The notes beneath the pieces were generated by a model. The model saw only the letters and a list, made by a program, of their open reading frames with translations, had not been told where the DNA came from and did not search any database. The position numbers and the translations under genes were made by a program. DNA of 64,000 nucleotides from a virus. Position 1 is the stretch's first letter. Each line of letters begins with the position of its first letter. Positions 1 through 64,000 of the stretch are shown here, piece by piece. Location: IMG/VR virus record IMGVR_UViG_3300045051_000531; one strand, written 5' to 3'.

Positions 1-243
1 GCCACGGGTTCCCAGCTCTCCGATGACGACATGACCAAGATCCTGATCTACCAGCGCCAGGTTAACGTGATGGAGTCCTACCGTAAAATGCTGCTCCATA
101 AGAAGCAGCAGGCCTGCCATTTCCTGTCGTCGTGGTGCGAGTGCATGAAGTCTGAACCCCAGAGTCAGGCTCAGCTGAACGCCTTGCTGCTGAACGATCC
201 CGTCGGCATCGTGGCAACCAAGGCTGCCACGAACACGGTCTAG
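1..243 (+). CDS. 3' end of a gene truncated by the window edge (hypothetical, upstream of baseplate genes)
   Basis: Frame is open from base 1 to the TAG at 241-243; same orientation as the downstream structural operon. Confidence 0.6.
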   Translation, partial: ATGSQLSDDDMTKILIYQRQVNVMESYRKMLLHKKQQACHFLSSWCECMKSEPQSQAQLNALLLNDPVGIVATKAATNTV

Positions 244-287
244 CGCGTCCCAGATCCCCGGCGAGAATAGCCACCGCAAGAGGAGCC

Positions 288-671
288 ATGGCCGAGGACT
301 TCGCTCTCCTGGAGGGCCCCGCAGAGGGCTTGTACTCGTTGACGGATCCCACCACGGATCCGCTGGAGCGCATTCGGAGCCGCTTCGTGGTCCAGTTCCT
401 GAGCCGCGAGGTCAGCCCGCGTGGATCCGTGTTCGTCACGGAGGTCCTCGCCGGTAGAGTCAAAACGAACTCCGACGTGGTCGGGCTGTTCGCGGTCACC
501 GCTGGCCGCATCATCGATGACATGCGAACCCTGGCGCTCGATATCGCTCCGGCGCGAGCCCAGCTCGACAGCTTCGAGTTCCTGGACTCCAACCGCCGCA
601 TCAAACTCAACTTTACCGTGGTCACCGAGCTTGGTTCCGTGACGGAGACCCTGACCGTGGGTGAGGCATGA
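288..671 (+). CDS. putative baseplate wedge subunit (gp25-like)
   Basis: 127 aa with RBS GAGGAG; size and position directly before a baseplate J-like gene (TGA/ATG overlap). Confidence 0.5.
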   Translation: MAEDFALLEGPAEGLYSLTDPTTDPLERIRSRFVVQFLSREVSPRGSVFVTEVLAGRVKTNSDVVGLFAVTAGRIIDDMRTLALDIAPARAQLDSFEFLDSNRRIKLNFTVVTELGSVTETLTVGEA

Positions 672-2332
672 CGAACATCAGCGAGAACATCACGCAGACC
701 GACATCGATGCGGCCACGGAGGCCAACCGGGCAGTTCTGCAGGAGCGCTTCCCGGATCTCGATATCTCCGTTGGTGGTCCCGTCGACAGCCTGTTGGTCG
801 ACGGCAACGTCGTCATCACGGCGCAGAACGATGCCAACGTCGACAAAGCCTACCTGTACCAGCAGCTCAAGGCGGTCTCCGAGGGCACCGTCACGATCCC
901 GGATGAAGATCTCGATCGCCTCATGGCGAACTACTTCCTGACCAGGCAGGAAGCCATCGTGGCCACGGGCACCGTGGTCTTCGTGGTTCGCGACAACACC
1001 CAGAGCACGTTCCAAGCCGGCTACCGGCTGACATCGTCGGGGCAGAGCTACCAGCTCGGCGCCACGTACACCGTGTACCCCGTTGGCACCACCAACGTGG
1101 ATTTCACGGTGCCCACGAATGTGCTCATGGAGCAGATCTTCGACGCCGAGACCGGCTATCAGTTCCAGTACGAGCTCCCGATCGAATCCGTCGATGCGAC
1201 GCCGTCTGCGGTCCGGGTCTCCGGCGACCGCTTCGAAGCGGCGCAGCCGTTCGACGGTCTCGGCTACATCCAGGCCGTCACGAACTTCCAGGGCGGCACC
1301 GCAGCGGAGACCAACGAGCAGTTCGCGAAGCGCGGCCTCCAGGGGCTCCTGGCGAAGACCGTTGGTGGCCAGGATCACATCGATGCCCTGGTTCGGGAAG
1401 CCGTTCCCCTGGCGGATTCCAACAGCATCGGTGTCAATGACCCCCTGATGACCCGGGACCGCGCCAACGTCTTCAACATCTCGACAGGCGGCCGTCTCGA
1501 TGTCTACGTGAAATCTGGTGCCATCGCGCAAGCCGGGTACGTCGTCACCGGTGTCGTCCTCAACGATGTCGCCCGTACGGTGTCGTTGACCCTGACGCGG
1601 GAGCAGTCCGCCGGTGTGTACCGGACCGCGGTTACCCCGGTGTACCTCTCCGCTCCTCCGACCATCGTCAGCGGCGGCATCACGGTGCAGTCCGTGGTCC
1701 ACAACGTCTGGACGGATCCCGAGGCTGGAGCCTTCAACCCTCTGATGCCGGCTGATATCGATCGGGCCTTCAGCACCCGGCAGGAGATCGTGATCACGAT
1801 CGTCGATGATCGCCAGACCGGATCCGGGTACTACGTCGACATGACTCCAGGCCCGGGCACCGAGATCGAGGACGCGTACTCCGTCGGTACCGAGTACCAG
1901 CCCGGTTGCCTCCTCGTCGACGACATCCTGATGGGCCCCGCGAATCGGCCGCCTGGTGTCGACGTCCTCGTCAAAGCGGCGGTGCCGTGCATCGTCACCA
2001 TCGGCATCACGGCCAAGAAGCCTGCGAACTACAACGGCCCCGGGGCTGATGTCCTCGCGGCTGAGGTCGCGTCGGCGATCAACCTGCTACCCGTGGAAAC
2101 CGCTGACCTCGACGGCTTCACGATCTCCAACATCCTGAAGACCGCGGCCCCGCAGCTCGTCCTGACCGGCCTCAGCATGGCTGGCACGATCTACGGCCAG
2201 GATGGCACCAACATCTCGGTGCCCCAGCTCGGCGGCAAGCTCACCATCGTCACGAACACCACCGCCAAGGTGTCCTCGGCGAACTGCTATTACACGACAA
2301 CACCACCCCAGGTGAGTGTGACCCTTGTTTGA
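668..2332 (+). CDS. baseplate J/gp47-like protein
   Basis: 554 aa; typical segments (FPDLDISVGGPVDSLL, ATGTVVF, FQGGTAAETNEQF) and operon context. Confidence 0.72.
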   Translation: MTNISENITQTDIDAATEANRAVLQERFPDLDISVGGPVDSLLVDGNVVITAQNDANVDKAYLYQQLKAVSEGTVTIPDEDLDRLMANYFLTRQEAIVATGTVVFVVRDNTQSTFQAGYRLTSSGQSYQLGATYTVYPVGTTNVDFTVPTNVLMEQIFDAETGYQFQYELPIESVDATPSAVRVSGDRFEAAQPFDGLGYIQAVTNFQGGTAAETNEQFAKRGLQGLLAKTVGGQDHIDALVREAVPLADSNSIGVNDPLMTRDRANVFNISTGGRLDVYVKSGAIAQAGYVVTGVVLNDVARTVSLTLTREQSAGVYRTAVTPVYLSAPPTIVSGGITVQSVVHNVWTDPEAGAFNPLMPADIDRAFSTRQEIVITIVDDRQTGSGYYVDMTPGPGTEIEDAYSVGTEYQPGCLLVDDILMGPANRPPGVDVLVKAAVPCIVTIGITAKKPANYNGPGADVLAAEVASAINLLPVETADLDGFTISNILKTAAPQLVLTGLSMAGTIYGQDGTNISVPQLGGKLTIVTNTTAKVSSANCYYTTTPPQVSVTLV

Positions 2333-3791
2333 TTTCGACGACATCATCACCGGAGCTCTGCGGGATCCTGAACGGGTCTGGCGGTACCTGGATTCGTTCT
2401 GGCGCACCAGGACGACGCCGACGACGCACGACCTCGTCCTGTTCGAGACCTACGCCCAGACCCTGTTGGAACTCAACGTCCTGGCGAAGTCTGACCACTT
2501 CATCCGGGCCCAGACCGTTCCCGTCATCGAAGACTTCCTGCGGGTACCGTGGTACCCCGTGATCCTGTTCCAGGATCGCCTCATCGATCAGTCCCTGGTG
2601 TTGTACGGCGAAGGCTACATCTACGACCCCCTGCCGGAAATCGTCTACGGTCAGCAGGGCCTCCCCCGGTTCCTGTATCCCATGGCGGAACCCTTGGTCG
2701 CGGTGTCCGAGATCTGCGATGCCATCACGAACACCTCGGTGGTCCTCGATGCCACGCAGTTCGCCTACGACGTCATCCAGCAACGCTTCATCTTCAGCGT
2801 GGATCCTTTCACGCTGATCCCTGCGAAGACCGATGCCGGATCGGGGCGCCAGTACATCGTGCTCTGGCTCCGGAACCCGCAGTTCGACATGGGGGTCCCG
2901 TTCGACTGGGCCGGCTGGGTCGCGAAGTACGAGCGCAGCGGCGAGAACTACGCCGCCACGTTGCAGATGATCTGGGAACTCATCCTGCTTGGTCCCAGTG
3001 TGGCCCGGTACCAGGACGGCTTGCTCCGAGCCGCCGGGCTCCCGTACGTCAGCGACGGTGAAGAGGTCGTCAGGCGGGTCGAGAACGACGGCTTCAGGAA
3101 CCTGATCTCGACGGACACCAAGGTCTACGGGGCCCCGCTGTCCGTGGTCCCCGTGGTGGCCCCCGGCGACGTCGTCACTAGGGGGACCCCGCTGACCGAT
3201 GGGATCCGGTTCATGGACTACCAGGGGGTCCTGGCGTCCACGGATGCCACGCTGCCTGGGCTCCTGCTCAAGGTCCCCCTGTCTACGGGGGTCATAGCAG
3301 AACTCAGCTTCGCCAACGTGACCGACGCCTGGACCTATGATGCCCTGAGACCGTCTCCCTGGCGGTTCCCCGTCGGTGGCGACCCGACCTCCGTGGAGCA
3401 ATTCTGGGTCGATGTGGACACCTTCGCCACGGCCAATGGGATCGATTTCCAGACACTTTACGGACTCCCGGCAGCCGTGAACCCCATGAAGCGGATCGTC
3501 GAGGATCTCCTCCAGAACAGCCTCTACGTGGCCTCCCTGCGGCTCAGCGAGATGCCTGACGTCTTCGGGGGCTTCAGCGACCGCGCCAGGCTCCTGTTGC
3601 CCGGGGACGTCCTCATCGTGCTCCAGCAGTTCCTGGACTCCGTGTCGGACAGCTTCGATCTGGGCTCCGAGACTTCCGATACCGTGGGATACGGCTACCA
3701 TGCCGCGGTACCCACAGAGATTATCTCGGTACCCGGAAATGGGACCGACCTGACGTACTACGACTACACCCCCTTGGTGGTGACGACATGA
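2325..3791 (+). CDS. putative baseplate/tail structural protein
   Basis: 488 aa coupled to the baseplate J gene; no specific motif recognised. Confidence 0.45.
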   Translation: MFDFDDIITGALRDPERVWRYLDSFWRTRTTPTTHDLVLFETYAQTLLELNVLAKSDHFIRAQTVPVIEDFLRVPWYPVILFQDRLIDQSLVLYGEGYIYDPLPEIVYGQQGLPRFLYPMAEPLVAVSEICDAITNTSVVLDATQFAYDVIQQRFIFSVDPFTLIPAKTDAGSGRQYIVLWLRNPQFDMGVPFDWAGWVAKYERSGENYAATLQMIWELILLGPSVARYQDGLLRAAGLPYVSDGEEVVRRVENDGFRNLISTDTKVYGAPLSVVPVVAPGDVVTRGTPLTDGIRFMDYQGVLASTDATLPGLLLKVPLSTGVIAELSFANVTDAWTYDALRPSPWRFPVGGDPTSVEQFWVDVDTFATANGIDFQTLYGLPAAVNPMKRIVEDLLQNSLYVASLRLSEMPDVFGGFSDRARLLLPGDVLIVLQQFLDSVSDSFDLGSETSDTVGYGYHAAVPTEIISVPGNGTDLTYYDYTPLVVTT

Positions 3792-4339
3792 TCAAAGACT
3801 CCATCGCCCTGAACCGCGTCCTCCGGGGCTACGTCCGGGTCCGCAACGAAGCCGGGGTTGAGGTCCACAGCCACAACCTCGTCGTCTACAACGGCGGCGA
3901 CATCATCGCCAAGCTCCTCGGCGGCAACGAGGAGTACCGGATCTCGCACATGTACTTCGCCTACGAGAACACCGTGGGGGTCCCGGCGCCGCCAGCCGCG
4001 GCACGCTCGGATACCGCGGCGACGACGTTTCACGCCCTGGCGCCGCCCGATGACTTCCTCCGGGCCCCCGTGCTGGATCCCCCGCAGTACCAGGCCGCTG
4101 ACGCCAACCACCTCTTCAACCGCGTCATCTTCAACGCCATCGCGTCGGACACCGTTGGAGTCCTCGGGCTCCCCTTCGGCGCCGCGAACAACTCCAAGGT
4201 GTACGGGGTCGGTCTGATCGCGGCTCCTACGGGCGCCTACCTCGGTGACCTGCTCTACGCATACTTCGTGTTGCCCACAGCTCTGCCTGCAGCTGGTTCC
4301 GGCCAGATCTCGGCGTCCTGGGCAACGGAGGCCAACTAA
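3788..4339 (+). CDS. putative virion structural protein
   Basis: 183 aa, overlapping stop/start with neighbours in the baseplate operon. Confidence 0.45.
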   Translation: MIKDSIALNRVLRGYVRVRNEAGVEVHSHNLVVYNGGDIIAKLLGGNEEYRISHMYFAYENTVGVPAPPAAARSDTAATTFHALAPPDDFLRAPVLDPPQYQAADANHLFNRVIFNAIASDTVGVLGLPFGAANNSKVYGVGLIAAPTGAYLGDLLYAYFVLPTALPAAGSGQISASWATEAN

Positions 4340-6093
4340 TGGCTACCTTCGTTCCCACGGTTCGCGTCATCGTTGATGGGACCCCCGTCGACGCCGCGAA
4401 TACCAATGGTCCCATTGCGGATCTCACCCAGCGGACCCAGTGGCTCAAGGATCAGCTCTTGGCCCTCCAGGCCGGGACCCAGCTCATCCTGCGGAACCAG
4501 ACCATCGATCCCGCGGTGATCCCGGGCACCCCGGTGTACCTGGATACCGCCACGGACACCTTCAAGCCGGCGATGGCTGAAGTCGACACCACGAACCTGA
4601 ACCAGGCCTCTGATCGGGCGTTCTGGCAGGGCATCGCGTTGACCGCATCAGGCACCGTTGGCGACATCGTCATCGGTGGCGACATGGTCTTGCCCCCGGC
4701 GACCTGGGCTGCCGCGTTCGACACCGGGATCTTCGCGGCTGGCGACATCTTCCTCGGTGGCGTCGTACCCGGGAAGCTGTCGACGTCAGCGGGCACCGCC
4801 GGGATCTACCTGGGTCACATGCGGATCTCGGGCGAAATGTTGGTCCGTCTGGGCAACCCGGGCGCCTTCCTGGAACACATCCACCTCCAGCGCTTCCTGG
4901 TCGGGTCCCCAGCAGACAGCGCTCCGACGACACCAGCGGTGAACACCCCGCAGACCATCGGAACCCCGGACCCCTCGCAGCAGGGCTGGTTGCCTGCCAA
5001 CGCGACGTACTTCCCGGGCTTCGTGATCGGTGTTCAGATCCCCACGGGTGCCGTGTTCGGCTACAACATCCAGCACCCCGCGGAGACCGCGCTGCGCCAG
5101 GTCTTCCCGGTGCTTCCGCCGGAGAACGCGCAGTTCGATCAGGACGGCCAGGTTCTCAGCACGGATCTCGTCATCATCAACCAGTTCGGGATCTGGTGGA
5201 TGGATGACAGCTACGGACAGGCTCCGTGGCCCGTGGATTACGCGACGTCGTCAACGGCCCCCGAGATCACGCTGTGGACCACGCGGCTCATCGCGGCGGC
5301 CTCCGTCGTGGATCTCGCCGTCAACGAGCTCATCGCGCAGCTCAACGCCGGTCTCGCCGCGGACTTCTCGGTGACCAAGCTGTTCACCTCGGACGCCGGG
5401 ACCATCGAGATCGCGGCTTCCGAGGGTGACGGCGTCACGGGCTACCATGGCGTCGTCACGCTGACTCCCAAGGCAGTGAATGCAGCCAGGTACCGTCGTG
5501 GCATCCTGATCGAATCGGCGTCCTCGCTGGGTGACAACACCACGGGCTACAAGGGCATCATCGACGCCGAGTTCAACGCGGATCTCGAGGCCAAGCACCA
5601 GTTCACCTTGGTGACCGCGGCGCCACAGGACACCATGGCCCCGGTGAGCACCAACGGGTTCTCCGTGGGTGCCGACATCGGGCTCCGTGGCCACCGTCTC
5701 GGCGCCAACGTCGCCGACTTCATCGACTTCCTGATCACTGGTGGTCGGGATCTCGTCGTGGCACCAGCGGAGTACCGGTTGTCGCCGGTGTTCCACTTCG
5801 CCGTGAACACGGCGGCAGCGGTTCCCGTGATCCGGAACTTCGAGGTCCGGTTCTACCGCTTCAAAGTGGGTTCCCCGCTGAGCTCGACGCAGCTCGTGAA
5901 GACCGTCCAGGTCGACGCCCAGACCGGGGTGCCCGGACAGCTCCAGACCGCGGCTCTGGGTCCCTACGCTGACGTCGTGCTCCAGCAGAACGAGCACATC
6001 CTGGTTCGCATCGTGAACAGCACTGGTGGCAACCCGCTGCCCGTGGACACCCTGCGCGTGGTCTCCCTGTACTACGGTCTCACGGAGGCCTGA
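4339..6093 (+). CDS. putative tail/baseplate-associated structural protein
   Basis: 584 aa, beta-rich; N-terminal DGTPVDAANTNGPIADLTQRTQWLK resembles tail-fibre attachment segments. Confidence 0.45.
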   Translation: MATFVPTVRVIVDGTPVDAANTNGPIADLTQRTQWLKDQLLALQAGTQLILRNQTIDPAVIPGTPVYLDTATDTFKPAMAEVDTTNLNQASDRAFWQGIALTASGTVGDIVIGGDMVLPPATWAAAFDTGIFAAGDIFLGGVVPGKLSTSAGTAGIYLGHMRISGEMLVRLGNPGAFLEHIHLQRFLVGSPADSAPTTPAVNTPQTIGTPDPSQQGWLPANATYFPGFVIGVQIPTGAVFGYNIQHPAETALRQVFPVLPPENAQFDQDGQVLSTDLVIINQFGIWWMDDSYGQAPWPVDYATSSTAPEITLWTTRLIAAASVVDLAVNELIAQLNAGLAADFSVTKLFTSDAGTIEIAASEGDGVTGYHGVVTLTPKAVNAARYRRGILIESASSLGDNTTGYKGIIDAEFNADLEAKHQFTLVTAAPQDTMAPVSTNGFSVGADIGLRGHRLGANVADFIDFLITGGRDLVVAPAEYRLSPVFHFAVNTAAAVPVIRNFEVRFYRFKVGSPLSSTQLVKTVQVDAQTGVPGQLQTAALGPYADVVLQQNEHILVRIVNSTGGNPLPVDTLRVVSLYYGLTEA

Positions 6094-6491
6094 TGCCATT
6101 CACGGTCACCTTGGTTCGTCAGTTCAGCGACAACGTCGCCACGAACGCCAATCAGCCCTGCGATAACCAGCAGGTCCGGATGACGGAGACCGTGACGGCG
6201 TACACCGGACTCCAGGATGGCGGTGTCTTCGTGTACCGCGTCGATCCGGTCACCTTGGTGCCCAGGTACGATCACATCGCGGTGCCCTGTGATCTGCAGC
6301 GCTACAACCTGAACGTGGTCACCCCAGGTGCCGAGTTCATCCGGAAGACCGCGATCGATCTGTACTACGCCACCGCCCAGGACGCCCAGGAAGGTGCCGT
6401 GGTCATCGAGAACTCCGTGCAGGATCTCGTCGATGAACTCGAAGCTCTCCAGAACATGTCGCCCTCGGTGACCACCACGATTTCGTCATGA
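6093..6491 (+). CDS. hypothetical protein
   Basis: 132 aa, TGATG coupling to the previous gene. Confidence 0.6.
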   Translation: MPFTVTLVRQFSDNVATNANQPCDNQQVRMTETVTAYTGLQDGGVFVYRVDPVTLVPRYDHIAVPCDLQRYNLNVVTPGAEFIRKTAIDLYYATAQDAQEGAVVIENSVQDLVDELEALQNMSPSVTTTISS

Positions 6492-6778
6492 CCCCAGTCG
6501 CGGTCACGAAGTCCTACCTGATCCGGTTGGCACGGGATCCCAAGTACAACTGGATGTCGTCGCTGCGCGCGATCCGGGAGACCTACGTGATCGCTGGGCT
6601 CCAGCAGCCCACGAAGAAGTGCTGTGGGCAGCGGAAACCTGCAGTGGCGGTTCCCGATACCGCTATCGCACGGGTGACCTCGGATCCCAGGTTCTTGAGC
6701 GATCTCCGCGCCCTGAAAGTTCGGGAACAGTTCGGTCCTGTTGTCATCAACGTCGGCAGCTTACAGGCGCGCCTCTAA
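6488..6778 (+). CDS. hypothetical protein
   Basis: 96 aa, ATGA coupling; last gene of the plus-strand block. Confidence 0.55.
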   Translation: MTPVAVTKSYLIRLARDPKYNWMSSLRAIRETYVIAGLQQPTKKCCGQRKPAVAVPDTAIARVTSDPRFLSDLRALKVREQFGPVVINVGSLQARL

Positions 6779-7627
6779 CTCGGCGATCAGTTCAGCCTTC
6801 TTCGGCATCTTCTTCTCGATCCGGCAGGCCAGCAGCTTCATACCATTCACCGTGGGCTGCCCGTTGGCATCGGTGCCGATCTCTTCGACGACGTGCGGGC
6901 TGTTCTTGTAGCGCCCGAACAACAGGGTGTCGCCTTTCTCGATGTCGAGCGTGATCGCAGCCGTTTTCTCCTGAGCGGGCTGGAGCTGGATTCCGATGTT
7001 GCCGAGCTGCTGGATCAACTCGACGATCTTGGAGTCCAGCCAGATATCGACTTCGTTGGCGCGTTCCTGCGCGGATCCCCAGGCTCCGGCGTAGTACTGG
7101 GGGTCACTGAAGCCTTCGTTCTTCACGATCTTGGAACCTGCGAACTCCAGCGCCTTGGGAGCGATCGTGAAGCCTTCGTCGTCGAGGACGACGCGGACGT
7201 ACTTCTGGATGTTGCGGCTCCATGGCGACGCCGGATCTCTGGTCACCGGATCGGGATCCACGAGACCGATTTCGGTGACCGCCCAGGCGACGTCGTCAAC
7301 GGACGGGACCCCCTTCTGTACCCCGACGCCGTCACCTGCCAGGGCTGAGACGGTCTCATCGAAGATGGCGACGTCCTTGTAGACGGAGTCCGTGGTCACC
7401 GCGGCGATCAGCGCCATGAGCTTGTCGTAGACCCGACGCGGCATCTCGACACCGAAGTCATCTTTGACTTCGAGCTCGATGGTGGCGCCATCCCAGTTCA
7501 TGGCCTCGATGCCGAAGGCGGCGACGACACCGCAGAGCAGTGTGGTCGCGAAGCACTCCCGTTCACCGCTGAGATACGGGGTCAGGCCTTCTTTGAGAGC
7601 GCGAGGCAACATTGTCCGCGCGGACAC
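6761..7627 (-). CDS. hypothetical protein, possibly virion-associated
   Basis: 288 aa with phage-like codon usage; compact C-terminal module LDIEKGD..GRYKN...GQPTVNG. Confidence 0.65.
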   Translation of the reverse strand: MSARTMLPRALKEGLTPYLSGERECFATTLLCGVVAAFGIEAMNWDGATIELEVKDDFGVEMPRRVYDKLMALIAAVTTDSVYKDVAIFDETVSALAGDGVGVQKGVPSVDDVAWAVTEIGLVDPDPVTRDPASPWSRNIQKYVRVVLDDEGFTIAPKALEFAGSKIVKNEGFSDPQYYAGAWGSAQERANEVDIWLDSKIVELIQQLGNIGIQLQPAQEKTAAITLDIEKGDTLLFGRYKNSPHVVEEIGTDANGQPTVNGMKLLACRIEKKMPKKAELIAELEARL

Positions 7628-7629
7628 TA

Positions 7630-8577
7630 TTAGGCGAGGCGGACCAGGAGATCGGCGTCACCCCGTGGCAGCGTGGGGAGCACCGCGGCGAGCTCCTCGG
7701 AGCCCAGCTTGGCGAGCGCGGGGTCCACGGCGGCCAGGGCTTCCTTGGAGAGCTCCGCGATGTCCACCGTGGCACCGTTGGTCAGTGCGACGGCCTGCTT
7801 CGAGATCCCGGCCAGCTTGGCGAGCTTCTCGGTGGTCTGCGCGGAGTCGATGATCTCCTCGGGGAGCTCGACTGAAGCCGTCTTCACCGCGATGCCGGTC
7901 TCGACGTCGAAGTGCTCCAGGGCGGCCACGGCTTCCTTGACGAAGTCGTCGTCGTAGCGGAGCTCAGGCTTCTCGGTCATGACCTCCACGAGGGAAGCCA
8001 GCTTGTCGAAGAGCTCGGGGTGGGTCTCCAGGGCACCGACGCGCTGATCCAGAGCGGCCTGCAGGGACTCCGCCGAGGGGTACCCGAAGCCGGCTGACTT
8101 GTGCAGGCTGGTCTCGACGTACTCCGGGAGATGGGCTCCGAAGCGCTGGGCGCGCTCCAGGAGACGAGCCGCGGCTTCCTTGCGCCACTCCAGCGGGTAG
8201 CTCCGCTTGGTCTCCGCGAACTGGACCGCGGACGCGATCACCGAGGGGGCATCGTAGGCCGCGAACTTCCGGACCTCGAGGCCGCCGTGCTTGGCGACCA
8301 TGGCGAAGTCCTTGGCCTCGAGCTCAGCTGGCTTGTAGGTGGCCACCTTGGCCACAGCAGCTTCGCAGTCCGCCAGGTTGCCCCAGAACGCGGCGTGATC
8401 CCGGCAGGTCTGCTTGGTGGCCTCAGAGGCCTTCTTGACGTACGCCTGGACGAAAGAGATCATCGTTGCATCGCGGCTATTGAAGAGATAGTCTTCGTCG
8501 CGACGCGCCACGGCGGTCTTCGCGAGACCGGCGTGGCCGGCGAGAACGAGAGCTTTATCAAGGGGCAGCTGGCTCAT
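7630..8577 (-). CDS. hypothetical protein, possibly virion-associated
   Basis: 315 aa, helical, with several K-x-A motifs; ends 2 nt before the next minus-strand gene. Confidence 0.65.
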   Translation of the reverse strand: MSQLPLDKALVLAGHAGLAKTAVARRDEDYLFNSRDATMISFVQAYVKKASEATKQTCRDHAAFWGNLADCEAAVAKVATYKPAELEAKDFAMVAKHGGLEVRKFAAYDAPSVIASAVQFAETKRSYPLEWRKEAAARLLERAQRFGAHLPEYVETSLHKSAGFGYPSAESLQAALDQRVGALETHPELFDKLASLVEVMTEKPELRYDDDFVKEAVAALEHFDVETGIAVKTASVELPEEIIDSAQTTEKLAKLAGISKQAVALTNGATVDIAELSKEALAAVDPALAKLGSEELAAVLPTLPRGDADLLVRLA

Positions 8578-11029
8578 GCGGATCGACCCTCATCATGTCT
8601 TCAGGCTGGTGGGCATCGGTGAGGTAAGTAGGTACCCCGTGACGGTGGATTGTCCGCTCTGTTCCGGCGTCAGCAAGTTGGAACTCCGGACCCCGGATCA
8701 CGTCCAGTGCCGGAGCTGTCACTTCAGCGGCGACCTGGTCTCCCTGTACGCCAAGAAGACCGGGGTCGAGATCGCGGATGCCGTCGGTACCCTGCAGCAG
8801 CTCGGTGCCCTGGATCTCCGAGGCGCCGAAAGTGGCCCCTACGTCGACGACGCCAAGCGTCAGGACGCCATCAAGGGGCTCATCGCGAAGCGGCTCGCCT
8901 GGATCGCCAAGGAAGGCTTCGGGTTCGCGATCCCGTCGATCCTGGATCGCCTGAACTGCAGGCAGTACATCCATGGGCTCCCCGCGTTGCTCCCACACGT
9001 GATCCCGCTGCGCCGTGAGGACCTCATCGGACCCGTGTTCGCGAGCTCAGAAGCGGTCCCCAAGGAGTGCAAGCAGACCTGGGTGTGGTGGTCCAATTAC
9101 TCGGCACTCACGGTCCCAGTATATCATGGCACCGACATAATCGGCTTACACGTCATGACTTCCAAGGAGACCCGGTATCTCCCGTTCGTCGGTGGATCCA
9201 AGCGGATCCACGTTGGTGCCGCGTTCGGGCTGCTACCGTCGTACCTGGATCCAGCGGTGCTCGTCGTCGACGACGTCCACGTCGCCCTGCGGTACATGCT
9301 GTGGAGCCTGGCTGACCACGGCAGAGTGGTCCCCTTCGTGGCGCCCCAAGGGATCCGGGACACCGTGGAGTTCTACCAGGGTGGTCGTACTGTGTTTTGG
9401 TCCCCGCGCGGGGACCCCAAGCACTACCTCCGCGCCATTGAGACCCCACGGGCTCAGACCCTGGACCACACCTACGCCGGGAAGTTCGACGTCGACCGCG
9501 ATCTCCCGTTCCGGGGCAGCTTCGGGCAGCTCATCGCCGCAGCCCAGGAGTCCGTGCCAGCCCACCAGGCCGCCGCGGTACAGCTCTGCCGGATGCCGGA
9601 GCCTGAGGCCAGAACGGTGCTGGCCACGGTCCGCCTGGACGCCGCGGATCGCGCCAAGGTGCTCGCCTACGTCGGTGGTGACGACGCCAGGCACGTCGCC
9701 AGCCTGTTCGAGAACGCCGTGCACGACGAAACCATCACCTGGGGTGGCGACATCATCACGGACACCCAGGACGGCTGGATCTCTCGGGGCCGCGTGATCA
9801 GCTCGGCGAAGTTCTACATCGAGAAGATCAGGCCACAGGGCAACTCAGGCGAAGCCATCGCTGAAGGCGTCATCCTGTACCGGACCCCAACCGGGAATCG
9901 GGTCAGCTTTAAGTTCGTCGAACAGATCACCGCGATGCGCAAGGACACCGGGGAGTGGCTCCAGCGCCGTGTCATCTCAATAACCGGATTTACGCCGTTC
10001 GTTGATCCACCGTGGTCCAAGAAGCTCATCGAGATCGCGCAGCAGTTCCATGCCCCGGTTCCGATCCTGGGGACCCAGTACTACGGCTGGAACGAGGACG
10101 TCCTCCGGATGCCGAACTTCACCGTCGACGCGAACGGGCTCCAAGGGGCTCAAGCGCTCGTCGAGGGTCCCATGCTGCTGCTCCCGGCCCCGCTCAGCGA
10201 CGCCGAGTGGGACGCCTTTACCTCGGAGACCTTCTGCCGCGTTTTCCTGGCGTTCCTCGGCAACGTGATCCGGACCAAGCAGGGTCGCCCCGGGTTCGCT
10301 ATGTTGCTCGCCAACGAACCACACGTCGTGTTCCGACTCGCTGATGCCTTCGCAGCCCAGGTCGTCACGAACCCGCGTCGGGATGTCCTCGAAGAGGCCA
10401 CGCTGCAGCCCTTGCCGGTGTTCGTGGAGTTCAGTCATAAAGCGGCTAACGACTTCTTCCTGTACCACCAGAACCCAGCTAACGTGGTCGTCAACACGGA
10501 CAGCAAAACAGCGCTGTTTGCCGCGTTCCGGTCGACCTGGTTGAAACTCGACATCCAGGGGGCCATCAACTACGGCGCCCTGCGTGCGATCTTCCTGGCT
10601 CTTCCGGAAATCATGCGGGCGCCAGCGATCCAGCTTGACCGCGATGATTTCTATCGACGCATCGTCCACCTGCTCGGGTTCATCCAGATGTTCCAGGTCC
10701 ACCGCACCGAGCTGCTCGCGGCTGCGGCACACCTGGACACCAAGGCGATGTACTCCTCGTCGACCCTGGCTCGTCGAGTCATGGAGACCATTGTCAGTGC
10801 TCACCGGGCCGGAGAGCTCGAGATCCATCGGACCGAGAACTACGTCAGGGTCTCCACGCTCGCCTTCATGGCCGCGGTGTCGTCCCCGATGCTGCCGCCT
10901 CCTGACATCAAGGCGATCACGCTGGCCCTGGTTGCGGCGCGGTTCATTACGTCAGGGAAGCATCTCAAACAGGAGTGGGAGTTCCCGGTGTCGATGTGGG
11001 ACATCCATATGTCGATGGTGCTGTCGTGA
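8576..11029 (+). CDS. primase-like Zn-finger protein with a DUF927-like region
   Basis: N-terminal CPLC...CRSC zinc motif followed by GDLVSLY, as in primase zinc-binding domains; 817 aa. The DUF927-like assignment is tentative. Confidence 0.5.
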   Translation: MRIDPHHVFRLVGIGEVSRYPVTVDCPLCSGVSKLELRTPDHVQCRSCHFSGDLVSLYAKKTGVEIADAVGTLQQLGALDLRGAESGPYVDDAKRQDAIKGLIAKRLAWIAKEGFGFAIPSILDRLNCRQYIHGLPALLPHVIPLRREDLIGPVFASSEAVPKECKQTWVWWSNYSALTVPVYHGTDIIGLHVMTSKETRYLPFVGGSKRIHVGAAFGLLPSYLDPAVLVVDDVHVALRYMLWSLADHGRVVPFVAPQGIRDTVEFYQGGRTVFWSPRGDPKHYLRAIETPRAQTLDHTYAGKFDVDRDLPFRGSFGQLIAAAQESVPAHQAAAVQLCRMPEPEARTVLATVRLDAADRAKVLAYVGGDDARHVASLFENAVHDETITWGGDIITDTQDGWISRGRVISSAKFYIEKIRPQGNSGEAIAEGVILYRTPTGNRVSFKFVEQITAMRKDTGEWLQRRVISITGFTPFVDPPWSKKLIEIAQQFHAPVPILGTQYYGWNEDVLRMPNFTVDANGLQGAQALVEGPMLLLPAPLSDAEWDAFTSETFCRVFLAFLGNVIRTKQGRPGFAMLLANEPHVVFRLADAFAAQVVTNPRRDVLEEATLQPLPVFVEFSHKAANDFFLYHQNPANVVVNTDSKTALFAAFRSTWLKLDIQGAINYGALRAIFLALPEIMRAPAIQLDRDDFYRRIVHLLGFIQMFQVHRTELLAAAAHLDTKAMYSSSTLARRVMETIVSAHRAGELEIHRTENYVRVSTLAFMAAVSSPMLPPPDIKAITLALVAARFITSGKHLKQEWEFPVSMWDIHMSMVLS

Positions 11030-11598
11030 CTGTTCCGCACATATTCGAGGAACCACAGTTCGGTCAGAACTGGTTCACGTACGCCGGGTTCTACAAGCAG
11101 CTCATAAGAAACGCGCCGCGCGGTGCCGTGATAGTCGAGGTTGGATCCTGGAAGGGTAAAAGCACCGCGTTCCTCGCCGTTGAGGCCATCAACGCCAACA
11201 AGAACATCAGCATATACGCGGTGGATCTGTGGCTCGGGTTGGATGACCCAGCGTACCTGGCTGATCACGATGTTAAGGCAGGGACACTGTACGCCAGGTT
11301 CCTGGACAACATGAAACCGTTGAGAAGCGTGGTTACCCCGCTTCGGATGCCGTCGTTGGACGCCAGCCGGTTGTTCCAAGATGGCGCCGTCGATGCGGTG
11401 TACATCGATGCCAGCCATAAATACGAAGACGTGCGGGCCGACATTGCAGCGTGGCTTCCCAAGGTTAAGCCGGGCGGTGTCCTGGCTGGACATGATATCC
11501 ATATTCCAGATGTCGGGCGCGCCGTATTGGAAGCCAAGCTGCCCGGCATAGGCTACAACTCAACCGAGGACATCTGGGTACACTGTAAACCGACGTAG
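11026..11598 (+). CDS. class I SAM-dependent methyltransferase (Methyltransf_24-like)
   Basis: Motifs VEVGSWKGKST, YIDASHKYEDV and GGVLAGHD; GTG start overlaps the upstream TGA. Confidence 0.85.
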   Translation: MTVPHIFEEPQFGQNWFTYAGFYKQLIRNAPRGAVIVEVGSWKGKSTAFLAVEAINANKNISIYAVDLWLGLDDPAYLADHDVKAGTLYARFLDNMKPLRSVVTPLRMPSLDASRLFQDGAVDAVYIDASHKYEDVRADIAAWLPKVKPGGVLAGHDIHIPDVGRAVLEAKLPGIGYNSTEDIWVHCKPT

Positions 11599-11669
11599 TC
11601 GCGTCACCAGGATTCGAACCTGGTCGCCGGGTGTCAAAGACCCAGATGCTGCCGTTACATCATGACGCG
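11599..11669 (-). tRNA. tRNA-Gln(UUG)
   Basis: Cloverleaf; anticodon loop CTTTGAC; T-loop TTCGAAT; no encoded CCA. Confidence 0.85.
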
Positions 11670-11670
11670 G

Positions 11671-11744
11671 TGGTTGGGGAACTAGGATTCGAACCTAGGT
11701 TGCCGGAGTCAGAATCCGGAGTCCTACCGTTGAACGATTCCCCA
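11671..11744 (-). tRNA. tRNA-Gln(CUG)
   Basis: Cloverleaf; loop TTCTGAC; encoded CCA. Confidence 0.92.
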
Positions 11745-11819
11745 TGGCTCCGAGGGCAGGGCTCGAACCTGCGACCTTGGCATTAACAGTGCCTTGCTCT
11801 ACCGCTGAGCTACCTCGGA
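11745..11819 (-). tRNA. tRNA-Asn(GUU)
   Basis: Cloverleaf; loop CTGTTAA; encoded CCA. Confidence 0.92.
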
Positions 11820-11824
11820 ATGAA

Positions 11825-11911
11825 CCCTGTGCGCAGGATCGGCCTGCATCTCCGTCGATACGGGACGTTGAACATTCTGGCGGTATTCATTTCCGCTTAC
11901 GCCAGCACAGG
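11825..11911 (-). ncRNA. atypical tRNA-like element with a possible UCA triplet
   Basis: 7-bp terminal stem CCTGTGC/GCACAGG, T-like arm GCAGG-CCGAT-CCTGC and an extra arm, in a tRNA-sized slot inside the array; anticodon stem is weak. Confidence 0.4.
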
Positions 11912-11913
11912 TG

Positions 11914-11990
11914 TGGTCTGAACGAGAGGATTCGAACCTCCGGCCCCTTGGTCCCAAGCCAAGTGCTCTGCCAGGCTGAGCTACGTTCAG
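11914..11990 (-). tRNA. tRNA-Pro(UGG)
   Basis: Cloverleaf; loop CTTGGGA; encoded CCA. Confidence 0.93.
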
Positions 11991-11993
11991 GTG

Positions 11994-12069
11994 TGGTGCT
12001 GTCCACCGGAGTTGAACCGGTAACCCCCTGCTTACGAAGCAGGTGCTCTGCCAGTTGAGCTAGGACAGC
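11994..12069 (-). tRNA. tRNA-Thr(CGU)
   Basis: Cloverleaf; loop TTCGTAA; encoded CCA. Confidence 0.9.
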
Positions 12070-12070
12070 A

Positions 12071-12141
12071 TGCCACCGCCGGGAATCGAACCCAGTCCCC
12101 CTGCTTACAAAACAGGAGCTCGGCCTTAGAGCTTCAGCGGC
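12071..12141 (-). tRNA. tRNA-Thr(UGU)
   Basis: Cloverleaf; loop TTTGTAA; no encoded CCA. Confidence 0.85.
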
Positions 12142-12154
12142 GAACTACGTCATA

Positions 12155-12196
12155 GATAAAATAAAAGAGCGGAGCCCCGACCACTGGCCGGGGCTC
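12155..12196 (-). terminator. intrinsic terminator-like hairpin with U-tract
   Basis: Stem GAGCCCCG/CGGGGCTC followed on the minus strand by CTCTTTTATTTTAT. Confidence 0.6.
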
Positions 12197-12304
12197 TCTG
12201 GGAGATCTGAAGCGAGGGAATCGCTTAGACGCCGAGAACCGCGGCCAACCGTGTCGGTGGCTGTTGCGTGTTCGTCGGATTGGGCGTCGAAGCGGTCATC
12301 TGGG

Positions 12305-12694
12305 CTACAGCGTAACGTCGATTTCGAAGTGTCTAGCGACAGCGGCCCAGTCCACGCAGGGCCGCTTGAAACCCTCAGGCTGGATCAGTGGGCATCCGAA
12401 CGCGGCGTCATCGATGTAGAGCTGGGCGTACGCTTTCGGGGATGCCGTCCAGGTGTGCTGTTCCGGGTTCTCCAGGATCCCCCACAGCTTGATGCCGTGA
12501 CGTGTAAACCACATCACGGCATCGGCGAGCTGGGGTCCGCTGCGCATCGTCCACAGGATCAGCTTGGTCCCAGCCGCTTCCATGGCTCGCAGAACAGCCA
12601 CAGATCCTGGAGCGTCGATACCTACGGCAGGGAACCGGTGATCGACGCAGGTCCCATCGAAGTCGACGGCGACAATAGCGGGGAGGTCAGGCAT
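12305..12694 (-). CDS. HAD-superfamily hydrolase (phage type)
   Basis: HAD motif I VAVDFDGT, motif II LILWTMR and C-terminal YIDDAA. Confidence 0.85.
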   Translation of the reverse strand: MPDLPAIVAVDFDGTCVDHRFPAVGIDAPGSVAVLRAMEAAGTKLILWTMRSGPQLADAVMWFTRHGIKLWGILENPEQHTWTASPKAYAQLYIDDAAFGCPLIQPEGFKRPCVDWAAVARHFEIDVTL

Positions 12695-12733
12695 CTCAGA
12701 TACCTAGCGGTGCCCAGCCGTTTTGCAAGAGGC

Positions 12734-13210
12734 TTAGACGTTATCTGGCGGCAACGTGTTCAGGTAGTTGACCTTCAGGCGGATCTTTCCCGCAGTGAAA
12801 GCTTTGTCGTTGTCGGAGCCGCGACAGGTGATCGTGATCGGCAGCGCCGAAAACGAGAACGTGGCAGTCAGCTGCGTGTTGCCTGAGAGCGTGTACACGT
12901 TCGACTTCTTCGTGTTGACGAAGACATCATCCAGATTGGCGTAGCGGCTGCCGATCTGAATCTCTGCCCAAGGGGCCTCATCGGTGGTCACGAGCTCTTC
13001 GATGATGATCGCCGAAAACGAGTACAGCCCAGCCTCTGCTGGGACCTGGAACGGTAACGTGACGATGTGGTCCGTGTTTCCAGCGAAATCGATGATGGTG
13101 TCGATCGTGGTGAAATCGCTGGTACCGCCGCCTTGCCCCGCCGCGAGATCATCCAGCGCGGTCTTATGGCGGCTCAGATAGCGGACCGAGGAGGATGGCA
13201 GTGTGGTCAT
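12734..13210 (-). CDS. hypothetical beta-rich protein
   Basis: 158 aa between the two tRNA clusters. Confidence 0.55.
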   Translation of the reverse strand: MTTLPSSSVRYLSRHKTALDDLAAGQGGGTSDFTTIDTIIDFAGNTDHIVTLPFQVPAEAGLYSFSAIIIEELVTTDEAPWAEIQIGSRYANLDDVFVNTKKSNVYTLSGNTQLTATFSFSALPITITCRGSDNDKAFTAGKIRLKVNYLNTLPPDNV

Positions 13211-13273
13211 GTCGACAAGTTACCGGCGTCTCCTGGTCCCAGCAACAGCAGCTCTACGGGCTCAATTTGCAAG

Positions 13274-13361
13274 TGGCGGAAGCGGAGGGAGTCGAACCCC
13301 CAGTGCCAGTAAGGCACGGCAGTTTTCAAGACTGTTGAGCGCGCCAGTGCTCAGCGCTTCC
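13274..13361 (-). tRNA. tRNA-Ser(UGA)
   Basis: Cloverleaf with long variable arm; loop CTTGAAA; encoded CCA. Confidence 0.92.
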
Positions 13362-13364
13362 AAG

Positions 13365-13437
13365 TCGCCGCGGAGGGATTCGAACCCCCAACATCTACGA
13401 CCTCAACGTAGCGCCTCTGCCAGTTGGGCTACGCGGC
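13365..13437 (-). tRNA. tRNA-Leu(GAG), short variable loop
   Basis: Cloverleaf; loop TTGAGGT; A73; no long variable arm. Confidence 0.8.
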
Positions 13438-13438
13438 G

Positions 13439-13515
13439 TGGTACGCCTGGGTGGACTCGAACCACCAACTGACTCCATTTTGAGTGGAGCACCTCTGCCG
13501 TTGGGTTACAGGCGC
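13439..13515 (-). tRNA. tRNA-Leu(CAA), short variable loop
   Basis: Cloverleaf; loop CTCAAAA; encoded CCA. Confidence 0.85.
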
Positions 13516-13518
13516 GTC

Positions 13519-13608
13519 TGGTGGGATGGGGAGGAGTCGAACCTCTTGCCCCGAAGGGAACTGGTTTACAGCCAGCCGCACTGCCGTCGTACCTTATGAC
13601 CTCATCCC
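13519..13608 (-). tRNA. tRNA-Tyr(GUA)
   Basis: Loop CTGTAAA, variable arm, encoded CCA; D-arm enlarged and irregular. Confidence 0.82.
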
Positions 13609-13611
13609 ATG

Positions 13612-13688
13612 TGGTACCGGAAGTGGGAGTCGAACCCACATAGATCTTGGTTCTGAGCCAAGCATGTCTCCTGTTGCATCATTCCGGC
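13612..13688 (-). tRNA. tRNA-Leu(CAG), short variable loop
   Basis: Cloverleaf; loop CTCAGAA; encoded CCA. Confidence 0.85.
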
Positions 13689-13698
13689 GTGAATTATC

Positions 13699-13737
13699 AA
13701 AGAAAAGGGCCACCTCCGGGATTCCGGGGGTGGCCCT
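13699..13737 (-). terminator. intrinsic terminator-like hairpin with U-tract
   Basis: 14-bp GC-rich stem at 13706-13737 followed on the minus strand by TTTTCTTT. Confidence 0.6.
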
Positions 13738-13862
13738 AAAAGCGGAACCCCCGGCCTAGCAGCCGGGGGTCCATCACAACCGCGATGAAGCTCCCAGCTC
13801 TACTGCGTAAGCAGTGAGGACAAATAGGAGCGAACTAACGAGATCTTGGTCACGACGTTAGC

Positions 13863-13890
13863 ACCGTATGTGTTCCTTTGAACACGTCAA
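13863..13890 (-). promoter_or_regulatory. possible sigma70-type promoter for the tRNA cluster
   Basis: TTGACG, 16-nt spacer, TACGGT on the minus strand. Confidence 0.3.
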
Positions 13891-13894
13891 GTTT

Positions 13895-14227
13895 CTAGCG
13901 GCGGACACCCTGGCTTATGCCAGAGGCCAGGGGCGCCGACGGTGACGCTTCGATGAGTTCACGGATCGAACGGATCACATCGAGGCGCTCGCGGCGCTGC
14001 ACTTCCAAGACGGATACGAGATCAGACAGTCCGCCACCACAGCACCCCTTGCCCTCGGTCTTCTCGGCGGCCGGGGAGGGGCCATGGATCTGGTCATGGA
14101 GGGTATTGCGGACGAGCTCGAGCAGCGCCAGCTCCTCGATCTGATCCTTGCGCAGCGTGTCGAGATCGCTGCTGATGCCCCGAAGGGTAGACGGGGAGCG
14201 GGTGGTTGGGTTGGATGAGCTAAGCAT
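13895..14227 (-). CDS. hypothetical coiled-coil protein
   Basis: RBS GGAGG before the ATG at 14227; 110 aa. Confidence 0.6.
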   Translation of the reverse strand: MLSSSNPTTRSPSTLRGISSDLDTLRKDQIEELALLELVRNTLHDQIHGPSPAAEKTEGKGCCGGGLSDLVSVLEVQRRERLDVIRSIRELIEASPSAPLASGISQGVRR

Positions 14228-14288
14228 GTGGGCCTCCTGGTGGTAGTGGTTTACTCGGTTCACGAGTACGTTAGTGGGTCTGAGCGCC

Positions 14289-15974
14289 TCAGGTTTCGCG
14301 GTACGTCGGCACACCCGGCTGCGCCTCGACCTTTTTATAGGTCTTCTGGATATCGGCCTCCAGCGCGGCATCGACGGGGTCCGGGTGGTTCGACGTACTG
14401 TATTTCCCGACGTCAGCCGTGATCCCGTAATACGCCCTGATCTCATCGGGCGTCCAGTTCATGATGCGCTGCCGTTCCCCCTCGTTCAGCTTGCCGTGCA
14501 TTTTGTCAGGGAAACAGCTGGGGGTTCTGGTGTGAGCGAAGTGAACCAGCGGAGCCCGGAGTTGGATCGCGGGACCATAGATCTTGGTGTACCGGAGCAG
14601 GAGTTCGTCGTCCTCGGCACCCCAGCCCCAGAACAGCTCGCTCATGCCCCTGGCGTGTTTGAACTTCGCGGTGTTCAGGAACACGCAGGCCTGGGCCACC
14701 GCCATGTTGATCTTCCAGAGAACTTCCTTGGGGTCATTGACGACACCGAAGTTGAAGCGACCAGCTTTGACCGCGGCGAGATGTTTCCGACCGATGTGGT
14801 AAAGCGTGTTGAACGGCGTCGCGGCAGCATGCCCGGCCTTGGTGACAGCGTAGTAGGCCCCAGTGACTTGCCCCATGGAGATCAGGGCGTCGGTGTCCCA
14901 GATCGCCACGGCCTCTGTTTCGACCCACTGCAACGCGGTGTTCACGGGCCTCGTCCTGGACCACAGCGCCCCAGGTTCCCGCTGCACGAAGAAGTACCGG
15001 ATCCCCGGCTTATCCAGGAAGAACTCAGCGAGCCTGGGACGGGTGTCGTACTCCACGATGAAGATCTGCGGGATGCAGAGCCGCTCCAACATGTAGGTCG
15101 TCACCGTCATGATGTTTTCGAAGCGGTCCGTGCTGTCGATGCACACCGGCATGATCGCGGTGAGATCCAGTGCCGGCTTATCGAAGTACTTCCGTATCGC
15201 GGCGTGGTACGAGTTCTGCATCTCGAAGACGCCGATCTCCGAGGCGAACTGCAGGTAGTACCAGTTCACGGACAGCCCGAGCGCAACGATATAAGCTGAG
15301 TCCATGGGATACGAGGTATCCATGAACATTCTGGACTTACCTTCATCAGTCCAAGCTGGGACAGGATTCGGTTCGGTCCGGAGTCCGATGAACTGACCGG
15401 GAAGCTTATCGGCTACGGTCTTGAACGCGCGTTTGGTGAACACCGCGTTCCGCTCATCGAAGTCGCCTGGCTCATCGTAGGCCAGCAGGGCCTGCAGCAC
15501 GATATGTTTAACCGGGGCTGCGAGGACCGAGGATACCAGCGAGACTTCGCCGTTTCCCCAGATCTCTTCACAGGCCATGACGACGTCGTCGTTCCAGGCC
15601 GGCATCGAACGAATTGGCTTCAGGAAGATGGAGTCGATGTCGGCGTAGATCCCGCCATGTTCATAGATGATCTCGAACCGCGCGAAGTCCGTCATCAAAC
15701 CAGGATACGGGATCCGACGACCCTTATGGACGTGCTTGAACTCCTTGTACCTAGCCTCAATGGGAACCTTATAGAAGTCCCGGGCCCGAATCACGGCGCG
15801 CTCGAACCACTCCAAGCCATCCATGGGCCCATCGGACCACACCACGATGCGGTCCGGCTTCTGGGTCTCCGCGCAGGACAACAGGGCGGCGTACTGCATC
15901 CCGCAGAACGGCACCATCTGTTTCCCGTTCAACGGCTTCTGGAGATGGATGAAGTGCCAGGTGTTTGGGATCAC
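14289..15974 (-). CDS. two-domain glycosyltransferase (GT32-like DxD domain plus GT2/GT7-like domain)
   Basis: N-terminal DFARFEIIYEHGGIYADID; C-terminal WDTD and FWGWGAEDDE; GTG start overlaps the upstream TGA. Confidence 0.85.
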   Translation of the reverse strand: MIPNTWHFIHLQKPLNGKQMVPFCGMQYAALLSCAETQKPDRIVVWSDGPMDGLEWFERAVIRARDFYKVPIEARYKEFKHVHKGRRIPYPGLMTDFARFEIIYEHGGIYADIDSIFLKPIRSMPAWNDDVVMACEEIWGNGEVSLVSSVLAAPVKHIVLQALLAYDEPGDFDERNAVFTKRAFKTVADKLPGQFIGLRTEPNPVPAWTDEGKSRMFMDTSYPMDSAYIVALGLSVNWYYLQFASEIGVFEMQNSYHAAIRKYFDKPALDLTAIMPVCIDSTDRFENIMTVTTYMLERLCIPQIFIVEYDTRPRLAEFFLDKPGIRYFFVQREPGALWSRTRPVNTALQWVETEAVAIWDTDALISMGQVTGAYYAVTKAGHAAATPFNTLYHIGRKHLAAVKAGRFNFGVVNDPKEVLWKINMAVAQACVFLNTAKFKHARGMSELFWGWGAEDDELLLRYTKIYGPAIQLRAPLVHFAHTRTPSCFPDKMHGKLNEGERQRIMNWTPDEIRAYYGITADVGKYSTSNHPDPVDAALEADIQKTYKKVEAQPGVPTYRET

Positions 15975-17092
15975 TGGAGCCCCATGAGTCCGAGCCACTC
16001 CGAGGCGCACCGCGTCCAGGCCCACTCGGAACCCTTGCGGTGGGTCTCTACGAGACAGACATCCCGGATCTCCTTATGAAGATCCGTCGAGAACGCCTTC
16101 GCGATGCGTTCCGCGGCGGCGTCAGGCAGGACACGTCTCCGGAACTCCGGCCTGATCTCAAGGAGCCCAGCTGGCAGCTCGATACCACGCTTCCCTTCGA
16201 TGAGTTCCAGCCAGATGTGGTCATCCGGAGCCGCGACAACACATCCCGCAGCCTGGGCTTCCAGAATGTCGCCAGGCCAACCCGACGCGGTGTCCGCGCA
16301 GAGGTAGACGTCGGCGGCGTTGTAGACCAGGTTCCGGGTTCCGGCGTCGGGGATCCCGTACAGAGGCCTGACATCGGTTCCGAAGACGAGATCGAGACCG
16401 GAGCATCTGGCCTCGATCCAGGGATGCTTGGCGAGCAGGGCCACGACGACCCGCCGCGGTGCCATGCGGTCCTTGAGCTGCTTGATCGTCGCCAAGGTCA
16501 CCGCGGTATCGTGGGCCCAGGTGACTACGACGAAATCGGAGTCCGTGACGTCGCCGAAGATGGCTTCCCGGATCTCGGCCCGGCTGAAGTCCCGCTTGAA
16601 GGGATCCATGGGAACAAACGTCTTGGTGTCCGTACCAGGCCTGATCACCTTGGTTTCATAGGCCCCCTTGAACACCGCCTTGGGGACCTTGCCGTTGAGA
16701 TCGAGGAGCACGTTGCGGTATGCCTGTGCCGCCATGTTGGAGGTCGCCACGAAGAAGTCGAAGTGCGTTGCCAACGGGGCCACGGTGCGACCCAGGAACG
16801 GGGTCTCGATGAAGGCGTACGCGTAGACGATCGCGGAACTCGCCGTGGACGTGATGCCAGCGGCGACGTACTGCTCCAGGTCAGCTGGGGTCCCCATGAC
16901 GACGACATGGGTCCAGGCTACAGCAGCCAGTGCTGCCGGTAACTCGACGTCAGCTGGGTAACTCTTGAACCCAGGGATCTCGGGGCCGTGGATCCCGACG
17001 GTCTCGAACTTCGCAGCGATCAGGGGTACCAGGGCAGCCGGGATCCCGGTGTAGGACCCCCTGGCGGGGGCGACAACGAGAAGGGCAGCCAT
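15971..17092 (-). CDS. GT-B (GT4-like) glycosyltransferase
   Basis: RPGTDTKTF and YNAADVYL...GWPGDILEAQAAG (degenerate E-x7-E motif). Confidence 0.75.
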   Translation of the reverse strand: MAALLVVAPARGSYTGIPAALVPLIAAKFETVGIHGPEIPGFKSYPADVELPAALAAVAWTHVVVMGTPADLEQYVAAGITSTASSAIVYAYAFIETPFLGRTVAPLATHFDFFVATSNMAAQAYRNVLLDLNGKVPKAVFKGAYETKVIRPGTDTKTFVPMDPFKRDFSRAEIREAIFGDVTDSDFVVVTWAHDTAVTLATIKQLKDRMAPRRVVVALLAKHPWIEARCSGLDLVFGTDVRPLYGIPDAGTRNLVYNAADVYLCADTASGWPGDILEAQAAGCVVAAPDDHIWLELIEGKRGIELPAGLLEIRPEFRRRVLPDAAAERIAKAFSTDLHKEIRDVCLVETHRKGSEWAWTRCASEWLGLMGLQ

Positions 17093-17340
17093 TCCCGGAC
17101 CGTAGTGGTACCTAGGGTAGTTGTCAATAAATGGAGTACCCCGGCCAGGGGGTCCCAGGGGGCCAGATCCCCCTGACCGGGGATCGATCCCCCTGGGGAG
17201 GCATATACCCCCTACCGGGGGTACTTAATAAACACCCCATATGTCGCATAATACCTTGAGTCCCCTATAGCTCTCACGAACTAATAGAGATTCAGGATCC
17301 AGCAGGTTCAAGCTTCGGCTTGGATCTGAGGGGTACCTAT
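17093..17340. promoter_or_regulatory. divergent intergenic region rich in palindromes
   Basis: Strand-switch point with several G/C-run inverted repeats and AT-rich patches. Confidence 0.4.
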
Positions 17341-17343
17341 CAC

Positions 17344-17420
17344 TGCAGAATGGAGGAGAGGTTGTCCTCGCTGGGCTCATATCCCAGAGACCGCTGGTTC
17401 GAATCCAGCTTCTGCACCCA
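17344..17420 (+). tRNA. tRNA-Met(CAU), initiator-like anticodon stem
   Basis: Cloverleaf; CTGGG-CTCATAT-CCCAG; encoded CCA. Confidence 0.88.
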
Positions 17421-17440
17421 TAGCCCTTCGGGGCTGCATA

Positions 17441-17625
17441 ACGGGGGTAGCGCAGTCTGGTAGCGCGTCGGGCTCTGTCATACGAGGTCTCCCATCCTTT
17501 AGCCGGGACAGTGGGATCTCAGACAACTTTAGGAGATGTTGAGACCGGGTCGGCTAAACCCGGTTTTGATGTTGCCTGAAGCGATGACCCGAAGGTCGGT
17601 GGTTCAAATCCATCACCCCGTACCA
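17441..17625 (+). tRNA. tRNA-Met(CAU), initiator-like, interrupted by a 108-nt insertion (17476-17583)
   Basis: 5' half ends TCGGG-CTC and 3' half starts ATGA-CCCGA; joining them gives a 77-nt fMet-like cloverleaf with CCA. Confidence 0.85.
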
Positions 17626-17633
17626 TTCATGGA

Positions 17634-17700
17634 ACCGCCAGACCACGTAGCCGCTGGAGCCGGTGCTCCAACGACCGCGTGGTCTGGCGGTATGTTTTTC
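17634..17700 (+). terminator. long hairpin followed by a U-tract
   Basis: Perfect 14-bp inverted repeat (17634-17647 / 17678-17691) then ATGTTTTTC. Confidence 0.55.
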
Positions 17701-17724
17701 TTTACCTATTACACAGGAGGTCAG

Positions 17725-18324
17725 ATGCGCTCAGATCTCGAAGCTTTGGTCGCCCGGTTCGCCGCCAAGGCGCACCTCGGCCAGGTCCGGAAGTACGTCG
17801 CGGCGCCGGAGATGGTGCCCTACATCTTCCACCCCGCCGCCGTCGCCGACATCGTCCGCGACTTCGGTGGAACGGAATCCATGATCTGCGCGGCGTGGCT
17901 CCACGACGTCGTCGAGGACACCCCGGTGACCTTGGCGGACATCGATAGGGAGTTCACGCGGGAATCCGGTCACGGCATCGCGGAGCTCGTCGGCTGGCTC
18001 ACCGATGTTGCCAGACCCAGCGATGGGAACCGTAAGGCTCGGGTCAAGCTGAACCGGGAGCACTCCTGGGCGGCCCCTGTGGAGGCCCAGGTCTGCAAGG
18101 TGGCGGACTGCATCCATAACACGTACAGGATCTACGTGCTGGCTCCCAAGTTCGCTCCGATCTTCATGGCCGAGATCAAGGAGCTCATGGGTGGTCTCGA
18201 TAAGGTCGACCCCAAAATCAAACAGGTCTGGTATGACATGACCGGAACCGATGCGGACGACTTCAAGTACGAGGTCGCATCGCCGGAAACCCGTCAGCTT
18301 ATCGGATCACTAACCGGGCCGTAA
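17725..18324 (+). CDS. HD-domain small alarmone hydrolase-like protein (SpoT/Mesh1-type)
   Basis: Motifs PYIFHP, AAWLHDVVEDT and CKVADCIHN; RBS GGAGG. Confidence 0.85.
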   Translation: MRSDLEALVARFAAKAHLGQVRKYVAAPEMVPYIFHPAAVADIVRDFGGTESMICAAWLHDVVEDTPVTLADIDREFTRESGHGIAELVGWLTDVARPSDGNRKARVKLNREHSWAAPVEAQVCKVADCIHNTYRIYVLAPKFAPIFMAEIKELMGGLDKVDPKIKQVWYDMTGTDADDFKYEVASPETRQLIGSLTGP

Positions 18325-18360
18325 CTGGCCCACAGCGCCCCTCGGGGCAGAAGGAGACGT

Positions 18361-18861
18361 ATGCCATCGATACTGCGTTTCGAGAAAGACGGGATCGCGT
18401 TCACCGCGTTCCTGACCAATCTGTCGTGCGCCTACCAGTTCATCGGCGAGGAGGGCGTCCTCCTCAAAGATATCTGCGAGGCGCACGAGGACTGGATGCA
18501 GCACTTCAACTTCCTGGGCTGCGCGGGCATCAAGAACGCCGTGATCCGGGCCACCGGCGCCAGCGAACCCAGGCAGTCCTTCCAGATCCGCGACCTGGAC
18601 AGCAGGAACAACCACGTCCTCAGCGTCACGTTCTCGGAGGACCACCGGATCACGGTCCTGAAGGCTCAGGAAAACAAGTGGTCGGAGTCCGCCTTCCAGA
18701 CCGCGATCCAGGATGCCAACGAGTTCCTCAAAGCCATGCAGGATGCCGAGGAGCGCGCCAAGACGAAGCGTGCCCTGGCGGAGCGCGAGGCCAGGCTGCG
18801 CGAGCAAGAGATCGATGAGGAGGCCGAGGAACGCTCCAGGATGTACGGGAGGGCCCCGTGA
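18361..18861 (+). CDS. hypothetical protein
   Basis: 166 aa with RBS AGGAG. Confidence 0.65.
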   Translation: MPSILRFEKDGIAFTAFLTNLSCAYQFIGEEGVLLKDICEAHEDWMQHFNFLGCAGIKNAVIRATGASEPRQSFQIRDLDSRNNHVLSVTFSEDHRITVLKAQENKWSESAFQTAIQDANEFLKAMQDAEERAKTKRALAEREARLREQEIDEEAEERSRMYGRAP

Positions 18862-19496
18862 ACTACCTGACCCAATTCGAGGCCGGGGAATGGCTCGGAC
18901 ACCTGAAGACCGCGATCCGAGAGTTCAGCGACATCGAGGAACGCCGGCGGCCCACGAAAAAGGAGCTCACGGAGCTCCTCTACAACGTCTTGAACACGAT
19001 GCCGACCGACCCCTGGAACGCGGATCAGGACGACCGGCTGCAGATCGTGGAGTGCGACCTCCGGGTCCACTACACGTTCACCGGGCTCTGGCTCCGGGAG
19101 GTTCGAAGGATCTCGGCGTGGTTCAAGGTAGCCCTGGAGTACGACGACTGGGCCAGGGCGCGCGATGAGAACACCGCTGAGTTGAACGAAGTCGGTGCCA
19201 AGCAGGGCTGGTATGTGGTGCACGTGCTCCGTGCGTTGGGGCACACCCCGGACGTGTACAAGTATGACGATGCCACGTTAGGCAGGCACTTCTGGGCCAA
19301 GGCTTCCGAGGGCCACAATACGTACGACCCGATCTCCAAGTGGAAGCGACTGGACCACATCCAGGGCAACCTGGATAACGTCAACAAGGTCATACGTACC
19401 CAAGGGTTGAACTACGACCGGCACACCCGGCGGGAGAAGCTGGAGCAAGGGAAGGCCGAGCTTTTGGACAAGATCAGCAGGCGAGTCGTCGCTTAA
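18858..19496 (+). CDS. hypothetical protein
   Basis: 212 aa, GTGA coupling. Confidence 0.65.
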   Translation: MNYLTQFEAGEWLGHLKTAIREFSDIEERRRPTKKELTELLYNVLNTMPTDPWNADQDDRLQIVECDLRVHYTFTGLWLREVRRISAWFKVALEYDDWARARDENTAELNEVGAKQGWYVVHVLRALGHTPDVYKYDDATLGRHFWAKASEGHNTYDPISKWKRLDHIQGNLDNVNKVIRTQGLNYDRHTRREKLEQGKAELLDKISRRVVA

Positions 19497-19566
19497 ACAG
19501 TCACCTATCAAGCCCATGTCGAGAAGGTCTCGGCGTGGCAGCGCAATCACCCCCACAGGAGACCAT

Positions 19567-19812
19567 ATGCGCAAACACATCAATCCCATTTCCGGCCGGG
19601 CCGGTTTCGAGACGGTCGAGGTGCTCATCGCCCTCGTCCTGCTCATCGCCGTGGCCGTGCTGCTGGTCCCGGCGTTCGTCGACCTGCGCCCGGAGCGCGA
19701 GGTCATGACGGCGCCGAAGCCGGTGGCCACGGTGGCCAAGCCGGTCGTCAAGCCGGCCAAGCCCGTGGTCAAAGAGGCCCCCAAGGAGACGACGCCGTCG
19801 CCGCGGCACTAG
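19567..19812 (+). CDS. small prepilin-like protein with class III signal peptide
   Basis: MRKHINPISGRAG|FETVEVLIALVLLIAVAVLLVPAF, then a Pro/Lys-rich tail; RBS AGGAG. Confidence 0.6.
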   Translation: MRKHINPISGRAGFETVEVLIALVLLIAVAVLLVPAFVDLRPEREVMTAPKPVATVAKPVVKPAKPVVKEAPKETTPSPRH

Positions 19813-19980
19813 TGCCGTGATCTGAGCTCTTTCTCATCTTTCCCTGCAGAGGGGCACCCGGATGGACCGGGTGCTAATGCCCCCGCGGTGGCCCGCGGAC
19901 CGTCCCAAGGCGGCTATTGCAAGTCTGAGATCTGTCATTAGTGTTCCGTCGTTGACAACTAAACGCAATACCATGGTTAT

Positions 19981-20051
19981 GGCGGGGAGCCTCAGAGGTC
20001 GGCTGGTCTCATAAGCCAGCTTAGATGGTTCGACTCCATCCCCCGCAACCA
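19981..20051 (+). tRNA. tRNA-Met/Ile2-like (CAU) with truncated D-arm
   Basis: Loop CTCATAA, T-loop TTCGACT, encoded CCA; D-arm has only a 3-nt loop; G1.A72 mismatch. Confidence 0.65.
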
Positions 20052-20055
20052 CTTA

Positions 20056-20118
20056 GAGGCGCAGCGGCGTCAGGGTTACTTCTTGGAACGAAACACACCC
20101 TGGCTTCATTCTCGCCTC
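20056..20118 (+). ncRNA. Y-RNA-like unit 1 (short)
   Basis: Paired termini GAGGC/GCCTC with shared CAGCGG, GTTACTTC and ATTCTC motifs. Confidence 0.7.
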
Positions 20119-20130
20119 GTTGACAACTTC

Positions 20131-20250
20131 GCCGGCAGCGGTGATCGGGTTACTTCTTTAGTAAAGAAGAGGTCGTTGGTTCGAGTCCAACCAGGGGCAA
20201 CCCTGTAGCTCAGTGGCAGAGCGCTAAACACCTGATCTTTATTCTCCGGC
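20131..20250 (+). ncRNA. Y-RNA-like unit 2 with permuted tRNA module
   Basis: Shared motifs plus anticodon-like arm, T-arm, capped acceptor hairpin and D-arm. Confidence 0.78.
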
Positions 20251-20260
20251 TTTTAGCTTC

Positions 20261-20384
20261 GGCAGTAGCGGTGATTGGGGTTACTTCTCTGATAAAGAAA
20301 AGACCTGGGTTCGACTCCCAGCAGGGCTTCGGCTCTGTAGCTCAACGGTAGAGCGTAAAAACACCTCGATCTATATTCTCTGCC
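20261..20384 (+). ncRNA. Y-RNA-like unit 3 with permuted tRNA module
   Basis: Same architecture as unit 2; loop CTGATAA. Confidence 0.78.
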
Positions 20385-20395
20385 TTTTCAATTTC

Positions 20396-20519
20396 GGGCG
20401 CAGCGGTTCTAGAGTTACTTCTATCCAATCTGCTGGACCGGTTCGACTCCGGAAGGTCATAGACCTTAGTGTAACGGCAGCACAGCGGACCCAAAAGCCT
20501 CTAGGCAGTATTCTCGCCC
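20396..20519 (+). ncRNA. Y-RNA-like unit 4 with permuted tRNA module
   Basis: Shared motifs, T-arm, acceptor hairpin and D-arm; anticodon-like stem poorly paired. Confidence 0.72.
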
Positions 20520-20528
20520 TTGTTCTTC

Positions 20529-20657
20529 GGTGGCAGCGGTGGTCGCGTTACTTCTATACTAAAGAAAAGGTCGGTAGGTTCGACTCCTACCCCAGGGGGC
20601 CAGATCCCCTGGTAGCTCAGCGGTAGAGCGTAAAACACGCGGCTTATATTCTCCACC
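20529..20657 (+). ncRNA. Y-RNA-like unit 5 with permuted tRNA module
   Basis: Same architecture as unit 2; loop ATACTAA. Confidence 0.78.
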
Positions 20658-20666
20658 TTGTCTCTC

Positions 20667-20732
20667 GGTCGCAGCGGCGTCACGGTTACTTCTCTCATAA
20701 AGAAACAACCACCGTGGCGGCTATTCTCGACC
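20667..20732 (+). ncRNA. Y-RNA-like unit 6 (short)
   Basis: Shared motifs; TTCT-CTCATAA-AGAA stem-loop. Confidence 0.7.
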
Positions 20733-20741
20733 TTTCTCCTC

Positions 20742-20803
20742 GCTGGTAGCGGTGCCCCGGTTACTTCAGCCATACGAAACCACCGGTGCGATTATTCTCC
20801 AGC
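20742..20803 (+). ncRNA. Y-RNA-like unit 7 (short)
   Basis: Shared motifs; paired termini GCTG/CAGC. Confidence 0.68.
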
Positions 20804-20813
20804 TTTTCACCCG

Positions 20814-20846
20814 AAGCCCGACGGTAACCCCGTCGGGTTTCTTTTT
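20814..20846 (+). terminator. intrinsic terminator after the ncRNA array
   Basis: GCCCGACGG/CCGTCGGGT stem followed by TTTCTTTTT. Confidence 0.65.
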
Positions 20847-20859
20847 CGAAGGGAGCCCT

Positions 20860-22401
20860 ATGGGCAGGTTCGCAACAAATCCGGCGCTCGCCGCCGGTGC
20901 GGTTCGCGCCGCTGATACCACGAACGCGGCCGGAGGCCGCGCCTACGCCAACGACCCGAAGACGTCGCTGGCCATCCAGCTCGTGTCGAGCTTCGCCTCC
21001 GGTGACCACTACCGGGACGAGGCCGCCCAGCTCAAGGGTCTCCTGGACGCCGTCCAGAAGGTCCCCGATCTCCAGTGGGTCGCCAAGGCGGCGATCTATG
21101 CCCGCGACGTCATGGGCATGAGGACCACGAGCCACTTCGTGACGGCCTGCATCGCGGTCTTGGGCCACGGCCAGCCTTGGCTCAGGAAGTTCTACCAGCG
21201 CGTCGTCCTGCGCCCCGACGATATGTGCGAAGTGTTGGGGGCGTACTGGATGCTGAAGGGCCACACCGGGAAGGGCAAGACGGCGGTGCCGAACGCGCTG
21301 AAGCGCGGCTTCGCGGACCGCTTCGCCCAGCTCACCGGGTACGCCCTGGCGAAGTACCGCGGCGGTGGCCGCGCCGTCAAGCTGATCGACGTGGCCCGCT
21401 TGGTCCACGCCAAGGGCGACCTGGTCACCCAGCTCTGCAAGGGCACCCTGCCCCCGGCGGAGACCTGGGAGGTCGGGATCTCCGGCGCCGGCGATGCCGC
21501 GGCTCGTACCAAGGTCTGGGGCGACCTGCTCCGCACCGGCAAGCTGGGCTACATGGCCACGATGCGGAACCTCCGCAACATCGCCAAGGACGCCCCGGAT
21601 CACCTCGCAGCGGCCCTGGAGGTCATCCGTGACACGGAACGGATGCGCAAGGCCCGGGTGTTCCCGTTCCGCCTGTTCACGGCCTACCGGCTCTTCGAGA
21701 CCACTGAAGGTGCCGAAGGTCTGACCAGGGCCCAGATCCGCGAGATCCACGAGGCCCTCTCGGTGGCCCTGGACGCCTCGACAACCACGGTTCCTAAGTT
21801 CGAGGGCGACTCCTTGGTCGTCATCGACACCTCGGGGTCCATGGAGTCCACGGTGTCCCAGAAGTCGTCGGTCCGCTGCGTCGAGGCAGCGGCGGTCATG
21901 GGGGCCACGGTGCGCCGCCAGAACCCGAAGTGCGACATGGCGATCTTCGCGGACACCTCGAAGTACATCACCACGGGCCCCGCGGCCCGCCCGGTGGTGG
22001 ACGTCGTCGCAGGGGTCCTCGGCAAGATCGGTGACGTCGGGCACGGCACCAACATGAGCTCGATCTTCGGGCTCATCGATCTGGCGCAGTTCAGGCGCAT
22101 CTTCGTGATGTCCGACATGCAGAGCTGGTACGGGGACGAGACTGCGGCCACGAACTGGCTGAACAGGAACCCCAAGAACCACCTCTACGTGTGGAACCTG
22201 CATGGCGACGGGTCCACCCTGGCGGCCCCGGAGAACAAGCGGGTCATCCAGCTCGGCGGGTTCAGCGACAGGATCTGGGATACGATCCCGATGCTGGAGC
22301 AGGGCCCCGCAGGTCTGGTCCAGGCGATCGACGCCTGGGACCCCTGGGCGAAGAAGGCGGCCGATGCCGCCGAGGATCCCGGGGCGGACCCGGTTTCCTG
22401 A
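20860..22401 (+). CDS. rsr: Ro60/Rsr-like TROVE-domain RNA-binding protein with C-terminal VWA domain
   Basis: TTNAAGGRAY, ETWEV..S, LGYMATMRNLRNI, PFRLFTAY, and MIDAS-like IDTSGSM ... VMSDMQ. Confidence 0.92.
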   Translation: MGRFATNPALAAGAVRAADTTNAAGGRAYANDPKTSLAIQLVSSFASGDHYRDEAAQLKGLLDAVQKVPDLQWVAKAAIYARDVMGMRTTSHFVTACIAVLGHGQPWLRKFYQRVVLRPDDMCEVLGAYWMLKGHTGKGKTAVPNALKRGFADRFAQLTGYALAKYRGGGRAVKLIDVARLVHAKGDLVTQLCKGTLPPAETWEVGISGAGDAAARTKVWGDLLRTGKLGYMATMRNLRNIAKDAPDHLAAALEVIRDTERMRKARVFPFRLFTAYRLFETTEGAEGLTRAQIREIHEALSVALDASTTTVPKFEGDSLVVIDTSGSMESTVSQKSSVRCVEAAAVMGATVRRQNPKCDMAIFADTSKYITTGPAARPVVDVVAGVLGKIGDVGHGTNMSSIFGLIDLAQFRRIFVMSDMQSWYGDETAATNWLNRNPKNHLYVWNLHGDGSTLAAPENKRVIQLGGFSDRIWDTIPMLEQGPAGLVQAIDAWDPWAKKAADAAEDPGADPVS

Positions 22402-22422
22402 TCTCATCAACAACGGAAAGCA

Positions 22423-22459
22423 GACGACGCCGTGGTGATCCCACGGCGTCGTCGTTTTC
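22423..22459 (+). terminator. intrinsic terminator
   Basis: 13-bp stem GACGACGCCGTGG/CCACGGCGTCGTC followed by GTTTTC. Confidence 0.6.
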
Positions 22460-22478
22460 ACAGACGAAAGGAGCCACT

Positions 22479-22997
22479 ATGTGGCTGCACGTGTTACTGG
22501 CTATCGCCTCGGTCCTGCTCAGCGCCGCTGAGCCCGAGCTCCCCATCGGCGCCCAGCGCGCCTTGGGATCCTACAACACCGCTGAGACCTCGGCCCGCGC
22601 CGCCTTGGTCAAGTCGCTGGAGGCCGAGCAGGCCAAGGCGACCAAGGCCAACAAGCTCGATGAAGCCCTCGCGATCCGCGCACTCATCGAGAAAGCGCAA
22701 GCCGGGGAACCGCTCCCCGCACCAGCCAAAGATGATCTCCTCGGCGACGGCGCCGGAAAGTCGGTCTTCGTCGGTAAGTATGAGGGCAAGATCAAGCTGG
22801 AACTTCTAGCAGATGGATCTGCTACGACTCCATGGCAGCGAGTGCCAGGTAAATGGACCGTCGAAGGTGGCAAGGCTGTGGTCCGTTGGACTACAGGTCA
22901 GATCGACTACATGAGCCCACCCGATAAAGACGGCGTCTTCGAAGTCGTGAACGGCGAGGGGCAGCGATATCAGCAGCGCAAGGAGGCCAAGAAGTGA
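22479..22997 (+). CDS. secreted or membrane-anchored hypothetical protein
   Basis: Signal-peptide-like MWLHVLLAIASVLLSAAE, then helical and beta regions. Confidence 0.6.
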   Translation: MWLHVLLAIASVLLSAAEPELPIGAQRALGSYNTAETSARAALVKSLEAEQAKATKANKLDEALAIRALIEKAQAGEPLPAPAKDDLLGDGAGKSVFVGKYEGKIKLELLADGSATTPWQRVPGKWTVEGGKAVVRWTTGQIDYMSPPDKDGVFEVVNGEGQRYQQRKEAKK

Positions 22998-23115
22998 AGT
23001 GCCTCCACATCGCCCTGATCTCGGGCATCCTGGGGCTCGGCATCGGCCTCGCCCTGGGGGCCACGATCGCGTCCCGCCAACTCAGCAACCAGGCCCACGA
23101 GGCCGGGAGGTCCAA

Positions 23116-24030
23116 GTGACGTTCAGGTACCAGTTCTCGGTGGATCCCCTCAACGCGGCCCACGTCGGGGCCCTGGGGACGATCTTCAAGGTCCTCTCGG
23201 ATGCCGGGATCAAGATCATCGCCGGGGCCCCCGAGGCGGCCCAGCAACCGGTTCCGGCTCCGGCGCACCCCGTGCAGCCGCAGAAGGTCGACCGGCTGCC
23301 GAAGCCCCGTCGGGTCACCAAGTCGCAGTCCCCGAAGAAGACCGGTATTCCACCGGTGGACGTCGACATCGTAAGCGAGTCCCTGGACCGCAAACTGGTG
23401 GTGCGGCGCCGCGACAACGGTGAAGAGCTCCTCTCCAACCTCGGGCTCGCCGAGGTTCTCGGGATCTCATACAAGGCCTGCAAGATGCAGGACCGCCGGC
23501 TGACCTCGCTGTGGGTCAAGGCGTCGACCCAGAAGCCGTTCGTGGCGGCACCGATCCGCGGGCTCTGGGAGGCCCTGCGCGGCATCCAGTGCCTCGGCAT
23601 CGACAAGTTCCCCGATGAGGCCTCGTTCCTCAAGGACGTCGCCGCGCTGCGAACGCTGGGGAACAAGGAGCCCGAGAGCAAGGGCCCCGAGGAGATCGTG
23701 ACGCCGCAGGAGCCCGATCCACCGGCATTGCCGCCGGTGCCTCAGGCCAGGCCGGTGGCAGTTGTGGCCCAAGCCGCTGCAGCGGTGGTGAAGAAGGGAC
23801 CCAAAATCCCTGTAATCACCAACAACTCGTCGATTCGTGACATCGATGAGGTCGTCGAGTTCCTCAAGGGCTCCATGACCCACACCAACGGCGGCAAGTG
23901 TCTCCGGATCTGGACCCCCAGGGGTTCCACGGAGCTCGGGGTCGGCTGGAAACACGTCCCCAGGGCCGTGTTCCGGAAGCTGAACCGTTGGGTCGAAGAT
24001 CAGCTCGAAGCGGAAGGCCGGCACCGCTAG
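23116..24030 (+). CDS. hypothetical protein
   Basis: Likely GTG start after GGGAGG; about 304 aa. Confidence 0.6.
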   Translation: MTFRYQFSVDPLNAAHVGALGTIFKVLSDAGIKIIAGAPEAAQQPVPAPAHPVQPQKVDRLPKPRRVTKSQSPKKTGIPPVDVDIVSESLDRKLVVRRRDNGEELLSNLGLAEVLGISYKACKMQDRRLTSLWVKASTQKPFVAAPIRGLWEALRGIQCLGIDKFPDEASFLKDVAALRTLGNKEPESKGPEEIVTPQEPDPPALPPVPQARPVAVVAQAAAAVVKKGPKIPVITNNSSIRDIDEVVEFLKGSMTHTNGGKCLRIWTPRGSTELGVGWKHVPRAVFRKLNRWVEDQLEAEGRHR

Positions 24031-24090
24031 ATCAACTGTTGGCCCACCAGGACATGGCATCCTGGTGGGCCCCGAACCACTGGAGAACAC

Positions 24091-24300
24091 ATGCATCATA
24101 AACTTAACGAACTTGAACTGCGCCGGGATCAGCTCGGCCAGATGATCTGCGCGATGCCCGACGACGTCACCTTACTCGAGGCTGAACTCGAGCAGGTCGA
24201 GGGCGCCATCGCTGTGATCGAAGCCGATAACAGGCGTGCCACCATCCAGGTGGTCGTCGCCGAGGCTGCGGAACCCGAGCTCGTCCGGAGTCCTGCTTGA
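24091..24300 (+). CDS. hypothetical protein
   Basis: 69 aa with RBS GGAG. Confidence 0.55.
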   Translation: MHHKLNELELRRDQLGQMICAMPDDVTLLEAELEQVEGAIAVIEADNRRATIQVVVAEAAEPELVRSPA

Positions 24301-24845
24301 TCCCCGACGCGGACCGGATCACGGAGATGTTCCACGCGATGCACTCGCATCGCGGGATCATCACCGAGAAACGGCAGACCGAGTTCCGGCTGCTCCTGGT
24401 TCCTGGGAAGATCCCGTTGCCGGCAGCCATGGATGCCGTGGAAGCCATCGAGGGCAACACGATCCAGGGCGACATCGAGATCCGCCCGGAGCGGACCGTG
24501 TCGGCGTGGTCCGTTCTGAAGTCATCTGCAGGTATGATTTCCGGCTATCTGTGCCGGACGATCCGGGAGACCCTGGAGCGCCTGGAGCGCGTCGGGTCGT
24601 TGGAGAAGATCGAAGAGACCGAGCACGGCGCGATACGCCGGCTGGTCGCCGCACTGGGGCTCATCGAACCCCTAATGCGGCTTGATCGCAGGTGGATCCT
24701 GCTCGGCCATGATCACGTCGAGGATCTCCTCGACAAAGTCACCAAGCTCTACGCCGCGGTTCCCGAACAGGATCGCAGCTCGTTTCCTCTCGTCGATCTC
24801 GAAGCCCTCGCCACCTGGCGAGATGAGGTCGTCGAAGGCGTCTAG
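24297..24845 (+). CDS. hypothetical protein
   Basis: 182 aa, TTGA coupling. Confidence 0.55.
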   Translation: MIPDADRITEMFHAMHSHRGIITEKRQTEFRLLLVPGKIPLPAAMDAVEAIEGNTIQGDIEIRPERTVSAWSVLKSSAGMISGYLCRTIRETLERLERVGSLEKIEETEHGAIRRLVAALGLIEPLMRLDRRWILLGHDHVEDLLDKVTKLYAAVPEQDRSSFPLVDLEALATWRDEVVEGV

Positions 24846-24894
24846 GTTGAACCCATCCCCGCTAGCTGGACGGATATATCCAGCAGGAGTACCC

Positions 24895-26031
24895 ATGGCC
24901 AAGAGCCAGCACCACAACACGCCCCGCCACCACGAGACCCGCAAGGGCAACCAGGAGGGCCGCGGGGGCCCCGTCGAACGGGACTACACCTTGTTCTTCG
25001 ACAAAATCGTTCCGGATATGACCCCCGGGGAAGTCGCGAAGCGACTGGACCGTTCGGTCCTGTACTTCGGCGTCTCCGCCCTCAGGGAGCAGGTCGAGGC
25101 CTACGCCGACGCGAAGCGCCGGGACCCCACCCTGGCGCCCCACGGCGTCGTCGCCAAGATCCTGGCGAACGCGACCATCAAGCTGGTCATGCAGGGCCTG
25201 GGCTGCGAACACCAGCAGGGCAAGCAGAAGATCGCCGTGATCACGGCGACCGCGCTGCCCAACAAGTGGTACCGCGGCGAGGACGGCTTGCCGTACACGG
25301 TGACCCCCGTGAAGGCGGCCATGGAGGCCATCGCCAAGGCTGACGCCGTGATCCGCAGCCTGATCACCTACGGGCGCTGGGCCCAGAAGGTCCTGGAGGC
25401 CTGCTCGGCGCTGCGGACCCCGGGCGAGACCGTGGCGCTGCCCGAGGACATCGGGGAGATCCCCGAGTTCGGGACCTACCACAAGTGGGTCTACGGCTGC
25501 ATCTGGCGCGACGCCTACATCGAGCTCAAGAAGGCCGTGGAGGCCGTCAACGAGCACGAGCGCGCCCTGGCGACGTCGACCGCCCTGACCATCGTGGCGG
25601 CCGGCAACCAGACCGAACCCGAGGAGGTCGTCGTGGGGGTCACCACCGAACAGCTCGAGGAGAACCTCGTCTGGGTGGAGAAGTACCTCCCCGAGGGCCA
25701 CGAACTCAGGTCGCTGCGTGACCTGACCACCCGCGGTGCCGTGACTGCGGATGATGCCGTGACGGCGATCAAGAAGGAGCACAAGGCCATGATGGACCGC
25801 AAGGCGGTCATCGACGAGGCCGCCGCTCAGGCCCAACAGGAGAGGGAACAGTTCCTGGGCACCCTGAAGCACTTCGAAGACGTCGCCCCCGATGGCGACG
25901 ACGTCCACGCCATCCGGGACATGCTGGACAAGGGCGAGGTCACCCTGGAGCAGGCCGAACAGCTGCTCACGGCCTACCTCGACGACATCAAGAAGAAGGA
26001 GGCCGCCGCGGCGGAGCCCAAGCAGGACTGA
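24895..26031 (+). CDS. hypothetical protein with coiled-coil C-terminus
   Basis: RBS AGGAG before the ATG at 24895; strong phage codon bias. Confidence 0.7.
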   Translation: MAKSQHHNTPRHHETRKGNQEGRGGPVERDYTLFFDKIVPDMTPGEVAKRLDRSVLYFGVSALREQVEAYADAKRRDPTLAPHGVVAKILANATIKLVMQGLGCEHQQGKQKIAVITATALPNKWYRGEDGLPYTVTPVKAAMEAIAKADAVIRSLITYGRWAQKVLEACSALRTPGETVALPEDIGEIPEFGTYHKWVYGCIWRDAYIELKKAVEAVNEHERALATSTALTIVAAGNQTEPEEVVVGVTTEQLEENLVWVEKYLPEGHELRSLRDLTTRGAVTADDAVTAIKKEHKAMMDRKAVIDEAAAQAQQEREQFLGTLKHFEDVAPDGDDVHAIRDMLDKGEVTLEQAEQLLTAYLDDIKKKEAAAAEPKQD

Positions 26032-26068
26032 CACTGCCGCTTAGCCGAGCGCATCGGCCGCACTAAAA

Positions 26069-26181
26069 ACCTCATAACTACCCGACCACACCTGCATACA
26101 CCACTGCAGGGCGTTGGTTCGGGTAGTTATGAGGTCGCGTTGCTTTACTCGGTAATGCTTTATTTTTTACCTATCACACAG
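26069..26181 (+). promoter_or_regulatory. long hairpin plus TTTACCTATYACACAG box
   Basis: Perfect 17-bp inverted repeat (26069-26085 / 26119-26135); box at 26166-26181 matches 17701-17716 except one base. Confidence 0.45.
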
Positions 26182-26191
26182 AGAGGATACC

Positions 26192-26440
26192 ATGCGTGAT
26201 TTATCCGCCGTGATCGACAAGCTGCTCGAAACGATCCCGAAGTCTGAGAAGTCGTTGATCGCTGAGCTCGACGACATCAAGTCGAGTTACGAGTTCGCGT
26301 CGCCGGAACTCCGCTCGATGTGGTGGCGTGAGGCCGCCGAGATCCTGGCGAACGCCATGAAGACCCCGACCAAAGACTGGGAGTGGGACTGCTGCGACAT
26401 CTTCGCTGACAAAAAGTTCCCCAGGGTGACGGCTTCATGA
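26192..26440 (+). CDS. hypothetical protein
   Basis: 82 aa with RBS GAGG. Confidence 0.6.
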   Translation: MRDLSAVIDKLLETIPKSEKSLIAELDDIKSSYEFASPELRSMWWREAAEILANAMKTPTKDWEWDCCDIFADKKFPRVTAS

Positions 26441-27783
26441 AAGACCTCTTCGCACCGGACCCCAAGCCGCCGGCGCAGAAGCCGGGAGACGGGGTCACCT
26501 TGTCTCCAGGTCAGGATGAAGCCGCGAAGCGCGTCCTGGCTCCACAGGGTCGGGTCTCCATCCTGACGGGTCCAGCTGGTTGTGGGAAATCCACGATCAT
26601 CAACCATCTCCGCGAAACGGTGCCCTGCACGATCGCCGCGACGACTGGCAAAGCCGCGATGCACATCGACGGCTGCACCGTGGACTCCCTGTTCTGTTTC
26701 AACCGGGACAACTACCGGGTCTGGAACGAGGACTTCCTGACGTACGTGATGAGGGAAGCCGCGGATCTCATCATCATCGACGAGGCCTCCATGATCGGGA
26801 AAAGGATGGCCAATCTGATCTACGAGATCGCCGTGGCCCACAAAAAGCGGCTCCTTCTCGTCGGTGACTGGGCCCAGGCCCGTCCGGTCAAGGATGACTG
26901 GATCACGAACTCCAAGATGATGGCGGACTACGACCTCATCAAGTTGACGGAGTGCCACCGGCAGAGCGAGGGCCCCTACCTGGAGGCCCTGAACGATGTC
27001 AGGCTCGGGCATATCTCCGAAGCCACGGAAGCCCTGTTCAAGTCGCGTGTCGGTTTGAAGCCGCCGGAGGGCAGCCACGTCATCCGGGCCTTCGCGACCA
27101 ACGCGAAAGCTGACGCCTTCAACCAGGCCAACCTGTGGAGGCTCGTCGCCCTCGGTGGCGCCACGGCGTTCCGGCTCTTCGCGACATACCACGATGCCCG
27201 GGATCCCAAGAAGCAGGCCGATAAGCCGCGGGACGAGGGCTACAAGCTGGACGCCATCGAAGCCACGAACTTCGCTCACGGGGAACCCTTCGCGCTGGGG
27301 TGCCGCGTCGTCTGCACCTACAACGAACCCGAGTTCAAGTCTTACGTCAACGGTGACACCGGGGACCTCATCGGGGGATCCTGCCAGGACGGCAGATCCC
27401 TGCAGTCCGCGCTGGAGGCCTTCGCGAAGAACGAGACTCCGTTTCGGATCGAGGCTCTCCAGATCAAGCTGGACCGGGGCCCCGTGGTCCTCGTCAGGAC
27501 CCTGGAGCGGGAGAAGAAGGATGCCCTGGACCGCGTCCAGGACGTCATCACCGGGTTCCCGCTGCGTCTCGGTTACGGGATCACGATCCATAAGAGCCAG
27601 GGCATGACGGTGCAAGCCGCACAAGTCGACCTGGAGTCCTTACTGGCGTTCCCCGATAAGGAGAGCCGCCACGGACTCGCGTATGTTGCCCTGAGCCGAA
27701 CCAAGACGCTCGAAGGGCTCTATCTCCGCAACTGGGCCCCAGAAGCGATCTTCTGCGACCCCGAGATCAGAGGATTCCTATGA
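26437..27783 (+). CDS. SF1B helicase (Pif1/RecD/Dda-like)
   Basis: TGPAGCGKS, IIIDEASM, LVGDWAQ, GITIHKSQG and AYVALSR. Confidence 0.92.
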   Translation: MKDLFAPDPKPPAQKPGDGVTLSPGQDEAAKRVLAPQGRVSILTGPAGCGKSTIINHLRETVPCTIAATTGKAAMHIDGCTVDSLFCFNRDNYRVWNEDFLTYVMREAADLIIIDEASMIGKRMANLIYEIAVAHKKRLLLVGDWAQARPVKDDWITNSKMMADYDLIKLTECHRQSEGPYLEALNDVRLGHISEATEALFKSRVGLKPPEGSHVIRAFATNAKADAFNQANLWRLVALGGATAFRLFATYHDARDPKKQADKPRDEGYKLDAIEATNFAHGEPFALGCRVVCTYNEPEFKSYVNGDTGDLIGGSCQDGRSLQSALEAFAKNETPFRIEALQIKLDRGPVVLVRTLEREKKDALDRVQDVITGFPLRLGYGITIHKSQGMTVQAAQVDLESLLAFPDKESRHGLAYVALSRTKTLEGLYLRNWAPEAIFCDPEIRGFL

Positions 27784-28097
27784 CCCGTGTCGTCGAGGTC
27801 GTCCTGCGCGAAGTCAGGGAGCAAAAATATCTCATGGAGATCCCAGACGATCGCGAACTGGAATGGATCAAGCGGTACTTCTGGGACGCCAACATAAGCT
27901 CGTATGTTGATCCGATCGACGAGGACTACGTGGAGACCGATGTCACGCGCGTCGAAGGACTGGATTCTGACGTCGTCGAAAAGATGCCGGGGCACATAAC
28001 GCGCAAGATCCGGTATCTCGATGCCGACGCAGCCGCAGAGGTCGATGGTGTGTTCGAACAGCTCCGGCGAGAAGCTCAGGCCACGACGAACCGGTAG
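27780..28097 (+). CDS. hypothetical protein
   Basis: 105 aa, ATGA coupling; ends at TAG just before the suppressor tRNA. Confidence 0.6.
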   Translation: MTRVVEVVLREVREQKYLMEIPDDRELEWIKRYFWDANISSYVDPIDEDYVETDVTRVEGLDSDVVEKMPGHITRKIRYLDADAAAEVDGVFEQLRREAQATTNR

Positions 28098-28103
28098 CCC
28101 CAG

Positions 28104-28176
28104 GCGTCCGTACCTCAGTGGCAGAGGAGCGGTTTCTAAAACCGGCCAGTCGCGGGTTCGATCCCCGCCGGACGCA
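28104..28176 (+). tRNA. amber-suppressor tRNA (anticodon CUA)
   Basis: Canonical cloverleaf numbering puts CTA (28136-28138) at positions 34-36, with U33 and A37; G1-C72, A73; no encoded CCA. Confidence 0.85.
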
Positions 28177-28216
28177 GTACCTTGCTCAATCAACAGGAAC
28201 CCATAGAAAGGGAACC

Positions 28217-28540
28217 ATGCGCCAGTAGCTAACTCACTTCTTCGTTTGGGTCAGAACCGACTTATCGGTCCCCCAGCAACTCGTTCAGGCCGTCCATGCC
28301 GCTCACACGGCTGGGGCCAGGTTTACAGATCTCCCTGATCAACTCAGCGTTGTGGTTTGCGCGCTTCCCGATGAAGCCGCGATCGATGAGCTCGTCAAGT
28401 ACCTCGATCTCGTTGGGATCACCTATGTCGTGTTCCGGGAACCCGACCTCGGCGACACCAGGACCTCCGTTGCTACGGCGCCACTGACGGCGTCGCAGCG
28501 TCGCGCCCTGAGGCACTACCAGCTCTGGGGGTCCCAGTGA
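28217..28540 (+). CDS. PTH2-like (peptidyl-tRNA hydrolase II fold) protein with in-frame TAG at codon 4
   Basis: RBS GAAAGGGA, then ATG CGC CAG TAG; continues FVWVRTDLSVPQQLVQAVHAA...VFREPDLGDTRTSVATAP...RRALRHYQLW. Confidence 0.72.
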
Positions 28541-28614
28541 CCCCATACCTGGCTAGAGGCCCTCCGAGACACCTGGATGCCCGACGTAACCCAACCACCC
28601 AACATGGAGTCTGT

Positions 28615-28899
28615 ATGCCCACCAACACCGCCGACACCGTCGACTTCTACCGCCAGTTCACCGAAGAGGAGCGCGCCGCGTTCCACGCCAAGCGCATCGC
28701 GCTTCGCGACCAGATCAAGGAGCTCGCCGGTCACCAAGTCCTGGCCAAGGAGACCCTGAGGCAGCCGCATCACGAGGTCTTCAAGGTCGGCCCGATCATG
28801 GCGCACGCCCACTGGCGCGCCAAACGGATCACGGATCTGCTCCGGGAATACCACGTTCACCGGAGAACCGGCAAGGAGGCCGCGCACCACGTGGCCTGA
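28615..28899 (+). CDS. hypothetical protein
   Basis: RBS GGAG; 94 aa. Confidence 0.6.
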   Translation: MPTNTADTVDFYRQFTEEERAAFHAKRIALRDQIKELAGHQVLAKETLRQPHHEVFKVGPIMAHAHWRAKRITDLLREYHVHRRTGKEAAHHVA

Positions 28900-28950
28900 A
28901 CAAGACCCAGCTAGCTGGAAACAGCTGGCTGGGTCGCATTGAAAGGAATT

Positions 28951-29376
28951 ATGACCTACGAGCAGCACGACAGGCTCAAGATAATCGGCGGGGTCCTGCT
29001 CATAGCGGCCCTTATAGCCTGGGTGGTCGCTGAGTTCGCCGTGACGAAGTCTTTCGTTGGGGCGCTGGTCAGTAAGGGCATCTCGGTGTCCTACAGCCGG
29101 GACTACGAGGACGACGAGACCACGGCGACGAAACGCTACGAGCTCACGTTCTACGTCGACGGTAACATGAAGACCGTTCTCGTTGAAAAACAGCGGGCCA
29201 CGCGCATCGGCTGGAGTGAAGCGGCTGCCCTCCAGAAGCTGGAGGCCAACAACTCGGAACCAGCTGAGTTCACGCACGCCAAGGTACAGAGGCAGTACGT
29301 CGTCAAGACGCGCGGCTGGATCATCGATGACACCGTTATCGAGATCACCGATCTCGCAACTATAAAAGCGGAGTAA
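28951..29376 (+). CDS. hypothetical membrane-anchored protein
   Basis: One N-terminal hydrophobic segment. Confidence 0.6.
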   Translation: MTYEQHDRLKIIGGVLLIAALIAWVVAEFAVTKSFVGALVSKGISVSYSRDYEDDETTATKRYELTFYVDGNMKTVLVEKQRATRIGWSEAAALQKLEANNSEPAEFTHAKVQRQYVVKTRGWIIDDTVIEITDLATIKAE

Positions 29377-29378
29377 CC

Positions 29379-29810
29379 ATGAAAACACTCGAACAGATCA
29401 TGGGGTACCAGTCCGAGGCCCTCGACGGCCGTGACCTTTACAGGCTCATGGACTTCATCCCAGAAGCCGATCTACCCAAGCTCAAGCTCGAACTGAAACC
29501 CGAGTACGTCGGGAAGCACGCCGCGGTTCCCCTGACCCGCGAAGCCGTTCTGGAGCGCCTGAAGCGCGATCTCGAGTTCGCCTTCGAGAAGGCGCTCAAC
29601 AAGCGTGGGATCTCGGCCAGCCTGATGGTCGAGGTCGTCGCGATGTGGAATTGGGTCCTGGAAGAGGGGCTCGAGAAGTGCCCCGAGGACATGTACGCCC
29701 AGTACGGGCTCCCGTTCCTCAAGGCCACCGCGCTGAAGCATGGGTTCGAGAACCCCATCGGCGATGACCGCGGTGACGAGTTCAAGTACAGCGCTGAAGG
29801 CGAGTACTGA
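29379..29810 (+). CDS. hypothetical phage protein
   Basis: 143 aa with RBS GGAG. Confidence 0.65.
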   Translation: MKTLEQIMGYQSEALDGRDLYRLMDFIPEADLPKLKLELKPEYVGKHAAVPLTREAVLERLKRDLEFAFEKALNKRGISASLMVEVVAMWNWVLEEGLEKCPEDMYAQYGLPFLKATALKHGFENPIGDDRGDEFKYSAEGEY

Positions 29811-29811
29811 T

Positions 29812-30249
29812 ATGACCTATTTCAAGGACACCAAAAAGCCGTTCATGATCAACCAGGACTTCAAGTTCCGGATCAACTCCTGGGTGATCTCGTACTGGCA
29901 GACCGGCATCGATACCTCGTTCAGGCGTAATGAGTCCTTCAAGTCGTACGACGCCGTGCGAGCCCGAGTCAAAGAGATCAAAGATCCCAGCACCCCAGGG
30001 ATCTACTCCAGCCTGGGGGTCCGCTATATCACGAAGCACAACAAGGCCAGATACGTGCAGAAGCCGAAGCCGGATCCCAAGACGATCACGTTCTCGGAGC
30101 TCAAGCGGCTCGCGTTCTGCAACTCGAAGAAACTGCCGAGGCGGGTCTGGCTCCCCAACGGCCACTTCATGGAGTGGGTCGGGATCGGCTGGATCTCTGT
30201 TGGCAAGGGGACCCCCAGCGACAGCGATATCAGGGTCGTCGACGGATGA
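29812..30249 (+). CDS. hypothetical protein
   Basis: 145 aa, starts 1 nt after the previous stop. Confidence 0.6.
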   Translation: MTYFKDTKKPFMINQDFKFRINSWVISYWQTGIDTSFRRNESFKSYDAVRARVKEIKDPSTPGIYSSLGVRYITKHNKARYVQKPKPDPKTITFSELKRLAFCNSKKLPRRVWLPNGHFMEWVGIGWISVGKGTPSDSDIRVVDG

Positions 30250-30455
30250 AGGAGTCCACTCGCATCATGTTGGCAGCGTTCAGCACTGCCGCGATCCTTC
30301 TCGTCGTGCTTCTCGGCGGATCCGTGCTCATCGCTCACTACGCCAGGCCGCCGTGGTCGTACATCGCGTCTGGATGCTGGGGATTCCTGGTGGCCAGTCA
30401 GTTCAGGTGTTTGATCCCGTTTCTGATGCACCACGTCTTCGGTATAAAGGAATAA
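30246..30455 (+). CDS. small membrane protein
   Basis: Two hydrophobic segments; ATGA coupling. Confidence 0.55.
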   Translation: MKESTRIMLAAFSTAAILLVVLLGGSVLIAHYARPPWSYIASGCWGFLVASQFRCLIPFLMHHVFGIKE

Positions 30456-30457
30456 CC

Positions 30458-31162
30458 ATGGGCGATTTCTCGATCCGTTGCTCGATCAGCGGGGTTCCGA
30501 TCCCGTGCAACACGGACGTCCTCGTCATCAAGATGCAACGTAGCGTGAACCACCCCGAGTACCGGTACCCGGTGTCGATGCCGGTACCTGGGCTCATGGG
30601 TAGCTACGGCTACGTCGACGACGTCAGTGACCACAACGATAACGACAAAGTCACCAGTTATCTCCACGTTCTCCCGAACCTGTGGAAAGCGGCTGGTGAT
30701 ATCTGGGAACGCGGCATGTTCGGTAACAAGGTCCCAAGCCTCACCGAGGAGATCGAAGCTGAGCGCGAGAAGTACAGGAACGCGCTCGCGGAGTACGCTC
30801 AGTTCAAGGACAGCGGGGCCTACGAGTCGCTCGTCGAGCTCCGCATGAACGACGGTGGCGAGTGGCTCAGGCGGCTCAAAAACATTGTGTTGTTCGCACC
30901 AGACTTCGGGAAGACCAATCCGATTTACACCGGAGTTCTGGACATGATCAAGCAGAAGAAGGCGCCTGCTCAGGAGGAGATCGAGAAGCTCCACGACCTC
31001 ATCGCAGCGTTCATGTCATCAGGCATCACCGGGGTATCGCTAGGTGGTGGAACCGAAGGCGGCTACCCGTTCGAGCAGTACCCCGAGCTGAAGTGGGACC
31101 TGCTCTGGCACCAGGCCATCGTTAAGGAGATCAAGCTGCTCCGTACCGAGATCCACTCCTAG
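30458..31162 (+). CDS. hypothetical protein
   Basis: RBS AAGGA; starts MGDFSIRCSISG. Confidence 0.65.
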   Translation: MGDFSIRCSISGVPIPCNTDVLVIKMQRSVNHPEYRYPVSMPVPGLMGSYGYVDDVSDHNDNDKVTSYLHVLPNLWKAAGDIWERGMFGNKVPSLTEEIEAEREKYRNALAEYAQFKDSGAYESLVELRMNDGGEWLRRLKNIVLFAPDFGKTNPIYTGVLDMIKQKKAPAQEEIEKLHDLIAAFMSSGITGVSLGGGTEGGYPFEQYPELKWDLLWHQAIVKEIKLLRTEIHS

Positions 31163-31171
31163 GAGGACCCC

Positions 31172-31642
31172 ATGGACGAAACGGATACCCTCAGCGGTCG
31201 CTACGGCACCGCCAAGATGATTATGCCCGACGGGCAAGAGATCCCCTGCTTGGCCCGCAAGGTGCCCAGGGGTGACGGTTCATTCGGCTGGGTCATCATC
31301 GATGACCGCGTCCTGGCCTACGAGGCCTCCCAGGCCCACACCGACTACAAGGCCGCGGATCACATCGACGCCGCTACGGAGGCCATCACTAAGCGGCCCA
31401 CGACGATCTCGACGACCTCCGAGGACCGCAAGGGCATCAGCCTGGATCTCCTCCAGTTCCTCGGTGACCCGGACCCCGTGATTGCCAACGGTGGCTTCCC
31501 TCCGGAGAAGCTCGCCGCGTTCAAGGCGCACCCGCTGTCCGTGACGATGGCGCGGCGGCTCTGCCTGGTCTACGGTGGCAAGTGGGCCACGGTTCTGAAG
31601 TTCCTCCCGAAGTTCTACCCGGATAGCCGTCCCGGTGGCTGA
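31172..31642 (+). CDS. hypothetical protein
   Basis: 156 aa with RBS AGGAGG. Confidence 0.6.
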   Translation: MDETDTLSGRYGTAKMIMPDGQEIPCLARKVPRGDGSFGWVIIDDRVLAYEASQAHTDYKAADHIDAATEAITKRPTTISTTSEDRKGISLDLLQFLGDPDPVIANGGFPPEKLAAFKAHPLSVTMARRLCLVYGGKWATVLKFLPKFYPDSRPGG

Positions 31643-31868
31643 GGAGACCGCCACGGTTGAAGTCGTCACCAGCGGAGGCCCTGACATGGTCTGGGCCTCC
31701 GACCTGATCCAGGTTCCCAAGCAGGACTTCCTGGACGCCGTGGCTGCCTTCAAGTCAACGGGGGCCTGCTGTTGCGACACGAAGCGGCGATTCATCGTCG
31801 ACATACCGGGGTATCCGATGGACATCCGGAGGTGCGCGGTCTGTGACCGTTCCCTAGGTGGCGTATGA
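31635..31868 (+). CDS. small Cys-containing hypothetical protein
   Basis: CCCD and CAVC motifs. Confidence 0.55.
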   Translation: MAEETATVEVVTSGGPDMVWASDLIQVPKQDFLDAVAAFKSTGACCCDTKRRFIVDIPGYPMDIRRCAVCDRSLGGV

Positions 31869-31975
31869 CGCCACGACGGATCACGCGCTCCGCGTTCTAC
31901 CGCAACGGCGGTTTCTCCAGCACCAGCCAGTTCCGTTACATGCGTAGCGGGATCTGGCGTTACTACACGTACTAA
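31865..31975 (+). CDS. 36-aa small ORF not in the ORF track
   Basis: ATGA coupling upstream; its TAA overlaps the next RBS; MTPRRITRSAFYRNGGFSSTSQFRYMRSGIWRYYTY. Confidence 0.5.
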   Translation: MTPRRITRSAFYRNGGFSSTSQFRYMRSGIWRYYTY

Positions 31976-31984
31976 GGAGGCCAG

Positions 31985-32209
31985 ATGCCTGATCCAGCTC
32001 AGTTCTATGTGTCCGATCTCGTCAAAACCGATTCGGGCTTATACACTATGACCCGGCACAAGTCGGCGGAGGAGGCCGTCGAGTTCATCGAGAAGCGCCT
32101 GACGACCTCACCGAGCGGCTCCAAGCTGTACCTGCTGCAGAGCGTGGCGACGTTCACCGTCGAAGCCAAGATCAACCGCGAAGACATCGGGGCCGCAGAT
32201 GGCGGCTGA
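31985..32209 (+). CDS. hypothetical protein
   Basis: 74 aa with RBS AAGGAGG. Confidence 0.6.
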   Translation: MPDPAQFYVSDLVKTDSGLYTMTRHKSAEEAVEFIEKRLTTSPSGSKLYLLQSVATFTVEAKINREDIGAADGG

Positions 32210-32420
32210 TGTCCACAAACAGCTTGTCCACATCGCTACGACACACGGGATAAACCTCGCGAAAGTAGCCCGCGTGGCCAAGCTGCTCGGGCACACCGAC
32301 GAACAGAAAATCGTGGAGTACATCCGACAAAGCGGGTTCGCTGTTGTCCGAAATGTGTCCGATGGTAAGGGCGGTTTTCGGCGTCAGACCGAGGAGGAGT
32401 TCGCCGATAAGTTCAAGTAA
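32199..32420 (+). CDS. hypothetical protein
   Basis: 73 aa, overlaps the previous stop. Confidence 0.55.
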   Translation: MAADVHKQLVHIATTHGINLAKVARVAKLLGHTDEQKIVEYIRQSGFAVVRNVSDGKGGFRRQTEEEFADKFK

Positions 32421-32446
32421 TTAGGTACTCCTATATCGCCGAACGG

Positions 32447-32530
32447 GGTGTGGCGGGGCGGGGCGGGGCGAGGCGTGGCGGGGCGCGGCATGGCAGGGCA
32501 GGGCAAGGCCAGCTCTTTACGAAGCGCTGG
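32447..32530 (+). repeat. GGY-NN pentamer array 1 (13 units) with terminal UACG-loop hairpin; candidate guide RNA
   Basis: GGY every 5 nt from 32447 to 32511; hairpin at 32509-32530. Confidence 0.9.
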
Positions 32531-32560
32531 GGTTGACGAACTCATACGTACCACATCCGC

Positions 32561-32664
32561 GGCATGGCAAGGCTAGGCCTGGCATGGCAGGGCGATGCGG
32601 GGCGAGGCGTGGCAGGGCCTGGCATGGCAAGGCTTGGCGAGGGTTTCTTTTTACGAAAAGAAAC
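32561..32664 (+). repeat. GGY-NN pentamer array 2 (16 units) with terminal UACG-loop hairpin; candidate guide RNA
   Basis: GGC every 5 nt from 32561 to 32640 (one TGC variant); perfect 9-bp hairpin at 32643-32664. Confidence 0.9.
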
Positions 32665-32701
32665 GGTCGGCGGACCAATACGCATAAGAATGAGAGGCTT
32701 A

Positions 32702-33151
32702 ATGAACGGCTATGTGTACGTTCTGACTGACGGAACCGCGTTCAAAATTGGTTACACGAGTGATCGTCCGATTGTACGGCAATGGGGTTGCCAAGTCGGA
32801 AACCCGATTCAGTTAACCTTGGTACTAACGATACAGAGCAATGAGCCTGACGTGCTGGAGCGTGAGTTGCATCGACGTTACTGGCATCGAAAGGCGTTAC
32901 CACATAAACAAACCGGGGAATGGTTCAACCTGACCCCTGAGGATCTCAAGGAGATCCAGGAGAACTATCATGTCAAAAAACCTTACGATCCAATTTCACC
33001 TGGTGGGCACTCGCCCTTTGATGTTCGACCGGTACCCCGGGGACAACAAGACCAAGCTCCCGGACGACGAGAAGATGTACCTGGACGAGCATCGCCATTT
33101 GACGATCCCAACGATCAACCTGTTTTCGATGCTGGTGGCCGAAAATACTAA
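32702..33151 (+). CDS. T5orf172/GIY-YIG-like nuclease domain protein
   Basis: GYVYVL...FKIGYT...LERELH...GEWFNL; lower GC; the last about 60 codons overlap the next gene. Confidence 0.78.
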   Translation: MNGYVYVLTDGTAFKIGYTSDRPIVRQWGCQVGNPIQLTLVLTIQSNEPDVLERELHRRYWHRKALPHKQTGEWFNLTPEDLKEIQENYHVKKPYDPISPGGHSPFDVRPVPRGQQDQAPGRREDVPGRASPFDDPNDQPVFDAGGRKY

Positions 33152-33596
33152 ATCAGTTTGCAAACTGTTTCTTGGTAAAAATGGCAGAGAGGTCGCATTA
33201 GGCATCACGACGTTCTGCACGATCGAGCCGTTCGAGATCCCGATATGCGACGAAAAGGGCCCCATCACGTTTGCCGATTTCAACGACAAGGTTCGCGTGG
33301 TGAAGCACGTCGCCAGGTTGAACAAGGGTGTTCCGAACCCGAAGTCACGCCCGCTGATCGAGCTCCCATGGAGTATTGCCGGTACGATCACGTACACCGA
33401 GAACCCCTACTGCCCGTACCAGACTTTGCGCGACTGTTTCATCAAAGGAGGTATCATCGGGCTCGGGACGTTCCGACAGCACTTCGGCAAGTTCAGACTC
33501 GCACGATTCGAAACCGTCGCTGAAAGCGAGAGCGGGTTCGACATCGAGAAACCCGTGGACGACACTGAAGAGGCTCCTGCGGTCAAAAAGACCTGA
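32970..33596 (+). CDS. stand-alone RAMP/Cas7-like protein
   Basis: N-terminal strand IQFHLVGTRPLMF, central LTIPTINL and C-terminal Gly-rich loop GGIIGLGTFRQHFGKF; RBS AGGAG. Confidence 0.65.
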   Translation: MSKNLTIQFHLVGTRPLMFDRYPGDNKTKLPDDEKMYLDEHRHLTIPTINLFSMLVAENTKSVCKLFLGKNGREVALGITTFCTIEPFEIPICDEKGPITFADFNDKVRVVKHVARLNKGVPNPKSRPLIELPWSIAGTITYTENPYCPYQTLRDCFIKGGIIGLGTFRQHFGKFRLARFETVAESESGFDIEKPVDDTEEAPAVKKT

Positions 33597-33604
33597 ACGC
33601 AGCC

Positions 33605-35371
33605 CTACTTCCGCGGCAGGACCTCGTCGGCGATGAACGCCTTGGTCACCGCCGGCCAGGCCTGCGCGGAGTGGAACAGCGCCATGCAGGCGAAGTTGAT
33701 GGCGTGCAGGATGTCGTCGCTGCGACGCGACATCCGCTTCACGAGTCGAGTCGGGGACCCCCTGGGGTTCTCGATGGCTTCCTCGTAGACGTTGAGGAGA
33801 TCCCTGAGGTGATCCTTGAGGTACCGCTCGGAGTCCGGGAGCCGAACCATGCCGCGTTTGATGAGCTCGAACAGGAGCAACAGGGAGCGCGGCTTGTCCA
33901 GGGTGTAACTCGACCTGGCACCAACGACGAGGGCCCGGTTGTAAAACACGATCGGCTTCGTGACCCCGAGGACGTTGTAGGTGAACGGGACGATCCTGGT
34001 CTCGGGCCAGCCGTGGGCCCGGATCTGACCTTCCTGGACGTTGCCTTGGCCGCCGTAGTCCAAGGCGATCCAGTTCGCCTTCGACATCGCACCGACACGG
34101 ACCGCCATCTCGGTCTCCTGGGACTGATCGATCTCGTAGGGCACCTTGTGGAGCCACTTGATGTCGATGGAGCCGTCGCCACGGAGCCCAGCCAGCGCCA
34201 TCGCGGTGTTCGAGATGAAGTCGTCGGTATCCGAAGCCTTCTCTTTACCGCGACCACCCCAGTCGATTCCCAGGGCGACCTGGATGTACTCCGACACCGG
34301 CATGTTCTCAGGTTCACACGGCTTCACCGTTGCTGCGGCGACGAGTTGATCCTGGGTGAGCAGCTTGGCACCGACGTCGAAGCTCTCCCCGAGGACCTCG
34401 TTGTAGTAGATGTATTGCGGTTTGTCCCGGCGGACATCCAGGATGATTTCCCAGTCCTTCGGGGACTCGTAGTGCATCGGCAGGATGACCTGGGGGACAT
34501 GGTACCCCGCGAAGCTTCGCTGCCGTTCCGGGTAGTCGTGGACATAGAACCCGGCTCGGCTGTTGGCCTGGCGGCCACACTTCGTGCAGATCAGGGTTCG
34601 ATGGGAGCCGTCATTCCGTTTCCCGTCGCCGACCATCTTGAGGAGATCGGCGTCGGTGCAGCACCGGTTCAGGTGACCGCAGATGCAGGGGATATGCCAG
34701 TGGGCCTGCGAGCTGTCCTCCCAGAACAGGTGGGCAGTGTTATCGAAGGTCTTCGGGGTCCCCGTGAGCCGGACCAGCTTGAACGGCGACGCCGCCAAGC
34801 TTTGCTCCACGATGGGGAGATCGGAGTGATCCATGTCCTGGACCTCATCGCAGTCCAGTTCGTCGGCTGGGGTACCACGCAGGCGGGTTGGATCGCCAGA
34901 GCTGTACCCGTAGTACAACGAGCTCCCGTCCCCGATGTTGCGCTGCAGCACGGAGTCCATGGTGAGCTCACCGATGATGTGCTCCTTGATGGGGCTCATC
35001 GCGATGAACGGTCTGACGTAGTTCTGGCTGAACTTCCTGACCTGCTCGTACAACGGCATCACGGTCAGGATGTTGTAGTTCGGCTGGATCCGGGCCCGCA
35101 AGATCTGGGCAGCAGCTTGGGAGGTCGACTTCGATACCTGGCGTCCACAGAGCAGGAGAAGCCGTCTACTGACTTCTCGGATCTTGAAGAACGGTTCAAA
35201 CATGAAGTGAGACCAATCCAGGCTGTACGGTTTCGACCGTAGCCTGAAGATCAGCGGGAGCAGTTTGACCAGGGAGTCCTGGCGACCCGCAACGAGGTCC
35301 CGCTTCAACTTGATCAGGGCGCCTTCCAGAGCAGCGAGCTGCTCCGGTGACACCTTGGTGACTTCACGCAT
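33605..35371 (-). CDS. terL: terminase large subunit (gpA-like)
   Basis: Walker A-like CGRQVSKST, LDCDEVQD, GTPKT, CICGH/CTKCG and nuclease ALGIDWG. The start is uncertain (ORF track extends to 35716). Confidence 0.85.
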   Translation of the reverse strand: MREVTKVSPEQLAALEGALIKLKRDLVAGRQDSLVKLLPLIFRLRSKPYSLDWSHFMFEPFFKIREVSRRLLLLCGRQVSKSTSQAAAQILRARIQPNYNILTVMPLYEQVRKFSQNYVRPFIAMSPIKEHIIGELTMDSVLQRNIGDGSSLYYGYSSGDPTRLRGTPADELDCDEVQDMDHSDLPIVEQSLAASPFKLVRLTGTPKTFDNTAHLFWEDSSQAHWHIPCICGHLNRCCTDADLLKMVGDGKRNDGSHRTLICTKCGRQANSRAGFYVHDYPERQRSFAGYHVPQVILPMHYESPKDWEIILDVRRDKPQYIYYNEVLGESFDVGAKLLTQDQLVAAATVKPCEPENMPVSEYIQVALGIDWGGRGKEKASDTDDFISNTAMALAGLRGDGSIDIKWLHKVPYEIDQSQETEMAVRVGAMSKANWIALDYGGQGNVQEGQIRAHGWPETRIVPFTYNVLGVTKPIVFYNRALVVGARSSYTLDKPRSLLLLFELIKRGMVRLPDSERYLKDHLRDLLNVYEEAIENPRGSPTRLVKRMSRRSDDILHAINFACMALFHSAQAWPAVTKAFIADEVLPRK

Positions 35372-35512
35372 CACTAGTTCGTAGCGACTCCACCCCTGTT
35401 TTGCAAGGATGGTGTCCGCGCGAACAATTTCACGGTACCTGCCGTGGAGCCCCAGGACACGTTCTGTCGGTCCCAGTCCTGGGGACCATTGGACCGATGA
35501 AGGTAACTCTTC

Positions 35513-35728
35513 ATGCTCCGTCGCGCTCCTAAACGGACCCAGGAAACGAACCTGGATTCCGCCGCTCAGGGTCTGGTCTATCTCGGCCTCCTGATCCTCG
35601 TAATCGGTGTCCTCGGTAGCATCATCAAGTTCATCCTGGGGCTCGTAGTCCCCATGCTGATCATCGGTGGTGTCTCCGCGTTCATATTCTTCGTCGTTAT
35701 CCCGTGGCTGAACCACAGGTACCGCTGA
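35513..35728 (+). CDS. small membrane protein (tentative)
   Basis: Two long hydrophobic segments; lies antisense to the upstream extension of the terL ORF. Confidence 0.4.
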   Translation: MLRRAPKRTQETNLDSAAQGLVYLGLLILVIGVLGSIIKFILGLVVPMLIIGGVSAFIFFVVIPWLNHRYR

Positions 35729-35824
35729 CCGGACTAGACCCGGCGCTCACGACATAGAGGCTGCTGATGGTCCAACAACCTAGGCCCGCGGGTGACCCCC
35801 GCGGGCTGCCTTTAGAAAGGATAC

Positions 35825-36625
35825 ATGGAACTGCGTGATGAGTTCGGGCTGTTCCGGTGGTACCAGGGTATCTTCTTTCCGCACACCCTGAACGACCCCA
35901 ATTTCGATTACCAACGGATGTATGGTCTGCTGACCAAGCTGCAGATCATGTTTAACTCATGGACCCCGAAACCGTGCCGCGGCATGAAGTTCATGACCCC
36001 CGGGCTTCGGGCCAACGACCTCAAGGGGCACCAGTACTGCGGGCACCCGCTATGCCCGACCTGCTGGCATCGCCGCCAGACCGAGCTGATCCAAGCCCTA
36101 GCTGAGATCCCTGAGGTCCCCTGGCTGTGCTTCCGGTCGACCTGGTTCGTGAAGTGGGACATCGATGTGCATCCCCGCTGCGTGACCCGGTTCAAGGGAG
36201 CCGGGAGCCGGTACAAGCTGCTGGCCTACACGCTGAACTGGGACGCCAGCGTGGCCTTCCTGGACGACGAAGACGCCAAGCACGACGAGTTCGGTGGCCA
36301 GCTCTCCTACCAGCTCCTCGGCCTGTTCTGGTCACACCGCGAGGTCCGGGATACCCAGGACACCGCCGGGCAGGTGAATGTCCGTTTAGACCCTACAACG
36401 GGGCACAGTGAAACCATCGGGATCGTCGACAAGGACTACGTCGCCAGGGACCAACTCCTGCCGACCTGGTGGGCCAAGCTTCGGCACCCCTGGCAGTACC
36501 GCGGGCACACCTTGTTCCGGGACTACATCGAGCGGTTCTACGACTACAAGCCAGCCGGGAAGTCGTGGACCCGGATACAGAGTCAGAACAAGGATGAGTC
36601 CAAACAGACAACCAAGGCTAAATGA
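35825..36625 (+). CDS. hypothetical protein with Cys/His cluster
   Basis: CGHPLCPTCWH; RBS AAGGA. Confidence 0.6.
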   Translation: MELRDEFGLFRWYQGIFFPHTLNDPNFDYQRMYGLLTKLQIMFNSWTPKPCRGMKFMTPGLRANDLKGHQYCGHPLCPTCWHRRQTELIQALAEIPEVPWLCFRSTWFVKWDIDVHPRCVTRFKGAGSRYKLLAYTLNWDASVAFLDDEDAKHDEFGGQLSYQLLGLFWSHREVRDTQDTAGQVNVRLDPTTGHSETIGIVDKDYVARDQLLPTWWAKLRHPWQYRGHTLFRDYIERFYDYKPAGKSWTRIQSQNKDESKQTTKAK

Positions 36626-36772
36626 TCCTCTCGGTTTACACGAGAGTGGCTTACGCCTAGGTCTTTTTTCTCTTCGGTTATCGAGGTACCTACTATACCT
36701 AGATAAACTCATCCTCTCGGGTTACAGCAGAGAAAAGATACCTACGTAGTCTCTGTCGTAAACCGAGAGGAT
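36625..36772. repeat. three copies of ATCCTCTCGGKTTAC (two direct, one inverted)
   Basis: Copies at 36625-36639, 36711-36725 and 36758-36772 (reverse) in an AT-richer intergenic region. Confidence 0.85.
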
Positions 36773-36855
36773 GTATCTCAGACCCCAGATACCTGGGATA
36801 TAGAGATACTTGAAACCCCAGCTCTATTCACCACATTCACCGTATAGGAGATCAC

Positions 36856-37374
36856 ATGAAAAAGTCTATTGGTCGTGTCCGGGTCCGCAAGAGTCCGGTA
36901 CCGTCGACCCCGCCGATCGTCGATCAGGAGACCCGCGAAGCCTTCGTGAAGGGCGCCGGTGTTCCTCGGCCCCATATGGACTCCGGAGTAGCCGCTGAGC
37001 TCGTCAGCCGGAACCGCGACATCCCGGTTCAGCGACAGGGCGGCTCCCCGATGGTCCCGTATCCGCGGGATGGGGTCCTGGCAGCCTCAGGGATGCCCAA
37101 GGTGACCCGATCGGGTCTCACCCTGCTCTCCGAGGCTTCAGCCAAGGAACTCGAGCCTACGGCCCCGGAAAGCGTCGCGGCGCAGTGCGACGGCCTCGCC
37201 AGGCTGGCGGACCGCGTGGTCCCCCGGTTGGCGGGTCTGAGGTCCTCGTTCGTCGTCGATCGTCTCGGCCCCTCGAAGCTGACGTTGACGGAGCACATGG
37301 CGGAGCTCGAAGAGCTCGCCGTGCAGGCCGTCCAGCTCAGGAACTGTCTCGCCATCTATGCCGCCGACCTCTGA
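36856..37374 (+). CDS. hypothetical protein
   Basis: 172 aa with RBS AGGAG. Confidence 0.6.
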   Translation: MKKSIGRVRVRKSPVPSTPPIVDQETREAFVKGAGVPRPHMDSGVAAELVSRNRDIPVQRQGGSPMVPYPRDGVLAASGMPKVTRSGLTLLSEASAKELEPTAPESVAAQCDGLARLADRVVPRLAGLRSSFVVDRLGPSKLTLTEHMAELEELAVQAVQLRNCLAIYAADL

Positions 37375-38482
37375 CCCGGCGTTCATAGCTGCTGGCGACA
37401 TTCATCTGACCCCGTTGATCTGGCGACCCCAGGTCAACATCACCGGGGACGCCGAGCTCGCCTTCGCGGCGCTCATCGATGTCGCCATTGAGAACATGCT
37501 CCCGTTGGTCCTCGTTGGCGACATCTTCGACACCGTGGAGCCCGGTCCCCAGATGATCCGGTTCTTCCGGAAGCAGATGGACCGGCTCTACGATGAACGG
37601 GTCCATGTGTACGCCATCGATGGGAACCATGATAAACGGAGTCCTTCGTGGTCTTCCGCGGTACATGAATGGGTCCAGTATATTGGTGATGGTCACCAGG
37701 TCACCATCGGCGGGGTCAACTGCCGTGGTCTCGATTACGCGCTCAAAGATGACATCGTGGAGTCCCTGGCCAAGCTGACCCAGGACCCCGAGATCGGTAA
37801 GACCCAGGTCTTGTTCCTGCATCAGGCCGTCAAGCAGGCCCTGAAGTGGGAAGGGAAGTGGAACTGTGATCTGGACTGGGTTCCGAAGTCGATCCCGTTG
37901 GTGGTCATGGGGGACATCCATGTGGAATGGGATCACGATCTCGGGGCCGGGCGTCGAGCCCTGTACACCGGTGCCACGCATCTCCGTGACATCGGACAGC
38001 GCGGCCCGAAGAGCTGCGTCCTGGTGAACCGTGATCTGACGTGGTCCAGGCTGCCGTTGCCGTACCGGCTCGTGGAACGCTTCAACCTGAGCAAAGCGGA
38101 GGACGTCGATGCCGTGGAAACCTGGCTCAAGGAAGCAACAGCGACGGTGCCAGAACTGCCACCGGTCGCGTACTGCTTCCATGTCGGTGCCTGCAAGGCC
38201 CGGCTTGGCGAGTTACGACGGACGTACAACGCCTCAGCGTTTATCGTCATGGAAGCCGTCCAGACGCCGGAGGAGCTCACGCTGGACCAGGAGCTCCTCG
38301 CGGATCTCCCCGTGGAAGCCCGGCCGCAGGATCAGCTGATCACACCTGAGGAACTCCTCAAAGAGATCATCGATCCGGAACGTGAACCCGATGCGTTCCA
38401 GTTCACCTTGGATCTCCTGCAGTCCAAGCAGAGCGTGTTCGACATGATCAAGGAGCGTCGCGAGAAGTTCTTCGCGGCTTAG
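37358..38482 (+). CDS. sbcD: Mre11/SbcD-like metallophosphoesterase nuclease
   Basis: GDIH, VGDIFD, DGNHD, FLHQ and MGDIH motifs. Confidence 0.88.
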   Translation: MPPTSDPAFIAAGDIHLTPLIWRPQVNITGDAELAFAALIDVAIENMLPLVLVGDIFDTVEPGPQMIRFFRKQMDRLYDERVHVYAIDGNHDKRSPSWSSAVHEWVQYIGDGHQVTIGGVNCRGLDYALKDDIVESLAKLTQDPEIGKTQVLFLHQAVKQALKWEGKWNCDLDWVPKSIPLVVMGDIHVEWDHDLGAGRRALYTGATHLRDIGQRGPKSCVLVNRDLTWSRLPLPYRLVERFNLSKAEDVDAVETWLKEATATVPELPPVAYCFHVGACKARLGELRRTYNASAFIVMEAVQTPEELTLDQELLADLPVEARPQDQLITPEELLKEIIDPEREPDAFQFTLDLLQSKQSVFDMIKERREKFFAA

Positions 38483-38508
38483 TCCACAAACATCTGAAGA
38501 GGGAGCAC

Positions 38509-40041
38509 ATGCCCGCCGAAACCACCGGCAGGACGGTTTACTACGTCCTGCGAGATGCCGTCTCCAAGGAGCGGCTCGAAGAGCTCACGATCAGGATCAT
38601 AGCCGAGGAGACCCTCGGCTTCGAAGAGGACCCCGTCGAGGAACCGATTCCGTGCTGGGCCATCGCCAAGGCCGGAGTCCAGAAACTGGCCGAGTACGGC
38701 TACGACGCCAGCGTGGTGACCCCCACGGGTTACGACGGCATCATGTTCGTCGCGCTGGCGAACCCCGATGGGACCCCGGCCACGGTGGCCGTGGATCCCA
38801 AGTTGATCAAGGTGGTCACGTTCGCGTCCTGGATCGGGACACCCGATCGCGCCGTCATCAAGGCGATCATCCAGCGGGTCCTGACTCCCGCGATCGGGAA
38901 GCACGTCAAGGTGTTCTGCCCTGGTGGGAACCGGCTCCAGCCACCGCCGGTGGATGACAACACCGTGGCGGTGATCTTCCACAGCTCGACCGACGGCGGC
39001 GAATGGTTCCCGTCGCCAGCCATGTGGGGCCGCGACGTCAGCAATCAGAACCGTGCTCTGTTCGCTCCCTGGGTCGGTGGAGAACCGATCACGTCGTCCG
39101 AAGGTGAAGAGGTCGGTGCCGCGGGACCCAAGCATCTCTACATCTACCCGGATCTCCTGACGGTCGGCAACGCCAACGATCTCTTCATCCTGGAGAAGTT
39201 CTTCGAGAGCTACATCGAGCTCGCCAAGACCAACTTCGGCGGCACCCCGGACTACGACAACATCGAGAAGCGGTACGTCACGGCGTGCCGGAAGCGCGTC
39301 GATAAGCGCAAGATCGAGCTGAAGCACGAGTTCGACGAGGCCATGCGGGAAACCCAGGAGTACGAGAAGAACCTCGTTCTGGCGATCCAGCGCGGTCGCC
39401 AGGCCAGGCATGAGCTCGACAACTTCGACAGCTACATCAAGGACGTCGATGGCGGCCTCCGCAAGGAGTTCCGCGGTCTGCTCAAGGTTCCCAAGGTGGC
39501 CAACGTGAACTGGCGTGGTGACAACCTCACGATCACCACGAAGCACTGCTACTGCCAGCATCCCAACGGCACCGTCTACGACATCGGCGTCTTCAAGCTG
39601 ATCGTGGATCACAGGACCTCCGAGGTCCGGTTCTTCAACCAGACCCGACGGGTGAACTCGTTCCAGGATCAGATGAATGGTCCCCACCTGTTCCCGGATG
39701 GGAGACCGTGTCTCGGCAACATGCGGGAGGTCATCCCGCAGCTCGTCGCCGGGTACCAGTGGTCCGCGCTGACGCAGGTCTGCTTCGCGTTCATCGAGGC
39801 CGTCAATCTCGATGACAACGCAGGCCAGGGCATCGTGAAGTGGCCCGTCGCGCTCACCAAGGAGCAGCTCGAGGAATACGCCAAGCTCGCCAAGAAGAAG
39901 CCTGGCGAGGTGCTCAAGGATCTCGGCATCGAGTACTCCCACACGGATGTCCTCCAGCGCCTCCAGGAAGGCAAGATCATCAAGGAGGTCGCCGCTGAAG
40001 CGGTGCCCGCAACCCCTGCAACCGTAGCAACCCCAGGCTAA
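38509..40041 (+). CDS. coiled-coil plus prokaryotic E2/UBC-like protein (cassette 1)
   Basis: C-terminal PHLFPDGRPCLGN...FIEAVN (PH-x-G-x-C-x-G pattern). Confidence 0.65.
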   Translation: MPAETTGRTVYYVLRDAVSKERLEELTIRIIAEETLGFEEDPVEEPIPCWAIAKAGVQKLAEYGYDASVVTPTGYDGIMFVALANPDGTPATVAVDPKLIKVVTFASWIGTPDRAVIKAIIQRVLTPAIGKHVKVFCPGGNRLQPPPVDDNTVAVIFHSSTDGGEWFPSPAMWGRDVSNQNRALFAPWVGGEPITSSEGEEVGAAGPKHLYIYPDLLTVGNANDLFILEKFFESYIELAKTNFGGTPDYDNIEKRYVTACRKRVDKRKIELKHEFDEAMRETQEYEKNLVLAIQRGRQARHELDNFDSYIKDVDGGLRKEFRGLLKVPKVANVNWRGDNLTITTKHCYCQHPNGTVYDIGVFKLIVDHRTSEVRFFNQTRRVNSFQDQMNGPHLFPDGRPCLGNMREVIPQLVAGYQWSALTQVCFAFIEAVNLDDNAGQGIVKWPVALTKEQLEEYAKLAKKKPGEVLKDLGIEYSHTDVLQRLQEGKIIKEVAAEAVPATPATVATPG

Positions 40042-40048
40042 GGAGCCC

Positions 40049-40795
40049 ATGTTCAATCCCAGAGTGTTCAAACCCACCTTCCATGGTGTCCCCACGATCA
40101 AGATCAAACAGAAGTGTCTCGAGGACATGTGGCACCTCGTCCAGATCGTCGGCATGGAGGTCGGCTGGCTCGTCGTGACCCACGAGACCGAAGACGGTGA
40201 CTTCGTGCTCAGCGAAGTCGTGCTCCCCGATCAGAACTGCCACGGTGCCACCACCGAGCTCAACGAGCAGGGCCTCGCCGACGCCGCCATGCGGCTCATC
40301 GACGAGGACAGCAAGGCCGGCATCCAGGCCAAGGATCCCGGGTTCCGTGCCAACCATCTCAGCACGTGGTGCCACTCCCACGTCGACATGGGGGTCAGCC
40401 CCAGCGGGCAGGACGACGCCCAGATGGAGCAGTTCTGCAAGATGTATGCTGGCGACCAGGACGCCTGGATCCGCGGCATCCTGAACAAGAAGGGGGACGC
40501 CGAGTTCACCGTCTACTTCCAGTGCGGGAAGTCGTGGAAGCCGATCAAGGACGTCCCCTGGGAGGTCATCCCGGACGTCGAGAACGAGCGCTTCAAGTTC
40601 TGGCGCGGCATCGTCGATCAGCGCGTCAAGGGGTTCACGGAGCCCGTTCGCGGGGCCTACGTGCCCATGGGTGTTCCGCTGGCCGGTGAGCCGCCGTACA
40701 AGCACGGCGACTTCCGGGACCGCAGCAAGGAGGTCATCGTGCCGACCAGGCACCCGCGCGGGGGCTCCGGCCGCCGTAAGGAATGGTGGACCTGA
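40049..40795 (+). CDS. JAB/MPN+ metallopeptidase (cassette 1)
   Basis: N-terminal EVGW and HSHVDMGVSPSGQD (HxH-x7-S-x2-D). Confidence 0.88.
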   Translation: MFNPRVFKPTFHGVPTIKIKQKCLEDMWHLVQIVGMEVGWLVVTHETEDGDFVLSEVVLPDQNCHGATTELNEQGLADAAMRLIDEDSKAGIQAKDPGFRANHLSTWCHSHVDMGVSPSGQDDAQMEQFCKMYAGDQDAWIRGILNKKGDAEFTVYFQCGKSWKPIKDVPWEVIPDVENERFKFWRGIVDQRVKGFTEPVRGAYVPMGVPLAGEPPYKHGDFRDRSKEVIVPTRHPRGGSGRRKEWWT

Positions 40796-41502
40796 TGGCG
40801 GCGAACAAGACGGATCCGCTGCGACACATGTCGGTCTTCAACCCGGATACCTTCGGGGATCGCAGGGTCGACATCATCGGTTGCGGAGCCACGGGTTCCC
40901 GCATCGCCATGGAGATCGCCAAGCTGGGGGTCACCAACCTCCATCTGCACGACTTCGACAAGATCGAGGCGCATAACTGCGCCAATCAGCTCTTCGGTAT
41001 CAACGATGTCGGCAAGCTCAAAGTGGATGCCCTCGCAGACCGGATCCTCGCGGATACCGGTCTGGAGGTCACCAAGCACCCCGAGGCCGTCACGGGGCGC
41101 AGCGAGCTCGGCAACGTGGTCTTCCTGCTCACGGACACCATGAAGTCCCGCAAGGAGATCTGGGAGGGCGCCATCCGGTTCCATCCCATGACCGAAATCA
41201 TGATCGAGACCCGCATGGGGGCCTCGGAGGGACGGGTCTACATCGTGAGACCGTGCATCCCTGGTGACATCAGGTTCTGGGAATCCACGCTCTGTGACGA
41301 TGACGAGGCCGCGGAGTCCCTGTGCGGGGCCCGTACCTCGGTGGGACCCACTGCTGCTCTGATCCATGCCCACGCGGTGTGGTCCATGATCCGTTGGTTC
41401 GCGAACGCCAAGGACGCCGAGAAACACGAGCGACCCCAAGCTGAAGCGATCTTCTATGCCGACCCGCCCATGGTGATGACCAGGCAGGCTGGCGCGTTCT
41501 AG
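40783..41502 (+). CDS. ThiF/E1-like activating enzyme (cassette 1)
   Basis: IIGCGATGS, DFDKIEAHNCANQ, ETRMG and a C-terminal Cys (SLCGARTS). Confidence 0.9.
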   Translation: MVDLMAANKTDPLRHMSVFNPDTFGDRRVDIIGCGATGSRIAMEIAKLGVTNLHLHDFDKIEAHNCANQLFGINDVGKLKVDALADRILADTGLEVTKHPEAVTGRSELGNVVFLLTDTMKSRKEIWEGAIRFHPMTEIMIETRMGASEGRVYIVRPCIPGDIRFWESTLCDDDEAAESLCGARTSVGPTAALIHAHAVWSMIRWFANAKDAEKHERPQAEAIFYADPPMVMTRQAGAF

Positions 41503-41562
41503 TTGTTCATCTGATCCATCGTTTCAGTCAACCTCTTCTCATCTCAGAAAGCGAGTTTCCAC

Positions 41563-41769
41563 ATGCCCAACGTTCGCGCAGGCCGTATGCCCGGCAAGAT
41601 CGACGACTTCAACGTGCCCGAGGGCACCACCGTCGGCGCCGTCCTCCAGCAGGCCGGTCTCGATGCCAACGGCTTCGAGATCCGTCTCGACGGCCAGGAC
41701 ACCACCACGGACACCGTGGTGCGGGACGGCCAGACCATCCTGCTGGTGCGTAAGGTCAAGGGCAACTAG
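41563..41769 (+). CDS. ubiquitin-like beta-grasp protein (cassette 1)
   Basis: 68 aa; VPEGTTVGAVL...IRLDG...VRDGQTILLV; ends KVKG-N. Confidence 0.82.
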   Translation: MPNVRAGRMPGKIDDFNVPEGTTVGAVLQQAGLDANGFEIRLDGQDTTTDTVVRDGQTILLVRKVKGN

Positions 41770-41783
41770 CCCAGGGAGACGCC

Positions 41784-44183
41784 GTGCTCATCAAGCGCGT
41801 CCAGATCAAGAACTTCACCATCCATAGGGATCTCGACCTGGTCTTCGGACCCGGGATCAATGGGATCGTCGGGACCAACGGGTCCGGGAAGTCATCCGTT
41901 CTGGACGCGATCCGATTCGCCATCACCGGTACCAGTATCGGTGATGGCGGCAAGACGGACAACGTCACGTTCGGCGAGACCCAGGGTCGCGTCGTCGTGC
42001 AATTCGAACACGGCGACTCCGCGTACACGATCAGGCGGGACTTCGGCAAGAAGAACGCCCAGATGCTCCAGAAGCCCGACGGGACCGTCATCGACAAGCT
42101 CGCCGAAATCGATGCGTTCATCGAAGGGCTCCTGGGCACCACGATCCAGTCGTTGCTGGAGAACGTCTTCGTGCCGCAAGGCGCCATCGAGAGCATCCTG
42201 TTCTCGACGACGACGAAGCGGCTCAAGGAGATCCAGCAGATCGTCGGGCTCCAGCGTGCCGCCGATGCCGAGAAGGCGTTGGGGGCCGAGCTCGGTCGAT
42301 ACAACGTGACCATCGGTTTGAAGGAGCAGCTCGATTCCGCTGAGGGTGCCCGCAAGGCATCCAAGGTGGCGTTGCAGTCCAAGGTGGACGAACTCGAGAA
42401 GCTCCGCGGTGACGTCGAAAAGCTCAGGGTGTCCGAGGCCTTCCTTAACGGAGTCCTCGCTGCCCAGGCCAACAACGGCGCCATCAAACAGGCCACGGCT
42501 CGCGTAAAGTCGACCGGGACCGATCTCAAGGAGGCCGAGGAGGCCAGGGAACGCGTCGCCGCAGATCTCAAGTTGGTCGAGGAGACCGTCGAAGCTCTGG
42601 CTCCGCTTGCTGAAACAGCGAGGAAGCAGATCATCACGGCGGAAGCTCACCGACACAACGCTGATCGTGTCAAAGAGCTCAAGAAGCAGCTCGAGGAGGC
42701 CCAGGCTGGACTCGTCAAGATTGGCGAGGCTCCTTCCGAGGAGGACGTCGCCAAGGCGGAGTCCAAGCATGGCACCATCGCTACGGCGCTGCGGACCAGA
42801 ACCGCACAGCTCAATGGAACCATGGCCAGACCGGAGATGCCCGGCGAGAAGGAGGCTTTAGAAGCCCAGGCCAAGGCCGAGGAGGCCTACAGGGAGCTCC
42901 GGAAGATCGACCCGACGGTCGATACCAAGGAGGACTACGCCCTGCTTGAGACCATCAAGCGGAAGGAAGCCGATCTGAAGACGTTCGAGTCGGGGACCTG
43001 TCCGACATGTCATCAGCCCGTTGCCAACTTCGATGTGGCCGCAGCGAAGGTCGAGATCGAGCAGCTCACTGTCAAACTGGTGGCGTCACGGACGGCGCGG
43101 CGTGGAGCCCACGAGGTCGCCGTTCAGGCCGCCATAGAAGCCAGGCGGCAGACCACGACGGCTGTCATGGCCATCGAGGATGCCGCTAAGTCGGCGTTGA
43201 AGAAGGTCGTTGAGAGACTGACTTCCGAGGAATCGGAGGCCAGGGCTCACCTGACGAGGTTGCAGGCACAGCTGTCCGCATGGAAGAACCTGACGAGCCG
43301 GGCGGACATGTTCCGCGGCCAGCTCGGTTCCGTGAAGGATGGTCCCCTGGACGATGTGGACACTTCGGCTCTGCAGAAGTGCGTCGACGATCACCAGACC
43401 GCGAAGCTCCGTTGTGCCGAGCTTCGCAACAGCCTTGGACACCATGTCCAGAGCGTAGGGAAGGCCAAGCAGGAGTACGATGGTGCCCGAGCTGCGCTGG
43501 AGCAGCTGGGCCGGTTAGCTGAGCTCCCGTCGGAAGAAGAGGTTGCCAAGGCCAAGCAGGATTGCGCGGCTCTGGCGACTCGTAGTGCCGAGTTCAGGGC
43601 GGCGTCAGACGACGTCTCCATGCTCGAGGTCCGCGAACAGCAGTACGCGGAAGCCGTTGCACGTCTGAAGCGTCAGATGGAAGCCGAAGCCAAGGATGCT
43701 GCTTGGGTCGGACTCGTGAAGCGCACCAGGGAAGCCCTGCACGTCAACGGGTTGCCATCGATGCTGATGCGGGAGTACGCAGCCGTCCTGAATCGGCGGA
43801 TGGCGTACTATCTCCGCCTCTGGGAAGCTCCGTTTGTTATGTCGCTCGATGATGACCTCGCCTTCGTGGCCGAGTTCAATGACGGCATGGTGCTGAGTGC
43901 CGGCAGATTGTCGGGTGGTCAGAAGATCGTAGGTGCGACGTCGTTCCGGTTCACCATGGCGGACACCTTCGCACGCCAGGTAGGCCTGCTCATCCTCGAT
44001 GAGCCCAGCAACTACCTGGACAAGGACAACGTGGTTCATCTCCAGCAGCTCCTGCTGAAGCTCAAGGATCTCGCCGGCTCGACCGGCAAACAGATCATCC
44101 TCGTTACTCACGAGGAATCGCTCAAGGGTTTCTTCGATCGTTCCATCGTCATCACATCAACCCCCGCACATGCGGAGGAGTAG
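41784..44183 (+). CDS. sbcC: Rad50/SbcC-like SMC ATPase
   Basis: GTNGSGKS, coiled coils with central CPTC hook, LSGGQ and LILDEPS. Confidence 0.92.
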   Translation: MLIKRVQIKNFTIHRDLDLVFGPGINGIVGTNGSGKSSVLDAIRFAITGTSIGDGGKTDNVTFGETQGRVVVQFEHGDSAYTIRRDFGKKNAQMLQKPDGTVIDKLAEIDAFIEGLLGTTIQSLLENVFVPQGAIESILFSTTTKRLKEIQQIVGLQRAADAEKALGAELGRYNVTIGLKEQLDSAEGARKASKVALQSKVDELEKLRGDVEKLRVSEAFLNGVLAAQANNGAIKQATARVKSTGTDLKEAEEARERVAADLKLVEETVEALAPLAETARKQIITAEAHRHNADRVKELKKQLEEAQAGLVKIGEAPSEEDVAKAESKHGTIATALRTRTAQLNGTMARPEMPGEKEALEAQAKAEEAYRELRKIDPTVDTKEDYALLETIKRKEADLKTFESGTCPTCHQPVANFDVAAAKVEIEQLTVKLVASRTARRGAHEVAVQAAIEARRQTTTAVMAIEDAAKSALKKVVERLTSEESEARAHLTRLQAQLSAWKNLTSRADMFRGQLGSVKDGPLDDVDTSALQKCVDDHQTAKLRCAELRNSLGHHVQSVGKAKQEYDGARAALEQLGRLAELPSEEEVAKAKQDCAALATRSAEFRAASDDVSMLEVREQQYAEAVARLKRQMEAEAKDAAWVGLVKRTREALHVNGLPSMLMREYAAVLNRRMAYYLRLWEAPFVMSLDDDLAFVAEFNDGMVLSAGRLSGGQKIVGATSFRFTMADTFARQVGLLILDEPSNYLDKDNVVHLQQLLLKLKDLAGSTGKQIILVTHEESLKGFFDRSIVITSTPAHAEE

Positions 44184-44186
44184 AAC

Positions 44187-44492
44187 ATGCCCACCGAACC
44201 CACCGGCCCCCTCGCCGACATCACCGTCCCGCCCGGCAACCAGGTCACCGTCAAGGCCAACGACGGCGTCGTCCGCGTGCTCGTCATGAAGAATGACGGC
44301 AGCGGCATGGTCGGCTACAAGGACCTCCCGGCCGGCGCCAAGGTCCAGGACGCCGTCGGCGACACCCGCAACGCGGAGATCCGCGTGAACGGCCAGCCCG
44401 CGGCGCCCACCGCTCCCCTGAAGGACGGCGACAAGGTCTCCGTCACCCCCAAGAACATCGAGGGCGCCCACGGCCGTCGGTTCTGGTTCTGA
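44187..44492 (+). CDS. ubiquitin-like beta-grasp protein (cassette 2)
   Basis: LPAGAKVQDAV...IRVNGQPA...LKDGDKVSV; ends NIEG-AHGRRFWF. Confidence 0.78.
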   Translation: MPTEPTGPLADITVPPGNQVTVKANDGVVRVLVMKNDGSGMVGYKDLPAGAKVQDAVGDTRNAEIRVNGQPAAPTAPLKDGDKVSVTPKNIEGAHGRRFWF

Positions 44493-44564
44493 TCCCACCG
44501 GTCTGAACAGCTCGGCCCCATCGGAGGCAACTCCGGTGGGGCCACCCATTTCCTGAAAGGACAT

Positions 44565-46607
44565 ATGCCAACAGTCAATCTCGACGCTCTTCCGGCCGAT
44601 CCTCCGGTGGCCGGTAAAGAACCGAAGAAGGAGCTCACGCCTGAGCGGATCGCCAAGTTTCGTACCGCAGCCGACATGCTGGAAAAGATGTATGCGATAA
44701 CCACGGTCGATATGGTGACCAAGCTGCGAGATGAGATGATCGATAAGGCTCGTACCATGGAGTCGGTTTCAAACCGGGTTCGAGAGAACGTCGTGCAGAT
44801 ATTCGAGAAGATGACCGAGATCATGCGGTATCGTCGTGTCGGAGCCGCAGAGGCGCTGCGGGAAATCCGGACAGACACCAATCTGTATGAGCGAATCAAA
44901 CACACTGGTATCGGGATCCCGAGAATCCATGAAATGGCCGGGCAGGTCGATGCCGACATCGAGGCGCTGTTCTCCGGCAACGTCGACAACAATTTGGCCG
45001 AGTTCCAGAACCCGGCAACACGGGCCGGGGTCAAGCTGAACGGAGACCATTTCTTCAGGGAGCTCTGCGCGGTCTATACCAGTCCAGATTTCCTGGATCT
45101 CCGAGTCGTACTGCCTGGTGATCAGGAGTTCGCGAAGGGGACCAGTAAGGGGAACCGTTGGGATGGCATGCCACGCCTCGTGGCTGTTACGCGAAGCATC
45201 ACGATCAACGATCAGGACGGGGATCCCGTCGAGTTCCCGCCGTGGCAGCTCGAGTTCCCACTTGATTCGAAAGCCGCTGGTCTCCGCGATCTCGCAGAAG
45301 CCGATATGACCTATTCGGTGCGGTTGTCTGTTGCGGCTGGTCGTGAACCCAACACGCGCCGCGGCGGAACCATGTGGCATCCGCACGTCCAGCAGGGGGG
45401 TCAGGTGTGCGGTGGAACCGCCGCCGGTCCCGGCAACGTCTCGTTGAGGAACGGGCAGATATCCGACACGTTCTTCGTGTTCTTCCAGCTCCTGAGCTCG
45501 TATAACCACGAGGGCGATTTCAACGATCTCAGGCACTGGAGTCCGACCAAGGTCCGGTGTTCGGCGTGCAACGGGCGAATCAAGCCTGGCGAGGACCGCG
45601 TCGTTATCAACGATGGCCGGATGACGCTGCACAAGACCTGTGCGGTGGAGTACGAGGGTCACTACTACCATCCGCGCGACATGTACCGGTGCCCGCTCTG
45701 CGGATCCGCCGGTCCGACCGGTCCGACGCGGCGCATCTTCAACGGGAACCTGTGCTGCGTGAAGTGCGTGGACGGCTTCAAGCAGGAGGCCGAGGCTGCT
45801 GCAGCTGGTGAGTACCTCTGTCACAGCTGCCGTACCAAGTTCCCACGCGATCAGGCCGTCAATGCTCAGGTTCCGGTGCGAAACGGCTGGACCTTCTGCA
45901 CGAGCTGTCTGACTCCGACGGATGCAGTCGGTGACGCCGGTGAAAAGATGTTCCGGTTCCAGGCGAACGGCAACCTGCTCTCTACACTGGCTCCTCAGTT
46001 CAGGAATAACAGGCCGACCCCGAAGATCCGGGAAGCGGTGATGTGTGCGTGCGGAGCCTGGGCTCCCAAGGAGGAGGTCCGCGATGACTTCTTCAGGATC
46101 GCCAAGTGCTGTCCGGTCTGCGATCCCGGTGGTCTCCAGTTCTCTCAGGCTTTCCTCAGGGACGTCGCGTACCTCGAGGGCTGGATCCAGAACTTCTGGG
46201 CCATGTTGCTGGATGACGTCACCAAGGAGTACGTGACTCCGATGTCGTTCCTGGCGAACGAGACCCCGCTTGCCGAAGCGGTCGAGATCGTGAAGCGGCT
46301 CCGCCTCGTCGAGCTCGGACAGCTCAACATGCCGCCGATCATGCAGCTGTTCCTGAAGGAATACTGCGCTGCCGTTAACCAGCTCATCGATGGTGTCAGC
46401 AGGCAGCCCCTGCTGGTACTGACCGCATCCACCGAAGAGGAAGCTTTCTACAATGCCGAAATCCACAAGCGAACCGGTCGTGACGTCCGGGACGCAGATC
46501 GTGCCCCCGGAAACGACACCGTCGGTGTTGACCTCGCCGCAGTCGTCAACGACGACGTCCACGACCCCGATGACGGGGGCGACGGTGACCCCGACGCCGA
46601 CGCATAA
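44565..46607 (+). CDS. prokaryotic E2-like protein with multiple Zn-finger-like Cys motifs (cassette 2)
   Basis: WHPHVQQGGQVCGG...LLSSYN, followed by several CxxC pairs. Confidence 0.65.
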   Translation: MPTVNLDALPADPPVAGKEPKKELTPERIAKFRTAADMLEKMYAITTVDMVTKLRDEMIDKARTMESVSNRVRENVVQIFEKMTEIMRYRRVGAAEALREIRTDTNLYERIKHTGIGIPRIHEMAGQVDADIEALFSGNVDNNLAEFQNPATRAGVKLNGDHFFRELCAVYTSPDFLDLRVVLPGDQEFAKGTSKGNRWDGMPRLVAVTRSITINDQDGDPVEFPPWQLEFPLDSKAAGLRDLAEADMTYSVRLSVAAGREPNTRRGGTMWHPHVQQGGQVCGGTAAGPGNVSLRNGQISDTFFVFFQLLSSYNHEGDFNDLRHWSPTKVRCSACNGRIKPGEDRVVINDGRMTLHKTCAVEYEGHYYHPRDMYRCPLCGSAGPTGPTRRIFNGNLCCVKCVDGFKQEAEAAAAGEYLCHSCRTKFPRDQAVNAQVPVRNGWTFCTSCLTPTDAVGDAGEKMFRFQANGNLLSTLAPQFRNNRPTPKIREAVMCACGAWAPKEEVRDDFFRIAKCCPVCDPGGLQFSQAFLRDVAYLEGWIQNFWAMLLDDVTKEYVTPMSFLANETPLAEAVEIVKRLRLVELGQLNMPPIMQLFLKEYCAAVNQLIDGVSRQPLLVLTASTEEEAFYNAEIHKRTGRDVRDADRAPGNDTVGVDLAAVVNDDVHDPDDGGDGDPDADA

Positions 46608-48504
46608 GGCGGGTTCCAAGATCGATCTCAGGACGGGGACCACGATCCCGCCGACGGTGGCCCCCGACAAGTACAAGCAGGAGGAAAAGCTCCGGCCGAT
46701 CGTGGTGAAGGCTCCGTTGCTGGAGCCGCTCGCCACGACCAAGCTGCAGTTCAGCCCCTACGCGTGGGCCAAGCTGAAGTTCATGTGCGCCTCGGTGAGC
46801 ACCGAGATCGGCGGCATGGCGATCTCGGATCTCGAGGACCCTCTCTTGATCGTCGATATCGCGATCCCGAAGCAGGTCGTCAATGCGGCTTATGTCCGGT
46901 TCGATGACACCGCGTACGCCGATCTGATGTTCGAGCTCTGCGATCCGGATGGTGAGTACAAGTTCCAGCCGGTGCAGTGCCAGCGCATCTGGATCCACAC
47001 GCACCCGGGTACGAGTCCGTACCCGAGCGGGGTCGACGAGGCCACGTTCGCGCGGACCTGGGGGGCCTGTGACTGGGCCGTCATGTTCATCCTGGCCAAG
47101 GGTGGCGAGTTCTACGCCAGGCTGGAGGAGCGGCACCAGAACGGTCTGTGCACGGTGCACAAGCTGGATGCTCTGGTGCGCTGGGAGCTCCCGTTCCCGG
47201 CGGCGGATCACGAGGCCTGGGCGACCACGATCCGGGCGAACGTCCAGGAATCCTACTTCATGGCCTACGACTATGGCGCGCGCAACCCGCTGTGGGCGCA
47301 GGGGGTCGATGCCGTCAGGAGGCCGAAAAGTTACGCGCCGGCGGCAACGCCGGGGACGCAAGCCCAAGGCACGGGGTACCGCGGCGGATACGACGGACGA
47401 GGGTACGACGGGTACTACGAGGGGGATGACTGGTTCATGAGGGAATACGGCTACGCGCCTCCGCCACCCGCTGGGGCGCCGTTGCCGAAGACCCCCGAGG
47501 AGAAACGGTTCGACCATGAAGCCAATCGGGACGACCCCGTTGGTTTCCGCGTTCTCCAGGCGCCCAAGGGGTGGTTCCCCAAGGTGTCAGCGATCATGCA
47601 GGCCGGCAGGGCCAAGCTGACGCTGTTCGAGTTCAGGTACCACGACCTCCTGTACTACCTGGACTCCTACGCGCAGAACATCCTGGCCAACAACGTCAAG
47701 GCCAAGGATCTCACGCACGCGATCCGGCAGAACCTCGAGGAAAACGACATCAAGATCACCGGTGAGGACGTCAATGGTGACGTCATCGTGAGCTACACCG
47801 ACAAGGACAGCAAGGTCAGCTACACCGGGCACCCCAAGGGGCTGCTGCGGTTCGGTGAGTACGTCGGCGACAAGGTCCGGTTCGATGTCGAAGACGACCT
47901 CAAGGTCGCCGAGGCCGTCCTGAAGCGGGTCGCCGAGTTCAGGAACCCGCTGATGTCGGATCTCGTCACGTACACGGACACCGCCGGGAATCCGGTGGAT
48001 AGCCTGTACCCGTGGGTCCTCATGGATGGCACCACGGTGATCTGGCTGACGACCGCCGAGATCGAGATGCTCTCGGACGTCAGGTCCGGGCATCTCAGCG
48101 CGGCCAGGTTGGAATACGATCTCTGGCAGTACAGCCAGGAAGTCGCCGTTGAGAACAAGCAGGCGGAACGGGACCAGCTGTCCGACGAGGACCAGTGCTT
48201 GCTGGAGACCTTCGAGTTCGCCATGGCGGTCACCGAAGGGAACCGGATCAACGAAAACATGTTCGACGTCACCAAGGTCGAGAACGGGTTCGCGAACCTG
48301 CTCAAGGGCGCCAAGACCGGCGGCTGGGGTGATGTCTGCGTGAAGGTCCTCAACGCGTTCCGGCGTCACGGCTATGACTGCCACAAGGCGGCGGCCGATC
48401 TGAACATCGTGCTCCAGGATCCCGATCAGGAGAAGACGCGTGAGCTCGCCCAGGTGCAGCCCACGGTCGATGAAGCCAACACAGCACTGAAACGCGAGGA
48501 ATAA
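46453..48504 (+). CDS. JAB/MPN+ metallopeptidase with long C-terminal extension (cassette 2)
   Basis: EIGG and HTHPGTSPYPSGVD. The start is uncertain (155-nt overlap with the upstream gene). Confidence 0.82.
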   Translation: MPKSTSEPVVTSGTQIVPPETTPSVLTSPQSSTTTSTTPMTGATVTPTPTHKAGSKIDLRTGTTIPPTVAPDKYKQEEKLRPIVVKAPLLEPLATTKLQFSPYAWAKLKFMCASVSTEIGGMAISDLEDPLLIVDIAIPKQVVNAAYVRFDDTAYADLMFELCDPDGEYKFQPVQCQRIWIHTHPGTSPYPSGVDEATFARTWGACDWAVMFILAKGGEFYARLEERHQNGLCTVHKLDALVRWELPFPAADHEAWATTIRANVQESYFMAYDYGARNPLWAQGVDAVRRPKSYAPAATPGTQAQGTGYRGGYDGRGYDGYYEGDDWFMREYGYAPPPPAGAPLPKTPEEKRFDHEANRDDPVGFRVLQAPKGWFPKVSAIMQAGRAKLTLFEFRYHDLLYYLDSYAQNILANNVKAKDLTHAIRQNLEENDIKITGEDVNGDVIVSYTDKDSKVSYTGHPKGLLRFGEYVGDKVRFDVEDDLKVAEAVLKRVAEFRNPLMSDLVTYTDTAGNPVDSLYPWVLMDGTTVIWLTTAEIEMLSDVRSGHLSAARLEYDLWQYSQEVAVENKQAERDQLSDEDQCLLETFEFAMAVTEGNRINENMFDVTKVENGFANLLKGAKTGGWGDVCVKVLNAFRRHGYDCHKAAADLNIVLQDPDQEKTRELAQVQPTVDEANTALKREE

Positions 48505-49184
48505 TGACCGAAGCCGCAACCGCCGCTGCCCCCGCCGTGCCTGTCCGGTTCAGCCGGCAGGCCGGCATCCTGCCCACCGAGGGTCTGTTCACCCACCGCG
48601 TCGTCGTCGCTGGCGTCGGCGCCGTGGGTGGCCAGCTCGTCCGCCAGCTCGTCCTGTGCGGACAGCGGGATGTCACGTTCTACGATCACGACGACGTCGA
48701 GGAGGCCAACCTGTACCCGCAGGGCTGGGCGGAGAGCGATCTCGGGAAGTCCAAGGCTGTGGCGTTGAACGACGCCCTGCTGGCGACGGGGCGCAAGGCC
48801 ACGATCAACGCGGTCCCGACCCAGGTTCCCTACGATGGCGTCGAGGCCGATGTCATGTTCCTCTGTGTGGATTCCATCCACACCAGGAAGCTGCTCTTCG
48901 AGGCCTACAAGCACAAGGTCAAGCTGATCGTCGACACCCGGGTCGCTGCTGACACGATCCGCGTTCTCATCGCTTGCGATGAGATCGGGTGGGACTACTA
49001 CAGTTCCACGATCTTCGACGCCAAGGACCGCTTCGACGGTGGCTGCACGACCAAGATGACCCTGCATCACGCCAACCTGGCGGCAGGTCTCGCGGTCCAG
49101 CAGTACTCCCTCTGGATGCGGAAGATCCCGCTGATGAAGGACATCCTGATGAACCTCGTCGCCATGGAGATGTCCTCGAAATGA
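48504..49184 (+). CDS. ThiF/E1-like activating enzyme (cassette 2)
   Basis: VAGVGAVGG, DHDDVEEANLYPQ, VDTRV and a C-terminal Cys (GGCTTK). Confidence 0.88.
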   Translation: MTEAATAAAPAVPVRFSRQAGILPTEGLFTHRVVVAGVGAVGGQLVRQLVLCGQRDVTFYDHDDVEEANLYPQGWAESDLGKSKAVALNDALLATGRKATINAVPTQVPYDGVEADVMFLCVDSIHTRKLLFEAYKHKVKLIVDTRVAADTIRVLIACDEIGWDYYSSTIFDAKDRFDGGCTTKMTLHHANLAAGLAVQQYSLWMRKIPLMKDILMNLVAMEMSSK

Positions 49185-50671
49185 CCGTTGAGTTGGCGTA
49201 CCTGGGCCGTGCTCTGAGGCTGTCACCAGCCGTGTACGGCGAGCTGTTCCACGACACCTGTACGGTGATCCGCATGGAAAATGTCGTGGAATGGAAAACA
49301 GAACGGGACGCCATGACCGGCGAGGAGCGCACCTACCCGGTTCGCACCAGGAAGCCGGTGCCGGTGCCCCTGTTCTGGTACGCCGACGGTAAGGATGACA
49401 GCAAGTTCTTCTGCACCTACGCGGGGTACGGACCTCGACTCGAAGCCATGCTGCGGAGGCAGGGGCTCGAAGTCGAGGTCCGGGACCTCGTCTCGGACGG
49501 ACTCCCGGCGCCCGATCTGACCAAGATCGCGGATGTCGTCTGGAGGCCCAAGCAGGCCGCGGTGTTCGCCAGGCTGTTGGCGCACAAGCGGGGTCGCATC
49601 GTGTGCCCGACGGCATTCGGGAAGACCTACATCGCGAAGCAGCTCGCCAAGGTGTACCCGAAGTCGGAGATCATCCTGACGGTGCCCTATCAGGACGTCG
49701 CCAAGGACATCTACAAAGATCTCGTCATGCAGCTCGGTCCGCAAACCGTGGGGCTTGTCGGTGCCGGGAAAATGAACCCGAAGCGGCTCACGGTCGCCGT
49801 GAGCCACTCCCTGCACCACTGCCCCAAGGACGCCAGCATCATCCTGGCCGATGAGTGCCACGCCCTGATGACGGACCACTTCATCAAGCTGCTGAACCGA
49901 TTTTATCGGGCCCGGTTATTCGGGTTCACGGCGACGCCGAAGGGTCGCAGTGATCGGGCCGATGCGCTCGGTGAGGCCGTGTTTGGACCTGTGCTGGTGG
50001 ACATCTCGTACCAGGAAGGCGTCGACGCCGGCAACATCGTACCCATCAAGGTCCGCATGTTCCGGTCCGAGGTCGGACCCGATGTCGCCGCGGTGGCCGA
50101 CAAGAACAAGGCCAAGGCCGACAGGCTCGGGCTCTGGCTCAACATGGCTCGAAACGGACTCATCGCGAAAAGTGTCCGCGCGGTCGAAAAGGAACTCGGG
50201 CCTGACGCCCAGATCCTCGTGGTCGTCGACAAGACCGAGCACGCCTACGCCATGGGGCAGTTGCTCCCGGACTACGCCGTGGTCAGCGGGGAACCCACCC
50301 CGGATCGCGTCAAGCAGATGCTGAAGCGTGGCGCCATGCTGCCCACGCAGGCGATCTGTACGCAGGCCATGCGGGATCACTACCGGACCGAGTTCGAGGC
50401 GAACCGGCTCAAGCGGGTGATCTGCACCAAGGTCTGGCGACAGGGCGTCGACTTCCGCGATCTGGCCTGCTTGGTCCGAGCTGATGGGACCGCGAGTCCC
50501 ATCGACTCAGGCCAGGTGCCCGGTCGACTCTCCCGACTCGGTAGGGAGACCGAGAAGAGCCACGGGCTCCTCTTGGATTTCTATGACACGTTCAGCTCCA
50601 ACCTGGAGTCCAGGTCCAAGCAGCGCGTCACCGTGTACCGGAAGAACAAGTGGTCGATCGAGAACAGGTAA
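49181..50671 (+). CDS. SF2 DExD/H helicase (UvsW-like)
   Basis: PTAFGKT, LADECH, TATP, QGVDF and QVPGRLSR. Confidence 0.9.
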   Translation: MTVELAYLGRALRLSPAVYGELFHDTCTVIRMENVVEWKTERDAMTGEERTYPVRTRKPVPVPLFWYADGKDDSKFFCTYAGYGPRLEAMLRRQGLEVEVRDLVSDGLPAPDLTKIADVVWRPKQAAVFARLLAHKRGRIVCPTAFGKTYIAKQLAKVYPKSEIILTVPYQDVAKDIYKDLVMQLGPQTVGLVGAGKMNPKRLTVAVSHSLHHCPKDASIILADECHALMTDHFIKLLNRFYRARLFGFTATPKGRSDRADALGEAVFGPVLVDISYQEGVDAGNIVPIKVRMFRSEVGPDVAAVADKNKAKADRLGLWLNMARNGLIAKSVRAVEKELGPDAQILVVVDKTEHAYAMGQLLPDYAVVSGEPTPDRVKQMLKRGAMLPTQAICTQAMRDHYRTEFEANRLKRVICTKVWRQGVDFRDLACLVRADGTASPIDSGQVPGRLSRLGRETEKSHGLLLDFYDTFSSNLESRSKQRVTVYRKNKWSIENR

Positions 50672-51243
50672 ACCCGTTCTATCGGTTGGATGTCGTGGAC
50701 GCCGACGGTTCCCATCACGTCGCAGACCGCGAGACCGCTGAGCTCGCGTTCCGTATTTTACGGCAATACGAGGCCATGCGGCCGATCTACGTTCCTGGTA
50801 TCGCGCGGGTCTCGAAGACGCATTACCCCGTGTTTTACCGTGCCGCTGAGCTCTGTAAGCGTCGCGGCATGACAGCTGAAGCCTTCGTGAAGACGCAGCT
50901 CGAAGGCATGGCGATGCTCGGCACGTTCTGGCCGTCAGCCATCGCTTCAGAAAAGTTCGAACGAACCCTGACGGACCACAACAGATCGGGGGTTCGTTCC
51001 GCGAGGCACTACCTGAGCCAGTTGCACATCTTCGCGGAGCGCAGTAGACTTGATGGTCCTCACCTCGTCCTAGCAGACGACACGATCCAGTTCACACCGC
51101 TCTTCCGAGCGGTCATGGCAGCCAAGTACGACCTCGACGACATCGTCGAGGCCAACAGAACTGCCGCCCTCCGTGAGCTGGAAGGTGTCCCTCTCGCTAA
51201 GGAGATTTTCAAAGGGATGTTGGAGTTCCTCGATGCGAAATGA
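50650..51243 (+). CDS. hypothetical protein
   Basis: 197 aa within the replication operon. Confidence 0.55.
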   Translation: MVDREQVNPFYRLDVVDADGSHHVADRETAELAFRILRQYEAMRPIYVPGIARVSKTHYPVFYRAAELCKRRGMTAEAFVKTQLEGMAMLGTFWPSAIASEKFERTLTDHNRSGVRSARHYLSQLHIFAERSRLDGPHLVLADDTIQFTPLFRAVMAAKYDLDDIVEANRTAALRELEGVPLAKEIFKGMLEFLDAK

Positions 51244-52741
51244 CGATGACGAGACCAAGGCCATTCCGAAACAGACGTACAGGAAGGAGCACTACGACAT
51301 CCTGCTGGGGCAGTTGATGCGGAGCCCGACGCTCCTGCATCTCGCTGTCCAGCACCTCGAAGGACATCACTTCATAGACAAGCGGATCGGAGGGACCGTC
51401 ACGCAGTCCCTGCTGTTCGACACCATCAAGCGGTACTACACCGAGCATAAGGTGGTCCCCGATGGAGCCGTGATCCTGGCTGAGGTCAGGATCCATGTGG
51501 ACCGGTATTTCCGGGACCCTGAAAAACGGAAGCTCGTCGTCGACGAGGTCCAGCAGTTCCTGGTCCTCTGCGGACAGGTGACCGAGAAGAGCGAGCCGTT
51601 GGCCCGCAAGCTGATCCAGCAGGTCGCAGACACCTGCGTGTTCTCGGAAGCCATTGGAGCCGAGATCGCTGAGTTCCAGGAGACCGGTGGGATCGCCCAG
51701 TTCAGGCAGAAGCTCGCCGATATCGAAACCAAGCAGGCCGCCATGAATGGCGGCCTTTCTTTTAATGGGATCGTTGGGGCCGAGCTGGATGATAACGGGG
51801 CCCGGGTAAGTACCCATATTCCGTGGTTCGATAGCCGGTTCGGTGGTGGCATGGGACCCGTGGTGGGCTCCCTGATGGCCATCCTGGCTCCGCAGTCCTG
51901 CGGTAAGACCACGCTGGGGATCCAGCTGGGTGTCTGCCAGTCGTTGTCCGAGCAGCACGTCCTCTTGGTGCTCGCCGAGGAAGGGTTCTCGCTGTCCGTG
52001 CGCAGCAAGCTGATCGGCTGCGCTCTGGGCATCGACTACACCCTGATCCGTGACGCCCCGGTCCGGAAGTTCGCTGAAAAGCTGGAGCACGCGATCAGCG
52101 GGCTCAACATGGACCGCCAGTTGGTGGCACAGAAGCTGAACCGTCTGAACAAGTACTTCCACGTCCTCGACCTGGTTCAGAAGAACGTCGACGCCAACCC
52201 GCTGGAGGTCATCGAAGGTGAAATCGAGAACCTGAAGTCGCGCGGCATGATGCCGAAGTATGTCTACGTGGATTGGGCTGGCATCATCGCGGACAAGATC
52301 GCGTCGCTTTCCGGACGCACCAAGGAGCAGGAGCTCAAGACGTTGAGCTACACGCTCAGCAACATCGCTTATCGCCGCGACATCATTGTTGCGGTGAGCC
52401 AGCAGATGGCTCCGACCATCGCTTCGAAGGGGCCCTTCCAGTTGCATGACCAGTACTGCGCCGCGGACTGCAAGGGTTTCACGGAGCCCGCGAAGTACTG
52501 CTTCGTCGTTGGGCCCCAGGATACCAGGTTCAAGTACTCCACGTTCACGGTGGCCAAGAGCCGTGACGATGCCAGAGGTGACCGCTCCGTGGTGCATCTC
52601 CGTGGCGAACTCGCCACGTTTTACGACATCACCGACAAGTTCGACGTCCGCGGCAAGCGGTTCGTCGGCAAGGATAGCAAGGATAACTCCACCAAAGTTC
52701 CCAGTGAAACCCGTAAGAAAGTCGAGGATAAAGTAGAATAA
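51233..52741 (+). CDS. DnaB-like replicative helicase
   Basis: ILAPQSCGKTT, YVDWAG and VSQQ; adjacent to the primase. Confidence 0.78.
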   Translation: MRNDDDETKAIPKQTYRKEHYDILLGQLMRSPTLLHLAVQHLEGHHFIDKRIGGTVTQSLLFDTIKRYYTEHKVVPDGAVILAEVRIHVDRYFRDPEKRKLVVDEVQQFLVLCGQVTEKSEPLARKLIQQVADTCVFSEAIGAEIAEFQETGGIAQFRQKLADIETKQAAMNGGLSFNGIVGAELDDNGARVSTHIPWFDSRFGGGMGPVVGSLMAILAPQSCGKTTLGIQLGVCQSLSEQHVLLVLAEEGFSLSVRSKLIGCALGIDYTLIRDAPVRKFAEKLEHAISGLNMDRQLVAQKLNRLNKYFHVLDLVQKNVDANPLEVIEGEIENLKSRGMMPKYVYVDWAGIIADKIASLSGRTKEQELKTLSYTLSNIAYRRDIIVAVSQQMAPTIASKGPFQLHDQYCAADCKGFTEPAKYCFVVGPQDTRFKYSTFTVAKSRDDARGDRSVVHLRGELATFYDITDKFDVRGKRFVGKDSKDNSTKVPSETRKKVEDKVE

Positions 52742-53835
52742 TGCTGAATCCCCAGCTGTTCGCGGTTCTCGCGAAGAACTTCGGGGACGTCAGGGTGACG
52801 AGCGAGGGCATCAAGCGCGTCGAAGATCGCGCCCCCGGTCGGAGGCCTGTCGTCAAGGAGCGAGGCGAACACTACATGGTGTGCTGCCCGCTCTGCGGCG
52901 ATGACCGCTACCGGCTCTCGATCAGTTATCTCTGGCTCACCAAGCCGCCGCTCTCGGGGCGACGGAGATCAGAGCTGGCGCACTGCTACAACGAGGACTG
53001 CAAGGTCACCGCACCAGAGTTCTATAACGATCTCCTGCAGGATCTCCATGCTGCTGAGCTCGGGCTCCTGCAGGAGGAAGTCGACAAGGCCAAGAAGCGC
53101 GGTTCCGCTGGCCCCAGGAAGCGCGTCGCGATCAGGCTGCCGAAAGGCTTGGTCCCGCTGCACGAGCTCCGCAAGGACCACCCAGCGCTCCAGTTCCTGT
53201 GCAAGAACTACCCCGCCTTCGGTAAGGCCGGGTCTGATGTCATCGCTCAGTACCTCGGAACCCAGTACGGCGCCGCGTTCGCTGAGATGCTGGATGACTT
53301 GTACCCATTGGTGCGTGGTCGAGTCGTGTTCCCGATCTACAACGATGGCGCCCTGGTTGGTTGGCAGGGTCGCGCCATCGACGCAACCGTGGAGCCCAGA
53401 TGGCTTCTGCCGCCCGGGTTCCTGAAGACGTTTTACAACGGTGATCGCGTTGCACCGCATGAGACCCCGGTGATCTCAGAGGGGATCACCAACGCGATCT
53501 GTTCGGGTCCCCGTGGCGTCGCGATATTCGGTAAGGAGCTCAACACGATACGTGCCGAGGAGTTCGGGAAGCGGTGGAAGTCAGCGATCATAGCTACGGA
53601 TCCTGACACCTTCGTTCCTGATAATCGTAAGGGTGGTCGTGGGCGTATCTTCGCCTACGAGCTCCGCGATTTACTCGTCAAGCACGTCCCACGGGTCCGC
53701 ATGATTGCGTGGCCCAAAGAAGTCCTGGAGGCTGCCACCGTGAATAACAACGGAACTAAGACCAAGGTGCCTGACGCCGCGGATCTTGGATTCGCGGTGA
53801 TGCACAAGCTCATCGACGCGGCAGATCATGCCTAA
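52741..53835 (+). CDS. DnaG-type DNA primase
   Basis: CPLCGD...HCYNEDC zinc domain, GWQGR, and TOPRIM ISEG...ATDPD. Confidence 0.85.
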   Translation: MLNPQLFAVLAKNFGDVRVTSEGIKRVEDRAPGRRPVVKERGEHYMVCCPLCGDDRYRLSISYLWLTKPPLSGRRRSELAHCYNEDCKVTAPEFYNDLLQDLHAAELGLLQEEVDKAKKRGSAGPRKRVAIRLPKGLVPLHELRKDHPALQFLCKNYPAFGKAGSDVIAQYLGTQYGAAFAEMLDDLYPLVRGRVVFPIYNDGALVGWQGRAIDATVEPRWLLPPGFLKTFYNGDRVAPHETPVISEGITNAICSGPRGVAIFGKELNTIRAEEFGKRWKSAIIATDPDTFVPDNRKGGRGRIFAYELRDLLVKHVPRVRMIAWPKEVLEAATVNNNGTKTKVPDAADLGFAVMHKLIDAADHA

Positions 53836-56800
53836 GCAGGTAGACAACGCAGCTCTGGCCCCTGAGCACGTCGAGTACCGGAACGACAACTATCCGGAGC
53901 TCGACGACGGCCAGTTCATCGAGCAGGTCTGCTGTGGCGGTCTCGTGCTTCCCGAGATCGATGCCGGGGCCTCCTGGCACATGCCGGCCTGCTGGCTTGG
54001 TGACGAAGCCAAGGAGGCCATGTTGCCGGAGGACCGGCGCGTGCAGGAGCGTCAAAGGCTCGGCTGGCGCCCCGCGCAGTACCTCATCATCCTGGGCGCC
54101 CCGAATCAGCTCGACATCCAGCGGAAACGGGCTCTGCACCCGTTGTCCGATGGCGGCGGCTTGATGCGCGACGAGCTCAGGAGTGTCGGGATTCCGCTGA
54201 CGGCCTGCGTGGCAACCTACGTGACCAGGTTCGGGCTTCCCCGCACCGTCAGGCAGTACGCCCCGAAGCACAAAAGGGCTGGGCTGCCGTTCCTCCAGGC
54301 CGACATCCAGCACGTCAACCCGGACGTCATCATCGCCTGTGGTGCCGACGCCGTGAAGGCGCTGTACGGCAAGGACGCCAAGCTGGACACCGTGCGCGGC
54401 AACGTGTTGACCTACAACGTAAATGGCCGCGAGATCCCAGTGATCCCGACGGTGAGCCACCTCGCCTTCCTCGGTGGGTACGCCAACATCGAGGTGTTCA
54501 GGGCTGAGATGCGTCGGGCCATGGAGATCGCGAACCGTGTTCACTCTGTGAAGCGGCGCATCACGGATTACCGGATCTGCAAGACGGCTGCCGAAGTCGT
54601 CGCGCTGTGCGATGAGATCCGTGCCGCGGCGCCACCCTACATCGCCTTCGATACCGAGTTCGGCAATGACGTCGCCAGGGAGGAGTACAACTACACGCTC
54701 TCGATTCAGCTGGCCTGGGGGCCAGGGAAGGCGGCGTTCATCCAGCTCCGGAAGCAGCACCAGCGGGACTCGTTCTGGGTCACGGAGCCATTCGGAAAGG
54801 CGAAGAAGGACGGGACCAGGAAGGTCAGGACGAAGTTCATCGTGCCGGAGCCTGACTGCGGGCTTCCCATGCACAGCCCCGAGGACCTCCATACGATCTG
54901 GTCCACGGTCCAGGCGTTGCTGTTGGACAAGAAGTGGAAGCTGGCTGCACACCATCTCCGCGTCGACGTCGAGCAGTTCGCCCGTAACGGGTACCCGATC
55001 GATGAGCGTATCGAGGACAGCTACGACACCATGCTGCTGCACCATCTCCGTTACGGGGATGAGGACCAAGGTCTTGATCACGTCGTCAGGAAGTATCTCC
55101 CGGAGTTCGGGGCTTTCTGGATGGAGCTCGAGGAATGGCTCAGCGCGAACCAGCGCCAGAAGCGGCTCAAGCATGGGTACCGTGATATCCCGCTGCCGAT
55201 CATTACGCCGTACGCTCTCCAGGACGCCGATGCGACCTGGCAGGTGGTCCCCAAGGTGCTCGCCGACTTCGAGGATCACCCCGGGCTGCTGGAGCTGTAC
55301 TGGAGCCACGTCGCCCCGACCAGTCTGCACTTGCTCGATGTCGAGCGGGAAGGGCTCCTCGTCGACGAAGCCGTGCGTGCCGAGATGCACGATGCCTACG
55401 AGCCCGTCTACAACGAGCTCCTGAGCCGGCTGCGCGGCATGATCAACTGGCCGGACTTCAATCCGGGATCGTCGGACCAGATGGTGGCGCTGCTGTTCAG
55501 TGACTACCCGTACCGCGGTAAGAAGCTCCACAAGTGGGACGACGGCACCGAGCATCTCCTGCCCAAGGGGGTCCGCGGGCTCCACCTCAAGCCGCTGTAC
55601 AATACGGAGAAGTACCCGAAGCCGTGGGAGCTCATCGAGGAGGCCGGCGAGACCGACCTGCATGCCCCGTCGACCAAGGCAGCCATCCTGGATCTCCTGT
55701 ACCATCAGAATCCCGGGATGCAGGAGCTCAGGCTCCTCAAGCATCTCTCTGTGGTCGGCAAGTTCTTGAACAGTTACCTGAGGCCGCAGGAGCTCAACGA
55801 GTTCGGGGTTCCCGAGGACGGCGACGGGTTCCACTGCAACATCTGGCGTGACGGTAGGGTCCGGACGCATCTCAACCAGCTCACCGAGACCGGACGGTAC
55901 TCCTCGTACAAGGCGAACCTGCAGACCAAGCCGAAGAAGCAGGAAGCCGCTGCGTTCGCAGCTCTGGTCGACTACCAGTTCGGCATCACCGTCGAGCAGT
56001 ACGAGAAGCGCACTTTCGATGGCGAAAAGGATGACTCCGGTGCCTGGAAGAAGGGCAAGGAGCCGTACTCCGGCGCCGATCGCATCGAGTTGAAGGATCG
56101 CATCGCGGTTCCCAAGTTCGCGAAGTGCTTCATCGCGAGGCCAGGCTATGTCCTCATCGAAGCTGACTTCAAGACCGCGGAACTCTTCGTCTGGGCGTAC
56201 TGCTCAGGCGACGCCAAGCTGATCCAGGTTGTCGATACCGGGCGAGACCTGCACTCCGAGGTCGCCGCTACGGCGTTCAATCTTCCCGAGGCAGCCGAGC
56301 TGCCTGGCTGCATCGCGACGCTCAACGCCGGTGACCGCACCGCCTACGACAACTGGTGTGAACTCATCAAGCACAGGCATGGAGCCCTGCGTGTCGCTGC
56401 GAAATCGGTGAACTTCGGGGTCATGTATGGGCGCGGTGCCGCTGCCCTGATGCGCGAGATCAACAAGGTCGTCAAGACGCCGGTGACCGTACAGGACACC
56501 CAGCGTATCATCGATAGCCTCGCCAAGGGCTTTCCAGTGGCGTGGCGTTGGCTGGTCGACAACAGCGAGGACGCCATCAGGAACGAGTACATCGCCAACG
56601 CGTTCGGTCGTCGGCGGTACTTCCAGGGCGCCAACCAGATGGGTGACTTCGAGAAGGCCGCGATCCGTCGTGAGGCCAAGAACAGCCCGATTCAGGGCTG
56701 CGTCGCCGATCTGCTCGCCAGAGCTGGCTACAAGATGAGGCGGATTCTGAAGACGCTGCCGCCCGGCACGCTGGACATGCGGATCCTGTTGCCGGTCCAC

Positions 56801-57016
56801 GACGCGTTCATCTGTGAGGTCAAGTTGGAGCACGTCGCCAAGGCCATCAACCTGCTCGATCTCTGCATGTCGAAGGACAACCCGATCCCGGGGACCACAC
56901 ACAGTCTCGGTATCGACATCGAAGTTCTCCCGCACAGTTGGGGAGACAAGGGCGCCAACCCGCGTAAGCCTGGCGCCCTCAAGAAGCTAGTCGAGAAGCT
57001 CCGGGCCGCTGCATGA
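53828..57016 (+). CDS. family A DNA polymerase with N-terminal UDG-like domain and 3'-5' exonuclease
   Basis: AFDTE exonuclease motif; TETGRYSS, ADFKTAE, AKSVNFGVMYG and VHDA; N-terminal IIACGADA...IPTVSH. Confidence 0.92.
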   Translation: MPKQVDNAALAPEHVEYRNDNYPELDDGQFIEQVCCGGLVLPEIDAGASWHMPACWLGDEAKEAMLPEDRRVQERQRLGWRPAQYLIILGAPNQLDIQRKRALHPLSDGGGLMRDELRSVGIPLTACVATYVTRFGLPRTVRQYAPKHKRAGLPFLQADIQHVNPDVIIACGADAVKALYGKDAKLDTVRGNVLTYNVNGREIPVIPTVSHLAFLGGYANIEVFRAEMRRAMEIANRVHSVKRRITDYRICKTAAEVVALCDEIRAAAPPYIAFDTEFGNDVAREEYNYTLSIQLAWGPGKAAFIQLRKQHQRDSFWVTEPFGKAKKDGTRKVRTKFIVPEPDCGLPMHSPEDLHTIWSTVQALLLDKKWKLAAHHLRVDVEQFARNGYPIDERIEDSYDTMLLHHLRYGDEDQGLDHVVRKYLPEFGAFWMELEEWLSANQRQKRLKHGYRDIPLPIITPYALQDADATWQVVPKVLADFEDHPGLLELYWSHVAPTSLHLLDVEREGLLVDEAVRAEMHDAYEPVYNELLSRLRGMINWPDFNPGSSDQMVALLFSDYPYRGKKLHKWDDGTEHLLPKGVRGLHLKPLYNTEKYPKPWELIEEAGETDLHAPSTKAAILDLLYHQNPGMQELRLLKHLSVVGKFLNSYLRPQELNEFGVPEDGDGFHCNIWRDGRVRTHLNQLTETGRYSSYKANLQTKPKKQEAAAFAALVDYQFGITVEQYEKRTFDGEKDDSGAWKKGKEPYSGADRIELKDRIAVPKFAKCFIARPGYVLIEADFKTAELFVWAYCSGDAKLIQVVDTGRDLHSEVAATAFNLPEAAELPGCIATLNAGDRTAYDNWCELIKHRHGALRVAAKSVNFGVMYGRGAAALMREINKVVKTPVTVQDTQRIIDSLAKGFPVAWRWLVDNSEDAIRNEYIANAFGRRRYFQGANQMGDFEKAAIRREAKNSPIQGCVADLLARAGYKMRRILKTLPPGTLDMRILLPVHDAFICEVKLEHVAKAINLLDLCMSKDNPIPGTTHSLGIDIEVLPHSWGDKGANPRKPGALKKLVEKLRAAA

Positions 57017-57094
57017 ACCCACTGGACGTGACACGATATTCCGTACGCTCGCTCTGCTCCCAAGTCGCAACCCAACCCTTAGAAAGGGAACCAC

Positions 57095-58234
57095 ATGGCC
57101 GTACTCGGCGCTGTCGGTAAACACGAGAAGAAGAACTTCCACCAGTCCGTACTGGACCCCAACCTCCTGCAGGCCGTGAGGCCTTCGACGGAGAAGGGCA
57201 TCACGATCTTCCGGCCGATCCCGGAGGTCTCCGCGGACGGCACCATCCGTCCCATGATCCTCGGCGACACCCCGGCGGGCCCGGACTACTCCGCGATCCG
57301 CATCGAACAGGTCGTCATCAACTCCGGGCTCGACAGCCGGTTCAGCGGTCTCGCCAAGCCGAGCGATCGGCCCGATGCCGCCGAGGCCGAGATGCCCTTC
57401 CCAGGGCTCTACATCAGGCTCAAGGGCAAGCTGAACCGCAAGGACTTCGAGAAGGGCGATCCGATGAAGGATCGCATCGAGGAGCTCTTCGCGGGCGGCA
57501 TGAAGGCCCCGCTGCGACAGGTCAGCACGATGACGATGATCCAGTGCGTCGTCTTCAGGCTCAATGACAAAGAGCTCGAGAAGCCGGCGAGTCGCCAGGT
57601 CCTCTTCCTGACGTCCACGGCGGCCGAGGCGCTCAACGAGCTCTTCAAGGAGGCCCACTCCAAGGGCATCGACGTGTTCTCCCCGGAGACCGGCTGCCAG
57701 ATCATCCTGGAGCCCGAGAAGCAGCGCGGCTCCGACATGAAGTTCTTCAACGCCACGCTGGGCGAGCGGATCCCGCTGAACGTGAAGACCTGCCAGAAGC
57801 TCTGGGTGCCCTGGGAGAAGGCCCTGCGGTTCCACAAGTACGACGATCATCTCAAGGCGCTCCTGGCCGCGTTCGGGCGCGACATCGTCGAGCAGGCGTT
57901 CTCGAAGCGCGAGGTCGCCCGCGTCCTCGGTGAGGAGTTCGTCGCGGAGACCAAAGTCACCACGACGGCAGCCAAGGAGTCCTCGGGAAGGACCACGACG
58001 GTCACCACCCCGGCGTCGACCACGCCGAAGGGCGCCGTCAAGGAGCTCCAGATCGACATCGACGGTCCCCCGCAGACCATCGACGACGAAGGCGAGGGCC
58101 CCGAGGAGATCCAGGTTCCGGCGACCGAGAAGGCGCCCTCGGACGCCAACAAGGCTGGCAACGGCACCAAGCTGCCCACGGATCCCGCGGCCCTGGCTGC
58201 GCACTACGAGAGCGTGCTCGGTGGCGACGTCTGA
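57095..58234 (+). CDS. putative single-stranded DNA-binding protein
   Basis: Position between polymerase and recombinase and a low-complexity acidic C-terminus; no decisive motif. Confidence 0.35.
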   Translation: MAVLGAVGKHEKKNFHQSVLDPNLLQAVRPSTEKGITIFRPIPEVSADGTIRPMILGDTPAGPDYSAIRIEQVVINSGLDSRFSGLAKPSDRPDAAEAEMPFPGLYIRLKGKLNRKDFEKGDPMKDRIEELFAGGMKAPLRQVSTMTMIQCVVFRLNDKELEKPASRQVLFLTSTAAEALNELFKEAHSKGIDVFSPETGCQIILEPEKQRGSDMKFFNATLGERIPLNVKTCQKLWVPWEKALRFHKYDDHLKALLAAFGRDIVEQAFSKREVARVLGEEFVAETKVTTTAAKESSGRTTTVTTPASTTPKGAVKELQIDIDGPPQTIDDEGEGPEEIQVPATEKAPSDANKAGNGTKLPTDPAALAAHYESVLGGDV

Positions 58235-58307
58235 TAGGTAAAGAAAAGCGACGGTGCGCGGTAACCCCGCGCACCCGCATTTCACCTATTCGATCCAGGA
58301 GGGCCAC

Positions 58308-59594
58308 ATGGCCAAAGAGAAGAAGTCCGCTACCGCGGCTGAACCGCACGATCTCATCGCCGACCTCGTCGGCACCCTGAATCAGAAGTCTACGTCGGAG
58401 ACGGCGTGGCTTCAGGGTGACGAGGCGAACTCGTTGTGGGGCGTCCCGATCCCGTACCTGATCTTCGCGTGGCTCAACGGGAGCTGCGGAGTGATCCCAT
58501 GTCAGCGCTACATCGGCGTCTCCGGCGAGGAGAAGTCGTTCAAGTCGACACTGGTGACCGAGATCGGGAACTGGTTCATCAATGCCAGCGGGGTCCATCT
58601 GCACTGGGACTCCGAGCACAAGCTCAATAAGGGTGAGAAGAACACCACCATCGACGCCCTGACATGGTGGAATGGCATCGCCAAGAAGCGGGCCCGCGTC
58701 GTGAAGAACTGTGCCTCCATCGCGGAATGGCAGGATCTCACGACGGCTGCCATCGTGCACAACCGCACCAAGGTGAACCCGCGTCCGCCCGGCAAGCGGA
58801 TGCCTGTCCTGGTCACCGTGGACTCCCTGACTGGGCGCAGCACGGAAGGTGCCGATGCCAACATCCGTAAGGAGGGCCACGCCGAGGAGCGCGGGTACCC
58901 GGTTGCCGCGAACCAGGTCACTCAGTACCTCGAAGCGCTGAACCTGCTGGGGACCACGGTGACGGTGTCCTGGGTCCAGCACATGAAGCAGGCCATGGAG
59001 ACCGACAACTACGGTAACGCGATCTTCAAGGAGAAGGGGGCCAAGGCCTCACAGTTCGCCTGCAGCCTGCATCTTCGGGTCAGCTGCGTCCAGACGCCGA
59101 TCCGGCGTGCCGCACATCCCTCGGCGCCCTACGAGGGCACCGTTGAGGGCCACACGATCTGGATCAGCACGGCACGGACCTGCGTGGGGCCCGGGAAGCG
59201 AGCGATCCCAGTGGATCTGCTCTGGCAGTACACCAAGGATCCCGAGACCGGCCAGAATCGTCAGGTCATGTGGTTCGACTGGTACGGCGCCCTGGGTGTC
59301 ACGCTGTGCCGGATGCAGTACGACGAGAACTTTAAGCCGAAGCTCTTCGAGGGTGACAAGGAGAAGCTGAAGGCTGCTCTGAAGTTCTCGGAGGAGAAGA
59401 AGGACGTCGTGAACTGCAAGGAGCTCGGGCTCGAAGGGGTCAGCTACCACGAGTTCGGCAAGGCCATCGAGAACAACCCCGAGGTCAGGGCGCGCATCGC
59501 CGACTTCCTCGGCATCACGGCGTACCCGTCTGTCCAGGATACCGAGATCGACTTCGAAGCTGGCGACCTTGTCGAGAAGAAGTCGAAGAAATGA
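58308..59594 (+). CDS. RecA/UvsX-like recombinase
   Basis: GVSGEEKSFKST, WDSE and TVDSLTG. Confidence 0.75.
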   Translation: MAKEKKSATAAEPHDLIADLVGTLNQKSTSETAWLQGDEANSLWGVPIPYLIFAWLNGSCGVIPCQRYIGVSGEEKSFKSTLVTEIGNWFINASGVHLHWDSEHKLNKGEKNTTIDALTWWNGIAKKRARVVKNCASIAEWQDLTTAAIVHNRTKVNPRPPGKRMPVLVTVDSLTGRSTEGADANIRKEGHAEERGYPVAANQVTQYLEALNLLGTTVTVSWVQHMKQAMETDNYGNAIFKEKGAKASQFACSLHLRVSCVQTPIRRAAHPSAPYEGTVEGHTIWISTARTCVGPGKRAIPVDLLWQYTKDPETGQNRQVMWFDWYGALGVTLCRMQYDENFKPKLFEGDKEKLKAALKFSEEKKDVVNCKELGLEGVSYHEFGKAIENNPEVRARIADFLGITAYPSVQDTEIDFEAGDLVEKKSKK

Positions 59595-60094
59595 CGGAGC
59601 CTGGTGATCTCGTCGACCTCTTCGGCAAGGAGTCCGACGAGGACAAAGAGGAGCGCTTCGAGGAGTCCACCCTCAAGATGTTGTTGCAGCAGCTCGGCGC
59701 CACTCCGGCACAGGTCCGGAAGTGGCGTTACGAGGAGCCGTTCAATGTCGACTGGTTCAATGACCTCGGGGTCATGAACTCCAGGCTGTATATGAAGTTC
59801 TTCCGGCGGGTCTCCATGGTGGAACTCATCGAGACCCCGTCGAAGAGCGAGCTGGTCCAGTTCTGGATCAACAACGTGCAGCCTGGGGTTGACCCGGGTT
59901 CCGCAGCACCAGCTTTTCTGATCTACGATACCGCCCACTTCAAGGGCCGTAAGGTGTGCACCAACGTGGCGCTCCCTGACCGGGGCCACATCCATGTCGC
60001 CTATCGGACCCTGAAGCTCAACATCACCCCGTTCTCAGCGTTCTTCGCGGAACGCTACGGACCTTGCATCACAGGAGATCTCGATGCCCAATGA
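59591..60094 (+). CDS. hypothetical protein
   Basis: 167 aa, ATGA coupling. Confidence 0.6.
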   Translation: MTEPGDLVDLFGKESDEDKEERFEESTLKMLLQQLGATPAQVRKWRYEEPFNVDWFNDLGVMNSRLYMKFFRRVSMVELIETPSKSELVQFWINNVQPGVDPGSAAPAFLIYDTAHFKGRKVCTNVALPDRGHIHVAYRTLKLNITPFSAFFAERYGPCITGDLDAQ

Positions 60095-61040
60095 AGTCAC
60101 AGCCGATCAGAGGCGCTACGACGCCTTGGTCGAGAAGATCGCGTTGCAGTACCGCACCGCGGAAGCCGGCAACCTGCGCCGTTACCACACCATCGGTGAG
60201 CTCGTCTCGGAGTTCGTCGCCGGGCTGGACAGCAAGCGTTATGGTGACGCCACGATCGAAAAGCTCGCCGCTGATCTCCAGGAGCGCGGCTCCCTCGGCG
60301 ACGTCAGGGATCCCGGTCGGTTCCTGTACTGGGCCAAGAACCTCAGCGATGCCTACCCGGATTTCAAGCAGCTCGAAGCGCTGAGCCAGGTCGGCTTCAC
60401 GGTGTCCCACGCCAAGCGGATCTTCACGCTGGCCAAGGAGGTCCGTGAGGAGGTCGAGCAGGGCATGATCAAGGATGGCCTCGTGATCTCGACGCGGGAT
60501 CTCGACACCCTGATCGGCGCCGTGAACCAGCGCCGCATCGCAGCGGCCTCAGCCGCCGCTGCGGCGGAGTTCAAGGACACCAAGGATGCCGCGCCAGCAG
60601 CTCCGGGACCGCGGGTCGCCGTCGCCGCCGGCGCGGACGAGGACCTCCTCGAAGACGGTGTCGCCGGTTCTCCGCCACAGGAGCCCGCCGATGCTCCGGC
60701 GGATCCCGCTGCGGATCCCAAGGCGGGAACCGTGGGTGCCGTGGCTCAGCGGGAGCGCACCGTGGGGTCGCCTCTCAAGGTGATCTCGACGGTCGAGAAG
60801 GCGCTCACCAAGGCCAACGCTGGGCTCCCTGATGCCTTCATCGTGGTCCGCGAAGCCGCTCAGATCGGCTTCGACTCCGATGTCGCCCTGGCCAAGTACA
60901 ACGAGCACCTCAGCAACCTGAAGGCGGCGGCGAAGTCCCTGAAGGAGCCGTTGGAGGAACTGCTCAAGGCGATCGAGGGCGAGCTCGATGCGACCGCTGC
61001 CGTGGCTCCACAGGCAGCTCGGCGTACCCGGAAGCGGTGA
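60084..61040 (+). CDS. hypothetical protein
   Basis: 318 aa with RBS AGGAG. Confidence 0.65.
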   Translation: MPNEVTADQRRYDALVEKIALQYRTAEAGNLRRYHTIGELVSEFVAGLDSKRYGDATIEKLAADLQERGSLGDVRDPGRFLYWAKNLSDAYPDFKQLEALSQVGFTVSHAKRIFTLAKEVREEVEQGMIKDGLVISTRDLDTLIGAVNQRRIAAASAAAAAEFKDTKDAAPAAPGPRVAVAAGADEDLLEDGVAGSPPQEPADAPADPAADPKAGTVGAVAQRERTVGSPLKVISTVEKALTKANAGLPDAFIVVREAAQIGFDSDVALAKYNEHLSNLKAAAKSLKEPLEELLKAIEGELDATAAVAPQAARRTRKR

Positions 61041-61882
61041 TGACCGTTCCGGCGATCCCGAAGATCAAGCTGGGGGTCATCGAGGCCCGCGTCAAAGCGG
61101 TCCTCGGCGCCATCATGCAGGGCACGCCGGAGCCCTGGGATTACGCGAGGTGTCAACGGCTCGCGCTTTCGTTGCACTACATCATCGATGAACGCGATGT
61201 CCCAACGGGGCACATCTTCCAGACCTTGGTGCAGTACTGCGGTCGTCCTGTCGACCTGCGGTGGGCCGCTGTGTTGGCCTGGCAACTCGTAGCCCGCAGC
61301 TTTGAACTCAAGCTGGGAGCCCTGCAGCCCTATGAGAACCCGATCCGGGATGAATGGGTTCCCATGGAGATCTACGGGGCCACGCCGGCTCCGTGGCGTG
61401 AGGACAAGCGCGGCCAGTTGCTGACCCTGCATTGTCTCGCTGGAAGCCCGGCTGGGCACCGGCTCCGGAAGAAGTTCCCGGAGGACTGGCTTGCCTTCTT
61501 GGCGTACCGGATCGGGTACAACAGGCGGATCCAGTACGATCACGAACCCAAGGACCTCCTCGGGTTCCGGTTCTGGGGGTACCTCAAGGTCCCCAAGACG
61601 GGCGCCACCGATGAGCTCGACTTCGAGGACTGGCAGGTCGACAAGCAGACCAAGACGCACAATGTTGCCATACTTCGCCTGAGAAAACGCTTCGAGCTAG
61701 ATCTGGAAAAGGTTTCCGAGGACAACATAGAACAGTACTCTTGCCCTTTTGGGTACGACCACTACTGTTCGAGCTGTCATCGGACCGCGGCGAGCTGTAT
61801 CGCTGCTCCGAACCGGGAGCGTGTCGATGTCGGAAGACCACTCGTGGATGGAACGCCCACCGGCGATCCTGAACCCAGTTGA
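61037..61882 (+). CDS. hypothetical protein
   Basis: 281 aa; C-terminal CPFG..HYC..C....C cluster. Confidence 0.6.
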   Translation: MMTVPAIPKIKLGVIEARVKAVLGAIMQGTPEPWDYARCQRLALSLHYIIDERDVPTGHIFQTLVQYCGRPVDLRWAAVLAWQLVARSFELKLGALQPYENPIRDEWVPMEIYGATPAPWREDKRGQLLTLHCLAGSPAGHRLRKKFPEDWLAFLAYRIGYNRRIQYDHEPKDLLGFRFWGYLKVPKTGATDELDFEDWQVDKQTKTHNVAILRLRKRFELDLEKVSEDNIEQYSCPFGYDHYCSSCHRTAASCIAAPNRERVDVGRPLVDGTPTGDPEPS

Positions 61883-62462
61883 GGCCGCCAAGGCTGAAGC
61901 CATCTTGGCTCGGCCATCGAATGTCCCGCGTGGTCACGAGAAACTGGATGACCTCAAACCGATCCACCGTGAAGAGGTTGCGCCAAGCCCGGCTCAGCTA
62001 ACCGCTGACCGGGCCTGGTTTTTCCCAGGTCTGGCGTACTGCATGATGGGGATGGATCGCTCCCTGTTCGAGTTGTTCAGCCACGGGCTCGGACAGGCCG
62101 TAGCGGTTACCACGCATCGAACCTCGGATCCCGTGGTACTGTTCGACGGTGTCGATGTCAGAACGAACCCATGGTTTCACACGATTCAGGGTATCGATCC
62201 AGCCCTGCTCTCGCCGTTTTGCGAGTACATCGAAACCTTCCGGTTCACGGACCCCCGGAAACAGGTCGATTGGATTTTGTCCGCGCGGACACTCCGCATC
62301 GCTGATCCGTTCGTGAGTTCCACAGCTAAAGTCGGAGTCAACGTGGTCACGCTGCTGCCGACTTGTTTGTCGACGCGTCGAGAGGTAGTCGTCCGGCAGC
62401 AGGCCGGGTTGACTCTGCAGCCCGTGGTGCTTGGGATCAGGCGTCAGCGGGACCCCGCATGA
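61848..62462 (+). CDS. hypothetical protein
   Basis: Continuous plus-strand ORF; start uncertain. Confidence 0.5.
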   Translation: MERPPAILNPVEAAKAEAILARPSNVPRGHEKLDDLKPIHREEVAPSPAQLTADRAWFFPGLAYCMMGMDRSLFELFSHGLGQAVAVTTHRTSDPVVLFDGVDVRTNPWFHTIQGIDPALLSPFCEYIETFRFTDPRKQVDWILSARTLRIADPFVSSTAKVGVNVVTLLPTCLSTRREVVVRQQAGLTLQPVVLGIRRQRDPA

Positions 62463-62776
62463 AACAGGCTGTGTTACGTCTCGATCGCAGGTACCGGGGC
62501 CCCGTAGCTGCGATGACGTACGGAGGTGGATGCGGACCCCTGCAGGAATCCGAGCCCGATAAGTACTTCGCGTTCACATCGACCCGTGGGTCGTCTCCGC
62601 GGGTCTTCGAGTACGACGACGACCCCGATGGTGTCGAAGCGCTCTCCAATCTGATCAGAGCTGAGGACATCATCGCCTTGATCCATGGGAAGCGCGTCGT
62701 GTTCGAGCAGGCCTCGCTAGTCGAGCTTTCCGTCGGGAAGCAGCGCATCGAACATAAACTGAAGATCGGCGGGTAA
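62459..62776 (+). CDS. hypothetical protein
   Basis: ATGA coupling; 105 aa. Confidence 0.55.
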   Translation: MKQAVLRLDRRYRGPVAAMTYGGGCGPLQESEPDKYFAFTSTRGSSPRVFEYDDDPDGVEALSNLIRAEDIIALIHGKRVVFEQASLVELSVGKQRIEHKLKIGG

Positions 62777-62778
62777 CC

Positions 62779-63258
62779 ATGGGAAGGCTGCGGCGTGTCC
62801 CCAAGAAGTTCCCGATCCGTTGGACCAACGCGGACGGTTCTACGATCGAGTACGTCGACCGCGCGGAGTCCGAGTTACGCGCCGAGCTTGAACGCGTCCG
62901 GGATCATGGGTTCCGGGCCGCCAAGGTGCTGAGCCGGATCCGGACCGGGCGCCACGTCGTCATCGTAGCGGCGCGGTTCGAGTTGGAGCACTGCCAACGC
63001 GTCGTTCCAGATGATGCCAGTTCGGCGTGGTTGTCTGCCGAGATCGCTCGCCTCAGTTACGTCTACCAGCAGACCCTGGAGCTCCTGAATCGGCTTTCGA
63101 ACTCCAGGATACATTGGCTCGAAGAAACCAGATTCTTGCTCACGTACGGCCAGACCCCGAAGAAGCGGGAAGCGGCTGGAAACTTTACCTCACGCGGGTC
63201 ATCCTATGAGCCCGAGGGGGTCCAGGACCCCGAGGAAACCACTAACAGCGAGGACTAA
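62779..63258 (+). CDS. hypothetical protein
   Basis: 159 aa. Confidence 0.55.
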   Translation: MGRLRRVPKKFPIRWTNADGSTIEYVDRAESELRAELERVRDHGFRAAKVLSRIRTGRHVVIVAARFELEHCQRVVPDDASSAWLSAEIARLSYVYQQTLELLNRLSNSRIHWLEETRFLLTYGQTPKKREAAGNFTSRGSSYEPEGVQDPEETTNSED

Positions 63259-63259
63259 T

Positions 63260-63901
63260 ATGGGAACGATTGCAATGCGAGATGGTAAGCTCGAACTCCA
63301 CGGGGCTCCGTTGTACGAGCTGCCCGAGCAGATCTCAGCTGAACTGGTCCAAGCGCTGTTCGCAGCTCAGCCCGGTGACGAGGACTTCATTGCCGACGTC
63401 GCCAGGGCCATGACTCCGGCGAGCAAGGACAAGCTTCGACTGGCCTGCCACGCCATCGGTGGCGATCTCTGGAAGACGTACTGCCGTAACGCGGTGCGCT
63501 GGGCGGCCCTGGTGAACTCCGACAACGTCTGGCATCTCGAGGACTTCGAACCGGTCTACGAGGCCCAGATCAATGCGTGGTGGGCTCACAACGTCATCGT
63601 GACCAACGCCAACATCCGGTTCGTGACGACCCCTCGGGGCCTGTTCACGTTCCCGGAGTTCAAGCTGACCTACGGCAAGGATCTCATCGAGCACATCCAG
63701 GACTACCGGGCAGCCCGGAACGATGAGCTCCTCGAGATCATCACGCACATCACGTCGCCACTGGTCAAGAAGCGGGTCACCCTGGCTGATGATGCCGGGC
63801 GCCTGATCACGCGCGAGATCGTTGTCCTGGACTCCCTGGAGCAGCAGCTCTGGCGACTTCCGGCGGGAACCAAGCTGATGTCGATCGACGATAACGGTTG
63901 A
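63260..63901 (+). CDS. hypothetical protein
   Basis: RBS GAGGA; 213 aa. Confidence 0.6.
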   Translation: MGTIAMRDGKLELHGAPLYELPEQISAELVQALFAAQPGDEDFIADVARAMTPASKDKLRLACHAIGGDLWKTYCRNAVRWAALVNSDNVWHLEDFEPVYEAQINAWWAHNVIVTNANIRFVTTPRGLFTFPEFKLTYGKDLIEHIQDYRAARNDELLEIITHITSPLVKKRVTLADDAGRLITREIVVLDSLEQQLWRLPAGTKLMSIDDNG

Positions 63902-63954
63902 CATCTGTATATGGCTCTTGCATATTCAGAGCCTAACCACTACGGAAGGACAAC

Positions 63955-64000
63955 ATGACCGACGTCACCCAGTACGCGTTCGAAGTGCACGCCCCGACGG
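63955..64000 (+). CDS. 5' start of a gene truncated by the window edge
   Basis: RBS GAAGGA, then ATG at 63955, open to the end. Confidence 0.5.
   Translation, partial: MTDVTQYAFEVHAPT

What the first reader, a model, noticed from the sequence alone, without database searches (positions are those of the whole stretch)
28104..28540. Amber-suppressor tRNA gating an adjacent PTH2-like gene that has TAG at codon 4
Seen: tRNA(CUA) ends 40 nt before a good RBS and ATG CGC CAG TAG. The frame then continues for 103 codons with PTH2-family-like motifs, and no ATG lies between the TAG and the conserved N-terminal strand. TAG is otherwise used as a real stop in many genes here, so this is not wholesale recoding. 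Inference: a self-contained readthrough circuit in which the hydrolase is made only when the suppressor is active, perhaps to clear peptidyl-tRNA produced by suppression or translation stress.
Basis: partly seen in the sequence, partly recalled or inferred. Interest (0 to 1): 0.8.

Follow-up and report, generated by a model that had tools for sequence, protein, structure and literature searches.

The report
Stop-codon-gated phage hydrolase gene
A 191-kb phage that otherwise uses the normal genetic code places a UAG-reading tRNA 40 bases in front of a small tRNA-hydrolase-like gene whose fourth codon is UAG. Dozens of distant phages, some lab-grown, keep the same pairing, so the enzyme is probably made only when that tRNA overrides the stop.

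Summary
tRNA(CUA) lies at 28104-28176. Forty bases on come an AAGG-type ribosome-binding site and ATG CGC CAG TAG (28217-28228), then 103 open codons to TGA at 28538-28540. The next canonical start is 41 codons in, past five invariant residues.

The protein has a PTH2 fold (pLDDT 90.9; TM 0.73-0.79 to solved Pth2 structures). TAG ends about 24% of this phage's genes, and I found no other gated gene, so the genome is not recoded.

The early stop is conserved:
- Of 54 non-redundant related phage loci, 26 have "start + 1-10 codons + stop" directly before the domain. The stops are 23 TAG, 3 TGA and 0 TAA.
- 19 of the 23 TAG gates have a TAG-reading suppressor tRNA (18 CUA, one UUA) within 5 kb.
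- Two TGA gates have tRNA-UCA nearby.
- Cultured phages BF, GAP32, ME3 and RsoM2USA show the same gate, unannotated or N-terminally truncated in GenBank.
- The base after the gate stop is A in 26 of 38 cases, against 21 of 123 at ordinary TAG terminators.

Best reading: a suppressor-tRNA-dependent translational gate (about 0.7). What the enzyme does, and why it is gated, is inferred only. I found no published description. This scan has noted the same design on other DNA, with notes in at least 99 genomes.

The parts
28104..28176 (+). Amber-suppressor-type tRNA, anticodon CUA. It has a 7-bp acceptor stem, a 4-bp D stem, an anticodon loop UU-CUA-AA, a 5-bp T stem with a GTTCGATCC loop and discriminator A73. 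No CCA is encoded. There is one G.G mismatch at the top of the anticodon stem.
   Evidence: ARAGORN; Rfam RF00005 58.3 bits, E 1.2e-11. 39 of 46 distinct suppressor tRNAs beside relatives share Y32-U33-anticodon-A37-A38.
28177..28216 (+). 40-nt spacer with a Shine-Dalgarno-like AAGGGA (28208-28213). No promoter-like or terminator-like site on the + strand, so the tRNA and the gene are probably one transcript.
   Evidence: Sequence. The promoter and terminator scan of 27400-29500 found nothing on the + strand. The region folds less well than shuffles, z = +1.83.
28217..28228 (+). Gate: ATG CGC CAG TAG. This is a three-codon leader that ends in UAG, in frame with the domain.
   Evidence: The same design occurs in 26 clean and 6 ambiguous cases among 54 related loci, and in 4 cultured phages.
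28229..28540 (+). PTH2-fold domain: 103 codons plus TGA.
   Evidence: AlphaFold2 pLDDT 90.9. Foldseek top hits are all Pth2 or Bit1 structures, TM 0.73-0.79. The profile of A1 against PDB sequences gives 2zv3 at E 3.7e-7. PF01981 is hit by 8 of 9 aligned members. Invariant residues are R9, D11, Q20, H23, A24, H26, E49, F69, E71, P72, D73, T79 and L99.

Best explanation
This is a two-part translational gate.

- The phage tRNA(CUA) and the PTH2-fold gene are transcribed together.
- Ribosomes start at ATG 28217, make Met-Arg-Gln and meet UAG.
- If release factor 1 wins, only a tripeptide is made. If the charged phage tRNA(CUA) wins, an amino acid goes in at a non-conserved position ahead of the first strand, and the whole 107-residue enzyme is made.
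- Output therefore follows suppressor activity, meaning the amount, maturation and charging of the tRNA relative to RF1.

Shown here: the anatomy, the fold, normal TAG use elsewhere in the genome, conservation of the gate, and the pairing of stop codon with anticodon.

Inferred: that suppression happens, and that the enzyme removes acyl or peptidyl groups from tRNA 3' ends. I give about 0.3 to the specific idea that it handles by-products of readthrough at the roughly 24% of genes that end in TAG.
For: - Anatomy.
- No usable start after the stop.
- Only one gate in the genome, and TAG is a true terminator.
- Conservation: IMG/VR relatives carry MKTLDKL*, MNDP*, MT* and similar leaders. Cultured phages BF (MTH*), GAP32 (MAQ*), ME3 (MT*) and RsoM2USA (ML*) do too, and each has a tRNA-CUA.
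- Survey of 54 non-redundant loci: 26 clean gates with 23 TAG, 3 TGA and 0 TAA, against 7/6/7 for the upstream stops of ungated members (Fisher p 4e-4).
- tRNA-CUA is the commonest tRNA in these loci, 44 against 15 for the next.
- 19 of 23 TAG gates have a CUA or UUA tRNA within 5 kb, and one more has it at 7 kb.
- Both TGA gates that have a suppressor nearby have UCA (L053 and L073; p 0.004). The window's nearest relative, L053, is one of them.
- Stop context fits weak termination and good suppression: +4 is A in 26 of 38 and T in 1 of 38, against 21 of 123 and 35 of 123 at ordinary TAG terminators.
- The gate lies on both sides of the deepest well-supported split of the family tree.
- Only the tRNA and this gene are shared between the loci.
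- The XacN1 authors found two tRNA-CUA genes and no target (PMC5852040).
Against: - There is no direct evidence of suppression, of the protein, or of hydrolase activity.
- The window's +4 base is C, not the common A.
- The window's own protein gets no Pfam hit at E <= 1.
- The tRNA has a G.G mismatch in the anticodon stem and no encoded CCA.
- TAG-terminated genes show no enrichment of back-up stops (median extension 32 codons against 25, p 0.55). Efficient suppression would therefore be costly, and activity may be low or brief.
- Exceptions exist. L061 (a 74%-complete contig) has a TAG gate and no CUA among 20 tRNAs. L103 (a complete genome) has a TGA before the domain and no suppressor among 37 tRNAs.
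- 20 of 54 family members are ungated.
- The loci are related to one another, so the p-values are rough.
Confidence: 0.7

Rival explanations
1. The gate is the same, but the logic is negative feedback. The enzyme deacylates the suppressor's own aminoacyl or peptidyl form. More readthrough then makes more enzyme, which lowers the charged suppressor and holds readthrough at a low set level.
For: - 9 of 20 ungated family members still have a tRNA-CUA within 5 kb, so the link between enzyme and tRNA goes beyond the gate.
- Only the tRNA and the enzyme gene travel together.
- The genome is not adapted to strong suppression.
Against: - There is no evidence on substrate.
- Classical Pth2 acts on N-blocked aminoacyl-tRNA in general (established knowledge).
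- It leaves open what the suppressor is for.
Confidence: 0.15
2. No suppression is needed. ATG-NNN-TAG is a tiny upstream ORF, and ribosomes that terminate there reinitiate at the next codon (often AUU or AUC) or start there directly. The tRNA is a neighbour for other reasons.
For: - The codon after the gate stop is ATT, ATC or ATA in 15 of 38 cases. AUU is a known rare bacterial start, as in infC (my own knowledge).
- Six loci have a canonical start between the stop and the first strand.
Against: - In the window the codons after TAG offer no canonical or common near-cognate start.
- It does not explain the bias of 23 TAG, 3 TGA and 0 TAA, the adjacent suppressor tRNAs, or the switch to tRNA-UCA at TGA gates.
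- It does not explain TAGs inside the domain in L074 and L094 with a tRNA-CUA alongside.
Confidence: 0.08
3. The gene is dead, or the TAG is an assembly error or private mutation. The tRNA serves other purposes.
For: The window's protein is the most divergent of its group (end branch 1.26) and alone misses Pfam PTH2.
Against: - The frame is open for 103 codons with all 13 family-invariant residues.
- The model is confident.
- The early stop is the rule in the whole 12-member clade around the window and in cultured phages.
Confidence: 0.03
4. The phage reads TAG as a sense codon genome-wide or in a late-gene block, as the code-15 phages do, and this gene is just one example.
For: A suppressor tRNA is present. 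Known recoded phages carry such tRNAs (Borges et al., bioRxiv 10.1101/2021.08.26.457843, listed).
Against: - TAG ends 39-40 genes with coding signal.
- In-frame TAGs between coding stretches are all gene ends with their own ribosome-binding site and start.
- Scans for gated or interrupted genes found only this one.
Confidence: 0.02

Closest known systems
Stop-codon-recoded phages with suppressor tRNAs (TAG read as Gln, "code 15"; crAss-like and Lak phages; Borges et al. bioRxiv 10.1101/2021.08.26.457843; Peters et al. PMC9523058)
   Same: A phage-encoded tRNA(CUA) overrides UAG in a host that uses the standard code. It is proposed to control when proteins are made.
   Different: In those phages many genes, mostly late ones, carry in-frame TAG, and TAG is no longer a terminator in those blocks. 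Here TAG ends about a quarter of the genes and a single small gene is gated, at codon 4, with the tRNA beside it.
Archaeal and eukaryotic peptidyl-tRNA hydrolase 2 (Pfam PF01981; PDB 1q7s, 2zv3, 3erj, 1wn2, 1xty)
   Same: It shares the fold and the R-x-D-L, Q-x-x-H-A and T-A motifs, and the size is about 100-120 residues.
   Different: Identity is 12-20%. The loop that holds GKGK in the archaeal enzymes is two residues shorter, with Gln in place of Lys in the alignment. The acidic motif is E-P-D rather than D-A-G. No activity is known for the phage branch.
Orphan amber-suppressor tRNAs of jumbo phages (XacN1, PMC5852040; ME3 "tRNA-OTHER, anticodon CTA")
   Same: These are the same kind of tRNA in standard-code phages, and the same phages carry the PTH2-like gene.
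   Different: The XacN1 authors read through 18 terminal amber stops and found no target. The candidate target proposed here is an early, internal UAG that gene callers skip.
Synthetic suppressor-tRNA gates and feed-forward loops (PMC7969014; PMC13276491)
   Same: An amber codon early in a gene, together with a suppressor tRNA, makes expression conditional and cuts leak.
   Different: Those are engineered. This would be a natural, conserved counterpart.
Programmed readthrough in viruses (Q-beta A1, retroviral gag-pol; review PMC13517186)
   Same: A stop codon is read through to make a longer product.
   Different: Those use host near-cognate tRNAs and cis RNA signals to extend a protein that is functional either way. 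Here a dedicated tRNA is encoded, no downstream structure is seen, and the unsuppressed product is a tripeptide.

Membership tests
PTH2 peptidyl-tRNA hydrolase (PF01981) | Four-stranded alpha/beta PTH2 fold | tested here: met
   Model pLDDT 90.9. The eleven best Foldseek hits are all Pth2 or Bit1 chains, probability 1.0, TM 0.73-0.79.
PTH2 peptidyl-tRNA hydrolase (PF01981) | Significant sequence match to the family model | tested here: inconclusive
   The window's protein alone has no Pfam hit at E <= 1. 8 of 9 aligned relatives hit PF01981, best 5.9e-9. The profile of the alignment hits Pth2 of M. jannaschii at 3.7e-7.
PTH2 peptidyl-tRNA hydrolase (PF01981) | Conserved active-site residues. 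From my own memory of Sulfolobus Pth2 mutagenesis, these are a Lys in the GKGK loop and an Asp in D-A-G; I could not check this in a held paper. | tested here: inconclusive
   R-x-D-L, Q-x-x-H-A and T-A are kept. An acidic E-P-D aligns with D-A-G. The Lys loop is two residues shorter, with Gln aligned to Lys.
PTH2 peptidyl-tRNA hydrolase (PF01981) | Hydrolysis of N-blocked aminoacyl-tRNA | not testable with these tools
   This needs an enzyme assay.
Nonsense-suppressor tRNA | Complete cloverleaf with an anticodon complementary to a stop codon | tested here: met
   Rfam 58.3 bits, full length 1-71. ARAGORN cloverleaf with CUA.
Nonsense-suppressor tRNA | Anticodon loop suited to decoding (U33, purine 37; A37-A38 favoured in efficient amber suppressors, from my own knowledge of Yarus's extended anticodon) | tested here: met
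   The loop is UU-CUA-AA. 39 of 46 related suppressors have Y-U-anticodon-A-A.
Nonsense-suppressor tRNA | It is charged and reads UAG in vivo; which amino acid it carries | not testable with these tools
   Similarity to typed tRNAs gave no clear isotype.
Genome-wide TAG recoding (code 15) | TAG in frame in many genes and not used as a terminator there | tested here: not met
Readthrough driven by a cis RNA element | A stable structure just downstream of the stop | tested here: not met
   28177-28300 folds less well than shuffles, z = +1.83.
Pyrrolysine system (ARAGORN's label "tRNA-Pyl") | PylS and PylBCD genes and the unusual tRNA-Pyl shape | not tested
   The label follows from the CUA anticodon alone. 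The tRNA has an ordinary D arm, a 5-nt variable loop and an ordinary T loop. I did not search for pyl genes.

The most novel reading that the evidence does not exclude
The tRNA and the hydrolase form an autonomous, mobile control device. The enzyme acts on the suppressor's own acylated form, or on what readthrough produces, while its synthesis reports the balance between suppressor and release factor. The pair would then set, or sense, the level of stop-codon readthrough in the infected cell. That would be a natural translational feedback circuit built from a tRNA and one gene, kept in hundreds of phages of many hosts.
Probability: 0.2. Interest if true: 0.9.

Novelty: new variant of a known kind. 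Interest (0 to 1): 0.75.

Why it matters
- It gives a concrete, testable target for the orphan suppressor tRNAs of standard-code jumbo phages, which the XacN1 authors could not find.
- It shows that a gene family with thousands of members is systematically missed or truncated by gene callers, for example in BF, RsoM2USA and GAP32.
- It would be a natural example of single-gene control by a dedicated suppressor tRNA, a design so far known from synthetic biology.
- It may be an evolutionary stepping stone towards the full stop-codon recoding seen in other phages.
- Several of the carriers are cultured phages, so it can be tested directly.

Tried and rejected
- Megablast of the region against GenBank phages gave no match. 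The helicase next door has only relatives of 28% identity or less, so the host remains unknown.
- Pfam and PHROGs on the window's protein alone: no Pfam hit, and one PHROG of unknown function.
- Guessing the inserted amino acid by similarity: within the genome the best match is an odd short-armed tRNA-Leu(CAA) at 71%. Against 385 typed tRNAs the scores are low and no isotype is consistent. I dropped this.
- The search for other gated genes in the genome, by coding potential and by [quoted passage not shown], found only this one on the coding strand. The candidate at window 51071 has a non-coding stretch after the TAG. The coding score is weak for short genes, so small gated genes could have been missed.
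- Back-up stops after TAG-terminated genes show no enrichment.
- Conserved neighbours: none.
- Promoters, terminators or a readthrough-stimulating structure: none.
- Six literature searches found no description of the gate (on Pth2 catalysis). Powers et al. 2005 was not held, so the catalytic residues rest on my memory.
- IkeLoa (cluster C mycobacteriophage) reads ATG TAG GTG. The GTG is well spaced from the ribosome-binding site, so I count it as ungated.

Full report
**1. What is there**

The window is the minus strand of bases 83875-147874 of a 191,518-bp IMG/VR phage record. The record has a 127-bp terminal repeat, 62.6% G+C and 13 tRNA genes.

- At 28104-28176 (+) lies a tRNA with anticodon CUA. 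Rfam scores it at 58.3 bits over the full model.
- ARAGORN draws a normal cloverleaf with loop UU-CUA-AA, discriminator A and no encoded CCA. There is one G.G mismatch at the top of the anticodon stem.
- Exactly 40 nt further on, after an AAGGGA run, come ATG CGC CAG TAG (28217-28228). Then follow 103 open codons to TGA at 28538-28540.
- The next ATG, GTG or TTG in frame is GTG at 28352, 41 codons in. That lies beyond the first strand and first helix of the model, and beyond five of the thirteen invariant residues.
- No promoter-like or terminator-like site separates the upstream genes, the tRNA and the gene on this strand.
- The RNA around the start folds less well than shuffled sequence.

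**2. The protein**

- Alone, it has no Pfam hit.
- With eight relatives from IMG/VR (alignment A1) it folds with pLDDT 90.9. The best solved matches are all Pth2 or Bit1 structures, with TM 0.73-0.79 and probability 1.0.
- The profile of A1 hits M. jannaschii Pth2 at E 3.7e-7. Eight of the nine members hit Pfam PTH2.
- The motifs R-x-D-L, Q-x-x-H-A and T-A are kept. The loop that carries GKGK in archaeal enzymes is two residues shorter.
- The family is large: 4,403 clusters at 50% identity with E <= 0.001. Many database entries begin inside the first strand, as expected if gene callers had to choose an internal start.

**3. The genome is not recoded**

- Among ORFs with coding signal, stops are TGA 84, TAA 43 and TAG 40. 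A second count gave TGA 83, TAA 43 and TAG 39.
- The five places where coding signal continues in frame across a TAG are ordinary gene junctions. Each has its own ribosome-binding site and a start within four codons.
- Two scans for gated genes found only this one on the coding strand.
- Genes ending in TAG have no excess of nearby back-up stops.

**4. The early stop is conserved**

- The nearest IMG/VR relatives (44-50% identity) read MKTLDKL*, MNDP*, MT* and MT* with TAG, and MMNKNTAYE* with TGA, directly before the conserved strand.
- Cultured phages do the same: Serratia BF (MTH*), Cronobacter GAP32 (MAQ*), Acinetobacter ME3 (MT*) and Ralstonia RsoM2USA (ML*).
- In GenBank the stretch is unannotated in BF and RsoM2USA and N-terminally truncated in GAP32.
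- Each of these phages has a tRNA-CUA: 450 nt upstream in ME3, about 3 kb downstream in BF and GAP32, and 13 kb away in RsoM2USA.
- XacN1 carries the domain fused behind a 180-residue N-terminal part, with MK* (TAG) four codons before the annotated start. Its authors reported two tRNA-CUA genes and no target (PMC5852040).

**5. Survey**

A search with A1 gave 65 loci, 54 of them non-redundant.

- 26 are clean gates: a start, 1-10 codons and a stop, no start before the first strand, and a domain that begins within a few codons. Their stops are 23 TAG, 3 TGA and 0 TAA.
- Six more have an alternative start. Two carry a TAG inside the domain. Twenty are ordinary, with upstream stops of 7 TAA, 7 TAG and 6 TGA.
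- tRNA-CUA is by far the commonest tRNA in these loci (44, against 15 for the next). It is always on the gene's strand, usually within 100-850 nt on either side.
- 19 of 23 TAG gates have a CUA tRNA (one has UUA) within 5 kb. L055 has one at 7 kb.
- The two TGA gates with a suppressor in reach (L053 and L073) have tRNA-UCA, and no TGA gate has CUA (Fisher p 0.004).
- Leaders are 2-3 codons long in 28 of 38 gates.
- The base after the stop is A in 26 of 38 and T in 1 of 38. At ordinary TAG terminators of the same loci it is A in 21 of 123 and T in 35 of 123. From my own knowledge of E. coli work by Bossi, Miller and Tate, A or C after the stop weakens termination and favours suppression.
- The loci are related to one another, so these p-values are rough.

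On a tree of the domain, the gate occurs on both sides of the deepest well-supported split. The tree needs at least three changes, or eight by parsimony. The window sits in a twelve-member clade that is entirely gated, next to the TGA/UCA locus L053. No other gene is shared between the window's neighbourhood and any of the loci.

**6. Exceptions and an unexplained point**

- L061 (a 74%-complete contig) has a TAG gate and no CUA among 20 tRNAs.
- L103 (a complete genome) has a TGA before the domain and no suppressor among 37 tRNAs.
- Nine of the twenty ungated members still have a tRNA-CUA within 5 kb.
- The codon after the stop is an Ile codon in 15 of 38 gates. This keeps a reinitiation or AUU-start reading alive for some loci, but not for the window.

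**7. Reading**

The simplest account of all this is a suppressor-dependent gate. The position just ahead of the conserved domain fits that account. The unsuppressed product is a harmless tripeptide, and any inserted residue is tolerated. That in turn matches the diversity of the suppressor tRNAs, which have no common isotype and include one long-armed form.

Why a tRNA hydrolase should be gated this way is open. I rank the options as follows:
- Coupling of the enzyme to the by-products of readthrough: about 0.3.
- Negative feedback on the suppressor: about 0.15-0.2.
- A pure timing or threshold device: the remainder.

**8. Known or new**

I found no paper that describes the gate. Within this scan the same design has been noted in at least 99 other genomes, with several follow-ups reaching the same verdict. 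I read those after my own survey. One lead from them, extra gated genes or arrest-peptide leaders in the operon, was checked here and not found in this genome.

Noticed in passing
window 13364-13688 (-): The three genes that ARAGORN calls tRNA-Leu (GAG, CAA, CAG) are only 75-77 nt long, with short variable loops. Bacterial tRNA-Leu normally has a long variable arm. The CAA one is the closest relative of the tRNA-CUA in this genome (71%).
   Followed up: partly
window 27780-28097 (+): The upstream 105-codon ORF ends in TAG six bases before the tRNA. If read through, it would run 13 codons into the tRNA gene to a TAA.
   Followed up: no
window 28537-28899 (+): The downstream frame can start at a GTG that overlaps the TGA of the hydrolase gene (GTGA), or at ATG 28616 behind a GGAG. 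It has no homologue in any related locus.
   Followed up: partly
L074:about 5100 and L094/L095:about 5070: In these relatives the in-frame TAG lies inside the PTH2 domain (profile positions about 26-39), not before it. A tRNA-CUA lies 250 nt away.
   Followed up: partly
L081:6713-6807: This TAG-gated locus has a 95-nt tRNA with anticodon UUA (ochre type, expected to read UAG by wobble) instead of CUA. The tRNA carries a long insertion.
   Followed up: no
L103 / L120 (G004, complete 191,623-bp genome): A TGA lies directly before the domain, with no canonical start after it and no suppressor among the 37 tRNAs. This could be natural UGA leakiness, another start, or a dead gene.
   Followed up: partly
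L050:952-1803 (XacN1 ORF364) and L068-L072: These are fused forms, with an N-terminal part of 120-180 residues carrying H-D-like motifs ahead of the PTH2 domain. Most have a tRNA-CUA within 0.4-2.5 kb. I did not identify the N-terminal domain.
   Followed up: no
L011:1477-1814 (BF), L052:1407-1850 (RsoM2USA), L012:1479-1584 (GAP32): These are GenBank annotation gaps or N-terminal truncations exactly where the gated gene lies. Several Erwinia and Yersinia jumbo phages also show no feature under the match.
   Followed up: partly
38 gates: ATG ACN TAG (Met-Thr-stop) is the commonest leader (Thr is the last residue in 12 of 38), and ATT or ATC is the commonest next codon (15 of 38). Neither is explained.
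   Followed up: no

Follow-up and report, generated by a model that had tools for sequence, protein, structure and literature searches.

A probable VIPR locus with an overlapping T5orf172-like partner gene in the genome of an uncultured phage

The locus described here lies at positions 32445-33596 of the window, by which the whole analysed stretch of 64,000 nucleotides from IMG/VR record IMGVR_UViG_3300045051_000531 is meant. All its elements are read from the + strand, in the following order: a tract of repeated pentamers with its 3′ tail, a second tract with its own tail, an open reading frame (ORF) of the T5orf172/MUG113 type and a gene for a small Cas7-like protein, termed here vipr (Table 1). 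The host record is the complete genome of an uncultured phage (191,518 bp, 62.6% GC, direct terminal repeats), in which a gpA-type large terminase gene is located beside the locus, on the opposite strand and converging on it. Comparison of the region with GenBank phages by megablast gave no match, the sole match in tblastn was Burkholderia phage vB_E436, and the Rfam search returned nothing but a meaningless sub-threshold match to an lncRNA. A sigma-70-like promoter was looked for upstream and none was found. The setting is viral and the locus is minimal: no Cas1 was found in the whole 191,518-bp genome and no CRISPR-like repeat array in the window, which agrees with the initial annotation of this DNA, and vipr is present in one copy in the genome.

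Table 1. Coordinates of the features of the locus (positions in the window)
Feature	Position	Strand	Description	Basis
vrRNA-1 repeat tract	32445..32509	+	13 perfect NN-GGY pentamers; NN string GG GT GG GG GG GA GT GG GC AT AG AG AA	Direct reading, pattern statistics
vrRNA-1 3′ tail	32509..32558	+	50 nt; two hairpins and AUACG	RNA fold
vrRNA-1 UACG-loop hairpin	32509-32530	+	One mismatch; z -1.0	RNA fold
vrRNA-1 small hairpin	32531-32542	+	4 bp; GGUU-GACG-AACU	
vrRNA-1 conserved AUACG	32544-32548	+		
vrRNA-2 repeat tract	32559..32643	+	17 pentamers, one degenerate (TGC for GGC); NN string GC AT AA TA CT AT AG GA GG GA GT AG CT AT AA TT GA	
vrRNA-2 3′ tail	32643..32690	+	Two hairpins and AUACG	RNA fold
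vrRNA-2 UACG-loop hairpin	32643-32664	+	Perfect 9-bp stem; z -2.6	RNA fold; also in genome scan
vrRNA-2 small hairpin	32665-32676	+	4 bp; GGUC-GGCG-GACC	
vrRNA-2 conserved AUACG	32678-32682	+		
Accessory ORF	32702..33151	+	149 codons; between array 2 and vipr, overlaps vipr by 182 nt	Pfam
T5orf172/MUG113 (GIY-YIG-like) domain	32702-32971	+	Codons 1-90 of the accessory ORF	
vipr	32970..33596	+	208-aa Cas7-like RAMP effector	AF2 model, structural matches, hhalign

Both tracts consist of pentamers in which GGY is fixed and a dinucleotide (NN) is free. The initial annotation had reported two such arrays, of 13 and 16 units; both are real and lie on the + strand, and the first length holds, while the second array has 17 units. 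A pattern of five GGY (GGYNN x4.6) with at most one mismatch gave 23 matches, all of them within the two tracts, as compared to 0.26 +/- 0.66 in 100 dinucleotide shuffles, and no further GGY-NN array was detected elsewhere in the scanned genome (191,518 bp). In the arrays of homologue loci the same division into fixed GGY and free NN is observed, with Y being C in 95% of units. The last unit of the vrRNA-1 tract is AA-GGC, which is the terminal unit of 97 of the 169 unique arrays in homologue loci, whereas AA is the dinucleotide of only 12% of internal units; since AA is enriched at this position, the final pentamer may be a part of the constant region rather than of the variable one. In the vrRNA-2 tract GGG follows directly after the last unit. 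Tract 1 is very G-rich.

The UACG-loop hairpin that had been noticed after each array was found in both cases by RNA folding, and in each tail it is accompanied by a small 4-bp hairpin and a conserved AUACG; no pseudoknot was detected in the folded tails. The closest relative of the locus (L009, whose Vipr is 66% identical) has this tail too, and the changes in its two stems are compensatory, although the NN strings of the two loci differ; the support from covariation is thin, as it comes from just five such tails. Since the tails of other subclades are quite different, the two-hairpin tail is clade-specific. The idea that YACG-loop hairpins might be common throughout the phage was rejected, as they are not enriched genome-wide (20 occurrences vs 13-38 for control loops).

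The gene downstream of the arrays had been annotated as encoding a 208-aa protein with RAMP-like features, and both parts of this description stood up to analysis. The ATG at 32970 is backed by an N-terminal strand conserved in 39 homologues, and the public 191-aa gene call begins too late. The model predicted by AF2 from the family alignment has pLDDT of 91.5 and pTM of 0.82. Its best Foldseek matches in PDB all belong to the Cas7 family, as backbone subunits of CRISPR complexes of types III and VII; among them are Cmr4 (6s6b_I, E 1e-5), Csm3 in several chains, and 6ifn_E, which the authors of the VIPR discovery had taken as their Cas7 query (bioRxiv 10.64898/2026.04.26.720920). With VIA-align, Csm3 (9g9a_D) was placed first with Z of 12.8, followed by 6s6b_I (Z 11.9) and a further match with Z of 11.7; in the ranking of this independent all-against-all search of structures Csm3 is followed by Cmr4, gRAMP and the Cas7 proteins of type I and type IV. 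In the model the thumb is a long β-hairpin of about residues 108-130, which contains the invariant R127, and a glycine-rich G-loop is formed by residues 160-175 (GGIIGLGTFRQHFGKF). The 208-aa protein can therefore be confidently modelled as a RAMP of Cas7/Csm3 type with thumb and G-loop. At the level of sequence no match was obtained in Pfam, NCBIfam or PADLOC models, i.e., to no Cas HMM, nor in PDB. Homologues are nevertheless numerous, with 80 unnamed proteins of 114-244 aa in a large protein collection and 177 confirmed relatives in IMG/VR, although seven homologue clusters that were looked up gave no public accession, only one MetaClust scaffold name, by which they might be linked to the UniProt seed proteins of the VIPR paper; an alignment of 40 sequences contains 21 invariant residues, R127 being one of them and R169 nearly so.

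Such a combination of protein and arrays is known from VIPR, first described in 2026 (bioRxiv 10.64898/2026.04.26.720920, 10.64898/2026.04.26.720927, 10.64898/2026.10.15.759431). A VIPR system consists of a minimal RAMP protein (RRM core, glycine-rich loop and thumb) and of vrRNAs, which combine a row of YNNGG units (4 or more, as a rule 9-16) with a constant structured 3′ tail; the loci are mostly viral and were divided into seven types with six families of accessory (vap) genes (10.64898/2026.04.26.720920). The target is dsDNA, with which the NN dinucleotides pair while one target base is skipped, and the native guides were found to have no self-target (10.64898/2026.04.26.720920). In the solved structure two protomers grip each GGY and NN is exposed for gapped pairing (10.64898/2026.04.26.720927); R138, W178 and R179 are among the published residues that contact GGY in Vipr of Escherichia phage SUSP1 (10.64898/2026.04.26.720927). 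The initial annotation had pointed to the VIPR-type architecture, and this matches the published description (10.64898/2026.04.26.720920). It had also proposed that each subunit grips one GGY and exposes NN, so that the NN string encodes a gapped target, and the published structure agrees with this idea, to which dsDNA as the target and the one-base skip have to be added as a correction.

The relationship to the tested system can be followed at the level of profiles. When the family profile was compared with SUSP1 Vipr (NC_028808.2) by hhalign, a probability of 95% was obtained (E 3.8e-8, 107 columns), with the similarity confined to the C-terminal 60% of the protein and a local identity of about 25%. 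In this alignment R138 of SUSP1 is paired with R127 of the protein described here, W178 with F168, R179 with R169 and D177 with T167. As judged from these pairs, the thumb arginine and the aromatic-arginine pair of the G-loop, which contact GGY, are retained relative to SUSP1 Vipr.

The association between gene and arrays extends across the family, as expected by the initial annotation. In the set of homologue loci from IMG/VR and other assemblies, in which arrays of at least 6 NN-GGY units were counted, arrays adjoin the vipr homologue in 81 of 83 loci. By a stricter count (at least 8 units, 84 loci) 203 arrays lie on the strand of vipr and 0 on the opposite one, with a median of 15 units. 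The arrays are found both upstream and downstream of vipr and vary in number and length, while the strand is always that of vipr.

Between the second array and vipr lies a gene which the initial annotation missed when it described the effector as stand-alone; since this conserved T5orf172-like gene is coupled to vipr, the description does not hold. The encoded protein scores above the Pfam cut-offs for both MUG113 (41.3 bits, cut-off 22.3) and T5orf172 (32.1 bits, cut-off 20), two families which we take to be members of the GIY-YIG clan. In a profile search a homologue was found in 49 of 84 loci, and 48 of these genes adjoin vipr upstream on the same strand. R26, E53, H57, E73, W74 and F75 are invariant, Y6 and KIGYT nearly so, and Y6, KIGYT, R26 and E73 make up the pattern that would be expected of an intact GIY-YIG-type site. 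The protein was modelled with pLDDT of 92.5, but the best structural matches of the model, i.e., Slx1 (Z 5.5 and 5.0), HIGLE (4.5) and UvrC (3.9), are below the level at which the tool is reliable, and the best E value in Foldseek is 0.08; the model provides weak evidence for a GIY-YIG fold, and the assignment rests on Pfam. The protein is unrelated to vap1 of SUSP1 (hhalign probability 0.2%), and in the text of the VIPR papers no mention of T5orf172, GIY-YIG or MUG113 was found. Its conserved residues of GIY-YIG type suggest that it may add DNA cutting or DNA binding at the site bound by the effector.

Past its domain the accessory ORF continues for 60 further codons without a stop, in the -1 frame of vipr. 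The same layout is observed in all 50 loci with the accessory gene, the window included: the ORF runs without a stop up to vipr, which is always in its +1 frame, and extends 49-96 codons into it. As a control, synonymous codons were shuffled within each vipr gene, with the observed opening capped at 55 codons. In the shuffled genes the accessory frame is open for a median of 0-41 codons (4-25 in most genes), and an opening as long as the observed one occurs in 0-33% of shuffles per gene at loci with the accessory gene and in up to 42% at other open loci. An open accessory frame of at least 48 codons is present in 68 of the 78 loci analysed and, when counted by lineages that share less than 80% identity, in about 36 of 40, where its length goes far beyond that of the synonymous shuffles. 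The share of T-ending codons placed before codons starting with AA, AG or GA is 1.8% within the first 55 codons of vipr vs 21% later in these genes, a measure which is not independent, since its loci were picked for having the frame open; the use of identical codons, matched for amino acid, is 0.425 in the overlap vs 0.352 expected. The simplest reading would be that a C-terminal tail of the accessory gene, overprinted on vipr, keeps the frame open. However, the frame is mostly open also in loci without the T5orf172 gene, and the tail encoded in the overlap has no conservation beyond that imposed by vipr. A programmed frameshift that would produce a T5orf172-Vipr fusion was rejected: the A6 run at the junction is not conserved in L009, there is no conserved slippery site, and searches of homologues, longer proteins included, gave no fused protein. 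That the clade constitutes a distinct VIPR subtype, in which a mini-nuclease of GIY-YIG type has its tail overprinted on the first third of vipr, seems rather unlikely to us; if it were true, and the tail were made and docked the nuclease on the Vipr filament, the system would be a compact RNA-guided DNA cutter and not a silencer.

The gapped search of the NN strings proposed by the initial annotation was performed with the published rule of a 1-nt skip, each GGY being replaced by one wildcard. In the own genome no self-target was found above shuffled-guide controls (maxima of 18/26 for guide 1 and 21/34 for guide 2), which agrees with what the VIPR paper reports of native guides (10.64898/2026.04.26.720920). 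The 169 unique guides of homologue loci, compared with the phage, reached at best 21/24 in a 12-unit window and 24/38 over the full guide, which is the level of the controls, and neither of the two guides of the window had a target in the 84 related loci. For external targets, IMG/VR, JGI metagenomes and 185,579 species genomes were searched with exact sub-patterns of 9-11 units, and this gave matches in L094 (24/34), L095 (26/34), L096 (23/34), L097 (23/26), L098 (21/26) and L099-L102 (23/34). A handful of such matches is about the number expected by a rough estimate of chance. They were rejected as targets, since none of them matches better than chance in the units beyond the selected window. 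The contigs with L095, L096 and L099-L102 have a GC content of 32-40%, which would hardly suit a phage of 62.6% GC, and the matches in L097 and L098 do not keep the wobble phase of the real gene. In L095, 13 of 17 units are fully matched, in frame within an 80-aa ORF beside phage replication genes; it is a mild lead only, and no target is claimed. Exact scans detect near-perfect targets and miss those with scattered mismatches, so that the null result is weak evidence.

What is established here comprises the anatomy of the locus, the fold of the effector, its homology with a Vipr that has been tested, the association of arrays with the gene throughout the family, and the absence of a self-target; those defining features of VIPR that can be tested on sequence all appear to be present. 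The region is very probably a genuine VIPR locus, and a Vipr-vrRNA filament that would silence rival DNA is the best explanation of it. As expected from the SUSP1 system, which has been tested, Vipr would polymerise along each vrRNA with one protomer per pentamer; each GGY would be held by R127 of the thumb and by the F168/R169 pair of the G-loop, so that the NN dinucleotides, 13 or 17 in number, would stay exposed. Such a filament would recognise double-stranded DNA, reading it as NN-x-NN-x with one base skipped, and block its transcription, the likely victim being a rival phage, a satellite or a prophage within the same host. In this scheme we infer the transcription of the arrays, the formation of the RNP, DNA as the target and the role of the accessory protein.

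One may ask if the same machinery could work as an RNA-guided DNA cutter, in which the filament finds the target and the T5orf172/GIY-YIG-like protein cleaves it. In favour of this, 48 of the 84 loci have the accessory gene next to vipr, its product keeps Y6, KIGYT, R26 and E73 and passes the cut-offs of both Pfam families, and the VIPR paper reports predicted nucleases in some types; furthermore, phage ICP1 is reported to use nucleases with the T5orf172 domain against its satellite (PMC8263062). However, GIY-YIG nucleases resemble the protein only weakly in structure (best Z 5.5, E 0.08 in Foldseek), the 90-aa domain has no evident DNA-binding module, and the nuclease-bearing types are, according to the VIPR paper, found mainly in cellular defence islands and not in lytic phages. 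Cleavage is possible, but it can be proposed only tentatively, and silencing by the filament is the reading that we prefer.

Two further explanations would deny the locus a guide function altogether. The best structural matches of the protein, Csm3, Cmr4 and other Cas7 proteins, are also what a decayed or orphan, functionless remnant of a type III or type I CRISPR-Cas effector module would give; yet the genome has no Cas1, the window no repeat-spacer array and the protein no match to Cas HMMs of Pfam, NCBIfam or PADLOC, while vipr has an intact ORF and is part of a large and conserved family (177 relatives in IMG/VR, 21 invariant residues), which makes decay very improbable. It is still harder to believe that the tracts are low-complexity coding sequence, e.g., the N-terminal extension of a 195-codon ORF (32564-33151), or else G-rich DNA with a structural or regulatory role, and that the RAMP-like protein binds RNA without any relation to them. 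Both tracts are indeed open in all three reading frames, in the homologues P0060 and P0078 such arrays were translated by gene callers as extensions at the N-terminus, and the G-richness of tract 1 also fits. Against this stand the period of conservation, which is 5 nt with GGY fixed and NN free, and not 3 nt, the occurrence of arrays upstream and downstream in variable number and length but always on the vipr strand, and the retention in the protein of the residues which grip GGY in the solved SUSP1 complex.

Taken as a VIPR locus, the system is a further member of a kind already published and not a new kind of thing, and for this reason it opens no new field. VIPR is a newly described class of programmable RNA-guided DNA recognition, and its divergent members help to separate constant features from free ones. 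Constant here are the residues that grip GGY, the 5-nt code and the position of the arrays on the gene strand; free are the structure of the tail, the position of the arrays and the accessory genes. Specific to the clade are a T5orf172-like partner gene upstream of vipr, the overlap of the two genes and a tail of two hairpins. The locus puts VIPR in a 191-kb phage, and the clade with its conserved T5orf172/GIY-YIG-like mini-protein is a candidate for a cutting version.

The closest comparison is the type II VIPR of SUSP1. Both are phage-borne, employ a single small RAMP protein with thumb and G-loop, have no self-target and no cas genes found, and share GGY-NN vrRNAs (13 and 17 units here) with a constant structured tail; homology of the Vipr proteins is detected at the profile level, with the GGY-contact residues conserved in the alignment. 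The accessory gene described here differs in being upstream, T5orf172/GIY-YIG-like, overlapping with vipr and unrelated to vap1, the tail is composed of two plain hairpins and AUACG in contrast to the pseudoknot of the SUSP1 clade, and both vrRNAs lie upstream of the genes. With Csm3 and Cmr4 of type III systems the protein shares the fold of RRM, thumb and G-loop, and the principle of one subunit per fixed RNA period with the thumb interrupting the pairing; the period, however, is 5 nt here vs 6 nt, the guide is gapped whereas the type III spacer is contiguous, and, unlike in type III CRISPR-Cas, neither Cas10, Cas5, Cas6 and Cas1-2 nor a repeat-spacer array or a Cas7 HMM match is present here. 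Finally, the accessory protein resembles T5orf172/MUG113 proteins such as Odn of ICP1 in its Pfam membership, in the Y...KIGYT...R...E...EWF pattern and in the setting of a phage against its rivals, whereas it differs in being a bare 90-aa domain without a fused DNA-binding domain (PMC8263062 for Odn). It is also coupled, unlike Odn, to an RNA-guided effector, into the gene of which its ORF runs on in another frame.

The 5′ third of vipr, the gene of the 208-aa Cas7-like RAMP effector, is free of stop codons in the −1 frame in 68 of 78 homologue loci, which is far above the expectation from synonymous shuffling across these 78 loci. Moreover, the T5orf172 gene, a GIY-YIG-like accessory ORF, enters vipr in this very frame in all the loci that possess it (50/50). 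The open −1 frame over vipr is possibly an overprinted tail.

The public call of this Vipr (P0001, 191 aa) begins at Met18, so that the conserved first β-strand is lost; the ATG at 32970 is a better start than Met18. In two homologue calls (P0060 and P0078) the GGY-NN arrays and tail hairpins were translated as bogus N-terminal extensions, an example of a peptide from such an array being ARHGVAWLGKARQGKG... Peptides of this kind can serve as flags for vrRNA arrays hidden in protein databases.

Coordinates of the features discussed
Feature	Location	Remark
−1-frame opening	window 32970-33151	first ~60-95 vipr codons in L009-L093 (homologue loci)
ORF spanning array sequence	window 32564-33151	further case of array and tail hairpin read as a bogus N-terminal extension
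vipr 5′ end affected by late public start	window 32970-33020	
Terminal AAGGC unit of vrRNA-1	window 32505-32509	
T-arm-like element in vrRNA tail	L024:3679-3740	
T-arm-like element in vrRNA tail	L025:3653-3720	plus three further copies
T-arm-like element in vrRNA tail	L026:3628-3840	
T-arm-like element in vrRNA tail	L030:3645-3710	
29-nt unit, three copies	window 11944-12125	73-80 nt apart

The search with the vrRNA-2 guide, in which GGY was read as one skipped base, led to an 80-aa ORF of the external contig L095 (872-1111, minus strand), where 13 of the 17 units match in frame (peptide at the site: LINYLIREGEVRYGK). This ORF is located in a phage-like replication module of 40% GC (exonuclease, annealing protein, helicase loader, HNH). 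The match is probably due to chance; the ORF is the sole lead toward a target family.

Among 169 unique arrays of the homologue loci, the final NN ahead of the tail is AA in 57%, vs. 12% of internal units, an excess suggesting that the final AAGGC unit may belong to a constant handle and not to the guide. Elsewhere in the window a 29-nt unit is repeated, copies 2 and 3 of which form a hairpin with the TTACGAA-like loop motif of the vrRNA tails (TTACAAA in copy 3), while copy 1 is only 72% alike and lacks this hairpin. The vrRNA tails of one subclade contain a tRNA T-arm-like element, GGTTCGAnnCC, between the halves of a GC stem, which suggests that they are tRNA-like and possible substrates of host RNase P or RNase Z.
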